Positions 1 through 64,000 of a stretch of DNA of 64,000 bases are shown here, one piece after another. A program made the translations under genes and the position numbers. The notes under the pieces were generated by a model that saw only the letters and a list, made by a program, of their open reading frames with translations, ran no database searches and was not told the origin of the DNA. How positions within the stretch are numbered: position 1 is the stretch's first letter; the number at the start of each line of letters is the position of its first letter. This DNA is from Mobula hypostoma (lineage: Eukaryota): positions 158,536,001-158,600,000 of the forward strand of contig NC_086097.1 of NCBI RefSeq assembly GCF_963921235.1, written 5' to 3'.

Positions 1-895
1 CCAGGTAGTTTTGAAGAAAGCGGGAGGCTGCAGAAGGACTTGGACAGATTAGGAAAATGAGCAAAGAAATGGCAGCTCGAATACAGTGTTGGGAGGTATA
101 TGTTCATGGAGTTTAGTAGAAGAAATGAAAGAGTTGTCTATTTTCTAAATGGAGAGAAAATATGAAAATCTGAAGTGCAAAGGGATTTGGGAGTCCTTGA
201 GCAGGATTGACCAGGTTAATTTGCACATTGTGTCTGTGGTGAGGAAGGGAAATGCAACGTCAGCTTTCATTTTAAGAGGGGTAGAATATAAAAGCAAGGA
301 TGTAACGCTGAGTTGGTGAAATTTATTAGGCACTGGTGAAATCTCACTTGGAGTATTGTGAGCAGTTTTGGGCACCTTATCTTAGAAAGGATGTGCTGAA
401 ACTGGAGAGGGTTCAAAGGAAGTTCAAGAAAATGATCCCAGGACTGAACAGCTTGTCATATGAAGTGTGCGGTTGATGACTCTGGGCCTGTATTCACTGA
501 AATTCAGAGGAATGACGGGTGACCTAATTGAAACTTTTCGAATGATGACAGGCCTTGATAGAATGGATGTGGAGAGGATGTTTCTAAAAAAAAAACTAAG
601 ACTAGAGGACAAAACCTCAGAATAGAGGGGCGTCCTCTTAAAACTGAGTTGAAAAGGAATTTCTTTAGCCAGAGAGTGGTGAATCTTGGAATTCTTTGCC
701 ACAGACAGCTGTGAAGGCCGGGTTTTATGTATATTTATGGCAGAGGTTGATTAATCAGGGCATGATAGGATACGGGGTGGGGTGGGGGAAGGAAGGAAAT
801 TGGGGCTGAGAGGAAAAATGGATTAGCCATGATGAATAGTGGAGCAGACTCAATGGTCCATATGGCCTAATTCTACTCCTTTATCTTATGATCTT
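1..895 (+). mobile_element. CR1 LINE, 3' part of ORF2 plus 3' UTR (degenerate)
   Basis: Plus strand reads RLQKDLDRLGK*AKKWQ..., LEYCEQFWAPYLRKDVLKLERVQR; ends in the CR1-type tail ggagcagactcaatgg...cctaattctactcctttatcttatgatctt. Confidence 0.85.
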
Positions 896-1039
896 TTGAA
901 AAAATTTAGTGCAGGGGAGAGAAATTAAGAAGTTGAGTTGTAATATTTAGGATAAAAATATCCAAGAGACTGAGTAAAAGAAGAGAAGTGGATTAAGCAA
1001 AGGAAAGAATGTTTATTTTAGAAGAATCATTATTGGGAA

Positions 1040-1450
1040 AGGAGCATGTGGACAGTGAAGACACTTACGTTAGACTATTGTTTATTGACTACAGTTGTGG
1101 CTTCCATACCATAATTCTAAGCATGCTCATCTCCAATCTCGTCCTGGGCCTCAACATCTCGCTTCGCAACTGGATCACTAACTACCTCACCAGCAGACCA
1201 CAGTCTGTAAGGACAGACAGCAGTACCTCCACCATGATTTTTCTAAAAATTACTGCTCCACAAGGCTGTGTGTTCAGTCCCCTACTCTACACCCTGTATG
1301 TGGCCAAGTAATGCTCTAACTCCATCTACATTGTAGATTCCACAGGTTTGCAGATGATGCGATCATACTGGTCTGTATCTCAAAAACTGATGAGTCAGTG
1401 TATAGGAAAGGGTTAGAGATCCTAGTGACATGTTGTTGTGACAATAATTT
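1040..1450 (+). mobile_element. Rex1/Babar LINE RT fragment
   Basis: ORF 1009-1311 contains YVRLLFIDYS...WITNYLTSRPQSVR...APQGCVFSPLLYTLY, followed by tttgcagatgat (FADD). Confidence 0.8.
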
Positions 1451-1452
1451 TT

Positions 1453-2470
1453 CAAAGTTCTAGAGAAATTGCATTGCAAGCAGACATTAAGGTAAAAGGC
1501 CACAACAAGGTAGATTGTTAGGTCAAAGTCCATCCTTATCATACTAAGGGACTATTTAATAGTCATGGAACAGTTGGATAGTGTCATCGTTGAGCCTGAT
1601 GGTGCACGTTGAGCACACCTCATTGAAAGTCCAAAATCAGAAAACCTCTGAAATCCAAAAATTTTTTGGATATCATGATGTGATGTCACAAATGGAAAAT
1701 TCCACAAGGCACTGGGACTGTTCTCAGGCAATGCACAGGTCACAGCACACCACATATAATTCTGAGAAGATGCCTCACATATGTAATGAACAAAAGTGTA
1801 TGAAAAATAGATAAACACTGCATCGTGAACAATGAAGATCTCAGACGTATATTGTAAGAGTGGATTCATCAGTGTTGGAGTGAACATATGCTGCTTAACA
1901 GTGCCAAACAGCTACTGTCTGTCCACCTGGGTGGCTAAGCTTACCTTTCATGTATACAGTATTGTTCAATGTGTTCATTACTGTTTCATGCAAAAATATT
2001 TAAAATGTTAAATAAAATTACTTTCAGGATATATGTAATAACTGTATATGTAATGTAAATGGATTTTGTATTTAGACTTGGGTCCCATCCCCAAGATATC
2101 TCATTGTATAGATGCAAATAATACAAAATCCAATAGCATCCAAAATAAAAACATATTTCTGACCCAAGCCTTTAGGATAAGGGGTATGCAACTTTCAGAT
2201 TTTTTATCTTCTGTCCAATAGTTGCAGAAAGGAAAGTGAACATCCAGGGTGGGTGGGTCTTTGATTTTGTTGGCTGCTTTACCGAGGCAGCGAGAAGTGT
2301 AGACAGTTAGCGGGAGAGCTGCTTTCAGATGGAAAAGTTGCTATACGAAGCTGGGTAGGATGCTTTCAATGGTGCAACGATGAAAATTGTTAAAATGATA
2401 TGCAACCTTTTTTTTAGATTCCTGAGGATGCAGAAATGCTGATGCATTTTCTTTGCCACGGTGTCTACAA
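1453..2470 (-). mobile_element. Rex1-like LINE 3' fragment, split by a Tigger-like MITE
   Basis: Minus-strand ORF 2341-2544 contains NFHRCTIESIL; the typical antisense 3' region ttgagcctgatggtg continues after the MITE as ttttatcttctgtcc...ggctgctttaccgaggcagcgagaag. Confidence 0.6.
1605..2195. mobile_element. pogo/Tigger non-autonomous DNA transposon resembling Tigger4 (Zombi)
   Basis: Degenerate TIRs cacgttgagcacacctcatt / ggataaggggtatgcaacttt; subterminal motifs gtcacaaatggaaaattccaca and tttagacttgggtcccatccccaagatatctcatt match my recollection of the Tigger4b consensus. Confidence 0.75.
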
Positions 2471-3232
2471 AATTCCATGAGGTGGAATTCCATAAGGGAG
2501 AAATTTAGCAAACCAGATAGCTGTAATGTGTGGTTTACCTGCACATCACAATTCGATTCATTGCACTAAAATAGATGCCATCTCATTTCAAATTATATTA
2601 CATCGGCCATAGCCTTATCCAGTCACTCAATTATCCACGTCCCCTTACAACCAATATATTTCCTCCTCCATTCACACTTGCATAATATCATCAGCAGACT
2701 TGGAAATGTAACAGTTGGTCCCCTCAAAATGCATATAGCATTTGTTGAACATATGTGAACTTAACAATATTCAAGTAAAATTCATTGTCAGAACCAGAGA
2801 ATTGTCATTAACAAATCACAGAAATTCTCTCCACTTTGGAGTTTCATAACAGTTAAGTTAAATACTTCTCTGAATGCACTGTCAGTTACGAGAGGCTGAT
2901 GAATATATGTAGAAATCACATAGTGATATAATGGTGTAGTGCTGGTGTTTCAGGTTTGAAGTAAAAGCAAGCAGTTTGAAATTCTTTTAGCCTATTTCCT
3001 TAGGTTTCTACTGCAGCTAAGGTCCAACTTCTGGAATGTATTCAGAGAGCGATAGATAAGTCTACCTCTGCTTCCTTTATTGTCATACATTGAATCCAAT
3101 CCACAATGCAGCTTGGTCTGGGAAGGGGAAGGACTATTCACTACAGGGAGATGAATGAAAGGCCTAACCGATAGAGAAGACTGGGCTGGTGAGAGTTCTT
3201 ACATTCGTTAAGGAATGGGAGAACCAAGAAAT

Positions 3233-4875
3233 ACAATCAAAGTTCAAGGCAAATTTATTTTCAAAGTACATATATGTCACCATCTATGACCCAGAGATTC
3301 ATTTTCTTTTGCTCAGTCACAGTAACTGTGAGGAACACAATAGAATCAATGAAAGGCTACCCCCAACAGGATAGGCAAACAATCATTATGCAAAAGGCAA
3401 ACTCTGCAAATACAAAAAGAGAAAAGAAGTTAATAGCAAAAATAAATAAGCAATAATTATCAAGAATATTAGATGAAAAGTCCTTGAAACTGAGGCCATA
3501 GACTGTGGGATCAGTTCAGTGATGGGACAAGTGAAGTTGAGTGAAGTTATCCCCTTTGGTTCAAGAGCCTAATGATTGAGTGTTCCTCAGTCTGGTGGTG
3601 TGGGTGCTGAGGCTCTGGTACCTTCTTCCTGATGGCAGCAGCGAGAAGAGAGCATGGCCTGGATGGTTGAAGTCCTTTGCGGTTGTTGATGATGAACGCT
3701 GCTTTCCTGCAATAGCGCTGGACGTAGATGTGCTCAGTGGCGGGGACAACTTAACCCGTGGTGGACTGGTTCGTATTGACTGCCTTTTGTAGGCTTTTCC
3801 GTTCAAGAGGCATTGGTGTTTCCGTACCAGCCTGTGATGCAACCAGTGAATATACTCTCAGCTGCACATCTATAAAAGTTTGTCATAATTTTAGATGACA
3901 GGCCAAATCTGTGCAAACTTCTGAGAAATTAGAGATACTGCTGTGCTTTCGCTGTAATGGCACTTATGTGTTGGACCGAGGGCAGATCCTCTGAAATGAT
4001 AACACAGAGGAATTTAAAGTTGCTGCCCCTCCTTCTGAAGTCATTAATCAGCTTCTTGGTCTTCCTGACATTGAGTGAGGGGTTACTTTTGTTGCACCAC
4101 TCAGCTAGATTTTCAGTCTCCCTCCTTTTTGCTGACTTATCATCACCTTTCATTTGGCCAATAACAGTGGTGTCAGTAAACTTAAATATGGCATTGAAGC
4201 TATGCTTAGCCTTACAGTCATAAGTATAAAATGAATAGTGCAGGGGGCTAAGCATATTGCATGTGGTGATGGAGATTGTGGAGGAGATTTTGTTGCTGAT
4301 CTGAACTGACTGGGGTCTGCAAGTGAGGAAATTGAGGATCCAGTTGCAAGGGGAGGTATTGAGGCCAAGGTCTTAAAGCTTATTAATTAGTTTTGAGGGG
4401 GTGACAACATTAAACATTGAGCTGCGGTTGATGAAGAGCATCCTGGTATTCTTTGCTGTCCAGATGTTCCAGGGTTTAGTGAAGACCCAATGAAGTGGCA
4501 TTTTCCGTTGACCTGTTGTGATGGTAGGCAAATTGGAGCAGATCCAAGTCACTACTTAGGCAGGAGTTGATATGTTTCGTCACCAACCTCTCAACGCACT
4601 TCATCACAGTGTTTGTAAATGCTACTGGATGATAGTCATTGAGGCAGTTACCACATTCTTCTTGGCACCAGTATAATTGAAGCCTGCTTGAAGCAGGTGG
4701 GTATGTCAGATGGCCCAAACTGAATACTAAAGATCTTGGTGAACATTCCAGCCAGATGATCAGCATTGGTCTTTAGTACTCAGACAGGTACCCTGTCTGG
4801 GTTAGCTAATTCCCATGGGTTCACCCTCATGAAGGATGCTCTCATGTTGGCCTCAGAGACTGGAGTCACAGGGTT
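3233..4875 (-). mobile_element. Rex1/Babar LINE, 5'-truncated (RT to 3' tail)
   Basis: Minus-strand ORFs: CLNDYHPVAFTNTVMKCVERLV...LQFAYHHNRSTE; AIFKFTD; HPGHALFSLLPSGRRY; (TTTGAAC)-type tail at the left end. Confidence 0.85.
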
Positions 4876-5029
4876 ATCGCAGGCCCTGATACAGAAGCCG
4901 ATGTAACTGAACTTCACACAGTATGATGCAGTTAAAAATAATAACACCTTATCATAAGGACTGTACAGTTTATACTGCAGTCTCATATGTCTGAAAGAAA
5001 TTACAGTCTCCAGGCAATAACAAAAAAAT

Positions 5030-5228
5030 GAGTAACACACACAAAATGTCAGATGATCTTAGCAGGCCAGGCAAAATCTTGGAGGGGACTAATGAAGCAT
5101 CCTGATGAATTTAGTGCTTAAAATATAAACTGTTTATTCCCCTCCATAGATGCTGCCTGACCTACAAAGTCTCATTTCTTGTGATTTACTCAAGAATTCC
5201 AGAAACTTCAGAATTTCTTATGTTATTA
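5030..5228. mobile_element. Old Penelope-derived fold-back unit (inverted terminal-repeat halves)
   Basis: acacacaaaatg...agcaggccaggca on one strand faces ctgtttattcccctccatagatgctgcctgacc on the other; decayed hammerhead core cctgatgaa. Confidence 0.6.
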
Positions 5229-6029
5229 AAAGAAATTAGTTTCAAATTCAGGTGGTCTTTATAAGGGATAGATCTGGTACATAGTTTATCATAAGTGCAA
5301 GACTGGGATTGCATGAATGGCTTTTTGAATTTAAATCAACAAACAAGATCTCGAAGAAGACTGTGTACACTTGCTACAGCAGTAGTGATAAAAAACAGTG
5401 CAGTTTACATCGTGACTATATTGAAAGAGTCATGGACTTGATTCCATAGGCATCTAGTGTAAGTTTAGAGATGTAATTCAATAAATCTTTTGGTTTATCA
5501 GTTTAAAATTGAGCAAATTAAATTGATCATATATGTCACTGGGTTTTGTTCAAAAAAGATTTTCTGATTCCTTTGGAAAAGTTTATTTTCCATCCATGCC
5601 TGGTTTAGCCTGGATATAACTGGAGTTCCATTCCTTGCTGTTGTCTATGATGGTAGAAAACAAATAGAAATACATTGTCTCACTATCAGCTTCTCAGGAA
5701 GGCTAAGGCAAGCATTATCAGAAGAAAAACTGTTGCAAATATTCAGAAAGTCAGCCAGCATCTGCAGGAAGAAAAACAGTTGAATATCCTCTGCTTAGTG
5801 CTGTCTGAGTTTGCTGTGTGTTTCCTGCATTTTCTATTTTTATTTCTGATCTCCAGTAGTTGTTCATGATTTTTTATGAGTTTTTGTGATTTTTTTGTGA
5901 TGTTGCCAAATCTGCATTGACATAAAGATTTTCTTAATAATATTCATGCGTTCATCAGATGAGACGTAACTGTCAAAGCTGGTGTTTATCATCTGCTCAT
6001 AATTGCCAATGAATTGGGGAAGAACTTCG

Positions 6030-6385
6030 GAGATCTATAGAGTATACAGCACAGGGATAGGCTCTTTGACCCAACTCGCCTGTGGCAGTCAAGTTGTCTT
6101 TGCAAGCTTGTCCTATTTGCCCACATCCTTCTAAACAGTTCCTGTCCATGTAGCTGTAAAAATGTAAAAATATTGTCTTTGTTCCTGCCTCCACCACTTT
6201 CTCCAGCAGCTTGTTCCATATATCCACCATCCACTGTATTAAGTGGTTGCCTCTTATACTACCTTTAAATCTTTCCCCTCTCTCCTTAAGCATACAGTCT
6301 CCAATTTTGACTCCCTTTCCTTGGGAAAAATATGGTGATAATTTATTTTATTTATGCCTTTTCATGAACTTATATAAGTTACGTC
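6030..6385 (-). mobile_element. CR1 LINE 3' end
   Basis: Minus-strand ORF RGERFKGSIRGN...VDIWNKLLEKVVEAGT, plus a CR1-type 3' tail. Confidence 0.75.
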
Positions 6386-6884
6386 AACTGGAATAGTCGC
6401 ACATCCCCCTGTAGGACGTTATTGGGCCAGATAGTTTTTAAAATTAAAATCCCTTGGTCTCATGGCTATTATAACTCTTAGTCACGTGGAGCTCAATCAA
6501 TATGGACTTTATCAACCTTTTACCTGTTATGTTTTTCCAATGTCATTGAATGGGCTCAACATTACCTTCAGCTGGCAGTCAGATATGGATGCTCCGATTA
6601 TTAAGTCTGCTGCTCAGCTCATCTGCGATCTAAGGACAAACAAATAAATATCACTGATCTTAACATTACCAGGCTCAGTTTCTTGTCTATGCTGAATGCA
6701 TTGATTTTAGACTTGAAAAACCCTAATAATTCTCTGTCAAAATCTCTGTGTTGAGTTGAATGACAGATGGGAATGTTGTCAGTCTCAGCTTTTCCACCTG
6801 ATGGTCAACCAGCCTTCTTGCTAATGGAACTAGTTTATCTACTACCTCTCATAGCCCATCCATATATACTACTTAACCAAAGGT

Positions 6885-8185
6885 AGTTCAACATACAAAG
6901 TAAATTTATTATCAAGTACATACATACAACACCGAGATTAATTTTCTTGAGGGCAATCATAGTAAATAGAAGAAACACAATAGAATCAATGAAAGACCGC
7001 ACTCAACAGAATGGACAACAAGCAATGTGCAAAAAAAAACAACAATCTTTGCTAGTACAAAAAGAAAGAGACAAAAACAAAATAATAATAAATAATACGT
7101 AATAAATATCGAGAGCATGAGATGAAGAGTCCTTTAAGGTGAGACCAAAGGTTGTGGGAACATTTCAGTGATGGAGCAAGTGAAGATGGGTGATGTTGTC
7201 CCGTCTGGTTCAAGATCCTGATGTTGAGGGGTAACAACTGTTACTAAACATGGTGGTGCAGGTCCTGAGAATCCTGTACCATCTTCCTGATGGCAGCAGT
7301 GAGAAGACAGCATGGTTGAGATCATGGGCATCCTAGATCACAGATGTTGCTTTCCTGCAACAGTGCTCCATGTAGATGTGCTCAGTGGTGGGGAGGGCTT
7401 TACCCACTTTTCGTAGGCTTTTCCGTTTAGGAACATTGGTGTATTCATACCAGGCTGTGATGCAACCAGTCAATATACGCTCCATCACACATCTAAAGAA
7501 GCTTATCAAAGTTTTAGATGTCATGCCAAATCTTCACAAAATTCTGAGAAAGTAGAGGCATTGTCATGCTTTCTTCATAATGGCACTTTGTGCTGGATCC
7601 AGGACATGAAAAGAAAGAAAGGTATGTTGCATCCGGAGTTTCTCCGGTTAGTCTACGATTTCCCTCCATGCCTCTCTGACGTAGTGGCGAATTGCGTACG
7701 AGGCAAGTTACAGCAGTGGTTTTCCATTGCCTTCTGCCGGGTGAGTTTCCAAAAAGATCACCAGTTCGTAACCCAGCACAGATGGAAAGCTTGCGGGGGA
7801 GCCGGCTGGCTGGATTCGAACCCGGGATCTTTCGTTCCGAAGTCCGACGCTGATGCCACTACGCGACCAGCTGGTCCTCCAGGACATGACAGAAACAATA
7901 ACATGGAGGAATTTAAAGTGCTGACCTTCTTCACTTCTGGTCCTCTGATGAGGACTGGCTCATGGCTCTCCAGTTTCCTCCTGCTGAAGTCAATAATTAT
8001 CTCTTTGGTCTTGCTAACATCGAATGAAGTTTTGTTGTTATGGCACCACTCTTCCAGATTTTCAATCTGCCTCCTATGTGTTAATTTGTTGCCACCTTTG
8101 ATTTGGCGACGACAGAGGTGTCGTCGGCAAACCTAAATATGGCATTAGAGCTGTGCTTAGCCTCATAGTCATAAGTATAAAGCGA
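6885..8185 (-). mobile_element. Rex1/Babar LINE 3' half, interrupted by a SINE
   Basis: Minus-strand ORF MTSKTLISFFRCVMERILTGCITAWY; 3' tail (aaagtaaatttattatcaagtacat in antisense). Confidence 0.8.
7610..7877 (-). mobile_element. tRNA-derived SINE with RTE-type 3' part, young
   Basis: Minus-strand A-box-like TGGTCGCGTAGTGG and B box GGTTCGAATCC; gaaggcaatggaaaaccactgc motif; (CTTT)n tail; exact 12-bp TSD tccaggacatga at 7598-7609 and 7878-7889. Confidence 0.9.
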
Positions 8186-8856
8186 AGTTCCACTGAAGTG
8201 TCATTAAGTGGCTGAGTTTGGCATTTCTGTTTGCAAGTGTTGCAATATCACTCAGGCAGCTGAGCTGAAAGATCAGAGAAACCTATGTTTCAGAGTATTA
8301 CTTGCAAGGAAAATGTTGACTCATAGAATATTCCTGCTGTTCTCTACAAGTTCTTCAATACTTATCCAAGCCAATAGAAAAGATGAAGATGGATGTTTTC
8401 TATTGTTGTGACTGCAGAATTGAAAGTGCAACCAACTGACCCAATTTAACACCCTTATCCTAAAGCAGGATAAAAAAGAGGGAGCTGTTGGGAAGAATAG
8501 ACTGTAAACAGCTATTCATGATTCAAAAGAGCAGAGCAACAGCATTATAGTCAATGAAGTTCATTGGCTGTTCAACAATAAAGCAGGTAATTAGTTAATT
8601 TATCTTTAAAGGAGTTTGTCTTGCACTGGAAAAACAAGAGTGATGGTTAACAGTGATGTTAAGTAATGAAAGTGTCAAGTCTTCCATTGTGCACATGAGG
8701 TCATTTATAATGTTCTGTGCAAATTGATTCTGGAATAAAATAAATTAATAATGTGCTTCCCGTTTGTAATATAACAGTAATTTGTAAGTGTTGACTTTGT
8801 GAGTACATTCAAATTGCAAAGTGCTAATGTGCTCTTATCTTTTCAAACTGTTGTAG

Positions 8857-8913
8857 AACGTGAAAATGATATGATGCACTTTTTTCAGTCTTTCTTCGTT
8901 GACAAAGAAACAG
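8857..8913 (+). other. Candidate 57-bp symmetric coding exon of an unidentified host gene
   Basis: Branch-like ctaat at ~8824, pyrimidine tract, TAG acceptor; one open frame RENDMMHFFQSFFVDKET; CAG|GTTGGG donor; no homology recognised. Confidence 0.25.
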
Positions 8914-9214
8914 GTTGGGGTAATCAAAAAGCAAAAATAAAATCCACAGATGCTAGTAACATGAAATAGCTAAAGGAAATGGAGCATTTTCTGATTTAGT
9001 TAATGCAAGATAGTGTATTTGTATTTCATACTGTGCTCTTTTAACTGAAGCTATCCCAGAGAGACATCAGTGCAGCAGATTTCTCCTAAGATTAAAAGAT
9101 GACATGCACTGACTCACATTGCATTTAGCTTTATCAAATCCTAGTACAATAAAACAATATTTTGCAAGTTTATGAAACCCTGAAGTGTTTTATGGCCTCA
9201 TCCTAAGCATAGAC

Positions 9215-9405
9215 AATGTTGCCACACAGAAGTCTGCTGCCAGCTAGCTCCCACAAACAGTAATATGATAGTGAGTGGGTAACCTATTACCATAATGTTT
9301 GTTGTTCTTCATTGAGATATTGCTATGGTATCTTTTGCATCTACTCAAGCAGGCAGCTAGGGGTGTCGTTTAATGCCTCAGCCTGACCTAGATTTTGGTG
9401 CTGTT
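9215..9405 (-). mobile_element. DeuSINE (SacSINE1/AmnSINE1-like) Deu-domain fragment, ancient
   Basis: gctcccacaaacagtaatatgata and tgctatggtatcttttgcatctactcaagcaggcagctaggggtgtcgtttaatgcctca resemble the antisense Deu core as I recall it. Confidence 0.55.
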
Positions 9406-10254
9406 GTCTCCAGATACGACTGAAGAGCACACTTGACTGATTTCAGAGATGCTGTGGCCAAATCACAGTATTGTTCTCGCCCAATAACTTCTGATGAATT
9501 ATTGTCCTTCGTTTGTTCTTGAGACCACTTATCTCTCCACTCCTTAACAAAAGTTCTCAATACTTGGAAGAGGGTAGAGCCAAGACAGATGGAAGTTCTG
9601 TGTGATGATTGTTTGATTTTTGCACAGGATGGTTGATAGGACACTGCTTTTGATTAATGAAGGCTAATAAATTAGCTTGAAGTGAAGGCTGACCATGATT
9701 TGGATGTCATCGCGTAAGAAGTCTGGCCATTGTAGCCTAGCAATAAACAAAACAGAATATTGAGCTTTATGGCTAATTCTGTAGCTTTCTTCCTCAGACT
9801 TTATCATCCCTTGCCCTGCTGCTTCAATGCCACAATTAATACTGGAGACCAAGATAGTCTAAACATCTAAACCCTGGAAGTGGATCAGGTACAGAACATA
9901 AAGCTGATATCGAATGATTCTTTTTTTCCATGATGAAAACATGGATACATGGGAATTTGGAGCTTTGGAAACTCAGGAACACTTTTTTTTGGCTAAGTGA
10001 TTATCAAGGAAATGACATATGATTCTGATCTGAAAACCTTTAGTCATGTGGATCCAAACAATTCTTTGTTTTATTTAATGTCATACTTTCATGCGGGGTG
10101 TTAAATACCATTATGTAGCTTTTGCAATGAAAAATACTAATACAGATTTAAAGTTATGAATGGTTGTCATGGTGTAACAGTTGTATTTTTAAAACAGTTA
10201 GTGATTGCTGTAGAACAGGCCAGAGAATTGTATTATGATTCAGATGCAACAGTA

Positions 10255-10568
10255 AAGACTGGCTTAGACAGCACCTTACAAGCCCACAGTTTCTACGAGA
10301 TAGTGTGACAAGGACAGCAAAAGCATGGGGGTATCACGACTTGGAAGTTACCCTTGAAGCCACATGACATCCTGTCTTGCAAATAGGGTATTAATCCTTC
10401 GTCAATGCTGGGTCAAAATCCTAGAATTCTTTGCCTTAATACCCACATCTCAAGGGCTGCAATAATTCAAGTAGGCAATGCACCATCACCCTCTCAAGGG
10501 CAACTAGGTTTGGGCAATTATATACTGATTCAATCTGCAAAGCCCATATCTCTTGAGTGAAAAAAAAT
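10255..10568 (+). mobile_element. Old CR1/L2-group LINE 3' end
   Basis: gctgggtcaaaatcctagaattc...caccatcaccctctcaagggcaactagg...gcccatatc followed by an A run; a common chondrichthyan LINE tail (from memory). Confidence 0.5.
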
Positions 10569-12549
10569 ATATATGCACACACATATACATGGATAGAGAG
10601 AGAGAGAGAGAATGAACTTAAGAAATTAGAGCAGGAGTAGTCTATTTGGCCCTTTACCACCTTTACCTTTCAATAAATTTCCATTCTTCAAAGACATCTG
10701 TAAAACGATGTTAAAATAATTGAGGCGTTTGAAGGTCATCACACTACACTTTTGTTCCAAATTGTGTAATACTATTTAAATTCCTGTATGTTAGAGGATT
10801 GAAGGGATATGTTGTAGATGGAAAGAATTCACACAGTTTGGAGTTTACCTTCAGAAAAAAAAATTCTCTTTATACAAGCTGACATCAACAAGGGAGTCAC
10901 TCATCCAGGAATGATTGCTCACCAATCCAAAGTTTAGAGTATTCTTAAACTATTTCATATCTACTTTTCCCTCACTATCTCTACCCTGCATGTGTTGAGT
11001 ATACATAGAGGGAATCCTTTTACAGTGTCAAACTTCAACACTTCTGTTCTATGTGCCCTGTATGCAGTTCTGCTTTTACCTTGTGTACAATGGTAAGCTT
11101 CTGTGCTGGGTTTCGTGAAGCTGATGCTAAGGTAGTATCCAGGCATGAGTTTCCTATAGCTCACTTTAGCCTGCAGTTGTGGCTCACCTGATTGACCCTG
11201 TGGCATTCATTGCCTGGCACCATGCTTTTAGGGGAATGCTTTATCTCACTGCTACATGCTCACAACCCCACTACCTCCTACCACCACCATTTCGCTCTGC
11301 TGTCCTACAAAACAAGGAATTCACTATTCCCTACTACATATGGGGACAGGGCAGGAAGAAGGTGATGTTGAATGTTGAGGTGTCTTGAACAAAATGACTT
11401 ACTTCTCCTATTTGTGATGTAATATGTTCTCATCTCTCTCTTGACTGCCCTAGTTCCAATTTTAAACTAGTGGCATTTCGATCTTAATTTCCCCAGTAGA
11501 GGAAATGTTTTTTCCTGTAGTTAAGTTATCACATCAATTTATTGTGTTAAAGACCTCATTTAGTTTGCTCTTCAACCTTCTAAGCTCCAGGAGTTCACAA
11601 CAAAATCTAGTGGCTTGCATTCATTATTTAACTCTTTAAGCCCTGGTATCATTTTGGTGATATCATTGCATTTTCCTTCTAAAACCAATATAACTTCTGG
11701 AAGCACTGTGATACTTAGTATTTTATCTTTGGCATATAATTCACTTTCTTTACTTCATTTCATCAGAAATAAAGTTGCAAATTTATGAAGTATTTTATTT
11801 TCTAGTGTTTTGGGACATTCATTCAGTATTTTCATTTACTTGCTTATGCTGATTCTAAGACACTTATTCTGAAGTTGACTCCCATTCACCAATACCTGCT
11901 TATATAATTGATTCTTTCAAGTGTTTCTCGCCTTTCATGTGTGGTTCTGTAGTCTTTTAATGAGCAGATTGTTCAAATGTCTTACTAAGTCAAACTCAGG
12001 ATGAACCATTAATTGCTTTTCTCAAGCAGGAAGTAAACGCAGAACAATAGTTTAATTATATTTACTTAATACTACTGTCATACTTGACTTTAGATAATAA
12101 TATAGATATAGGCTGTCCCTGATCTACATAAGATCTCTATTCCTGAGAACAGTTTGTAAAACATTTTTTTTAATGTAAGAGCTATTTCAGTGATGGTCTA
12201 ATTGTTTATTTATTGTGTTTCCCTGCATAGTTAGAATGGTACAGAATCAGAATGTCCCACATTCAATGGCTGGTTTCACTGGCCTTAAAGAATCTATAAA
12301 CGTCATCATGTTTGATAAACTACTTTGCAAGTATCAATATACTGGATTGCTTTGTTAGTTTCCAAAGCAAATTTCTTAAGTAGCTCCTCGCTGTGAACTA
12401 GCAACTATGTTCTTAAAGACAGTGCAGTGTATATGTTGGAGTACTGCAGGGAAGTTGCATGTAAACAGTTCTGCTTTGTTAATTCTTTCGAATTAACTAC
12501 CTGTCTGCCAGTAACCCTGCTGTGGATGTTACAACATACATTTCAATCA

Positions 12550-14730
12550 CACAACCAAAGCCAAAAATATTGTTTCTACTGAACTTCTATTTGCTCCTGA
12601 TGAATAGACTGAAGGTTCTCAATATCATCCCAAATGCTCATTTGTTCCTCAGTGGTCATGTGTGTGAGGGGATGTTATACTTTTTCAAGGGAGTTTTGGA
12701 ACATCCTTAAATTGTTTGCTCTTCTGTTTGGTAATCCCTGGCTACAATTGAGCTTGGAATAGCATTTTGGTTCTGGAATCTGTTGATGGGCATGGCCTGC
12801 CCATTGAAGCTGACGGACTAACTAAAGCCTTTATTGATGTGGAGGATGTTAATAGAAAATATTGCCGATATCCAGAGGTTATTATACATGATGGTACAAA
12901 TGAGATAGGTAGAACAATTGTATATCAGATGCTGTACTGTTCTATGTTCTATATCAGCAAGGGGTAAGATTCTGTGGAATAAGTGTAAAGGAGTTATGTA
13001 AGAAGTTTAAAAAGCAGATCCCCGAGTGTAGTTGTAGTGATTAGTCCCAGTGCTCATGAGATCAGAAATAGAAAGATAGGTCTGATGAATTTGTGGCTGA
13101 GGAAATGGTGCAGGTTCTTGAATCCTCCAGTATTTTTCCCGGTATTGACTGGGCCACTGAGTGGGTTAAGAGCCTGTATGGAGCGGAACTGTGAAATATG
13201 TTCAGGAAAGTTTCCTGTGTCAATGTACTCAGGAGGGGGCAATACCTTTTAGAGTTTTTTTTTAATGACAAGGTAGGTAGTAAGGTAGATATTTGTAAGG
13301 TAATGGATGCTGTCTATTTGGGCTGTTATGTATGGGATGGCATTGGGACGCTTCTTATCATTATTTATATACTGTAAATGATTTGGATTTGCATGCACGT
13401 CTTGATCAGCAAGAAGGTACTGTAGAAATTGAAGAGGGTTATGGTATATTACAAGAGGATCTTGATTAGTTAGGAAAGTGCAGCAAATGGATTTCAGGTA
13501 AGTGTGAGGTTGGGCGTCTTGGAAACTCAAAGCAGTGTCAGACTTTCACTGTGATTGAGAGGGCGCTGGGAAGTGTAACGGAACAGAGGGACTAGGATAG
13601 TTTGTTGAAAGGGGTGTCACAAACTATCCAGGGTGGTTAAAAAAGTGTTCAGCATGCTGTCCTTCAGCAGTCAGGACACTGAGTACAGCAGTTAGCATAT
13701 TGTGTTGCAATTGTATAAGCTGTGGTGATACTGAAGTTAGAGGACTGTGTACAATTTTAGTCTCCCTGTTATAGGAAGGATGTGGTTAAACTGGAAAGAA
13801 TGCAGGAAGAAATATTAATGAAGATGTTGCAAGGTCTAGAGGGCCTGAATTATAGGAAGAGGTTAGTCAGCTTAGGTCATTATTCCTTGGAATGTAGTCA
13901 AATGAGAAATGTTTAAAATTATGAGAGACATAGATAAGGTGCACAGTAGCAATCTTTTCCCTGGGATAAGGGTGGTCTAAACTTGGGGCATTAATTTAGG
14001 GTGAGAGGGAAAAAAAATTTAATGGACCTGAGGTGCAGTTTTTTTTAATGTATGGAGTGAGCTGGCCAGAAGATGTAGTTGAGGTGAGTACAATAATATC
14101 ACTTAAGAAGCATGGGATAGGTACATGAGGAGTTGGGCTTAGAGGAATAAGGACCAAACATAGGAAATTGGGACTATCTGAATAGGTACCATGGTCAGCA
14201 TGGACTCGTTGAGCTGAAGGGTATGTATCTGTGATATATTGCTCTGTTGAACCTATGCAGGAAGGCAGGGATTACTGCTGCCTGGTTGACCATTAACTTT
14301 GTGCCAGGTGTGTTAGATACGTTGATCTTAAAACACTCTTGTTCTCATATGGGTGAAGGCTGTGTTGAAGGTTTGAAACTGAGGGTGAGTTGATATTTGT
14401 TTATATTAAATGATAGCTTCCAGGTTGTGAAAAATAGAACTTAATTGTTCAGGAGTGATGTTATGCAGTGACAGCAGAATGGTAAAGGATCTTTTTTTGT
14501 AGCTGGTACATGTAACATACACTTTGTCTTGTGTGGTTTGGTGCAGAAGTGGGTGATAACTTGGAACTTGGCCCCCAAACATACACATATGCAAGTGGCA
14601 TCAGCCAGTTGCAGTTCAGTAGATAAGGATGAAATCTTGTCAGAGGTGCAGTGTAGTTCTGGTGTGAGAAAGATTAGGACACATAAAGGGGCAACGTTAT
14701 CCGAAAAAACTACTTGCAGCAGCATCTCAG
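12550..14730 (-). mobile_element. Old RTE-clade LINE fragment, split by a CR1 insertion
   Basis: Antisense RTE C-terminal sequence (catggcctgcccattgaag, minus frame LQWAGH; ttttggaacatccttaaa) resumes after ~14255 (gcaggaaggcagggattactgctgc; tgtgttgaaggtttg). Confidence 0.5.
12870..14250 (+). mobile_element. Internally deleted CR1 (ORF1 esterase fragment joined to 3' ORF2 and tail)
   Basis: PEVIIHDGTNEIGR and NRKIGLMNLWLRKWCR (ORF1 SGNH-like); RT 3' part, then tail ggaaattgggactatctgaataggtaccatggtcagcatggac. Confidence 0.7.
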
Positions 14731-17700
14731 GCACATGGCATCATATAAGCAGTATTCACAAGATAAATGCATAAAATAAATCTAAATTATACACAATTTT
14801 TACAAAAAATCACACAATTAGGAATGAAAAAATGTCCATTTTAGTGTAAAGTGATCAAAGTGGTTGTAGCATCCACTCCTGAAGCCTTTGATGTTCCTAG
14901 GTTGATAACTGTCCTGTCCACTTGGCTCCCAGAGGAGTGAGCCCTTGTGTGCCTGGGTCATGGATGGATGACATCACGGAAGAGTCTTGGCACGTCATGT
15001 AATGAGGTAGACACGGGCTCACAAACTTCAAAATTTGTAATAAATGAGTTTTTTAAAAATCTCTTCTCTGAGAAATACCATCAGGGATGATTGACAAATG
15101 CAGAATTTATAGCTGAGCAGGGACAGATCTGGAAGCGCAAGGATTCTGTGAATGGACTGTTAATGGGGGCATGATTTGCTGTGTGCATTTAGTTACTCTT
15201 GACTCCACCATGTGAATTATGATGAAAATTTTGACAGTAAATGAAGTCTCCTGCCTTTTTATGGAAGCATAAATAAAATGAAAATGGTCTATTACTGAAT
15301 ATCAAAGAGGCCAAAGATGGTAATTGTATTGAATACATTGACTGATAATCTGTCATCTTCAGTCTAAACTCAGATACCAAATTTCATTTTTTTATTATTC
15401 AGTACAGGTTTCTCTGTCTTGCAAGGCCATCCAAATACGGATCTCATGAACTGCACCAGGCATGTTTGAGTTAAATATCATGACTCCTATTTCTCATCAC
15501 TCAAAATCACATTTGGTTCATTCCTAGTCTTGTGAAAGGACAGCCCATGACAATTACTTGGCAGATGAGGTTGCCAGCAGTGCTTCCAGGGGTTATAAGA
15601 GGAATAGCTGCACAGTGGAAACTGTCTAGGGTTAGAATTGAAGCACATTGTTTTGTTACGGTATGAATTTCTTATTCAATACAGGTATTTGGTGGCCAAA
15701 ACTGATTATTTGTCAAAGTGACTTAAACTAAAGGAAACAAGAAAGGACAACAAATGATTAGCTATGGAGTACATGTTCAAAAATTATACAGTTTCAACAT
15801 TTAATAAACAAGAAGTTAGACTCTGATATGTGAATATAGGTTTCAATAAGTACATTTAAGGTCAGAGAAATGTATACAAATGAAATCCTGAAATTCTTTT
15901 TCTTTGCAGACATCCATGAAAACATAGCAATTATTTTGCCATTGTGAAAATTATTGCAAACATTGCTGCATTAATCATATCTGACATTAATGACTGAACT
16001 CAAACAAGTGGCATGGTCCTCTTCTGCCACTGTCTGGAGAACATGATGATAAGTCACAGAGGTGAATTCACTAAGTCCATGATCTTTTAATCCTTTTCAC
16101 CTACCTTTTTACCTCTTACTACAGACATATCAGTTGGGTTTGAGTTCTTGATGGGCTTATTGCAGCCCACTGCTCCTTGCACTGCAAGTCACAAAACAGG
16201 ACAACACGAGAGTTGAGTGGTGCAGAGCAGCAACGGCACTTTTTCTTCTACAGTTTATTTATTATTTCCTTCTTTATATTTGCACAGTTGGAACAGAGGG
16301 AATGACAGACAGGATAGTTGAATACGTCTCTTGCGGGATGTGGGGAGGCGGGGAGACCTCTTGTGACCCCGACGACTACACCTGCAATAAGTGCTTCCAG
16401 CTGCAGCTGCTAGCAATCAACGTTAAAGAGATGAGCTCTGGATCACTCAGGAGGCTGAGGGGTGATAGATAGGACGTATAGAGAGTTATTTACACCCAAG
16501 GTGCAGGGCACAGGAGACTGGATGACAGTCTGGAAGGGGAAAGGGGTAAAACAGCCAGTGCAGAGTACCCCTGTAGCCACCCCCCTCAACAGCTGTGGGG
16601 GGATGATCTAGTATAGGACAGTCACAGTAGTCAGGTCTCCCACGCCAAGTCTGGCTCTGTGACTCAGAAGTGAAGAGGAGAGCTGTGGTGATAGTGGATT
16701 TGTTAGTTAGGGGAACAGGAAGGAGGTTCCACTGATGAGAATGAGGTTCCTGGATGGTATATTGCCTCCCAGATGCCAGGGTCAGGAACATCTCACATTG
16801 AGTCCTCAGCATTCTTGAGTGGGAGGGTGAACAGTGAGAGGTCATGATCCATGTAGTTACCAATGATATAGGTAAGAAGAGTGATGAGGTTCTGCATAGG
16901 GAGTTCAGGGAGTTAGGTGTTAAGTTATAGGTCAGGACCTCCAGGGTTATGATCTCATGAATGCTACCTATGCCACGTTCTAGTGAGGCCAGAAATAGGA
17001 AGATCATACAGTTTAATGCATAGCTAAGGAGTTAGTGTAGGAGGGAGGGCATCAGATTTTTGGATTGTTGGGCTCTCTTCCAGGGAAGTTGGGATCTGAA
17101 CAGAAGAGATGGTTGTACCTGAACTGGAGGGGACTAATATCATAGTGGGAAGGTTTGCTTGTGCTGCACAGGGTGGTGGTGGGGGGGCGGGGGGGGGGGC
17201 GTTAAACTAGAGTTTCAGGATCATAGTCCCAGAGCAGATAGTAGAGAGGTTGTAGAGACAGATGTCAGTAAGATCTCAGATAATATCAGGAATCAAAAGG
17301 TTGAGCATTGGAGCGACTAATTTTCTGAGCTGTATATATCTCAATGCAAGAAGTATTGTAGGAAAGGCAGTTGATCTCAGGACATGGACCAACACATAGA
17401 ATTATGATATTGTAGCCATTAGTGAGACTTGGTTGCTAGAGGGGCAGGACTGGCAGCTCAATATTCCGGGGGAGGGATTAAAGGAGGAGGGGCGGTGTTA
17501 CTCGTCAGGGGAAATGTCACAGTAGTGCTCAGTCATGACAGATCGGACAACTCCAGTAGTAAGGCCTTATGGGTGGAACTGAGGAATAAGAAAGGTATGA
17601 CCACGTTAATTGAGCTACATAATAGACTACTCGCAGCGCATGAAATTTTGAGGAACAAATTTGTAGAGAGATCATAGACTGTTGCAAGAAACATAAGGTT

Positions 17701-17790
17701 GTTGTAGTAGGTGATTATAACTTTCCACTCAACACACATCAAAGTTGCTGGTGAACGCAGCAGGCCAGGCAGCATCTATAGGAAGAGGCG

Positions 17791-17828
17791 CAGTCGACGT
17801 TTCAGGCCGAGACCCTTCGTCAGGACTA
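17791..17828 (-). ncRNA. Minimal type-I hammerhead ribozyme in the PLE terminal repeat
   Basis: Minus strand reads tagtc-CTGACGA-agggtctcggcct-GAAA-c-GTC-gactg: stem I agtc/gact, intact core, palindromic ACGT in place of stem III. Confidence 0.75.
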
Positions 17829-18123
17829 ACTGAAGGAAGAGTGAGTAAGGGATTTGAAAGTTGGAGGGGGAGGGGGAGATGCAAAATGATAGGTAGGAGA
17901 AGACAGGAGGGGGAGGGATAGAGCCGAGAGCTGGACAGGTGATAGGCAAAAGGGGATACGAGAGGATCATGGGACAGGAGGTCCGGGAAGAAAGACGGGG
18001 GGGGGTGACCCAGAGGATGGGCAAGAGTTATATTCAGAGGGACAGAGGGAGAAAAAGGAGAGTGAGAGAAAGAATGTGTGCATAAAAATGAGTAACAGCT
18101 GGGGTACGAGGGGGAGGTGGGGC

Positions 18124-19487
18124 CTAGCGGAAGTTAGAGAAGTCAATGTTCATGCCATCAGGTTGGAGGCTACCCAGACGGAATATAAGGTGTTGTTCCT
18201 CCAACCTGAGTGTGGCTTCATCTTTACAGTAGAGGAGGCCGTGGATAGACATGTCAGAATGGGAATGGGATGTGGAATTGTGTGGCCACTGGGAGATCCT
18301 GCTTTCTCTGGCGGACAGAGCGTAGATGTTCAGCAAAGCGGTCTCCCAGTCTGCGTCAGGTCTCACCAATATATAAAAGGCCACATCGGGAGCACCGGAT
18401 GCAGTATATCACCCCAGTCGACTCACAGGTGAAGTGATGCCTCACCTGGAAGGACTGTTTGGGGCCCTGAATGGTGGTAAGGGAGGAAGTGTAAGGGCAT
18501 GTGTAGCACTTGTTCCGCTTACAAGGATAAGTGCCAGGAGGGAGATCAGTGGGGAGGGATGGGGGGGACGAATGGACAAGGGAATTGTGTAGGGAGCGAT
18601 CCCTGCGGAATGCAGAGAGAGGTGGGGAGGGAAAGATGTGCTTAGTGGTGGGATCCCGTTGGAGGTGGCGGAAGTTGCGGAGAATAATATGTTGGACCCG
18701 GAGGCTGGTGGGGTGGTAGGTGAGGACCAGGGGAACCCTATTCCTAGTGGGGTGGTGGGAGGATGGAGTGAGAGCAGATGTACGTGAAATGGGGGAGATG
18801 CGTTTAAGAGCAGAGTTGATAGTGGAGGAAGGGAAGCCCCTTTCTTTAAAAAATGAAGACATCTCCCTCGTCCTAGAATGAAAAGCCTCATCCTGAGAGC
18901 AGATGCGGCGGAGCCGGAGGAATTGCGAGAAGGGGATGGCGTTTTTGCAAGAGACAGGGTGAGAAGAGGAATAGTCCAGATAGCTGTGAGAGTCAGTAGG
19001 CTTATAGTAGACATCAGTGGATAAGCTGTCTCCAGAGACAGAGACAGAAAGATCTAGAAAGGGGAGGGAGGTGTCGGAAATGGACCAGGTAAACTTGAGG
19101 GCAGGGTGAAAGTTGGAGGCAAAGTTAATAAAGTCAACGAGTTCTGCATGCGTGCAGGAAGCAGCGCCAATGGAGTCGTCGATGTAGCGAAGGAAAAGTG
19201 GGGGACAGATACCAGAATAGGCACGGAACATAGATTGTTCCACAAACCCAACAAAAAGGCAGGCATAGCTAGGACCCATACGGGTGCCCATAGCTACACC
19301 TTTAGTTTGGAGGAAATGGGAGGAGCAAAAGGAGAAATTATTAAGAGTAAGGACTAATTCCGCTAGACGGAGCAGAGTGGTGGTAGAGGGGAACTGATTA
19401 GGTCTGGAATCCAAAAAGAAGCGTAGAGCTTTGAGACCTTCCTGATGGGGGATGGAAGTATATAAGGACTGGACATCCATGGTGAAA
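18124..19487 (-). pseudogene. PLE RT/GIY-YIG ORF with a premature stop and a frameshift
   Basis: ORF 18356-19504 stops at GET*, likely CGA>TGA, then continues RRLGDRFAEHLRSV; a small deletion near 18280 shifts the frame to NSTSHSHSDMSIHGL. The N-terminal MGVSVN is antisense CR1 flank. Confidence 0.88.
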
Positions 19488-19524
19488 TTGACTGAGACTC
19501 CCATGCTGTAAAATGACTAGATGC

Positions 19525-19660
19525 AATAGAGAAGATAAAATCTGCAGATGCTGGAAATCCAAGCAACACACACATAAAATGCTGCAGGAACTCAGCAGGC
19601 CAGGCAGCATCTATGGAAAAAAGCACAGTTGACGTTTCGGGCCAAAACTGTTCGGCAGCT
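19525..19660 (-). mobile_element. Penelope terminal-repeat fragment
   Basis: tctgcagatgctggaaatcc...aactcagcaggccaggcagcatctatgg...cagttgacgtttcgggcc; degenerate hammerhead. Confidence 0.75.
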
Positions 19661-19785
19661 GGAGTTTGTTAAATGTGTTCAAGAAAGTTTTCTTAATCAG
19701 TACATAGAAGTCCCACTGAGAGAGTCCACTTGATCTCCTATAAGGGAATGAGGCAGGGCAGATGATAAAAGTTTGTTTAGCGCGC

Positions 19786-20255
19786 TGTAAGGTTTCACTG
19801 CTAATGTAATGGCCTCTCTGTAATGTTTCACTGCTAACAATGGTTTCTCTGTAGCAGCAATGTTTGGGTTATGACTCGAAATAACGAGGTTTGGAATGCT
19901 GTTGTTATTTCTTGTGAGTCTGGAAGAGAGATTCTCACCGTCTTTGGTTGGCGAGAGGAGAAGGAAGACACGTGGGGAGAGAGCTGGTAGACCACTGGAC
20001 GGAGTGGACAGGGATCAAGGGTCCGAAGGTTGGCGACACTTGGAGAGGTCGATGGCTGATGAATATTTGTGAGCTCCAAGTGCACTTTTGACTTTTCTCT
20101 TTAAATGGACCCTTTTTCTTTTTCTTTTCTTTACTAACCCTGTATTCAGATTAAGATTTATAAAGTTCAATCAGTTAATTGCATATGGTGTACTGTTTGA
20201 TATTTTGCGGTGCGCATTTGTCACCAGGCCACACATCACGCAGCATCCACACAAA
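19786..20255. mobile_element. Probable LTR (retrotransposon) fragment
   Basis: Starts TGTAAGG where the CR1 abruptly ends; internal gtttcactgctaa repeats; no coding capacity; no TSD found. Confidence 0.4.
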
Positions 20256-20436
20256 CAAACACGTGCAACATGCTGGAGGAACTCAGCAGGTCGGGCAGCA
20301 TCCATGGAAATGAACAGTCAACATTTCGGGCCGAGACCCTTTGTCAGGACTGAAGAGGGAGGGGGCATGGGCCCTATAAAGGAGGTGGGGGGAGGGTGGG
20401 AAGGAGAAGGCTGGTAGGTGCCAGGGGAAAAACCAG

Positions 20437-21311
20437 TGTTACGTACCCCGTAACTGGGTTGCCAAACCAGCAGAAATGGATCACTCAGTTGGAGTCTGGA
20501 GTACTAGAACTAAGAAAGTTTTATTAAAGAAACGAGCAACACAGTAATCGAAAGGATAATAAATGCAACAGTTCAGCGATGATAAACGCACATGTGCACA
20601 GAATTAAGATAACAGCATCAATCAAGCTCTATCGTTGTCTAGGGGTAAATGACCAAATTTCAAAATGACTCAAAGTTCAGTCCAGTTGAGTTCGCAGTAA
20701 TCGTTGCCATGGCGATGGACAACGTGGGGGAAGAGAGAGATAGAATAGGAACAACTGATCATTCAGAACACTGCTTCACTCACAGACCAGCGAGATGGCT
20801 CACAGACCAGCGAGATGGCTCACAAACAGCTTTTGGGCGGGTCCTTGGTGATGTCACCTGAGGTCACCGACTGTGACCCCTCCTCCAGATGCGGTCGATC
20901 CTCTGCAGTGAACCCGGCACCCAGGCAAGGGCGGACACACACCGGGTTCCCGCTGATCGTACCTTTCCACCCTTGTCGTTGTCTGGTGCTTCTCACCCAC
21001 TCGTGAGAGGCGCACCGCTTCCAGGGTCTCGTTACCTCGGGTGGCGTGTGTGTCTGTCTTAGCGAACCTGTCCCTTTTTATCCCCCTGCTGGGGTATCGC
21101 CTGTCCATCACTTCAAACAGTTCAGGGTTCAAAGGGGGGAGCCGCTCCAGACAGCTCTCTCTCCCACATCCCTTCATTACACATCTCCAGACGCTGCTCC
21201 ATTGTTCCTTATCTCTCCTTGCCCTGAGGGCAGGTGGCAGACCAACTGCTGATGCCACTGATGCTAGCCCAGGCCAGCAAACATCTTAATTTTATGTGTA
21301 TTCTCGTAACA
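20437..21311 (-). mobile_element. Solo LTR (Gypsy-type, 875 bp)
   Basis: TGTTACG...CGTAACA inverted termini; 4-bp TSD CCAG at 20433-20436 and 21312-21315; minus-strand TATA-like gataaaaa near 21075 and AATAAA near 20520. Confidence 0.85.
20781..20820. repeat. 20-bp tandem duplication inside the solo LTR
   Basis: cacagaccagcgagatggct x2, exact. Confidence 0.9.
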
Positions 21312-21702
21312 CCAGTAAGGGGAAAGATCAAGCGGTGGGGGAGGAGATAGGCAGGAAAGGTGAAGAAGGAATAGGGGGAAGCACAATGGGTAGTAGATGG
21401 AGGTGGAACCATGAGGGAGGTGATAGGCGGCTGGAGGAGGGGGCAGAATGAAACTGGAATGGGGGAAGGGAGGGGCAGGGAATTACCGGAAGTTGGAGAA
21501 TTCAATGTTCATGCCAAGGGGCTGGAGACTACCCAGACGGTATATGAGGTGTTGCTCCTCCAACCTGAGTTTGGAGACCACAGCAACTGCTCCAACTACA
21601 GAGGCAACTACTCTTGCAGTCCCAAGAAAAGTCTTCTGCAAGATAATTCTAGAAAGGATGAAGGAGAAGGTAGCTGTAGATGAACAAGATGTTTTCTGCA
21701 AG

Positions 21703-24700
21703 ATTATTCTGCTGGCAAAAGTATAGTTTCTGGAAAATAAAATTGAAGACTTCAAAGCAAGATTGCTGTACCAGAGGTTACACCAGAGGCTGGTGTGTTT
21801 TTTTGTTTTACAGAGACTTGGATATCCCTCATCATTCTGGTCCAGCAATAGAGCTTGATTGCTTCACAATTCATTGCCGATAGAACTCCCGAGTGTTTCA
21901 AAGGCAAAGGAGGTAGAAAATACTTTATGATTAACTCCTTGTGTTGTACAAATGTGGCAGCTCTATCTCAGTCCTGCTCAGTAGATCTGAAACATCTCGC
22001 AATCAAGAGTCATCCACTTTATCTGCTGTGGGAGTTGTCAGACATCATCTTGATAGCTATGTGCATCCACCTCAGATCCGTGTCAAACAGGCTCTAGACA
22101 AAGTAATCAACACAATAAATGGGCATGGAACAGTGAACCCTGATGCCCTCCCTATCATTTTTGGGGATTTTAACCAGGCCAGCTTGAAAAAAAAATCTCC
22201 AAATAATTATCATCAACATATAACTTGCAGAACTACAGGATCCAACACCTGGACCACTGTTATAATACCATCAGCAGTGCCTACCATGCCACCCCATGCC
22301 CACACTTTGAAAAGTCTGATCAACTGGCTGTACTACTTCTCCTCAGTGGCGGCAGAGACTGAAGACTGCAGCATCAGTGGAGAGGGCCAAGAAGATATGG
22401 ACAAGGCAGGCACAGGAGCACTTACGGAAATGCTTCTAATCAGTGGGCTGAACGGTATTCAAGGATTCATCTTCAAGTCTGAATGAATATGCCATGGTTG
22501 TCACTGACCATTGAAACCTTTGTGGATAAGTGTGTACCTATGAGAACATACCATACATACCCAGATCAAAAGCCATGGATGAACTGGGAGATTTGTAGCC
22601 CGCGGAGAGCTGGATCTGTGGCATTCAAGTCTAGTGATCAGCGATTATATAAGATAGCTGAGTACGGTCTACGGAGGGCTACCTCCAGAACAAAAGAACA
22701 ATTATGATTGAGGTTAGAGGCAAAATCAGATGCACATCAGCTCTGGCAGGGAGTGCAGACCATTACTTCCTACAAAGCAGAACCCAACATCATGAACGGC
22801 TGTGATGCCTCACTACCAGACAACCTCAATGCCTTTTATGCTTGCTTTGAAAGAGGGAATAAAACTACTGCTATGAGGGTACCTGCAGCATCCAGTGACG
22901 CTCTAATCTCTGTCTCAGAGGCCAACAGGAAAACGTCTTTCAAGAGGGTAGTAGGGCTCTAAAAACCTATGCCAACCAACTGGTAGGTGTGTTCAAAGAC
23001 GTTTTCAATCTCTCATTGCTACAGTCTAATGCTCCCATCTGCTTCAGAAAGGCAACAACTAGTGTCTAATAAGAGCTGTCTCAACAATTACCATCCAGTA
23101 GCACTCAAATCTATGGGGATGAAATGCTTTGAGAGGTTGGTTGTGGCTAGAATCAACTCCTGTCTAAGCAAGGACCTGGACCCACTACAATTTGCCTTTT
23201 GTCACAATAGGTTTACAGTGGATGCGATCTCATTGTTCCTTCATGTGGCTTTGGACCACCTGTACAATACTAATTTTTACATCAAGCTGATATTGTTTGT
23301 CTACAGCTCAGTGTTTAACACAATCATTCCGACAGTTCTGATCAAAACGCTCCAAAACCTGGGCCTCTGTACTTCCCGCTGCGATTGGATCCTCAGCTTC
23401 CTCACCAGAAGAGTACAGGATGTGCATCTCTAGCTTGTTGGCAATCAGCACTAGTGCACCTCAAGAATGTGGGCTTAGCCGACTGCTCTCCTCTCTCTAC
23501 GCCTATGACTATGGGGCTAGACAAAGCTCAAATGCCATCTATAAATTTGCTGATGACACAACTATTGCTGGCTGAATTTCAGATGGTGACAAGAAGATAT
23601 ACAGGGCAGCTCAGCTCATTCAGTGGCGTTGCAGCAACAACCTCGCACTCAACATCAGTAAGGCCAAAGGTTAGATTAGATTAGATTATGAGGACACTCA
23701 GTCCTCGTTTATTGTCATTTAGAAATGCATGCATTAAAAAATGATACAGCGTTCCTCCAGAATGATATCTCAAGAAAACACAGGACAAACCAAGACTAAA
23801 ATTGACAAAATCACATAATTATAATATATAGTTACAACAGTGCAAAGCAATACCATAATTTGATAAAGAGCAGACCATGGGCATGGTAAAAAAAAGTCTC
23901 AAAGTCCCGATAGACTCATCATCTCACGCAGGCGGCAGAAGGGAGGAACTCTCCCTGCCATGAACCTCCAAGCGCCACCAACTTGCCGATGCAGTACCAT
24001 TGGAAGCACCCGGCCGCAGCGGACTCTGAATCCGTCCGAAAACTTCAAGCCTCTGACCAGCCCCTCCGACACAGCCTTTCTGAGCTCCATCCTCTGCCGA
24101 GCACTTTGACCCCTCCCCGGCTGCCAAGCAACAAGCAAAGCCGAAGACTCGGGGCCTTGTCCTCTGGAGATTCTGGACCACACAGTAACAGCAGCAGCAA
24201 AGCAGGCATTTCAGAAGTTTCACCAGATGTTCATCCGTCTCCATCAAATCAGGATTGTGCATGGCACCCTACTTGACAAATAACAGACAGCACCACTGGA
24301 ATGGCCGCTGCGAGCTGCGTCGCGCCGCCATCTTCTCCTCCCACCGTTTGGTTGTGGATTTCAGAAAAGGTAAGACAAGGGAACAGACAGCAGACCTCGT
24401 CGAGGGATCAGAAGTGGAAAGGGTGAACAATGTCCCTTCCTGGGTGTCAGCATCTCCGAGGATCTATCTTGGGCCACACATATCAATGCAGTTAAAAAGA
24501 AGGCATGACAACACCTATATTTCATTAAGAGTTTGAGGAAATTTGGTATGTTACCAAAGACGCTCGCAAATTTCTACATATGTACCATGGAGAGCATTAT
24601 AACTGGCTGCATCACTGTCTGGTATGGGGCGGGGGTGGGGGGTGCAATGCACAGGATTGAAATTAGCTGCAGAAAGTTGTAAACTCAGTCAGCTTTATCA

Positions 24701-25083
24701 TGGCCACTAGCTTCCCCAGCATTTAGAACATCTTCAAGGAGCGATACCACAAAAAGACAGTATCCACCATAATGGACCCCCATCACCCAGGACATGTCCT
24801 CTTCTCATTGTCCTCATTATTACCATCAGGGAAGAGCTATGGGGGTCTGATGGCACACAGTCAACAATTCAGGAATAGCTTCTTTCCCTCTGTCATCAGA
24901 TTTCTGAAAGGATATTGAGCCCATAAACACTACCTTACTACTTTTTTTTCTCATTTTGCACTACTTATTTAATTATAAATATATATTTACAGTAATTTAC
25001 AGTTTGTATTATGTATTGCAATGTACTGCTGCTGTATAACAACAAATTTCATGTCATGCCAGTGATATTAAAACTGATTCTGA
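21703..25083 (+). mobile_element. Rex1/Babar LINE, near-complete ORF (endonuclease + RT, degenerate) with (CTGATT) tail
   Basis: Endonuclease: LENKIED, FTETW, IIFGDFNQASL; KPWMN; RT: NNYHPVALKSMGMKCFERLV..LDPLQFAF; KFADD; 3' UTR ends gatattaaaactgattctga. Confidence 0.9.
23673..24345 (-). mobile_element. Non-autonomous non-coding retroposon with (AATCT)n tail, nested in Rex1
   Basis: 5' end ggaggagaagatggcggcgcg, CpG-rich body, gacaataaac signal and (aatct)n tail; Rex1 RT sequence is continuous across it. Confidence 0.65.
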
Positions 25084-25431
25084 ACAGATCAGATACTGAC
25101 CAAATAGCCACATTACGCATCATAGTCGAGAAATCACGAGTGGATTTCATTTCTGTACATCAGCTTTGTTGACAATAAAAAAAACCTTCAACAGTGTAGA
25201 CAGAGGGACCCTGTGGAGAACCGTGTGGCACTATGGAAATGGTCAGACTGGTCAATAATTTTTACAAGGGAATGTCCTGCAGAGTCAATCATAGCATACC
25301 AGCAACTTTCATTTGAAGACAAGAGTCTGGCCAGGGTGCATGATGTCTCCTTTCTTGTTCCTTCTGGTCATAGACTGGATCATGAAGACATCTGCAGCAC
25401 AGAACAGAAGTGGGATCCAGTGGCCCCTATA

Positions 25432-25831
25432 GAAACCTCATACTGTCTGGGTAGTCTCCAGCCCCTTAGCACGAACATTGAATTCTCCAACTTCTGGTAA
25501 ATCCCTCCCCTTCCTCTCCCGCTCCTTTCCCCCATCCCAGTTTCACTCTGCCCCTCCCCCAGCTGCATATCACCTCCCTCATGGTTCCGTCTCCTTCTAC
25601 TACCATTGTGCTTTCCCCTATTCCTTCTTCACCTTTCCTGCCCATCCCCTCCCCCACCCCTTGATCATTCCCCTCACTGGTGTTTCACCTGGCACCTACC
25701 AGCCCTCTCCTTCCCACCCTCCCTCCACCTTCTTTATAGGGCTTCTGCCCCCTCCCTCTTCAGTCCTGATGAAGGGTCTCGGCCCGAAATGTTGCCTGTT
25801 TGTTTCCACGGATGCTGCCTGATCTGCTGAG
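25432..25831 (+). mobile_element. Penelope 3' fragment (inverted partner of 20257-21574)
   Basis: YCLGSLQPLSTNIEFSNFW*; hammerhead-like cagtcctgatgaagggtctcggcccgaaatgttg at 25761. Confidence 0.85.
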
Positions 25832-25978
25832 ATACAGCTTGGCACCGGTGTCGTCACAGAGCAATGTGTGCTTAAGTGCCTTGCTCAGGGACACAGCACA
25901 CTGCCTCAGCTGAGGCTCAAACTAGTGACCTTCAGATCACTAGACCAACGCCTTAACCACTTGGCCACACGCCAACAC
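25832..25978 (-). mobile_element. tRNA-derived SINE 5' part
   Basis: Minus strand: A box TGGCCAAGTGG, degenerate B box GTTTGAGCC, then gtgtccctgagcaaggcacttaa. Confidence 0.7.
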
Positions 25979-26505
25979 ATTTGGAGTATTGTGTGCAGTT
26001 TTGGTCACCTACTAGCAGGAAATTTGTAAATAAGGTTGTAAGGGTACAGAGAAAATTTACAAGGATGTTGCCAAGACTGGAGGACCTAAGAATAGATTGA
26101 ATAGCTTCAGACTTTATTTCTTGGAATGTAGAAGACTGAGGAGAGATTTGACAGAGGTATCCAAAATTATGGGGGTATAGACAGCATAAATGCAAGCAGG
26201 CTTTTTCCACTGACGTTGGGTGGGACTGCAAGTAGAGTTAATGGTGAAAGGTGAAAAGCTTACGGGGAGCATGAGGGGAATCTTCCTCACTCAAAGGCTC
26301 ATGAGCGTAGAATGAGCTGCCCATGCAAATGGTGCATGTGAGCTCGATTTCATTGTTTAAGAAAAGTTTGGATAGGTACATGGATGGGAGGGGTATGGAG
26401 TGCTATGGTCTGGGTGCAGGTCGATGGGACTTGGTAGCTTAAATGGTTCTGCACAGAGTAGATGGGGCAAAGAGCCTGTTTCTGTGCTGTACTTTTCTAT
26501 GACTC
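25979..26505 (+). mobile_element. CR1 LINE 3' end
   Basis: LEYCVQFWSP...VQRKFTRMLP; tail gggcaaagagcctgtttctgtgctgtacttttctatgactct. Confidence 0.8.
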
Positions 26506-27759
26506 TTTTTGGTGGTGAACTTCTACAGAAAAAGGTTTTATTAAAAGCTAGAGACCTATTCTTTACTGAGACATTCAGTTTTTATCACCATTCCCCATAC
26601 CCATCCACCCCAGTCCCACATTCATAATGAATTCTGATGATTCTTTTCTTTTGAATTAAACTCTTTGAAGTGCAAAGCTCAATTATTAGAATGTATGGAC
26701 TATTATCATTTCAAAGTGTGTTTAAAATATTTGATGGACTTTTCCCTTTTTTGTTTTTAATATTGAATTGATTTTGGAAAGCACAATTTTTTTTTCTTTG
26801 TGGATCAATGTGTCATGTTAAGTGGTGAGTGGTTTCCAGTGTAAAGTGCTGTCAGACAGGATTGTCACCTAAAGGTCAACTTCACAGTTGTTACATAGAT
26901 GCTAACTATGCATGTGCTCTCTTTGAGGGGAAAAACAGCAAATGTTTATTGAATTTATGGGATATGCTTAATGTGTAAACTGCAGAAAATTCATGCTTCA
27001 TGTGTTTTAGATTGACTGTCTTCCCCAGTGGCAGAAGCTGGTAGCCTGTGAGGAGAATGTTGTACGAGCCAGTCCATGTTCCTTTTGGATTGTCTTAAAT
27101 GATAATGTTGTCATGCACTATATCAACAGATGGAAATATGCTTGGCTCAGATTATCTACTACTTCAGTTTGCACAACAGTAGTTTGCTCTAGTTCTGCAT
27201 TTGTCGCTGTATTTTTGTTGAATTTATTATTACCATGTAGACTGTTTATTCCTACTTTATGCAAGCAAGGAATTACATTGCACCTTTGCACATATGACAA
27301 TACCCAAATCTAATCTTCTATATTCAGTTAGTTTGCTGATTTGAAGGCCTGAGATTCATTGCTTAAGAAAGATGCTTGTGTGAGGTACGTACTGCAGGCT
27401 TGAAGGACAAATGAAGGCTAATATTTCACAGTTAGTGGATCAATGGAAAGCAGCAAAAGGAAGGAGGATGTTTGTTTTCTTTTGCTGGGTCCCTTTCTGC
27501 CTTTCAGGCCAAAGGAGGTTGCTTGAGGCTTCTGACAGCAGCACAGCAGAAAATGACTCGAGATGGAGTAACATGAGCATGAGAGTGGGATTGAGACGAT
27601 AGTTTGTGACAATTGATACAAAAATGCAAGGACCTGACTTTGATCCTGAGGATGATCCCCAAGTAGTGCTATGTTATTAGGGAATGTGTGAGCTTTATAG
27701 ACTGGCAAAATCTTCCAGTCGAATCACTAAGCCAAATGTTTCATTGAGAAGTAGACATA

Positions 27760-27900
27760 AGACCCTGACCATCTGAGTTCCTCCAGCATTTTGTTTGCTG
27801 CTTCAGTCTAGATGAAGGGTCTCAACTCAAAATGTTGACTTTCTATTTCACTCCAAAGATGCCACCTATCTCCTCTAGTAATCTTGTTTTGTTTTCAGAT
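27760..27900 (+). mobile_element. Penelope terminal-repeat fragments (tandem)
   Basis: ctgagttcctccagcattttg and cagtctagatgaagggtctcaactcaaaatgttgact. Confidence 0.6.
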
Positions 27901-28114
27901 CAAACCTGTATTCCCTCAATGGAGGCAGATGCTTTTTTAGCTTTTTACTTCTGGTCCACTTCAAGCTAGTAAAATTCTCAATATTTTAATTCAATTCTCA
28001 AATAAATTACATAAACTTAGCAGCAGTACTTAGTACAAAACCGTCTGAGTGTTACAATTCCTAAGTTGCATTTCTTTGAAACCAAACTCTCTTTGCCAAT
28101 ATTTACAACTGGCA

Positions 28115-28375
28115 TGTGTCAGATTTTTTTTTCTCACACTGGTAGTAGATCTCAGAAATTTTCTCGCATGGGGGGCTGTGGAGATTTGAACACTGTAGAT
28201 ATTTAAGGAGGTTGCAGGTAAACCTTTGACAGGCCAGGAAATTAAAGATGACCTGGAATTAGTACAGAAAAGGATTTGAGGCCTAGATCATCCATGATTG
28301 TTTTGAATGGAAGATCAGTCTTGAGGGAGCTATGTACCCTCCCCTTGATCCTGTTTTCTTTTGTTCTTATGATCT
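28115..28375 (+). mobile_element. Old CR1 3' end
   Basis: ttttctcacactggtagtagatctcagaaa...gatcatccatgattgttttgaatgg...ttgttcttatgatct. Confidence 0.55.
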
Positions 28376-28569
28376 GAGTAAGTCATTGCTCTGCAGCTGA
28401 GCTCCATGATGTCTGTCAGTGTTTGACCGCAAGGCCATTTGACCACATGTGTCTAGATATCTGAGGAGCGTTGAGGCATGATTAGCCGCATTGATTTCAC
28501 TCAGCACTGATCAGATCTTTTTTTAATATATCTTGCCTGCTGGCACAACTTCCTCTCTTTGTTCTAAAT

Positions 28570-30040
28570 TCACAGTGTAGTACAACATGGATATGGATGC
28601 TTTGGCCTGTCTCATCTTGATGCTCATCTGAGCTTGTCCCATTTGCCTGCTTTTTGCCCATGCCCCTTTAAAACTTTCCTACCCATGTACCTGACCAAAT
28701 GTCTTTGAAGTGTTGTTACTGTACCCACCTTAACAACTTCCTCTGGCAGCTTGTTCCCTATATGCATCATCTTCTCATCTTCTGTGTGATTTTGTTTCTC
28801 AGGTCCCTCTCACCTCAAAACAATGCCAACTAATATTTATTTTCCTTTCTGTGGGGGGAAAAAAAACTGTGCATTCATTTTACCTATAACCCTCATGATC
28901 TTATGCGCCTCTGTAAGGTCACTCTTCAGTCTCCTACAATCCAAGGAATAAAGCCCTATCCTGCCCAAACTCTTCCTATAACCCAGGTCTACACGGCCTG
29001 ACAGCATTCTTGTAAATCTTTAGACTGTTTCTAGCTTAATACTTTCTTTCCTATAACGTATGGCCCTCTGTTGATTGAAGTAGACCACGGTTGCATCGTA
29101 GCTATCGAGTATAGGTTGTTAATGCAGTGCCGCCTGTGGCTGGTGGGACCAACATGAGAGTGGCAGTCTCTGCACTGCATCTGTAAGTGGTCTCAGCTCT
29201 GCTGCAGATGCAACATTCCTTTCTATGGCCCAATTGTCTTCTGCCACATCCAGGAATTTTCTCTTGCTTGACTTAAGGTGCTGTTTTCATGTCCCATTTG
29301 CAGACATCCTTGTAGCGCAGTTGCAGGCAGCCTGTGGTCCTCTTGTCTGAAGCAAGCTCAACGTAGAGGATGTCTTTTGGGATGCGGCCATCTTGCATGT
29401 GGTAGACATAGGCCAGCCAGCACAGCCTACACTGCCTGAGCAGGGTGTATATGCTAGGGAGTCCGGCATGTGAGCAAACCTCAGCAGTGGGTGCTCTGTC
29501 TTTCCAGGAGACGCCAGAGATGCAACAAAGGCACCTTAAATAGAAGATGTTGAGCCTTCTCTCCTACTGATTGTAAGTTGTTTGGGTCACGCCGCTGTAC
29601 AACTGTATCCTGATGACATGAGTGTTGTACACTGCCATCGTTGTTTCAATTGTCAATTTGCAGTTTTCTGAGAGTCATGTGGCAAGGCAGTCAAGAGTTG
29701 TTGCAGCATTCCTGTGGTACTTGTCGATTGATGCGTCCAAGCAGAGATTATCACTGATAACCAGTTGGTTGTTATCAATGGTAATGACTGATGCTACCTC
29801 CATGTCCTGAACCAAGGCATTAGTCTTCTTTAGGCTGATAGTCAGATGAAATTCCTTGCAGGCCTGGTATGTGCTGCGGTGTGTGCATCTTCAGCAAACA
29901 GCATGTCTCTAATCATAGTCTCGTGCATTTTGGTTTTGGCGCTTAGGTGATAACTACTGTATATTCCTATAATAGGGTAACCGAACTGTACACAGTACTC
30001 TGGGTGCAGCCTCACCAACATCTCGCACAACTCACCAATG
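28570..30040 (-). mobile_element. CR1 3' end, interrupted by an RTE
   Basis: Antisense CR1 tail and ORF2 end; resumes at 29964 (MLVRLHPEYCVQF on the minus strand). Confidence 0.7.
29057..29963 (-). mobile_element. RTE (BovB-like clade) LINE 3' fragment with 9-bp TSD
   Basis: AKTK..IRDMLFAED; MQDGRIPKDILYVEL..RYKDVCK; TSD ttcctataa at 29048-29056 and 29964-29972. Confidence 0.85.
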
Positions 30041-30459
30041 TCTTGTTATCTTATCCTCAGGTTCACTTATGTTATGATTCCAAGTGAAATTTCTGATTAT
30101 GAATCTGAACATTTCAATATTTCTTCTGACAAAGAATGATAGATAGTTTTACAGATTTTCCCTTCATTTTTATCATCAGCTAATTAAAGATATCTGGAGC
30201 ATTTTAAAATTATATTTATTATCTAAACTCATCATTGCTTTCAAGTCAGTCTTAATTCAATATTTTACCAGCCATTGCTTCAAAGTTAGTTTGTATTTAA
30301 GAGGGAAAAACTAATTGTTGGTATAAAATGAAAAGAAATTGCTGGCAGTATGACTTCAACAGATCGCAGGACAATCTTACTATTTTTTTCTACACATTGG
30401 AGTTGACAAATAACGTCATTTAAGGGATACAGTGAGGAAAAAGTAAACTTTTTGGCAGG

Positions 30460-31256
30460 TAAACACACTCAATGTCAGCAAGACTAAGGGGCTGATTGTT
30501 GACTTCAGGAGAAGGGAACAGGAAGTCTATGAGTCAGTCCTCTTTGGGAGATCAGAAATGGAGAGGGTCAGAAAATTTCAATCCCTCTGTGTTACCATTT
30601 CAGAGGATCTATCCTGGGTCCAGCATGTAAGTATCATTACATAAAAAGTACGGTGGCGTCTCCATTTTTTTTAGAAGTTTGCGAAGATTTGGCACGTCAT
30701 CTAAAACTTTGACTGACTTCTCTAGGTGTGCGTTGGAGCGTAATATTGACTGCTTATGTCATGGCCTAGTATGGAAACACGAATGCCACTGAATGGAAGA
30801 GCAAATAAAAAGTAGTAGATGTGGTCCGGTCTATCACCGGTTAAAGCCGTGCCTACCATTGAGCACATCTACGCGGAGTGTTGTTGCAGGAAAGCAGCAT
30901 CCATCACCAAAGACCCCCAATATCCAGCTATGCTCTCTTCACTCTGCAGCCATCAGGAAGAAGATACAGGAACCTCAGGACTCATACCTCCAGGTTTAGG
31001 AATAGTTAATACCCTGAAGCCATCAGGCTCTTGAAGCAGAGGGGACAACTTCACTCAACTTCACTTGTCCCATCATTGAACTATTCCTACAACCTATGGA
31101 CTCATGCCTTTCCGTCCTTTTAGGGGCAGTCTTTTATTGATTCAAAAGTATTATTTGTATTTACTGAGAATTCCTGCCAGAAAATGAATCTTGGGATTGT
31201 ATATGGTGACATATATGTACTTTAAAAATAAATGTACTTTGAACCATTTGAACTTT
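30460..31256 (+). mobile_element. Rex1 LINE 3' fragment
   Basis: LNVSKTKGLIVDFRR; PTIEHIY..CCRKAASITKDP; tail aataaatgtactttgaacc..tttgaacttt. Confidence 0.8.
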
Positions 31257-32859
31257 AAGGTATAAGCATGTAATTGAGTAAATGTAGAGTTGGAGAATTA
31301 ATGTAGAAGATGGTAAGCTTACATTTTAGCTGATGTTGTAGTGTGTGAAGGAAGAGAAATGGGTGCAGTTACTATTACAAGAGAGAAGGTGCTCAAAAAG
31401 CTAAAAGACCTAAACCTGTACCAGATGAACTGCACCCTAGGGTTCTGAAAGAGTAGCTTTAGAGATTTTGGTGGCATTAGAAATAATCTTTCAAAAATCA
31501 TTGGACTCTGGCATGGTGCCACAGGACTGGAAAATTGCAAATGTCACTCCATTCTTTAAGAAAGGAGGAAGGCCACAGAAAGGAAATTATAGACCAGTTA
31601 GCCTGACCGCAGTGGTTGGGAAGATGTTAGACTCAATTGTTAAGGATGAGGTGATGGAGTTCTTGGTGACACAGGACAAGATAGTACAAGGCCAGCATGG
31701 TTTCCTTCAGGGAAAATCCTGCCTGATGAACCTATTGGAATTCTTTGACAAGATTACATGTAGGATAGATAAAAGGGATGCGGTGGGTGCTATATATTTA
31801 ACAAGGTGCCACACATGCAGCTGCCTACCAAGTTAAAAGCCCATGATATTACAGGAAAGTTACTAACACGGTTAGAGTATTGGCTGATTAGTAGGAAGCA
31901 GTGAGTGGGAATAAAAGGATCCTTTTCTGGTTGACTGCCAGTGACTAGTGGTGTTCCGCAGAGGTTGGTGTTGTGACCACTTCTTTTTATGCTGTATATA
32001 AATAATTTAGATGATGGAATAGATGGCTTTGTTGCCAAGTTTACAGTTGATATGACGAGTGGTGGAGGGGCAAGTAGTGTTGAGGGAACAAGGGGGATGT
32101 AGGAGGACTTAGACAGATTAGGAGAAAGGGCAGGAAAGTGGCAAATGAAATACAATGTTAGAAAATGCATGGTCACGCACTTTGGTAGTAGAAATAAATG
32201 TGGGGACTATTTTCTAAATGGGGAGAAAATCCAAAGATTTGGGATACGAAGGGACTTGGGAATCCTTGTGCAGAACACCCTAAAGGTTAACTTACAGTTT
32301 GAGTATGTGGTGAGGAAGGCAAATGCAATGTTAGCATTCATTTCAAGAGGTCTAGAATACAAGAGCAGGAATGTGATGCCGAGGATTTATAAGGCACTGG
32401 TGAGGCCTCAGTTTGGGTATTGTGAACAGTTTTGGGGCCCTCATCGTAGAAAAGATGTGCTGGCAATGGGAGAGGGTCCAGAGGAGGTTCACAAGGATGA
32501 TTCCAGGAATGAAAGGGCTATCATACAAGGAATGTTTGATGACTCTGGGTCTGTACTCACTGGAATTCAGAAGAATGAGAGGGGATCTCATTGAAACTTG
32601 TCGAATGTTGAAAGGCCTAGACAGAGTAGATGTGGAAAGGATGTTTCCCATGGTGGGAGAGTCTACGACAAGAGGACACAGCCTCAGGATAGGGGGGCGT
32701 TCTTTCACAACAGAGATGCGGATAAATTTCTTTAGCCAGAGGCTGGTGAATTTGTGGAATTTTTTGCCGCACGCAACTGTGGAGTCCAGGTCGTTGGGTG
32801 TATTTAAGGTAGGGATTGATAGGTCCTTGATTGGACATGGCATCAAAAGTTATGGAGAG

Positions 32860-34815
32860 GGGGGCGACACGTGATGACAAGGGATTGAGACGTGTAAATC
32901 CAGCTCTCCCGTAAAAAATCAGCAAAATACCGTTTAATCAAAGTAAAGTTAATAAATACTTTCTGAAAACTACTTATAAACTTTGTAAGACTGCTCTACG
33001 ATATGCCTCGTAAACCGCAACAGAAGAAGTCTGTTGTTGTGAAGTCGCCGCGAGATGGGAAGAAAAAAGGGCCTACTGCAGTGATGGAGCCTCAGATTCA
33101 GGTTGGATCTCCTTCGGAGGAGACGCATTTTATCTCTGGCGTAGAAGAACAGGGAGCAATGGTGGCGGTAGCGGTCTCTCGGAAGAAGATGCCGGAAATG
33201 CGCATGCACAAATCGACACAACTTAAACTACAAGAACCGACGGCCATTGCAACTGAAAGTGACTCAGAGTATGAATTGGACACCACAGAGAATACAGATG
33301 AAGAAGAGGAGGAAGAACTGGAAGAGACTGGAAGTAAAGGAGACGACGGAGACATAAGAGAGGCTTTATTACAATTAACGACTGAACTAAGAAAATTAAG
33401 AACAGAGCTTAGAGACGTGAAGATGTGCTATGATAAAGCTATGAAAAGACAGGACAAAATGGATAAGAAACTTCAGAAGATGGAAAGAACAATGGAGAAT
33501 ATTAATAACAGAGTGGAAAAAACAGAAAATGGTGTGCTTGTCTGGGACACGGAAAGAAATCAACTCTTGGAGAAAGTGGACGTGTTGGAAAATTTTAGTA
33601 GACGTAATAATATTAAAATTGTTGGTCTTAAAGAAGGTATAGAGGGAGATAATCCAATAGAATTTTTTCAAAGATGGATCCTGAAAACCTTGCAAATGAA
33701 AGAGGAAGACCGATCAATTGAAATTGAGCGGGTACATAGAGCTCTAAGACCAAAACGACAAGATGACCAATATCGACGATCAATTTTAATAAAATTCTTA
33801 AGATTTCAAGACAAAGAAAGGATTCTACAGGTGGCTGCCCAAGCTGCCAAGAAGAGAAAAGGGCCACTGAAGGGAAGAAGAAGGGAAGAAAATTTTTTTC
33901 TACCCTGACATAAGTTATGAACTTTTGAAGAGAAGGAAGAAATTTAATCCAGTGAAAAAAGCCCTATAGGATCACAGTTATCAACTTATATTGCGTTATC
34001 CTGCAACCTTGAAGATTTTTTTGGCTGGTGGAGAAAAAAGATTTTTTGACGATTACCGGAAAGCGGAGGAGTTTGTGCGAGATTCTTTGAATATTCACCA
34101 GATACAAGAACAAACTCAGGGGAGCGAGATGGATTGAAGATGAAGTTTGGATCAAGGAATAGGCCTGTTGGATTTTTAGGCGATTGAATATATAAATATA
34201 TTATTAATTATATGAGGGAGGGGAAGAAAGGTTAAAATTTGAGGAATACTAGCTGGGAATAATGGCATTAATTTCTTTTTTATGTATATACAATTTTTTG
34301 TTACGGGGGAGCTGGAAGAAATACTGACCAATCGCTACGTTATTCATGTGTGCAAGAGTGGCAATAGACACGACCCACAAAGTGGAGGGGGGTAGTGTTA
34401 TGTATCTTTTCATTCACAACATTAGTGGGGGGGGGTATTTTGTTTTTTCTTTTTTTTGTATCTTATCTATCTTTTTTTTCTTTTTGGATGATTGGGAGGG
34501 AAACCCATAGCAACATGGTAAAGTTCAAAGAGATTTCCCAGGGAACTATGAGAGTTGAGAAGCTAAGTAATGTTTACTTTATAAGATAAACACCTTGGTT
34601 CCTTGGGGAAAGTAACAAATATATATTAAATATATTTTTAATCCCATGGAGTATGTGGAATCCTTCCAATATTCAGGCGGTTCTCCTTTTTTTTTTCTCT
34701 TTTTTCTTTTCTCTTTAGGTAGGAGTACATATCGGGGGGGAGGGTTAAGGGGAGGGGGGAGGGTAGATATTATTTTCTGTTGTATTCACTTTGAAAACTC
34801 ATAAAAATTATATAA
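32860..34815 (+). mobile_element. ORF1-only L1-clade element (HAL1-like / internally deleted L1), both ends intact
   Basis: 15-bp TSD aaaagttatggagag at 32845-32859 and 34816-34830; G-rich 5' start, ORF1, T-rich spacer, G-rich 3' UTR and A-rich tail; no endonuclease or RT motifs seen. Confidence 0.85.
33003..34137 (+). pseudogene. L1 ORF1p (coiled coil + RRM + CTD) with a frameshift and a stop
   Basis: LENFSRRNNIKIVGLKEG, IEIERVHR, ILIKFLRFQDKERIL; a frameshift near 33870-33900 continues YPDISYELLKRRKKF..L*..LRYPATLKI to TGA at 34137. Confidence 0.85.
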
Positions 34816-35259
34816 AAAAGTTATGGAGAGAAGGCTGGGAACTGGGGTTGAGGAGGAGATAGAGAAAAGGATCAGCCATGATTGAATGGCGGAGCAGACT
34901 CAATGGGCCAGATGGCCCAATTCTACTCTTGTGTCTTGTGGTCTTACGGTCTTTTTTTGACTGTCAGCAGATTGGGAGCACTCTTATGAACTAGCTGTGG
35001 AAAGTTTTGATTCAGGAATGCATGGAGAAGTAGGTGGTGTAGGGAAGTAACATTTTGAGGGGCATGGGATATTCGATACTGGCTTTCTCACAGTTCTTAA
35101 TACAGAAATAACAAATTCACAAGATATTGCAAAAGGTATGGAAATAACCATGAATATGTAGAAGAGTTGAGGGTAGGATAATGTTAAGTGTGCACTGGAC
35201 CATAATGGATAATATAGAGAAGCCAAGGGCAGAAAAAATGGTGACTGAAGTCATAAGAA

Positions 35260-35430
35260 ATCACTTGTTACAGAGACTGATGCAAGGAAAGGAGAATTGT
35301 CCATTCAGAAATCCGACGGCGGTGGGAAAGAAGCTGTTCCTAAAATGTTGAGTGTGTATCTTCAGGCTCCTGTATCTCCTTCTTGATGTTAGCGATGAGA
35401 AGAGGACATGTCCTTTGTGATTTGGTGATT
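35260..35430 (-). mobile_element. Rex1 3' fragment
   Basis: GHVLFSSLTSRRRYRSLKIHTQHFRNSFFP. Confidence 0.7.
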
Positions 35431-35764
35431 TGAAGCAACTAGAATATTGAGAGTGAAAAAGGCGGTGGATAAGTTGCAATGCCTGAAAGAATGGAAGACA
35501 GAGGGTGGAGACTTAGAAATTACTTACTGATGAAGACCGTGCTTCAACCACAGCAGTATGAACCAAGCATTTGATTTCTAAGTATAGCGAGATGATGACG
35601 CTAAACAGAGGAACTAGTTGTTCCTGCCAGCACATAAAGTTTTAAAGCTTGCATGTTACTGCGGTTATTAAAAATAGCCAGTGAATAACAACGTTTATTC
35701 TTCATCAGTGAAGAAGATTTTCTCCAGAGAAGTATGAAAATGGATAATGACTGATGATATCATC

Positions 35765-36422
35765 AATTGTAAGAAAGCACGGCAGTGCCTGTACTACTTC
35801 AGGAGTCTGCAGAGATTCAGCATGACATCAAAAACTTTGACAAACTTCTTTCGGGGTGTAGTGGAGAGTGTATCGTCTGGCTGCAGCTCAGCCTGTATGC
35901 TAACACCCATGCTTTTGAACGGAAAATCCTACAAAAGGTAGTGGATTTGGTCAGTATATCACAGGCTTATATCCCCCTTAACCATTGAGCACATCTACGT
36001 GAAGCACTGTCGTAGGAAAGCAGCATTCATCTTCAAAAATCTTCACTATGTAGGCCATACTCTTTTCTCACTGCTGTCATCGGGTAGAAGGTACAAGAGC
36101 CTCAGGACTTGCTCCATCAGGTTCTAGAACAATTGCTATCCCACAATCATCAGGCTCTTGAACAAAAGGGGATAACTATACTTACTTGTCCACCCATTGA
36201 GATGTTCCCGCAACCAATGATCTCACTTTAAAGACTCTTTATCTTGTTATTTATATTTGCATTTGCACAGTTTGTTGTCTTCTGCACTGTGGTTGATCTT
36301 TCATTGAACCTGTTTTTGTTACTGTTCTATAGATTTGCTGAGTATACCCACAGGAAAATGAATCTCAGAGTTGACATATATGTACTCTGATAATGAAATT
36401 TACTTTGAAATTTGAACTTTTT
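35765..36422 (+). mobile_element. Rex1 3' fragment
   Basis: KKARQCLYYFRSLQRFSMTSKTLTNF; tail tttactttgaaatttgaacttt. Confidence 0.8.
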
Positions 36423-36711
36423 GAGCAAATTGGAGTGAGGTAAAGAACATAAATCAGTTTGTAATAATTGTGTAGGATTGAAAGGTCGTAATCAATAGGA
36501 TGTTAGTCTTCAGTGACTGAGTTAGTGTGATGCTTATATTTGGGAATAAAGTTCTTCTCATTGATCTTTTGGGGATTGCCACTTAGAGATGTGATAGGCA
36601 CTGGTCTAACTCATGGAATATCACTCATTTTATCCAAGGAGGATTCAAGTGCCTAGAATGACGATGGTAGAGCAAGAAAGTAAAGGATGTGAGTATGCAG
36701 TAGGTCACCAG

Positions 36712-37280
36712 GAAGTTCAAAGTTCAAAAGTTCAAAGTACATTTATTCTCAAAGTAATACACATTATATAATCTTGAGATTTGTCTCCTAAGAGGCAGCC
36801 ACGAAACAAACAAACCCAAAAGGCTGTCGAACACCTAATGTGTGGAGAGAAGAAAAAACACATCATGCAATAAAAAAGAACCCATAAAAAAAACCCATAT
36901 TTCAAAAAAGACCGTCGAACAACCAATGTGCAAAGATAAGAAGAACCCCCAAGCAAATAGCGTTCTGAGCTGAAGTCCGCAAGAGAGTTCCATAGTTCAT
37001 CACAGAGCCTGGTAAACCACATGGAGTAATAATCCAAACCCTCAGTTTGGGCCCTGATCCCTGACCTTTTCGATCTGACCTGTTGCCTAAATCTACGTCC
37101 AAACATTAGCTTCAATCGCCTCAATACACTCTGGGAGCTGGACACCACCGCCACGATTCGGCCTGTAATCGACCTTTATGATTTGGCACAACTCTTAAGT
37201 ATCCATTGAAACATCGAGGTCAGTCAAATTGGTACACTCTGGGGCCTGGACCTCGTTACCTCTATTCGGCCTGTAACGGA
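36712..37280 (-). mobile_element. Non-autonomous retroposon with Rex1-type (TTTGAAC)n tail
   Basis: aagttcaaagttcaaaagttcaaagtacatttatt tail; non-coding body similar in style to 50160-50705 and 52234-52853. Confidence 0.6.
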
Positions 37281-37324
37281 GCAGAATATGTGGAAATTGG
37301 GGGTACTGAAATTGGCTAAATTAG

Positions 37325-40300
37325 ACTGTAAGACCATAAGGCTTAGGTGCAGAATTAGGCCATTCAGCCCATTGAGTCTGCTCCACCATTCTATCATGAC
37401 TGATCCCAGATCCCACTTAACCCCATACACCTGCTTTTTCACCATATCCTTTGATGCCCTGACCGATCAGGAAATGAACAACTTCTGCCTTAAATATACG
37501 CACAGTTTTGTCCTCCACCGCAGTCTGTGGCAGAACATTCTACTCTGTGGCTAAAATAAATCATCCTTACCTCTGTTCTAAAGGGTCGCCCCACAATTTT
37601 GACGCTGTGCCCCTTGTTCTGCATATAGCCAACAAAGGAAACTTCTCCTCCACATCCCTGCTATCTTGTCCTTTCAGCATTTGGTAGGTTTTAATGAGAT
37701 CCCCTGGTGTTCTTCTAAATTCCAGTGAGTACACATCTAAAGCTGCCAAACATTCCTCATGTTAACCCCTTCATTCCTGGAATCATCCTTATGAGCCTCG
37801 TCTGGTCTCTGTCCAATGACAACACATCCTTTCTGAGATATGGGTCCCAAAACTGTTGACAATGCTCCCAAGTATAGTCTGACTAGTGTTTTATAAATGT
37901 TCAGCATTATCTCCTTGCTTTTATATTCTATTCCCTTTGAAATGCCAGCACTGCATTTTTCTGTTTACCACAGACTCAACCTGTAAATTAACCTTCTGGG
38001 AGTCTTGCACAAAGACTCTTAAGACTCCTCTCCACCTCTGATGTTTGAACTTTCTCCCCATTTAGATAATAGTCTGTACTTTGTTCCTTTTATCAAAGTG
38101 CATTACCATACTTTTCCCGAAACTGTCTACCTGCCAATTTTTTGTCCATTCTTCCAACTTGTCCAAGTCTTGCTGCAATCACATTGCTTCCTCAGCACTA
38201 CCTGTCCTTCTAGCTATCTTTGTATCATCCACAAACTTTGCTACAAAGCCATCAATTCCATTATCTAAACAATTGACAAACAATGTGAAAAGTGGCAGTC
38301 CCAATACTAACCTCTGAGGAACACCACTAGTCACTGACAGCCAACCAGAAAAGGCCCCTTTTATTTCCATTCACTGCCTCTTGCCTGTCAGCCATTCTAT
38401 TATCCATGCCTGTATTATTTTGTAATGCCGTATGATATAATCTTGTTATGCAGCCTCATGTGTGACACCTTATCAAATACCTTCTGAAAATCCAAGTAAA
38501 TGACATCCATTTCCTCTCCGTTCTCTACCCCTGCCTGCTACTTTCTTGAAGAACAGTTTTGTTAGGCAAGATTTCCCTTTAGAGAAACCATGCTGACTTA
38601 GGCTTATTTTATCATTAGTCTCCAATTACCTCAAAACCTCATCCTTAATAATACTCCTACACCTTACAACCATTGAGGTTAGACTAACAGTCCTATAATC
38701 TCCTTTCTTTCGCCTTCCTCCTGTCTTTAACAGTGGTGTGATGTTTGCAGTCTTCCTGTCCTCCGGTACCATGCCAGAATCAAGTGATGCTTCAAAGATC
38801 ATGATCAATGCATCAGTTATCTTTTCTGCAACCTCTTTCAGGATTCTGGGATGTAGTCCATCTGGTCAAGGTGACTTATCCGCCTTAAGATCTTTGAGTT
38901 TGCCTAGCACTTTTTCCTTTGTAATGGCAATGGCACTCACTCCAGCTCCCTGGCACTCACGGACCTCTGGCATACAGCTAGTGTCTTCCACAGTGAAGAC
39001 AGATGCAAAGTACCAATAAGTTCATGTACCATTTCTTTGTCCCCTATTACTACCTCACCAGCATTATTTTCCAGTGGTTGAATATCAACTCTCACCTCCC
39101 TTTTACTCCTTATATAAGTGCAAAAACCTTTTGGTGTCCTGCTTTATGTTATTAGCTAGTCTGCCCTCATATTTCATTTTTTCCCTTCTTATGGCTTTTT
39201 TTAGTTGCCTTTTATTGCTTTTCAACAGCTTCTCATTCATCTAACTTTCCATTCACTTTTGCTATCTTATACTGTATGCCCCTTTCTTGGCTTGTATACA
39301 GTCCTTAACTTCCTTTGTCTGCCACAGTTGCCTACCACTGCCATTTGAGAACTTCATCCTCTGTGGGACATATCTATCCTGTGGCTTGTGAACTATTTGC
39401 AGAAACTTCAGCCATCATCCCCAACAGTCCTCCTCTAATCCACTTCAGAAAGCTCCTCTCTCATGCCTCTGTAATTCCCTTTATTTCATTGTGATATTGA
39501 TACATGTGAGTTATGTTTCTCCCTCTCAAATTGCAGTATGAATTCAATCATATTATGATTACTGTCCCCTAAGTGTTCCTTTACATTAAGCTCCCTAATA
39601 ACATCTGCGTTATTACACACACCCAATTTAAGACAGCCTTTCTCTGAGTAGGCTCAAGCACAAGCCACTCTAAAAATCCATCTTCTAGGCATTCAACAAA
39701 TTCCTTCTCTTGTGATCTGACACCAATCTGATTTTCCCAATCTCCTTACATATTGCCTCAGATGGATGAAGAAGTTTGGCATGAGTTGCCAGGTCCTAAG
39801 GATGTTCTTCTATAGAGGCACAATTGAGAGCATCCTGACCTGCTGCATTTCCTCCTGGTATGGGAACTGTACTTCCCTCAATCGCAGGACACTGCAAAGA
39901 GTGGTGCGGACAGCTCAACGCATCTGTAGATGTGAACTTCTCACTATTCAGGACAGAGACCAGTGCATAAAAAGGGCCCGAAGGATCATTGGAGACCTGA
40001 GTCACCCCAACCACAGACTGTTCCCGTTACTATCATCTGGGAAATGATACTGCAACATTAAAGCCTGGACCAACAGGCTCCGGGACAGCTTCTTCCACCA
40101 GGCCATCAGACTGATTAATTCATACTGATACAATTCTATTTCTATGCTATATTGACTGTCCTATTGTACATACTATTTATATCAAATTACTATAAATTAC
40201 ACATTCACATTTAGATGGAGACAATAACGTAAAGGTTTTTACTCCTCATATATATGAAGGATGTAAGAAATATATGTTAATTCAATTCAACTCAATATTG

Positions 40301-40600
40301 AAGTCCCCCATTGCAATTGTATCATTACCTTTATTACATGCCTTTTCCAGTTCCCTTTGCAATCTCAACCCCACATCATGGCTACTATTTGGAGGCCTAT
40401 ATGTGAGTTCCATAATGTTTTTTTTAAGACCCTTGCAATTTCTTAACTTCACCCACAAAGATTCAATATTTCTGACCCTATGTCACCTCTTTCTAAGATG
40501 TAATTCCGTCTCGTACCAACTGAGCCACACCACCACCTATGCCTTCCTGCCTGTCCTTTCGATACAAAGTATATCCTTTGATGTTAAACTCCAAATTGTG
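37325..40600 (-). mobile_element. CR1 ORF2 (endonuclease to RT) and 3' UTR, degenerate
   Basis: SGWLSVTSGVPQ..LFTLFVNCLD..AKFVDDTK; MVPEDRKTANITPL; endonuclease segment GDFN resumes after 40295. Confidence 0.85.
39756..40294 (+). mobile_element. Rex1 3' fragment with (AATTC)n tail and 6-bp TSD
   Basis: FYRGTIESILTCCISSWYGNC..HPNHRLF.LL.SGK; TSD atattg at 39750-39755 and 40295-40300. Confidence 0.85.
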
Positions 40601-40849
40601 CATGTCTGTAGATATTTAGAAAATTCAAGTTATAAAGAGAGTGAAAAGGATCTTTAAAGAGCTGCACATATTAGATTAAAAATTCATCATTGTGTCTAGG
40701 TTGAAGTTACAGGGTGAACAAGACAACCAGTGTTTGCATTTTAAAGCATAATCTGCTTTCACTAAAGCATTTGCAAGTTGTCTGGATTAACTGTCTTCAT
40801 TCTTTCTATTGAAGCCAGTCATATTGAACTTCTCGCATCAAATGTTATT

Positions 40850-41220
40850 TACTACTGTCTTCCCACTTCAGTGACTGTCTTTATCCATCTGTTAGCACCT
40901 CCCTAATGGGGTACACATTTCTGAATTTCGAATCATCTGCAAACTTTGAAATTATGTTCAATAACCTCAGGTCTAGGTCATAATAATATATACTATTGTC
41001 CCTTCCCTTGGGGATACTGCTGCACACTTCTGTACAGTTGATCATTATTTGCCATTGCTTTCTTAACCACTCACATATAAACACAGCCATTTCTGCTTTA
41101 ATCTCACAGAATTCAGTTTTGCTAGTAATGGCATTATATGCTACTTTATCATAAGCTTTAGAAAGCCCATTTATACAATCAAGTTCCCCAATAATCCTTA
41201 TCAGTTTCTTCCATTCAAAC
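40850..41220 (-). mobile_element. Ancient CR1 RT fragment
   Basis: SKAYDKV...ISKFADDSK. Confidence 0.6.
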
Positions 41221-43377
41221 ACAATTTGTTTTCAAGAATTCTCTTCACTGTTTTGATGGATTAAAATTTTTGATGAAGAAACAAAGAAGGCTGATAAGAA
41301 CCAGTGCAATTGATGCTCTGTAAATGCTTTCTCAAAGGTATTTGAGAAAACTTGTGATATAATTATTAGCACAGTTGTTAGATACAAATTGTCTACTTAC
41401 TTTCCACATTAAAGCATTCTAACTCAAAAGTAATTTATTGCAGTGAATCACTTGGATCATCCTGAAGTTAACGAAGTTGTTTGATGAATTTAAATGACTG
41501 CTTAGGCGGCTTTCTAATTTGATATGTTCAGTTGTAGATGGTACTGAGGCTTTCCAAATGTTTGAAACCACCATCTTTCGAAGTCCAAAAAAGATGTAAC
41601 CATGGCTGGGAAGGGCAAGGGGTGGGAGGGAAGTGAGGTGATATACTGTGTATGGGTCCAACAAAACCTGACAGTTATTCAGTCTGGATTCCTTCAACAT
41701 GCAGACAAGACCTAAATGTAACAGAAGGAGAAATGAGGTGTTTTAATTCATTGGGAGCTGATGATCTCATGTTAACTGTTGGCATCCCTATTGTTTTATG
41801 GAAAAGACAAATTAATTTTATTATTGATTTCTTGTCCCTGAACTAAACAAAATGAGGCACAATCATATTGTTATTGCTAAAGTAAGTTTATAATAGATGC
41901 TTTTGCTGCCTAAATAATTTCATGCTTGACTCTATACACACATCATTGTATGTGTCATGTTAAATTGAGTCAAAAATATGAGAACATCTGTAAAATAAAG
42001 ATTGTTTATTTTACGATTCTTATTGGTTAGTTTATTTGTTGAAGCTGCTGCTTAATTATGTAAAGAGGATATTCAGCCCAAATACTCCATGTGAGCCTGC
42101 ACCTGCTGTTCCTCACAACTCTGTCAGTATATCTTCTCCATTTACTCTCTAGTATTCATCCTCTTGAATGCATCATTGGTTATTTCATTCTACTAATCCA
42201 TGAAGCAGTGGTTCTTCTTGGCTTTTCTTGATCTCCTACTTGTTACTTCCACAACTATCTTAATTTTTTACACTCTTCTACTGATCTTTATGACATTCAA
42301 CTTATGAAATCCTTTAAAAATGTTAAAGATCCTTATTGTATCAGATTTTTCTACTCTTAGAAGACTGCATAGTTCTCATGACATCATTCTCAGTAAAGGC
42401 AACCTAGGAAAGTAGTAGAAAATCAGCCATCTTTACCAGGGGTCTGGAGTTAGAAATAGCCCAGAGCTGTTCGTAAGTTTCGATCCCAAAAGCGCAATAG
42501 TGAACCAGAAGTATTTTATAATAGTCCAGTATGGGCTTGTGTTTTTATGTTCCACACTTTTTAATATACTTAGTTTAAGTACATATAATTTATACAGTGG
42601 GATGTGGTGGAAATTGAAGTCATAACTCCAGGTTATTAGCTGGGATCTCTGTATGTTTGGAACAGTTTATGTGATGATCACACTGTTATTCCCAGTGCCT
42701 GGTGCATTAAAAAGAAGGCCACCCAATACTTCTCGAAACTGTTGACATTTTCCTGAGTCATTTAGTCTGCGATAGCCATGCTGTTGCCACCAGAAACTGG
42801 ACCAATTCTGCCCAAGTTAATTGTTTGCCTGTCATACTAATAATTTGACTGTCAATGATTCCTGAAAGTAGTGAGTAAAAGTTACAATGAAGTATAACAA
42901 AACCCTTGAACCAATCTCAGTTTCTTGCATGTAGAGTTTTAATTTGTACTTCTTTTTCCCACCAGCCTTTCACATAGCTCAAGGCATTGTCTACTTGTGG
43001 TATGGTGGAATGTACCTTTTCTTTGCCTGTCATCTAAATCAGAGATATCAGGAGGACATTCAACTGCTGAAAGTGTTACAGCTGAGCTAGCACAGACCTC
43101 AACCTGCAGGATGAATAGCGAGATATTTTGGTCTTCAATTCCAAGTTGCCATCCATTTGTGTAGGCTGTGGAATTCCTAGAAAACATCAGCTGAAATCAG
43201 CACAAAGAATTGACATGGGAAATTACCGATTAAGTGATCTATCCACTCACTGTTATCATTACCATCACCATTAGGGGAAGTCACGTGTATACTTACCATC
43301 TTGAATGTAGTGGAAAGGCCTGAGACTACAAAATCTGACCTCCTTCAGTGGCAGATATATGAACATGATGTGATGAA

Positions 43378-43830
43378 ATATCAGAGTCATACAGTCAAAC
43401 AGTATCTCAAGTCCACCACATTTATGACAACCTTTTTACCCACCTACACAAATTCCACTTGCTCACATTAGGTTAATATCCTTCCCCTCCTCTGTCATAA
43501 TTGAATCTAATTCCTCCAATTCCCCTGGCAGTACATTCCAGATATTAGCAGCTCTCTGTATAAGTAAAACTGCAGCCCTGAGGTCTCTCTTGAATGTTAT
43601 GTCTCTTACTCTAAAACTACCCTCTCTTGTTTTTCATACCCCTGCCATGGAAGAAGGTTCTGACTTATCTTCCCCTTATATGCCTCCCATTGTTTAAACA
43701 TTGGATAGGCTTGGCCTACAGCAAAAGCAGGCCAAGCCTATCCAAACTCTTTTTAACTAAATTTTTCCAAATTGGGTAACATGCCCGTGAACCCCCGAAT
43801 CCAAGCAATATCCTGGTGAAACTGCATGGA
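43378..43830 (-). mobile_element. Ancient CR1 3' end
   Basis: Antisense tail agagtcatacag..., ccctggcagtacattccagat, aatatcctggtgaa. Confidence 0.55.
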
Positions 43831-46374
43831 TGAGTGTAGCTATAATGTCAATAACACTATTTAGGGTCAAATAGCCTGCTTGATTGGCACCATCACTACA
43901 TCCAGCATGAATATTCACTCCCATCACCAACAGTGCATGACTAGAGAATGGACTATGTATAAAATTCTCTGCAATAAAGTGTAAAGATTTCTGGTTAACT
44001 CGTAACTTCTAATATCATGAAGATTGAGAGTAACAGGGTTATGGGACCTCCCAATTCAAATTCCCCATCATGATATAATTGATCCTTCACTTGGTTATTA
44101 TCATGGAATTACTGAACAACTGCACTCAGGGATAGTGTTGGTTAATTAATTATGGAATAATTAATTAAATATTGTAAGCAAAGTCCAGTCCAATTAAATA
44201 TTAAATCCTTACAATGTCTGTTGAGAATTAGACCTGTGCACATAAAATATAAAAACAACTTTGAAAAATAAGAAGTAATCTTCCCTTGGATTTGTTCTAC
44301 CTTTTAATAATTTTCCTTATAATTCATCATCAGATACAGTTTCCTCCTGTTTTATATATTATCACATAACAGCTAGCTAGCTACCTTGAATTTCTGCAAG
44401 AAAGCAAGTAGAATCATTGCTAGACTGTAGGCATCATTTTAATGGACAATTTTTACTGCTAAAGTACCATTCATGTTAATGTGTTTGGCAAATGGATCTT
44501 TTAGACATTTAAATAGTGTAGATGGAAGTTATCTTTGAAGTGAAATGTCCACATTCCTTATAAATACCCCATAGATTCCCCACCTAATCACTCCACACTT
44601 TCAGATGCATCATTTAATACTGAGATATTTTACAAATGGGCTGTTTGAAATTGCCCTTTATATCATTCCCATTAAAATTATCTCTTCCCTGATAGTAAAT
44701 GATGCCTAGATATGATTATTTTAAGCAGCTGATAATGCTATGTGCAACCTTGGATGATGAAAATTACTTATTGTTTAATTGAGATAAGAAGCTGCTGGAG
44801 TCTTCATGGCAGGAAACTGGTTTAAAATGCTGTTGCTTTACAATTAGTGAAAATATTTAGTTTACTATCAGCACCTCTACCCATATTTTGCTTGCAGTGC
44901 CACAGAGAATCCACTTCAAATGTAATTTTGTGTGAAGTGGTCTGGGACTTCAGGGGAATGTGAAAAGCAATATGTAAATGTAATGTTGTTAATCCTTGGT
45001 GATTGAGAAGAACTGGGACAATTAGAAGTGGGTTGAAGCATCAGTAAACAAACACCAGGCTCTGAGATTCAGTTCATTCCAGGTACAATCCTCATGAGGA
45101 GCTATTTGTGTGAGCCAAATAGTGCAAACAGGGGTATTGTTTCTAACACATTAGAAAGCAAGCTATTTCAAATTCATTACGATATTGCATTTGCCTTTAA
45201 ATATTTTTATGCACTATTCAATAACTGTTATTTTTATATTTTATGAAGGAAGGTTTTGTGATTATTGTGGGAAGAGTGTTCACTCATAAATTGGGCTGAT
45301 GTTAGAGGTGAGTACATTGATCCATTCCAAAGGATGCCTCATAACCAGAATCAAGTTTAGTACTAATGGGATGTGTTGTAAATATTTTTTGCGATACAAG
45401 CAATTTGTTCTCACGTTGGATTTAACCTTGCTTTTTGTGAAGAGGAGTAAAAGCAATGGAGAGCTGCCTTGATGTGTGAGTGAAACGATGCAGCTTGATC
45501 ACATTACCCCTGTTCTGTATGGTTGTGGAATGTCTTAATCTCTGAAAAAGACAACATTTTACATAGAATTGGTATTAAGCCAGTTTTGTTAATGGTATGC
45601 TCACAATTAATGACATGAATTTGAAAAGAAAATCATTAAAATTATACTCCCCTCCTTCTTCAAATAACAAAATAAAAATTAGGAATAAGAGGAAAATTAA
45701 AACTATTATTTTAAGTTATTTAATTCAAACTGCTGGATAATTTGATTGCAATATAAGAAGTCACTGGTACAAATCGAAAGCAATTGCTTCATTTATATGA
45801 CTGAATAATTCAATTACTTCATTTTGAATTAAAATGAATAACTGAATTATCAAGGGCAAGCTACAAGGTGTTATTTTTATATATCAGGATAACATATTTA
45901 AATTCTGAAGCAAGTTACCAGAGCAGGATATTGTAGTGGCCTATAAAAGTGAATAGAGAAAGGAACGAATTTCAGAGATGTGGTAATTGGTGAGAAGGTA
46001 GGTAAGTGATGAGGTGACTGTTTCAGAATTTGATTTGGTTAAGTCAGTATCTGTTTAAAATTATAGCATCTGGAAACACAGACTGAAGATCGGTTCCAGC
46101 TGAAATACTACGGATGATATTTGTCATGTTTGCAGATAATACGCAATGATATTCTCAAGAGAACAATGGAAGTTTATGCTGGTGTGACTTTATGCAGCAT
46201 AGATCTCAGCAGGAGACATTTCCAGAAAGTTTTCACTTTGCATGAACACTGGGAGATTGGTAGCAACTTGATTGACGCCTCAACTAACCTAACCCTGAAG
46301 GAAATGACATGCTGTAATGTAAAACTATGTCAATGCACAGAAAGGAAGTTTCTTATTTGAATCATTTTGAAGTT

Positions 46375-46520
46375 AGAGACATGACAGACTGGAGAGACTG
46401 GAAATTTAAAGCAACACAAAGGAGCTGGAGGAGCTCAGTGGCACAGGCAACATCGAAAGATGGAAATAGATGATGTTTCAGAGCGAGACTTTTCATCTGG
46501 ACTGGAAAGAAAGAAGGTAT
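46375..46520 (-). mobile_element. Penelope terminal-repeat fragment
   Basis: gctggaggagctcagtggcacaggcaacatc...gatgtttcagagcgagacttttcatctggactgg. Confidence 0.6.
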
Positions 46521-46524
46521 AAAA

Positions 46525-48228
46525 AATCAAGTTACAGTTTCAAAAGTAGCACTAACCTGCATTATGTTGATGAAAATTCTGGTAATGATGAGAGTGACAG
46601 AGTGACACAGAACTGAGTAGCTTGAGATTTACAATGTTAAAACTAACAATAGACAAGCAATATGGTTTACAGCAATTAATTAAAATGGAATTGGATGCTG
46701 GCACGGCTGTTTCAGTCATTACACAAAATGAGTTTAAATGTTGTTTTAACAAAACTGAACTGAAGTCTGCAGATACCCAACTAAGAACTTATACTGGAGA
46801 ACATATAACTCCTGTGGGAATGACATTCATAACAATGCAATACAACAACCAACAAGCCTCTTTGGGCTTGTATGTAATAAAAAAAAGACTGAAAGCGAAT
46901 TAAGGAAGGTGCTGGATGATGCCACAACTGTCTCCATGCCGAACACCATGGACTGTTGCCCAACAGAGGGCAAACAGCTGTTGGTGCCAACCTCTGTGCC
47001 TGTGGTTGGAAAACATATTGGATAAAGAAGTGACATGGCTGCTCAGAGGTAGTGTGAAAGCAGTGGTCCAACTACCACAGTTTTTGAAAGTTACATATCT
47101 GAGAAAGTCTCTGATATGTTAATTGGGCAATTACTTATGAAATGGGACTTGGTTTCAAGCTGGAAGAGAGTTCAAGGAGTTTCAGGAAACTTGCACGCAT
47201 TTGGCTTTTGTTAGTATGAAAACACAGAATCTGCTCTGCATGCATTAACGTTATTGCAAGAACTTCAAATGAGAGACAGAAAGCTGGTTGTAAAAGTAGA
47301 TGTAAAGATCGAAGCCCAGCTGGATGAATGGAGGGCCAAAAATAAAGGAGTCAATGGAGATACAAAAATAGGATTTGTCAGATAATGTTGTGGATGAAGA
47401 AACCCAGAGGAAGATCAGATTGTAAGGGGAGCAATAGAGGAATTAAGAGAATACTCTAGTGAGCTAAATAGACCTTTCCAAGATTAAGATGCACATCCTG
47501 GAAAGAGGAAAAGGGAAAAGAAAGAGGAGGATGACATACATGAAGTGTTGTAAGAACTGCTGAAGGGTCCCAGCCTGTAATGTTGACTGTTTACTCTTTT
47601 CCACAGATGCTACCTGGCCTACTCAGTTCCTTCTGCATTTTGTGTGTGTTACTTGGATTTCCAGCATCTGCAGATTTTCTCTTGTTTGAGGATGATGACA
47701 TTAGTGCAATGGAAATGGAAGAGGACAAGTGAGACATACTGTCACTTCTCAAGAAATTAGCAAATGAAGAGATACTCACAAGATTCTAGAAGGAGAAAAA
47801 AGATGGAGAGAAAGAATGTGCGCAAGGAAGAGAAAAGCATGAAAGAGATCAGGAACAGAGAGGAAAAGAGGACAGAGAGAGAAAGATGCCAGGACCAGAA
47901 GATAAGGAAGGATGAAAGTAGATCCAGAGCGAAGGAGAAGAAAGGTCTCCAGTGCTGTCAGAACCACTTCCTATAGTCTCAAAGTTTCTGGAGGAGGCCA
48001 CAAAACCTGAGATTGCTTCACAGCCACAAGTCTCACCTGCCAAGCAGAGTGATCCCCCTTGTCAGGAAAGGTGCTATCCCGCAAGAGTAAGAAAGCTTCC
48101 ACAGCGATTAAATCTTAGGCCTGAATGGGACAATTTTAAAACTACTATGCTGTGAAAGTCTGTATGGTGTGTGTATAGTTCAGATACGTTCTGTATTGAG
48201 TTGGAGTTTATTGCTAAGCAGGGAGGAG
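46525..48228 (+). mobile_element. Gypsy LTR-retrotransposon internal remnants (protease; pol C-terminus; polypurine tract)
   Basis: IKMELDAGTAVSVI..LRTYTGEHITPVG (aspartic-protease-like); ERCYPARVRKLPQRL; polypurine tract aagcagggaggag directly before TG; heavily deleted and interrupted. Confidence 0.7.
47555..47690 (+). mobile_element. Penelope terminal-repeat fragment
   Basis: ctgctgaagggtcccagcctgtaatgttgactg...gatttccagcatctgcagattttctc. Confidence 0.7.
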
Positions 48229-49089
48229 TGTTATGAATTCAATAGTTCAGTAATATTTAAGTAATATTGAAAATATATTATTTCAAGTCAAGTCAAGTCA
48301 CTTTTTATTGTCATTTTGACCATAACTGCTGGTACAGCACACAGTAAAAACGAGACAACGTTTCTCAGGACCATGGTGCTACATGAAACAATACAAAAAC
48401 TACACTAGACTACAGACCTACCCAGGACTGCATAAAGTGCACAAAACAGTGCAGGTATTACAATAAATAATAAACAAGACAATAGGCACAGTAGAGGGCA
48501 GTAGGTTAGTGCTAGTCTAGGCTCTGGGTATTAAGGAGTCTGATGGCTTGGGGGAAGAAACTGTTACATAGTCTGGTCATGAGAGCCTGAATGCTTCAGT
48601 GCCTTTTGCCAGATGGCAGGAGGGAGAAGAGTTTGTATGAGGAGTGCATGTGGTCCTTCATAATGCTGTTTGCTTTGCGGATGTAGCGTGTGGTGTAAAT
48701 GTCTATAATGGCGGGAAGAGAGACCCCGATGATCTCCTCAGCTGAGCTCACTATCCGCTGCAGGGTCTTGCGATCCAAGATGGTGCAATTTCCGAACTAG
48801 GCAGTGATGCAGCTGCTCAGGATGCTCTCAATACAACCTCTGTAGAATGTGGTGAGGATGGGGGTTGGGAGATGGACTTTTCTCAGTCTTCGCAGAAAGA
48901 GAGACGCTGCTGGGCTTTCTTTGTTTGAGTATTCTTGTTTTATAAATACTTTATTATGGATTATATATATAAATAATTGAATTGCATACGTTGTGACACT
49001 ACCTCACTTAAATTAAAACTTAAGTTGGATTCACATTTTGGTCTTTTCCTTTTAATTAGTTTAATGTGTTGGCGTTACAAAACGTAACA
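48229..49089 (+). mobile_element. Gypsy 3' LTR, split by Rex1
   Basis: TGTTA...TAACA termini, immediately after the polypurine tract. Confidence 0.7.
48284..48922 (-). mobile_element. Rex1 3' fragment with (GACTT)n tail
   Basis: DRKTLQRIVSSAEEIIGVSLP..LFSLLPSGKRH; caagtcaagtcaagtca tail. Confidence 0.85.
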
Positions 49090-50159
49090 GATACACCAGA
49101 AATATACCTCAGACATCAAGCTGTTCACTAGCCAGTGATTTAAGTTCAACCACTAAATTGTCATTCAAGAAGATAGTAAGAGATCAATTATCTCTTATCA
49201 TCTCTCCACTGCACGCTGGTTTTAATGATACTTTAACCAGTATGAAGCCAAGACCACCTTGTGAATACAAGTTCACACCACTTGTCTGAATTCAATTCAG
49301 GAGACTTCACATATAACACAGTTCATATCAATGTGAGTCAGTTCCACTTCACATCAATGCAAAATGTGACGAGGTTTGCTCAAACAATACTGTTGCAAGC
49401 AGTTTTATGCCACAAATAAGGACTTGCATTTACATTTATCTAATTAAAGTGGAATTGAAAGGAATTTCAGTTTATTTTTTTTTATTTTTTATGTTTAAAT
49501 TGCTTATTTTAATGCTGAAAAGGGGTGTAAAATAGTCTTTGCAGGACATTTCTATAGAACTAAGAACAGAAAAAAGAAGGGTATGTCCATCGAACCTACA
49601 GAATTCAACAGCTTCACCACAAACTGTGCAGATGTAGCAGTGGTGGTCTTAGTCCGAAAGCTGAAGTGAATATTTTTTTGCAGAATGCTTTATTTCATTG
49701 ACCCTTCATTTCAAGACTAGTTAATGTTTGCAATTTTTCAATGTTAATCTGCATTTCTTCTTGAAATTTTACAAGAATTGTTTAGGGGATATGAGCAGCT
49801 CTAGGCTGAACTACAAGAACATTTTAATTCTTGGTGTTACCCCTTTGGTTGGAAGAACTTGGTGCCAGTAAACAATACGGCCAAGAGATGGTTCATTAAA
49901 CAACTATTTCCACTTTTTTTTCCAAGTCTTTTTCGTTGAAATATAGTTCTGCTATCACTGAAGCCTTGATAGACATTCAGGTTGTGTGAGTTTTGGGCCA
50001 ATTGAGCAATCTGGTACTTTGCTGTCTCTGAGGGTGTTTCGAGTGAAGCATCCTGCCTAAAAGTCCAAGAAGCTTTGACACTGGGTATGAGCATATGATC
50101 AATTCCATTTCACTCCGATGTCGCTGATTCAAGCGCCAAGGGAGGTTGAAATCAACAAG

Positions 50160-50705
50160 GCGAGTATAGATGGCGAGCAGGCGTTCAGTGCCATCTCCCA
50201 TCCTCTAGCCAGAGGAAGGTATCGGCGTGTGATGGTCTCTCCCTCTCACTTGCTGCTTGCGAAGGGAGCTTCCTGTGTTTGATTGGTCCCTCTCTCTGTC
50301 AATGTGGTCGGAGGATGGTGTCAGAGTCCTGGGTCTTTAATTGGAAAGGTTTGTGGATTAGACTCTGGAGATCACATTGTGATGTGTTTCTGGATTCTGG
50401 TTGCTCCTTTTATTGTTGCTACTTTCGATGATTTTGAATTGGGGCAGCCTGCAAATAACGAACACTGAGCTGTACTGAATACGTATGCCTGTAGTCTTTC
50501 GATTTTGTGTCTTGTATTCTGTGTTTCTTACTTGTTTGTTTTGTTGCCATTTGTACAATTTTTGGCATGCTGGGGGGAGGTTGATGTTTATTCTTTGAAT
50601 GGGTTTCATTGTTTTCTTTGTTTCGTGGCAGTCTGAAGGGACGAGAAATCTTAGGGTTGTATACTGCATAAATACTTTGATAATAAATGTACTTTGAATT
50701 TTTGA
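50160..50705 (+). mobile_element. Non-autonomous retroposon with Rex1-type tail
   Basis: Begins tagatggcgag; ends ttagggttgtatactgcataaatactttgataataaatgtactttgaa. Confidence 0.6.
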
Positions 50706-51064
50706 TGGATCTTTGATCTGAAAAACAGATGCTGCCTGATCTGCAAGTTACATAAATGAAGAGGAGGTCCTCAATGTCTTGGTGAGATTAAAGGTGGATA
50801 AATGCCCAGGGCTCAATAAGATTTATTCCCAGCTGTGTGGGAGGTAAGGAAAATGTTGCTGAGATTTTTATATCTTCACTGGCCACAACTGGGGTATGAG
50901 ATGACAGGAAGGCAGCAAATGTGGTTCTCCTTTACAAAGGTAGTATGGAAAAGCCTGCTAATTCCAGACCCATGAATATTCCATCAGTAATAGTGAAGGT
51001 ATTCAGAAATTAATCTGAGAAGTAAGATTAATGATCACTTGGAAAGGCAGGGACAAATCAGAGA

Positions 51065-51760
51065 CACACACGTGACTGCAGATGCTAGAATGTGAAGCAG
51101 TACACAAAAAGCTGGAGGAACTTAGTCATTCAGACTGAGGGAAATGAACAGTTGATGTTTCAGGTTGAGACCCTTCATCTGGACTGAAAGATAGAGGGAG
51201 ATGGAGGGAAGAGGTGCAACAAGAGCTGGCAGACATTTACTGGATCCAAATTGGGGGAGGGGTAGGAAGATGGGGGAAGTGAGAAAGGCAATAGGGTTAG
51301 GAGCTAGGAGGGGATGGGTGGAAGAGATAGGTGGATGCTGAAGTTGGTGGAATCTGACAGGTGAGGGTAGAGCATGGAATCAAGGGAGGGATGTGGGGCA
51401 GGCAGATGGGAGATGTGCAGGAGGGGAACCAGTAGGAAGATGGGAAGATGGAGAGTACAAGGGAGGGGAAAGAGAATGAGTGTTGAGGGTCAGATGGATC
51501 AGGAGGAGAGAGAAACAAGGGGCACACAGGTAGCAGTTACTAGAAGTCTGAGAATTCCATATTCACATCATCAGAGTGTAGGCTACCCGGGGGAATATAA
51601 GGTGCTGTTCCTTGAGTTTGTGCTTAGCCTCTGCTTGGTAGTGGAGGAGGCTGAGAACAGACATATGGGTGTGGGAATAGGATGAAAAATTAAAATGGGG
51701 GCAACCCTGTGATCCTACTGGCCATAGCAGAGTGTTTAGAGATAGGTAATACTGGTGTTG
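51065..51760 (-). mobile_element. Penelope 3' fragment
   Basis: ctgcagatgctagaatg...cagttgatgtttcaggttgagacccttcatctggactg; antisense of EQHLIF..GSL. Confidence 0.75.
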
Positions 51761-52233
51761 TCAAGCATAGATTCCATCTGATCAACCTGAACAACTTTTC
51801 TGAAAGATAACAAAGTATGTCAAAGAGGATATTGTTTGCATGGACTTCAGTAATTCTTTTGGCAAGACCCCACAAGCAACACTGGTCCAAAAGATTCAGA
51901 TTCCATGTGATTGAGGGCAAATTGGTAATTTGATTCCAAAATGGCCTTGACACTAGGAGATAGAAGATGATAATAGCGGGTTGTTTTTCTATGATTTTTG
52001 ATGCCTGTGGTGTTCCGCTGGGGTCCTTCTTGGTTATGTGAATGGTTTGGATATGGATGTAGGTGGCAATAATTAGTAAGTTTATAGATGGCAAAAGGAT
52101 TAGTGGAGTTTTTGACAGTGTGGAGAGTGGTCATTGGCTGCAAGGTGACATTGATGTGTTAGTGCAATAGACTGAGAAGTAGTAAGACTTGTGAAGTGAT
52201 GCATTTTGGGAGCACTAATGAGGCTACAACGTA

Positions 52234-52853
52234 CAAAGTTCAAAGTAGATGTACTGTCAAAGTATGTGTACTGTATGTAACCTTGAAGTTTGTCTCCTTA
52301 CTGGCAAATAGTGTAAGCAATAAAAGTAAGCAAATAACATTGCAAAGTGAAGTTCATGAAGGTAAGTTCACGGCCACGAAGCCAGTCACAGGAGATGCAG
52401 GAGCCCATTAGTTGCAGGACACAGCCACAGTTCAGCGCAGAGATGAATAAACATTGTCGAGCAGCGAGCTGAACACAGGCCCATCCCTCACCTCCGGCCC
52501 CAGCGCTCTGACCTTCTCAATCTGGCCCAGTGCTTAAATCAGCCAAACACTGGGTTGTTCCTCTCCCTTGGATATGCTCTTGGGCCCAGGACCCACTGTC
52601 TTGATTCAACCCGTATCTGACCTTTACAACCTGGTCCAATGCTTAAATTGGTCAAACATTGGTTCGTTCCTTGCTCTTGGGCCCGGGGCCCATCACACAA
52701 AATGCCACACTGTCCTGTACCTTTGAGATTTCAGTTTACATTGCAAAAGTGCCAGGTCTTACAGGCAGTTCAAAAGCTCAAAAAAGTGTGATTAGTAGAG
52801 TAGTTAGTAGGTTTGCTTGTGCCAGTAAGTTGTACTTCACCAGTGCCATCTTA
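52234..52853 (-). mobile_element. Non-autonomous retroposon with Rex1-type tail
   Basis: Minus-strand 5' end taagatggcactgg; tail aaagttcaaagtagatg; CR1 continuous on both sides. Confidence 0.6.
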
Positions 52854-53335
52854 AAATGAATGGTAAGGTCCTCAGAGATATTAAGAAACAGAGAGATCTT
52901 GGTGTACGTCTAAGTGTCCAGGTAAACACTAAAACTGGTCACACCTCAGCCAGAGTACTGCATGCAGTTATATTTACCTACACTATCATACTCGAGAGAT
53001 TGCAGAAGAAATTCAGTGATATGTTGCCTGGGATAGAGCCTCAATTATGAGGAGAAACTGGAAAAGCTGAGTCAGTTTTTACAGGAGCCAAGGAAATTAA
53101 GAAGGGACATGATTAATGTACAGGAAATAAAATTATGAGGGTTTAGATACAGAGTACTACAGGAAATTATTCTCTGTATCAGAAGTGAATAATACTAGAG
53201 TATATAAATTGAGGTTAAGGAGTAAGAGATTTAAGACCATAAGACATAGGAGCAGAATTAGGACCATTGAGTTTGCTCTGTCATTCCATCATGGCTGATT
53301 TATTATCTCTCTCAACCCTATTCTCTTGCCTTCTC

Positions 53336-53405
53336 CCCATACTAATCAAGAACTTTGACACCCATACTAATCAAGAACCTTGACACCCGTACTAATCAAG
53401 AACCT
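53336..53405. repeat. 25-bp tandem repeat (~2.8 copies) in the CR1 3' UTR
   Basis: cccatactaatcaagaac(t/c)ttgaca repeated. Confidence 0.85.
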
Positions 53406-54504
53406 ATCAAGCTCTGCTTTAAGTATACTCAATGACTAGGCCTCCACAACCATCTGTGGCATAGATTCACTACCCTCTGACTAAAGAAATTACTCCACAC
53501 TTCTGTTCTAAATCAACATCCCTCTATTCTGAAGCTGTGCGCTCTTGTCCTGGACAATCCCACTATAGGAAACATCCTCTCCACACCCACTTGATCTGTG
53601 CCTTTCAGTATTTGGGTTCCAATGAGATCCCCCTCATTCTTCTAAACTCCAGTGAGTACAGGCCCAGAGTCATCAAATGCTCCTCATATGTTCACCCTTT
53701 CATTCCCGGAATCATCCTCATGAATGCCAGCACTACTTTTCACAGATAAGGAGCCCAAAGCTGATCACAATACTCCAAGTCTGGTCTGTCCATGCCTTAT
53801 AAAGCCTTGCTCTTATATTCTCGATCTCTTGAAATGAATGATAACATTGCATGTAGCTTTCTACCGCTGAGTCAACCTGCAAGAAAACCTTAAGGGAATC
53901 CTGCATGAGGGCTCCCAAAATCCTCTGCACCTCTGGATTTTGAATTTTCTCCCCTTATAGAAAATAGCCTATGTCTTTATTCCTTCTACCAAGGTGTATG
54001 ACCACATAATTCCCTACACTATATTCTGTCTGCCATTCAATTCCATCATCCAAATTATTGGTGTATATCGTGCAAAGAAGCTGTCCCAACACTGACCTTG
54101 GAAGAACACCACACGTCACTGGCAGCCAACTAGAAAAGGCCCCCTTTATTTCTATTCTTTGTCTCCTATGCTGGTATCTTTCCTGTCACACTATGGGCTC
54201 TTATCTTGTTAAACAGCTTCATGTGCAACACCTTGTCAAAGGCTTTCTGAAAATACAAGTAAACAACTTCACCTGACTCTCCTTTGTCAATCCTGCTTGT
54301 TATTTCCTCAAAGAATTCCAACAGATTTGTCAGACAAGATATCCCCTTAAGGAAACCATGCTGACTTTAAAGATCATTAATAATACCTCCACAAGCTCTT
54401 CAGCTACTTCTTTCAGAACCCTGGGGCATAGACCATCTGGTCCAGGTGACTTATCTACCTTCAGACGTTTCAGCTTCCCAAGCACCTTCTCCATAGCAAT
54501 AGCA

Positions 54505-54780
54505 ATAACACACAAAATGATGGAGGAACTCAGCTGGTCAGGTAGCGTCTATGGGAATGAATAAACAGTTGACAGTAGTTCTAAATAGTCTTCCTTCCCC
54601 TCCCCCCCAACTTTTTATTCTGGTGTCTTCCCTCCTTCTTTTCCAGTCCTGAAGAGGTGGCTCGGCTCCTAATGTTGACTGTTTATTCTTCTCCGTAGAT
54701 ATTGCCTGACCTGCTGAATTCCTCCATCATTTTGTGTGTATTGCTCTGGATTTCCAACATCTTCAGAACCTCTTGTGTTT
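54505..54780. mobile_element. Penelope fold-back mini-element with ~9-bp TSD
   Basis: Short minus arm plus a plus arm with degenerate hammerhead; flanks gcaatagca (54496-54504) and gtaatagca (54781-54789). Confidence 0.7.
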
Positions 54781-55542
54781 GTAATAGCAGCTACACCCAT
54801 CTCTGACATTTTTGAAATTCTGCCTTACTGCTAGTGTCTTCTCCAGTGAAGACCGATGCAAAATACTTAAGCTCATCCACTATTTCTTTGTCTCTCATTA
54901 CTACCTCTCCAGCATCATTTCCCGGCGGTGTGATATACACTCTCACCTTCGTTTTATTCTTTATATATCTGAAAAGGCTTTTGGTATCCTCTTTTATATT
55001 ATTGTCTAGCTCACCTTCATATTTCTTTTTTCTCTACTTGTGGCTTTTTTAATTACCTTCAGTTAGTTTTTAAAAGCTTCCCAACCCGCTGACTTATGAC
55101 TAATTTTTGCTCTATTATTTGCCCTCTCTTATTATTGAGGACAGGAGATCAATTAGCATTAGTGGGGGGAGAAAGAGTCCTTGTTTCAGGTCATCAGAAA
55201 TAAGTAAGCATGAAAGCATGTTTGTTTTAAATTGCTGTGTAGTGTAAGCCTGGGGAGACCAGACTAGTGCTGATTGAAATGTCAACATAGTAATTATCTG
55301 CAAAAATTCAGCAGAGACGAAAGAAAAAATAAAAGAGATAGTCGGAGTTATGTCAATGGAAAGAGAAAAATGAGGGGTTGTTACCTGCAATAGTTGAATT
55401 CAATTTTAAGTCGCAAAAGCTGCAAAGTGTCCAGATGAGAGATTATTTGTTTTCCTTGAGCATTCATTGGGCATCGTTGGAGCTATGGTGGAGGGTGAAG
55501 GTGGAGAAATGAAAGTGGGAGTGGGGCAGAGAACTAAAATGA

Positions 55543-56222
55543 AATTTGCTGGTGAACGCAGCAGGCCAGGCAGCATCTCTAGGAAGAGATACAGTCGGCG
55601 TTTCGGGCCGAGACCCTTCGTTAGGACTAACTGTAGGAAGAGCTAGTAAGAGATTTGAAAATGGGAGGGGGAGGGGGAGATCCAAAATGATAGGAGAAGA
55701 CAGGAGGGGGAGGGATGGAGCCAAGAGCTGGACAGGTGATTGGCAAAAGGAATATGAGAGGATCATGGGACAGGAGGCCCGGGGAGAAGGAACAGGGGGA
55801 GGGGGGGGAAACGGAGGATGGGTCAGAGGGACAGAGGGAGAAAAAAGAGAGAGAGAAAAAGAATGTGTGTATATAAATAAATAACGGATGGGGTACAAGG
55901 GGGAGGTGGGGCATTAGCGGAAGTTAGAGAAGTCAATGTGCATGCCATCTGGTTGGAGGCTACCCAGACGGAATATAAGGTGTTCCTCCAACCTGAGTGT
56001 GTCTATCCACGGCCTCCTCTACTGTAAAGATGGATCTCCCCCTCCCCCTCCCACTTTCAAATCTCTTACTAGCTCTTCCTTCAGTTAGTCCTGACGAAGG
56101 GTCTCGGCCCGAAACGTCGACTGTACCTCTTCCTAGAGATGCTGCCTGGCCTGCTGCATTCACCAGCAACTTTGATGTGTGTTGCTTCAATTTCCAGCAT
56201 TTGCAGAATTCCTCGTGTTCAC
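55543..56222. mobile_element. Young Penelope inverted (fold-back) insertion with 17-bp TSD
   Basis: TSD gcagagaactaaaatga at 55526-55542 and 56223-56239; minus arm to ~56000, short inverted linker to ~56032, then plus arm. Confidence 0.9.
56086..56123 (+). ncRNA. Minimal type-I hammerhead ribozyme, intact core
   Basis: tagtc-CTGACGA-a-gggtctcggccc-GAAA-c-GTC-gactg; predicted cleavage after C56118. Confidence 0.8.
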
Positions 56223-58298
56223 GCAGAGAACTAAAATGATAGGATCTTCTGGGTAGATTTGTGCAAATCAGAAGCCCAATTTGCATTTTGTTTCTCTAGT
56301 GTAAAGGAGACCACATTGTGAATACAAGCCTGGTACATTAAAAAGGAAAAACTGCATGTGATTTGCTGATTATTTGGAAGGAATAATTGGGTCACAAGAT
56401 AATAGAAAGGAAAAGGATAGAAAGGCAGGTGTTACCACTCCCCTGGTTATATAGAAGACTGTTTAGAAAAAAGTGGTAGATGGAGATGAACCAGGAAATC
56501 ACCAAGGAAGTGATGTTTTTAGAATCATGAGATGAGAGGGGAGGGTATGTTTGCTGGTGGAGATTGTTGGCATCTCCAAGATGTTTGAATTTGTTCAACA
56601 TTATAGACGAGAAAATAATCCAGATAACACATCTGTTTGTGTCAGTGAATGGAAGAGTGCAGCAGTATGGTGAATAAATTACTCAGCTGATATCCACAAA
56701 CCTGGATTATCATCCCAGAGATGATCTAACCTGTTTCTTGTCTCACATGATTATTCATCACAGGCTGCCAGATACTTAAAACAGATTTGTTAAGCATCTT
56801 TCATGCATTGAATGATAAATAATTATGAGGTTTTTAGTTTGAACTGGCTGTAATGAAACATATCATCAATGTTATTTCCAAGCTAATACCAAAATAAGAG
56901 ATAAGACAGATCGAAACAAATCACCAGCAAAAACACTTCCATTTTCTAGAATCTGTGAATGACTCTGAAATTGGTTAGAAATATAAAGGGAGACTTCATT
57001 ATTCTGTGTGGCCAGTGGCTCATGTGTCACTGTATTTGCTTTGTCTTATCACAATGCAGAGTGGCCAAGCACTGCACAGCATTCCATTTTTCAGTTGTGA
57101 AATCATTATATTCTATCCCACTGTTGTTTTTAGTTCAATGTTCTGAAAGGTAAATTCAGAACATATTTAGTTTCTTGCAATATCACATTTCAACCATACA
57201 TAGAAGAGTAGTAAAAAAAAATACCCCTTTCATCAAACAAGATATGGAAAATTGGCACACTCAGCTATTCAGAGAACACAGAGGTTAGCTTTGGCCCATT
57301 GCATCATTGTTTCTTCTTGGAAAGCATCAACTAAATCAATTCAAGATACATCAGATAAGGCTAAAATGTGCCATTTCTCAAATACTTTTCATATCCCTCA
57401 AATCAAACTATATCAATCCCCAAATCTTTCTCTTGCCTGAGAAAATGATTTAAAATCGTTATCTCGCAAACGTCCCTCTGAAATACAAAGGAGGGAGACT
57501 GGATATGTATCGCTCAATTTATGAGTCTGTATGCTATTACTGGCAGGGCTTTCGGCAGGGATTCAGATCATGGAGACGCTTGTGGAGTTTAAGCGCAGAT
57601 TTCAAAAGTGAGCAGAGCCTGTTGGAATTTTCTGTGGAGATTTTGATTGTTTGTGTTGTTAGACACTTGGCAAGGGCCAATAAAAAGAAGTTTGGTTTAA
57701 GTAGAGCAGCCATTATGGGAGAGGCCATTGTTGGAGTGGGATCCCAGGGTTAGAGTCTGACACAGAGGCTTTGGCGAGGAGAGGTGGAGGTTTCTGTCAA
57801 GTTTCTCTTTTTTTGTCTATTAGTGCCTAGCTAGAGTAGTGAGAATGGATTCCTCATACAGTGTGTGTGCTCCTCATACAAGATATGGAAAATCTCGGAA
57901 CTCTTCAGTCTCTCAGATTGCTACATCTGTGAGAAGTGAAACTGGGTGCAACTCCTTTCAGACTGTGTTTGGGAAATGGAGCTGGATGACCTTAAGATCA
58001 TTCGGGAAATTAAGGCGATGATAGGTACAGAGTTCCAGGGAGGTTGTCACACCTAAGTTGCAGAGGCTGGTTGCGAGGTGAGTATCGGGAGAGGGAACAG
58101 GAGTAGGCAGCCAGTGCAGAGTACCCCTTTAGTTGTTCCCCTTAATAATAAGTACTGCTTTGGATACTGTTTTGGTGGTGGTGGGGTGGTGTAAATGACC
58201 TACCAGGGGAAAATCTGCAGCGGCTACGTTTCTGACACTGAGTTTGGCTCTGTACCTTAGAAGGAAAGCAATGGGTGTTGGGGGGGAGTGGCCGTGAT

Positions 58299-59108
58299 TA
58301 ATTTATTATTAATTAATGGCTCCGTCTATCTAAGTAGACAATGGATGCACCTGGTTTTCCGGGGCGCAGACCTGGGTGATGAATATGGAGATCCTGGGCT
58401 GCCCAGATATCAAGATCCCCCTCTCAGCCTCGCGGATGTGGTCCAAAGGAATGTGAAGGTCTCTGGGATTTCCCATATCTTGCATGAGGAACACACACAC
58501 ACTGACTACTACATAATGTACTGGTTGGGCACAGGAGAACATTCAACCAGAGACTCATTCCACCGAGATGCAACACAGAGTGTCATAGGAAGTCATTCCT
58601 GCCTGTGACCATCAAACGTTACAACTCTTCCCTTGGAGGGTCAGACACCCTGAGCCAATAGGCTGGTCCTGGACTTATTTCCTGGCATAATTTGCATATT
58701 ACTATTTAGCTATTTATGGCTTTATTACTATTTAATTATTTATGGTGCAACTGTAACGAAAACCATTTCCCCCCGGGATCAATAAAGTATGACTATGACT
58801 ATGACTATGACAATGACTATAACTATGAAGCAGTACATTTGGCATCTGCTTGGCTGCAGGAGCTGCTGGGAGGTGATGTGATACGTCATCCAACTGCCAC
58901 AGGGGCTCCACTCCGAATTTGTGTAGGGTTTACTCCTTAGTCTTCTCTTCTCCCGAAGATACCCACAAGGCAGTGGGATCCGTAACCCTGGACAGGGGCC
59001 CATACCGGATACTGTCAGCCGGAGCCAGCTGAGCCCGGGACTTGTGTAAGGCAGGGTCATCACGCCCTGTAGTAGTGACATATGGAGCCACTACCCGCTA
59101 CCCATAAT
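58299..59108 (-). mobile_element. Non-autonomous RTE derivative (5' UTR fused to 3' tail)
   Basis: Tail tggctccgtctatctaagtagacaatggatgcac resembles the RTE end at 29061; flanked by gtgat (58294-58298 and 59109-59113); CR1 ORF1 is continuous across it. Confidence 0.6.
58459..58825 (+). mobile_element. Rex1-like 3' fragment with (GACTAT)n tail
   Basis: HNVLVGHRRTFNQRLIPPRCNTECHRKSFLPVTIKRYNS; aataaag then (tatgac)n; flanks tgaag at 58454-58458 and 58826-58830. Confidence 0.75.
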
Positions 59109-61693
59109 GTGATACAGATTCAATAATTAAACAGACAGCAGATTCTATGATTGTGAAAGAGATTCCTGGATGTTATGTTGCCTCACAGGTGCAAGGGTTG
59201 GGGATGTCTTGGATTGGGTCCACAGCATTTTTAAGGCAGAGGCTGAGAAGCCAGAAGTCATGGTACGTATTGGTACTGTTAAATCAGGTAGGAAAAAGGA
59301 TGAGGGCCTGAAGGGAGAATATAGGGAGCAAGGTTGGAAGCTGAAAAGTAAGACCAAAGGATAGTCATCTCTAGATTGCTATCTATGCTACTTGCTGGTG
59401 ATGATTGTCAGGTGAATGTGTGCAGTTTCTCATCTGTGGATTATTGGAGTCTTTTTTGGGGAAAGATTGTCCCTGAACTTAAGGGCAACCAATATCCTTG
59501 CAGGCAGGTTTGCTGGAGCTACTGGGGAGGGTTTAAATTGTCTGGCAAGGAACCGGACCCAGAGTGGTAGGTCAGAGGATGGGGTATTTGGTGTAAAGGT
59601 AAATGCAACATGTAGAGAGACTGTAAAAAAAGGGTAGGCAATGGAAAGGGCAGTTGGGTGGATTGAAAAAATGTCTTTTCTAATGTGAGAAGTATCAGAA
59701 ACAAGGACAATGAACCTAATAGTATAGATCAGTACATGGAACTACAACGTTGTGGTCATTCCAGGGAACGTAAAAAAGGAGGTGGGGGAGGTGCATTGCT
59801 AATCGGGGGTAGTATCATAGCTGCAGAAAGGGATGACATTATGGATGGATAATCTAATGAGTCATGGTGGGTAGAGGTCAGAAACAGGAATGGAGCAACC
59901 TCTCAATTGAGAATATTCTATGGAACCTCTAAAAGCAACAGAGATACTGTGGTGCAGATTGGGAGGCAGATATTAGAACTATGCAAAAATAACAGGGTTG
60001 CTATTGTGTCTGAATTTACCTTCTGCCAATATATTGATTGGCACTTCTTAGTATAATGTTTAAATGGGGTGGAGTATGTTAGGTGTGTAGAGGAAGATTC
60101 CTGACACAGTATGTAGACAGGCGGACTAGAGGAGAGGCCAAACTGGATCTGCAAGTAGGCACTGAACCTGGACAGATGACAGATCTCTCGGTGGGTGAGC
60201 ATTTTGGAGACAGTGACCATATCTCCCTGACCTTTACCATATCCTTGGACAGGGATAGGATCAGATGGAATGGGGAAGTATTTAATTGGGGGAGGGCAAG
60301 TTATGATGCTGTTAGACAGGGACTTGGTAGTGTAAGTTGGGAACAGATGTGCACTTGGAAATGCAGAGCAGAATGTGAAGGTTGCTTAGGGAGAACTTGC
60401 ATAGGGTTCTCAATCTGTTTGTCCTGTTGAGGCATTAAAAGGATAGTAGGGTGAAGGAAGCATGGTTCACAAGAAATGTGAACCATCTACTCAAGGAAGA
60501 AAGAAACATACTAAAAGTTTAGGAAGCAAGGATTGAACAGGCCTTTAGAGAGTTACAAGGTAGCCAGGAAGGAGCTTAAGAATGGAACTAGAAAGGCTAG
60601 TAGGGGCATGAGAAGGTCTTGGTGAGTAGGATTAAGGGAAATCCCAAGGAGTTCTACATGTATGTGAAGAACAGAAGGATAACTAGAGTGATGGTAGGAC
60701 ATATTTGGGTAATAGAGAAGCACATGCCTGGAGTTGGAGGATGTAGGGGAGGTCCTTAGTGAATACTTTGCTTTAGTATTAACCAGTGAAAGGTACCTTG
60801 ACAAATGTGAGGTTAATGTAACAGCCAGGATATGCTGGGACATGTTGATGTTAAGAAAGAGGATGTGCTGGAAATTTTGAACAACATTAAATAGTCAAGT
60901 CCCCAGGGCCATACAGGATATATCTAAGGTTAGTATGACAAGCAGAAAAAGAAATTGCTGAGCCTTTGGTGATGATCTTTGCATCCTCATTAGCCACGGG
61001 AGTAGTACCTGAAGATTAGAGAGTGACAAATATCATTCCTTTGTTCATGAAAGGTAAAGGTAATTTGGGAATTGTAGATCAGTGGATCTTACATCAGTGG
61101 TGTGCAAACTATTGGAGAGGATCCTTACAGACAGGGTTTACATTCATTTAGAGAAGCCTAGTTTAGTTAGGGATAGTCAACATGGCTTGCAAGTGGCAAG
61201 TTGTGCCCTAAAAGCCTGATTTAATTCTTTGAGGAAGTGACAAGCAAAACAAATTGATGAAGGCAGAGCAGTCAATGGGGTGTATTTGGATTTTAATAAG
61301 GCACTGAACAAAGTTCTCCATGGTGGTCTCATTCAAAAAATCAGGAGGCGTGGGAAGTAGAGAATCTTGTCTGTGTAGATTCAGAATTAGCTTGCTCATA
61401 GAAGGTGGAGAGTGGTAGCAGATGGAGTGCATTCTGCCTGGAGGTCAGTGACTAGTGGTGTTCCATGGGGGATCTGTTCTGGGACCCCTGCTGTTCATGA
61501 TTTTTATAAATGACTTGGATGAGTAAGTGAAACAATAGCTTAGTAAGGTTGCAGATGACGCAGGGGCTGGTGGTGTTGTGGATAGTGCAGAAGGTTGTCA
61601 TAGATTACAATGAGACATTGACAGGATGTACAGCTGGGCTGAGAAGTGACAGATGGAGATTAACCTGGAAAAGTGTGATTAATTCACTTTGGA

Positions 61694-62073
61694 TTGAAAC
61701 ATATAAGATTATTAAGGGATTGGACACGCTAGAGGCAGGAAACATGTTCCCGATGTTGGGGGAGTCCAGAACCAGAGGCCAGAATTTAAGAATAAGGGGT
61801 AGGTCATTTAGAACGGAGTTGAGGAAAAAAAAATTTCACCCAGAGGGTTGTGGATCTATGGAATGCTCTGCCTCAGAAGGCAGTGGAGGCCAATTCTCTG
61901 GATGCTTTCAAGAAAGAGTTAGATAGAGCTCTTAATGATAGTGGAGTCAAACGATATGGGGAGAAGGCAGGAACAGGGTACTGATTGTGGATGATCAGCC
62001 ATGATGACAGTGAATGGCGGTGCCGGCTTGAAGGGCCAAATGGCCTACTCCTGCATCTATCGTCTATTGTCTA
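61694..62073 (+). mobile_element. Younger CR1 3' fragment nested in the older CR1
   Basis: ETYKIIKGLDTLEAGNMFPMLGESRTRGQNLRIRG; (tctattg) tail; ttgga repeated at both junctions. Confidence 0.85.
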
Positions 62074-63254
62074 TTGGAAGTTCGAACTGGAAGGCAGAAT
62101 ACAGGGTATATGGCAGGATGCTTAGCAGTGTGGAGGATCAGAGAGATGTTGCTGTCCACGTTAATAGGTCTCTCAAAATTGCAGGCGGTTAAGAAGATAT
62201 ATAGTGTGTTGGCTTCATTAGTCAGAGGATTGATTCTAAAAGCCATGAGGGAATGTTGTAGATCTATCTCAATCTAGTTAGACCACAATTGGAATATAGT
62301 GTTCACTTCTGGTTGCCCCATTATAGAAACAATATGGAAGACTTAGAGAGGGTTCACAGGAGATTTACCCGGATAGGGAACATGTCTTGTGAACAAAGGT
62401 TCAACAAGCTGGGGCTTTTCACTTTGAAGTGAAGAGGTGAGAAGTGATTTGATGAAGGAGTACAAGATGATAAGAGGAATATATGGAATGTACAGCCAGT
62501 GGATTTTTTGTTTCCCCAGGGCAGCAGTGACTAAAACAAGCGGTCTTACTTTAAAGGTGTTTGGAGGAAAGTTTGGGGAGATTATCAGACATAGGTCTTT
62601 AACGTGGAGTGGTAGATGCATGGAATGCACTGCCAGAGGTGGTGATTGAGGCAGATACATTAGGGATAGTTAAGAGGCTGTTAGTGAGGTACATATGTGA
62701 AAGAAAAGTAGAGGGTTATGGGGTTGGGAATAGTGTGATTGATCTTGGAGTAAGTTAAAAGGTCAAAGGGCTTGTGCTCGGCTGTACTGTTTTGCATGTG
62801 TTCTGCACTACTAAAACTGAATGTGTAATGCCATACAAGAGCCATACAAATTCATTTTCATTCATAGTGTATCTAAAAAAACAAGAAGGGTTATAGGAAG
62901 GTCATTATTTTAAATTATTTTTTCAGATAATGGGGCAAGTTTGAAGATTGATGGACAAGTATTTTGACTTTGAGTTTGTAATTGAAACATTTGCTTGTCT
63001 ATTGGACTCTGCACTGATCATAGCCATTTTTTTTCCAATAAAGATGTTTCTAGTCAATCTTTACCATTTGAGAGTTAATTACTTTTATATCTTCAAACAC
63101 ATTTCTCCCAGGAGCAGCAAAGATCTATTGCTAGGAGTCAAAGCAGTTAATGAATTTTCTTCTTAAAAAAAATCTCCAGTGGCAAACAGACTGCTTGTGT
63201 CAGTAGTAGATTCATTGTAAGCAGAACTATAGGTAGCTAACATTGAAAATGTAC

Positions 63255-63690
63255 ACAAGGAACTCTGCAGATGCTGGAAATCCAAAGCAATGCACACAAA
63301 ATGCTTGAGGAACTCAGAGATCAGGTAGCATCCATGGAAATGATCAGTCAACATTTTGAGCCAAGACCCTTCTACAGGACTCGAAAGGGAGGTTGTAGAT
63401 GCCAGAATAAAAAGGTGGGAGGAGGGGAAGGAGGATAGCTAGAAGGTGATAGGTGAAGCCATGGAGGTGGGAAGCGCTGAAGAGGAAGCAATCTGTTAAG
63501 GAGAGTCGAGTGGACCATAGGAAAAAGGGAAGGAGGAGGGGCACCAGGAGAGGTGATAGGCAGCTGTAAAGAGGTAAGAGGCCAGAATGGGGAATAGAAG
63601 AGGAAGGGAGGGGACACACTGTCTTAGTCTGCCTGAAATATTGCATATCAGGATGGGGCAGGAGTTGAAATTTTGAATAGTTCATTCTCT
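63255..63690 (-). mobile_element. Penelope 3' terminal fragment
   Basis: ctgcagatgctggaaatcc...cagtcaacattttgagccaagacccttctacaggact; purine-rich body. Confidence 0.8.
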
Positions 63691-64000
63691 AATACATATT
63701 TATTTGCATTTCAACTCATTCCAGTTGTGCTGCAGCTGGAGGAATTTCCTACTGTTGTATAGCACCTGAAAACTGAAGAGGCATTTAATATATACCAGTT
63801 GGGTCCTGACTGACTGATCTTTACATGAGCTAGGATTTCTGAATGACAACTATTCAAACCATAGTACATGGGGGTTCCTACAATACATATCTAAAATTTG
63901 CAAGGTCAAGTCTAATTTCAGTGGGGTTCCTTTAAGCTTTAGGCTGCAGGTCATTTGTCTATTAGTAAGTAGCTGTTTGTGGGTTCTTATTCTGCATAAA

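Follow-up and report, generated by a model that had tools for sequence, protein, structure and literature searches.

How two inverted pieces of one retroelement came to lie within a single pair of target-site duplications (TSDs) is the question raised by a fold-back Penelope-like element (PLE) at positions 55526 to 56239 of the window, the 64-kb stretch of Mobula hypostoma DNA analyzed here. In the available text of PMC3846280, a typical Penelope structure comprises pseudo-LTRs (pLTRs) with an adjacent inverted pLTR, an 8- to 10-bp TSD, and, optionally, a tail on one of the arms. The same structure is repeated in the accessible part of PMC8969392, and a general scheme is given in that of PMC8557442, where the origin of tandem and inverted PLE structures is called undefined. 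The novelty of layout implied by the original prediction is not supported, since the structure is typical in this literature and recurs within the window. Such a layout is ordinary for PLEs, and by itself the locus is of small importance; what makes it useful is the seam, whose geometry favors two target-primed cDNAs on one RNA, at a site whose empty state is proven.

Architecture of the fold-back unit

Arm positions were numbered on a reference PLE copy outside the insertion, and the following features were assigned.

17730..19516, minus strand: reference copy for mapping, outside the insertion; a 5'-truncated, broken PLE with a reverse transcriptase (RT), a CX4CX2C linker and a GIY-YIG-like motif
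55526..55542, plus strand: left TSD copy; exact repeat, present as a single 17-mer at the empty site (run X18, record 11)
55543..56001, minus strand: arm B; 5'-truncated PLE, reference 1307 to ~1779, with no tail, 86% identical to 17738-18217
55593..55628, minus strand: left-arm minimal hammerhead motif, with changes in the CUGA box (55622) and the cleavage triplet (55598)
55914..56001, minus strand: end and stop of the RT/GIY-YIG open reading frame (ORF) in arm B, with a 3-bp deletion; from the alignment and the reference frame
56000..56032, plus strand: piece A; 33 bp of the ORF, reference 1270-1302, 33/33 identical, encoding SIHGLLYCKD
56031..56222, plus strand: arm C; pLTR end from reference 1638, tailed, 93.5% identical to 17730-17883
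56087..56122, plus strand: right-arm minimal hammerhead motif, core intact by sequence
56185..56222, plus strand: one-sided tail, extending ~38 nt past the short end of the reference copy (equivalent to 56184)
56223..56239, plus strand: right TSD copy; exact repeat, present as a single 17-mer at the empty site

The reference copy matched the Pfam RT family RVT_1 with an E value of 5e-4, under the curated cut-off. Its homolog P0004, which is 95% identical, matched GIY-YIG with an E value of 5e-4, also under the cut-off, and the more distant homolog P0032 passed the cut-offs for both RT and GIY-YIG. The best protein matches to the reference copy came from Mobula and Hypanus (73 to 95% in most of the top matches), followed by sharks and marine invertebrates. 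The reference ORF contains the linker motif CKRNKCYTC. According to the available text of PMC8557442, a CX2-5CxxC motif within the RT-endonuclease linker marks Neptune or Nematis PLEs; we call the family Neptune-like by this motif, which Nematis shares. The features of endonuclease-bearing (EN+) PLEs are all present, namely, the RT/GIY-YIG coding sequence of the reference copy and its homologs, a pLTR hammerhead, an inverted 5'-truncated copy, a one-sided tail, and a TSD. A literature search that covered few subscription journals found no publication on PLEs in sharks or rays. A search of metagenome contigs with a 20-nt pLTR pattern returned 29 loci, none of which (0/29) matched beyond 20 to 29 nt, and all were taken as chance.

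A repeat search of the window showed that the TSD copies are identical at 17 of 17 positions. The 17-mer occurs nowhere else in the 64 kb, and the chance expectation for a 17-bp pair near both unit ends is ~3e-7. The copies bracket 680 bp, all of which maps to one Neptune-like element, in the order minus arm B, the 33-bp plus-strand piece A, and plus arm C with its tail. Each TSD copy adjoins an element 3' end, the left one directly and the right one via 3 nt at the tail end; the 3' end of arm B points left and that of arm C points right. The exact enclosing TSD, the outward 3' ends, and a minus-strand arm running from the terminal repeat to the end of the ORF had all been named in the original prediction, and each was confirmed, the last by alignment of 55543-56001 to the reference copy. 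We conclude that the fold-back unit is a real, single, decayed PLE insertion with a known architecture.

Arm B spans the final ORF codons, the 3' region, and the hammerhead, and the ORF end is all that the unit keeps of the PLE coding sequence. The left arm ends 8 to 12 nt before the short end of the reference copy; the tail is present on the right arm only and matches other pLTRs in the window. Excluding the TSD, the arms form a 142-bp inverted repeat with 7 differences (4.9%). The left arm alone carries 6 of the 7 (p = 0.125), and the arms have 9 departures from the reference copy in common. We rejected a MITE or fold-back DNA transposon, as 50 nt at the right end have no mirror image and both arms are 3' ends of a retroelement.

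The 3' end of piece A (1302) sits just 4 nt upstream of the 5' start of arm B (1307) in the element, and both inner junctions, one at each end of piece A, show a 2-nt microhomology. The strand reverses only once, at the B/A junction (56000/56001). The A/C junction (56031/56032) is a same-strand jump of ~335 nt, and the stretch jumped (1303-1637) equals, apart from 4 nt, the part of the element found in arm B only. These observations refine the two internal strand or template switches of the original prediction: there are two junctions, but only one of them reverses strand. Likewise, the ~30-bp inverted ORF piece was found as 33 bp with the expected peptide, but its inversion is relative to the minus arm only, and it runs collinear to the plus arm. 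The 2-nt landing sites possible upstream of arm C number 87, and only 1 of them lies within 5 nt of the arm B start (~1%).

Empty and filled sites in relatives

Of 23 public sequencing runs listed, 4 were compared with the site. The element family is so abundant in the runs (2,247 joints, 448,496 pieces) that the records listed cover a minority of the joints and pieces, and summed depth gives no copy number. A 1,687-nt contig from run X18 (organism F) carries the empty site, with a single 17-mer and no element; its letters 1342 to 1681 correspond to window positions 55180-55525 and letters 557 to 1341 to 56223-57000, and the flanks are contiguous. The original prediction had proposed a search for the empty orthologous site, and organism F provides it. 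The unit therefore represents one insertion, because the contig of a relative has the empty site with a single 17-mer.

In run X1 (organism A), contigs free of differences extend into the left arm by 26 nt and into the tail by 30 nt, which falls just below our 31-letter rule for a bridging record; organism A may be the window's own sample and hence not independent. Contigs from run X5 (organism B) reach 26 nt into the unit on the left and 32 nt on the right. Among the records listed for run X19, none was at the site. The site is filled in organisms A and B and empty in F.

The flanks are separated by 23 of 1,278 letters (1.8%) for the filled organisms A and B and by 76 of 1,124 letters (6.8%) for the empty organism F. 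The arm divergence of 4.9% lies inside this bracket; the probability of at least 7 arm differences is 0.015 at 1.8%, and that of at most 7 is 0.24 at 6.8%. Judged from these sequence distances, the arm divergence fits arms that would have been identical on arrival, and hence copied from a common template. The claim of a single insertion event is thus supported by the empty site with one 17-mer, the 9 shared differences, and a divergence inside the bracket.

These records also bear on the possibility that the interior is misassembled or that two insertions occurred at the same site. The inner junctions are known from the window sequence alone, since among the records listed none spans the unit or either inner junction, and PLEs in tandem or inverted arrangement are a known source of assembly problems. 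However, the outer junctions in organisms A and B match the window, the empty site is clean, and the unit is just 680 bp with arms 5% apart. Independent insertion of the arms was rejected, as separate insertions would not share one TSD. Taken together, an artefact or separate events seem hardly credible here. An opposite-strand joint at 55678/56039 in the run data most likely reflects paralogs divided between the two arms and was left out of the evidence.

Origin of the three-piece seam

We propose that the unit is one Neptune-like PLE insertion for which a single RNA underwent double target-primed reverse transcription, with a cDNA jumping to the part left uncopied, and this is the account toward which we lean. 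The TSD and the empty site show that the two target strands were cut at points 17 nt from each other. Each target 3' end would then have primed a cDNA close to the RNA 3' end, the right one at the tail end and the left one ~46 to 50 nt further in, and these two offset priming points would leave the element 3' end of each arm facing outward and give a tail to one side only. The left cDNA would have copied ~460 nt and stopped at 1307. The right cDNA probably copied ~190 nt, was displaced or released, and reannealed via 2 nt at 1302, where it would have added 33 nt; 1302, its putative landing point, would have been the first RNA left uncopied. The cDNA ends may have been joined via a 2-nt microhomology, with the second strands completed by host repair. 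What remains today is a dead copy, a neutrally decaying fossil.

This account comes from one case, and it carries costs of its own. The same 142 nt must be copied twice, which would need strand displacement, because we know of no RNase H in a PLE RT. Furthermore, the seam of a second fold-back in the window (54496-54789) is plain, with no third piece abutting the other arm.

Priming from both target strands has been observed in vitro for PAc, a Poseidon protein of Anolis carolinensis. The protein cuts each strand of the target, top and bottom, extends both, and starts reverse transcription at two sites on the RNA that delimit the tail (PMC11167929, available text), as we propose for the ray unit. 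In the same text, the hammerhead is dispensable in vitro and PAc is predicted to form a dimer, and head-to-head insertions are not modeled in the text available. PAc differs from the ray family in belonging to the Penelope/Poseidon clade, whereas the ray family has the Neptune/Nematis linker motif, and unlike in PAc, the short arm of the ray unit begins 8 to 12 nt inside the usual short end. The original prediction had offered priming from both nicked strands as one of two explanations; the geometry and the published PAc data favor it, but it is not demonstrated at this locus.

The other explanation was a self-priming hairpin. By this route, fold-back of a cDNA or antisense transcript would first yield a double-stranded DNA in head-to-head form, which the endonuclease would then integrate with a TSD. 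The available text of PMC3846280 puts forward such self-priming as a hypothesis for head-to-head PLEs, on the basis of palindromes at the inverted junction, and it would likewise yield one TSD around two arms. However, an inverted-repeat search found no palindrome of at least 12 nt across 56000 or 56031, and no inverted repeat spans the seam beyond a few bases. The arm end points also differ on either side, and there is no mirroring of the 315 bp that separate the arms. In addition, PAc in vitro primes from target DNA on both strands (PMC11167929, available text). As the palindrome that self-priming requires is absent from the seam, we consider it improbable for this unit.

The main rival is a later micro-inversion. 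In this scenario, an ordinary two-arm fold-back was inserted with a minus arm that ran on through piece A, and the 33 bp adjoining the seam were subsequently flipped, with the loss of 4 nt, by a short template switch during replication. This sequence of events explains the abutment of piece A and arm B as well as double priming does, with no special RNA geometry. The single seam in the reconstruction would itself have a 2-nt microhomology, 3-nt inverted words flank the flipped piece, and the piece lies at the foot of a 142-bp stem, where replication could stall; the available text of PMC12350158 allows that noncanonical L1 insertions are postintegration changes. On the other hand, a rare second event must fall within 2 nt of the original seam, and extra templated pieces at seams are expected during integration, as in the L1 data of bioRxiv 2024.08.27.596794 (available text). 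We judge the micro-inversion unlikely, but a serious contender nonetheless.

The two arms might instead have been primed on two RNAs that shared a stop or break hotspot near 1305, which set both the end of arm B and the landing site of the jump. Four copies in the window are truncated within the final 150 nt of the ORF, and 2 of them end near 1306; the copy at 21484-21574 is 5'-truncated near reference 1306, matching the cut-off point of arm B. A 12-bp inverted repeat (an RNA stem) lies in the ORF end just past these truncations (55948-55996 in arm B; z = -2.3 for the region). Position ~1306 may thus be a hotspot of RT stops or RNA breaks, with the RNA stem near the ORF end possibly defining the site. 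Such a hotspot would weaken the 1% figure for the landing site and allow two RNAs, and the lopsided arm differences (6 versus 1) would also fit two slightly different templates. A pair of RNAs could be accommodated by the dimer predicted for PAc (PMC11167929, available text). Against this, 9 differences from the reference copy are common to both arms and the hotspot is based on two copies, and we regard two RNAs as more improbable still than self-priming. Double priming on one RNA remains our preferred reading.

Among known PLEs, Pen2a_Av and Pen2_Av of Adineta vaga share with the ray unit the flanking inverted repeats, the outward 3' ends, the single TSD, a one-sided tail of 30 to 40 bp, and a pLTR hammerhead, and one rotifer derivative likewise has an internal microhomology-mediated deletion (PMC3846280, available text). 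The ray unit differs in its 17-bp TSD (8 to 10 bp in the rotifer PLEs), its seam without a palindrome, the third piece that abuts the 5' end of the other arm, and its cartilaginous fish host.

The geometry of the seam also resembles that of L1 twin priming, a name reportedly introduced by Ostertag and Kazazian in 2001. In the available text of bioRxiv 2024.08.27.596794, cDNA transfer to upstream RNA still uncopied is described in 20 cases, compared with 1,703 insertions carrying a 5' inversion, and inversion points mostly have small deletions (66%). The class called twin priming and 5' or 3' switching shares with the ray unit pieces adjacent in the template, a small deletion, and joining by microhomology; in both, the two target nicks would prime cDNA and the extra piece would come from uncopied RNA. 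For a test of the L1 type, the values measured here are a 4-nt gap and 2-nt overlaps between oppositely oriented pieces. In contrast to L1, the ray unit has no poly(A) and a GIY-YIG rather than an APE endonuclease, and both primers are at or near the element 3' end, so that the terminal 142 nt are copied twice. The ray unit works like L1 twin priming with switching but is a PLE and no member of that class. A search that covered few subscription journals found no paper in which the head-to-head seams of PLEs are linked to twin priming on a single RNA.

By extension, and only tentatively, we suggest that head-to-head PLEs originate when one RNA is reverse-transcribed from two target primers, rather than by self-priming, with abutting three-piece seams as the fossil signature. 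Should the three-piece pattern recur, it would give a countable genomic test of how PLE inverted structures form, and a PLE-dense ray genome would allow their origin to be tested by seam counts.

Hammerheads, transcript hairpin, and other loci in the window

The hammerhead calls made here rest on what we take to be the core consensus. As originally predicted, one hammerhead is intact and the other doubly mutated, at the two left-arm positions listed above, and the damage looks like neutral decay. The core motifs are also present in the reference copy, apart from changes in the stems. An Rfam search of the window returned no match at the gathering score, minimal hammerheads included, and the minimum-energy folds of the three hammerhead regions, that of the right-arm motif among them, did not form the ribozyme. 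Minimal PLE hammerheads need tandem dimers (PMC4209133, available text), and the two motifs here face opposite ways, so they could not form that dimer; instead, they would pair together in a hairpin. A functional role for the intact hammerhead was considered and rejected for lack of support.

The 714 nt that include the TSDs are predicted to fold into a long hairpin (z = -26), in agreement with the ~150-bp transcript hairpin originally proposed, the arms being 142 bp. According to the fold model, a strong transcript hairpin would be expected of any 142-bp inverted repeat. The role as a dsRNA, an siRNA/piRNA source or an ADAR substrate offered in the original prediction is unsupported. When 89 of the 91 ORFs of at least 75 amino acids at 26 to 64 kb were compared with Pfam, none (0/89) matched and no host coding exon was recognized; the region may still be an intron.

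PLE-like matches were found at ~10 loci of the window, and three of these are outward-facing pairs (55526-56239, 54496-54789, and ~5029-5232), all with a tail on one arm only. Fold-backs at 3 of ~10 PLE loci in 64 kb of sequence suggest that ray genomes may hold many latent RNA hairpins. The second fold-back was assigned as follows.

54496..54789, no strand assigned: second fold-back PLE, belonging to another subfamily and inserted independently 0.74 kb upstream; tailed on the right arm only, with a 9-bp TSD (1 mismatch)

The 9-mer of this insertion has a single copy in a paralogous repeat at 38865-39025, and the repeat that hosts the insertion is presumably CR1-like. The end of the short arm overlaps the TSD by ~4 nt, as if it had been primed by microhomology. 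The pair at 5029-5232 is a third, far older outward pLTR pair, with the tail on the right arm and no credible TSD.

When the PLE loci were searched for TSDs, clear ones were found at 55526-56239, 54496-54789, and 47524-47701, while the search at 5030-5232, 17730, 19.6k, 20-21k, 25k, 27k, 51k, and 63k gave just 6- to 9-nt matches of chance quality. The locus at 47524-47701 is a solo tailed pLTR, and its flanking 14-bp repeat (1 mismatch) looks like a TSD. At 17730-19670, a tailed pLTR of a different subfamily (19520-19670) directly precedes the RT/GIY-YIG copy on the same strand, with no TSD found. The matches at 20254-21574 appear to be a single PLE copy split by an unrelated insert of ~0.9 kb (~20440-21330).

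Two further features of the window were observed. An inverted repeat at 57861-58500, with 47-bp arms (83%) and 546 nt between them, is unrelated to PLEs. At 32967-33908, a 313-amino-acid open frame contains a coiled-coil region and has a weak match to tropomyosin; we take it to resemble a LINE ORF1.

What the first reader, a model, noticed from the sequence alone, without database searches (positions are those of the whole stretch)
56086..56123. Intact minimal hammerhead ribozyme in a Penelope terminal repeat
Seen: stem I (agtc/gact, plus a U-G pair), core CUGACGA, stem II gggt/gccc preceded by one extra A, GAAA, then C-GUC. Stem III is replaced by the palindrome ACGU. Established: PLE terminal repeats carry such minimal type-I hammerheads, which are proposed to cleave as dimers. 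Inference: this copy could self-cleave after C56118 if transcribed on the plus strand, including within a host pre-mRNA.
Basis: partly seen in the sequence, partly recalled or inferred. Interest (0 to 1): 0.75.

Follow-up and report, generated by a model that had tools for sequence, protein, structure and literature searches.

The report
Locked hammerhead in fold-back Penelope stub
The 38 flagged bases are a complete copy of the tiny self-cutting RNA motif that Penelope-type jumping genes are known to carry, but here it sits in a broken, hairpin-shaped leftover insertion whose mirror arm is predicted to pair over it, so it is likely inert and ordinary.

Summary
Observation confirmed base by base: a minimal type I hammerhead at 56086-56123 (+). 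It lies in the right arm of a 680-bp fold-back insertion (55543-56222, 17-bp target duplication). The family is a Neptune-type Penelope-like element: a copy at 17730-19516 joins the same repeat to an RT, CX4CXXC linker and GIY-YIG/CCHH frame. Relatives from other animals carry the same motif just after the ORF, and stems I and II covary, so the motif is real. The functional inference is weak here. The monomer cannot close stem III and misfolds. There is no sense-strand partner within 30 kb, and the mirror copy is antisense and broken (G5A, U16.1C). A + strand read-through RNA is predicted to bury the motif in a ~140-bp hairpin. No host exon was found. "Intact" equals the family majority sequence. 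This is a known class (PMC4209133), and the scan has noted it many times in this and other genomes. Interest 0.14.

The parts
56086..56123 (+). Minimal type I hammerhead motif, all 16 core and closing positions intact; predicted cut between 56118 and 56119
   Evidence: sequence; (53.4 bits with model R1, which was built with this copy in it)
56086..56090 (+). Stem I 5' strand (pairs with 56119-56123)
   Evidence: covariation of pairs 1-3 across relatives
56091..56098 (+). Core C3-A9 plus the extra A between 9 and 10.1
   Evidence: extra A invariant in 13 of 13 rows of alignment A2
56099..56110 (+). Stem II (4 bp) with 4-nt loop
56111..56118 (+). G12-A14, palindrome A15.1-C-G-U16.1 in place of stem III, C17
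   Evidence: palindrome invariant in 13 of 13 rows of A2
56031..56222 (+). Right arm: 3' part of the pseudo-LTR, ending in a ~50-nt tail (about 56173-56222) that the left arm lacks
   Evidence: 94% to the family copy at 17730-17883 (-)
56000..56032 (+). 33-nt piece of the endonuclease frame, adjoining in family coordinates the point where the left arm starts, but inverted
   Evidence: 33 of 33 identical to 18219-18251
55543..56004 (-). Left arm: last ~30 codons of the endonuclease frame (stop at 55914), 3' UTR and pseudo-LTR
   Evidence: 86% to 17738-18217
55592..55629 (-). Mirror hammerhead copy, broken (G5A at 55622, U16.1C at 55598); on the + strand it is the antisense lock of the flagged motif, both differences being G-U wobbles in the hairpin
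55526..55542 (+). Target-site duplication, left copy (17 bp)
   Evidence: the 17-mer occurs exactly twice in the window; lead from e1-9302833
56223..56239 (+). Target-site duplication, right copy (17 bp)
17730..19516 (-). Reference copy of the same family elsewhere in the window: 5'-truncated RT, CX4CXXC linker, GIY-YIG frame (18356-19516; a stop and a frameshift in the endonuclease part), 3' UTR, hammerhead at 17791-17828 with G10.1-U11.1

Best explanation
The motif is the standard minimal hammerhead of a Neptune-type Penelope-like retroelement, carried in the right arm of a truncated fold-back insertion, and at this locus it is likely inert because read-through RNA is predicted to pair it with the mirror arm and it has no sense-strand partner. 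Shown: the motif, the two arms, the 17-bp duplication, the link of the repeat to an RT plus GIY-YIG frame, and stem covariation across related elements. Inferred: in the active parent element two motifs of a tandem transcript pair through ACGU, swap stem I strands and cut after C17, probably with help from the element's protein. This copy was written into the genome in one retrotransposition event, as two head-to-head cDNA arms. It still matches the family majority because it has taken few mutations, not because it is selected.
For: Family link: the same repeat follows an RT/CX4CXXC/GIY-YIG/CCHH frame at 17730-19516; nearest named proteins are from Mobula and Hypanus rays at 77-95%. Motif is under structural selection in the clade: 20 of 39 related loci with >=200 nt after the endonuclease have the core 54-151 nt downstream, found with no pairing requirement (shuffles: 0.025 loci per round); stem I pairs 1-3 are paired in 19, 18 and 17 of 19 distinct motifs against shuffle means 9.6, 13.2 and 7.6. 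Lock: 55500-56260 folds at -395 kcal/mol, z -12.7; for RNAs starting at 55400 or 55500, P(stem I) = P(stem II) = 0 and the motif is paired to the left arm with P 1.0; the motif-antisense duplex is -91 kcal/mol. Monomer: G5-A6-C7-G8 pairs with C15.2-G16.2-U16.1-C17 (P 0.98); the double hammerhead scores -16.7 against -25.8 for two misfolded monomers. No partner: the nearest + strand copy with a near-complete core is 30 kb upstream (25761, C15.2U). Intact = majority: among the 40 listed differences, no position of the motif has a majority letter other than this copy's. Literature: monomer inactive, dimer weak (PMC4209133, parts 1-2 read); protein needed, cleavage dispensable in vitro, no RNA-seq ends at the cut (PMC11167929, parts 1-2 read); 1 of 9 Xenopus dimers cleaved (bioRxiv 10.64898/2026.07.22.740005, parts 1-3 read).
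Against: This is the only one of 12 window copies with every core position intact, and 5 of the 6 arm differences lie in the left arm (two-sided binomial p about 0.22 by hand, not significant). An RNA that starts inside the right arm escapes the lock: starting at 56082, stems I and II form with P 0.8-0.97, though the core is still mispaired. Nearest-neighbour energies ignore tertiary core contacts and protein help. 19 of 39 related loci lacked the core (not examined why), and the covariation counts are not corrected for relatedness. No cleavage assay and no raw RNA reads were available.
Confidence: 0.85

Rival explanations
1. The right arm is transcribed from its own pseudo-LTR promoter, starting near the foot of the motif, so it escapes the antisense arm and is cut in trans by pairing through ACGU with abundant family RNA, with or without the element's protein.
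For: Without the left arm, stems I and II can form. The family is very abundant (summed contig depth about 1e7 against about 15 in unique flanks; not a copy number). In run X10 (RNA by guess) the depth relative to DNA run X1 is about 0.036 over the motif and about 0.08 from 56150 on. PLE promoters lie in the pLTR (review PMC6765202, passage read).
Against: The right arm holds only the last ~190 nt of the repeat and no promoter was shown. The core still mispairs in the short RNA. Contigs cannot show RNA ends or strand; the depth step begins near 56130, where subfamilies diverge (loose ends behind 56122-56126), so a transcribed subfamily explains it as well. No ends at the cut site in Anolis RNA-seq (PMC11167929).
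Confidence: 0.08
2. One reading: the motif cuts a host pre-mRNA that reads through on the + strand.
For: Core intact. G exceeds C on the + strand in all eight 8-kb bins outside repeats (0.02-0.25), a weak hint of + strand transcription. Co-transcriptional folding could let the 38-nt motif form briefly before the long hairpin.
Against: The antisense arm is made first and is predicted to pair the motif fully. A monomer lacks stem III. No host exon: 210 frames scanned against Pfam gave only RT pieces, one ALKBH8_N hit and weak coiled-coil or unknown-function hits. T-A skew is near zero. The insertion appears shared with a related species, so it is tolerated.
Confidence: 0.04
3. The motif is kept for a job other than cutting, such as a protein-binding or reverse-transcription landmark of the element's RNA, and cleavage is incidental even in the active parent.
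For: Catalytic mutants do not affect insertion in vitro (PMC11167929). In organism A about half of the family depth has U at C11.1, the closing pair of stem II (49% in X1 against 10-11% in X9 and X13 and 7-16% at other CpG positions), so a subfamily with G10.1-U11.1 likely amplified well. Naiad and most Chlamys PLEs lack the motif (PMC8557442, passages).
Against: The catalytic core is nearly invariant across distant families while stems covary, the pattern expected of selection on catalysis. G10.1-C11.1 is kept in 18 of 19 distinct motifs. The effect of G-U at that pair in this motif is untested.
Confidence: 0.2

Closest known systems
Minimal type I hammerheads (min-HHR) in pLTRs of metazoan Penelope-like elements (Cervera and De la Pena 2014, PMC4209133; main-text parts 1-2 read, supplement file 2 searched)
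   Same: Type I; stem I 4-5 bp; extra nucleotide between 9 and 10.1; G10.1-C11.1; palindromic 15.2-16.2 with no loop 3; in PLE terminal repeats; mostly single copies, and pairs 100-700 bp apart on opposite strands are described; reported in Xena, Poseidon and Neptune elements of fishes.
   Different: Stem II is 4 bp (the Schistosoma form has 7-8). Host is likely a myliobatiform ray; no shark or ray term was found in the searched supplement file or in two literature searches.
EN+ Penelope-like elements, Neptune type (Craig et al. 2021, PMC8557442; passages read)
   Same: RT followed by a CX2-5CxxC linker and a GIY-YIG endonuclease with CCHH; 5' truncation; inverted truncated copy giving terminal inverted repeats; tail at one end only.
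   Different: This unit has lost nearly all of the ORF, has a ~50-nt rather than 30-40-nt tail, a 17-bp target duplication and a 33-nt inverted ORF piece at the centre. Clade was assigned by motif, not by tree.
PAc, Poseidon of Anolis carolinensis (Frangieh et al. 2024, PMC11167929; parts 1-2 read)
   Same: pLTR hammerhead lacking stem III; tail after the motif.
   Different: Poseidon clade, no Cys linker; its motif was assayed (protein-assisted, dispensable in vitro), this one was not.
Non-LTR retrozymes (PMC7229834, passages read; bioRxiv 10.64898/2026.07.22.740005, parts 1-3 read)
   Same: Type I hammerhead in a non-coding repeat related to PLE terminal repeats; one cartilaginous fish in the preprint's sample has them.
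   Different: Retrozymes are direct tandem repeats with two or more complete motifs. This is an inverted pair with one intact motif.

Membership tests
PLE minimal hammerhead (min-HHR) | Core CUGANGA ... GAAA ... UH in type I order | tested here: met
   56091-56097, 56111-56114, 56117-56118
PLE minimal hammerhead (min-HHR) | Extra nucleotide between 9 and 10.1, and G10.1-C11.1 | tested here: met
   A56098; G56099-C56110
PLE minimal hammerhead (min-HHR) | No helix III loop; palindromic 15.2-16.2 | tested here: met
   ACGU 56114-56117; invariant in 13 of 13 rows
PLE minimal hammerhead (min-HHR) | Compensatory changes in stems I and II among relatives | tested here: met
   motifs picked by core only; 13 rows picked with pairing, so biased: score 0.80, shuffles 0.21, slid controls 0.07-0.12
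PLE minimal hammerhead (min-HHR) | Lies in a PLE terminal repeat | tested here: met
   290-301 nt after the ORF stop in the left arm and in the 17730-19516 copy
PLE minimal hammerhead (min-HHR) | Self-cleavage as a dimer | not testable with these tools
   needs an in vitro assay; folding predicts mispairing
EN+ PLE, Neptune type | RT followed by C-terminal GIY-YIG endonuclease with CCHH | tested here: met
   In the family copy 18124-19516: weak RVT_1 hit (E 5e-4, below cut-off); YIGET motif and invariant C, C, H, H columns; homologues carry PF00078 and PF01541. Not in the flagged unit, which keeps only ORF scraps.
EN+ PLE, Neptune type | CX2-5CxxC linker (absent in Penelope/Poseidon) | tested here: met
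   C331-x4-C336-x2-C339; definition from PMC8557442. Naiad and Terminon endonucleases share it but differ in domain order or RT; Nematis has a reduced linker.
EN+ PLE, Neptune type | RT groups with named Neptune references in a tree | not tested
   no named reference set was fetched
EN+ PLE insertion unit | Inverted 5'-truncated copy and one-sided tail | tested here: met
   arms 55543-55684 / 56031-56172; tail only on the right
Non-LTR retrozyme (active) | At least two consecutive direct repeat units, each with a complete motif | tested here: not met
   one intact motif; the second is inverted and broken
Rfam hammerhead families | Score at gathering threshold | tested here: not met
   the Rfam scan did not pick up this minimal form, which says nothing against the min-HHR class

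The most novel reading that the evidence does not exclude
This family's hammerhead is cut in living ray cells, and solo stubs like this one, fired from their own terminal repeat just ahead of the motif, are cut in trans by pairing through ACGU with the mass of family RNA. The doubling of RNA-type contig depth just downstream of the cut site would be its trace. That would be in vivo cleavage of a Penelope minimal hammerhead, which the papers read here did not find, and would make tens of thousands of stubs potential trans-cut sites.
Probability: 0.07. Interest if true: 0.6.

Novelty: new member of a known kind. Interest (0 to 1): 0.14.

Why it matters
As a locus it matters little: it is one ageing copy among very many, of a class described in 2014. 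The family is of some use for an open question, what the Penelope hammerhead is for. Two leads came up. About half of the family in this species carries G-U at the stem II closing pair, a natural test of whether cutting is needed to spread. And RNA-type contig depth steps up just after the predicted cut site, which raw RNA reads with end mapping could confirm or dismiss.

Tried and rejected
Rfam: no hit at gathering score; two chance hits at E<=10. Viral contigs: 71 pattern matches, none confirmed. Host gene: Pfam scans of 18, 118 and 74 frames (most but not all of the 224 low-repeat frames of 60 aa or more, shorter exons not covered) gave RT pieces, one ALKBH8_N hit at 48800-49003 that I read as a LINE piece (recalled, untested) and weak hits; absence of a gene is not shown. 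Expression: no RNA holder listed. Run X10 (RNA by guess) has two flank contigs with no differences (52341-52748, 57244-57409), but contigs give no strand or ends and may be DNA. The one GT..AG joint among the 15 shown of about 2,870 (58453-58826) is also in DNA runs. The state of the motif at the orthologous site in organism B could not be read, since no listed contig spans it. Selection on the right arm: 5 to 1 split of arm differences is not significant. Chance motif: rejected. Active retrozyme: rejected, no direct tandem. One search used a structure string shifted by one column and is void; one search is the corrected count. Lunse, Weinberg and Breaker (RNA Biol 14:1499; dimers) is not held; I know it only from the citing review and its title. 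Supplements of the bioRxiv preprint were not seen and may list the cartilaginous-fish families; supplement file 1 of PMC4209133 was not searched.

Full report
Observation. A min-HHR descriptor finds 2 motifs in the window, this one and one at 17823 (-), against 0.045 per window and none with a palindrome in 200 Markov simulations. Rfam has no match.

Setting. The motif is in the right arm of a fold-back unit at 55543-56222, flanked by a 17-bp duplication (55526-55542, 56223-56239) that occurs exactly twice in the window (the lead came from note e1-9302833). The left arm (55543-56004, -) is the 3' end of the element: the last codons of the ORF, the 3' UTR and the terminal repeat. A 33-nt ORF piece (56000-56032, +) follows, then the right arm with a tail of about 50 nt that the left arm lacks. 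The arms share about 140 bp and differ at 6 of 139 positions in 56031-56169, two of them in the left arm's hammerhead core (G5A, U16.1C). Inverted truncated copies with a one-sided tail are the described form of PLE insertions (PMC8557442, Fig. 2 legend).

Family. The same repeat (86-94% alike) follows a 386-codon frame at 18356-19516 (-). It has a weak RT hit, a C-x4-C-x2-C linker, a YIGET motif and, in relatives, the CCHH residues. By the definitions in PMC8557442 this is a Neptune-type element; I did not build a tree. Of 1181 homologues, the closest named ones are from Mobula hypostoma and Hypanus sabinus (77-95%), then sharks, then marine invertebrates at about 50%, so the host is likely a myliobatiform ray. 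The window holds 12 recognisable copies of the motif; this is the only one with all 16 core and closing positions, and one more differs only by C11.1 to U.

Is the motif under selection? Across the clade, yes. Of 80 related loci from metagenome contigs (best 80 of 383), 43 had a detectable endonuclease end and 39 of those had 200 nt or more after it. In 20 of the 39 the core, sought with no pairing requirement, lay 54-151 nt downstream; shuffles gave 0.025 loci per round. Among 19 distinct motifs (18 from loci plus this one), stem I pairs 1-3 were paired in 19, 18 and 17 (shuffle means 9.6, 13.2, 7.6), pair 4 in 10 (6.9) and pair 5 in 6 (6.6); stem II pairs in 18, 19, 19 and 15. A 13-row alignment chosen with pairing, and so biased, gave double-sided changes in 8 of 9 pairs and a score of 0.80 against 0.07-0.12 for slid controls. 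Relatedness is not corrected, and 19 of 39 loci had no core. Within the ray family the listed variation in the motif is mostly CpG decay of 7-16% per site, and this copy has the majority letter at each listed position (40 of 51 rows shown). So 'intact' is the family's default state and is no sign of selection at this site.

Age. Contigs of a related organism (run X5, 1.6-1.9% different in the flanks) end at nearly the same places as those of the window's likely species and run 32 nt into the right end and 26 nt into the left end of the unit. Only the right junction meets the tool's 31-letter rule. The insertion is therefore likely older than that split.

Would it cut? In the parent element, two motifs in a tandem transcript would pair through ACGU and swap stem I strands (model in PMC4209133; L004 shows direct repeats 3066 nt apart). 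Here three things stand in the way. First, a monomer cannot close stem III, and it is predicted to pair G5-G8 with C15.2-C17 (P 0.98); the double hammerhead scores -16.7 kcal/mol against -25.8 for two such monomers (secondary structure only). Second, the nearest sense-strand copy with a near-complete core is 30 kb upstream and has lost the palindrome. Third, any + strand RNA that enters from upstream makes the antisense arm first; 55500-56260 folds at -395 kcal/mol (z -12.7), with stems I and II at P 0 and the motif paired to the left arm at P 1.0. Only an RNA starting inside the right arm escapes, and its core still mispairs. Published data agree: no monomer activity and weak dimer activity (PMC4209133); protein needed, cutting dispensable for insertion in vitro and no RNA-seq ends at the cut (PMC11167929); 1 of 9 Xenopus dimers cleaved (bioRxiv 10.64898/2026.07.22.740005).

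Host pre-mRNA. Not shown. Pfam scans of 210 frames found retroelement pieces and no clear host exon; short or unmodelled exons would be missed. A + strand G-over-C skew is only a hint.

Against my reading. It is the best-kept copy in the window, and the left arm took 5 of the 6 changes (p about 0.22 by hand). In one RNA-type run, contig depth relative to DNA doubles from about 56130 on. That fits RNA ends near the cut, but contigs cannot show ends, and subfamilies diverge at the same place.

Novelty. The class is known, including in fish Neptune elements and as opposite-strand pairs 100-700 bp apart (PMC4209133). Searches for Penelope with cartilaginous and hammerhead ribozyme and for Penelope, shark, ray, genome, Neptune found no paper in the held library, so the ray family may be undescribed there; most subscription journals and Repbase were not searched. 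The scan has met the same thing before: 1838 notes in this genome fit 'hammerhead Penelope', and like loci were reported in other genomes. Verdict: a real motif, a new member of a known kind, likely inert at this site. Interest 0.14.

Noticed in passing
window 56110 (family-wide); window 17787-17832 (-): C11.1, the closing pair of stem II, reads U in 49% of summed depth in run X1 and 61% in X10, against 10-11% in two other organisms and 7-16% at other CpG positions; the partner G of that CpG changes in only 10%. A subfamily with G10.1-U11.1 likely amplified in this species.
   Followed up: partly
window 56126-56160 (family-wide): Depth in RNA-type run X10 relative to DNA run X1 rises from 0.035 to 0.08 just after the predicted cut site. 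RNA ends or a transcribed subfamily; contigs cannot tell.
   Followed up: partly
window 55990-56040: Centre of the fold-back: a 33-nt ORF piece adjoins, in family coordinates, the start of the left arm but is inverted, then jumps about 335 nt into the terminal repeat at a short shared word. It looks like twin priming plus a template switch (subject of e1-9302833).
   Followed up: partly
window 17730-19660 (-): 1.8-kb 5'-truncated family copy with a long open RT frame sits directly behind the tail of an older-type terminal repeat (19538-19663), a partial tandem of two subfamilies; its endonuclease part has a stop and a frameshift.
   Followed up: partly
window 54496-54790: A second, older fold-back pair of the same repeat (54501-54578 with 54669-54745), both motifs decayed, 750 bp upstream of the flagged unit.
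   Followed up: no
window 20258-20440 and 21308-21574, 25435-25833: An older-subfamily PLE end appears split by an ~870-bp insert (about 20440-21308) that looks like a retroviral-type LTR with TG...CA ends; read by eye, not tested.
   Followed up: no
L001:1087(-)/3582(+); L058:2343(-); L004:1028/4094(+): Related elements from other animals show the same inverted upstream repeat (L001, L058) or direct repeats 3066 nt apart with the same motif (L004).
   Followed up: partly
window 56093-56096 with 56115-56118: With C7 and C17 the core is self-complementary (GACG with CGUC), giving an inactive rod in monomers; families with A7 or U7 would be less locked. It could act as a built-in off state.
   Followed up: partly
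P0001, P0003: Family ORF pieces are annotated in ray genomes as isoforms of host genes (chitinase domain-containing protein 1, divergent protein kinase domain 1C), likely mis-annotated or exonised PLE copies.
   Followed up: no
window 48800-49003 (-): ALKBH8_N Pfam hit (E 6.5e-10) over 25 residues; probably a LINE fragment (recalled), not checked.
   Followed up: no
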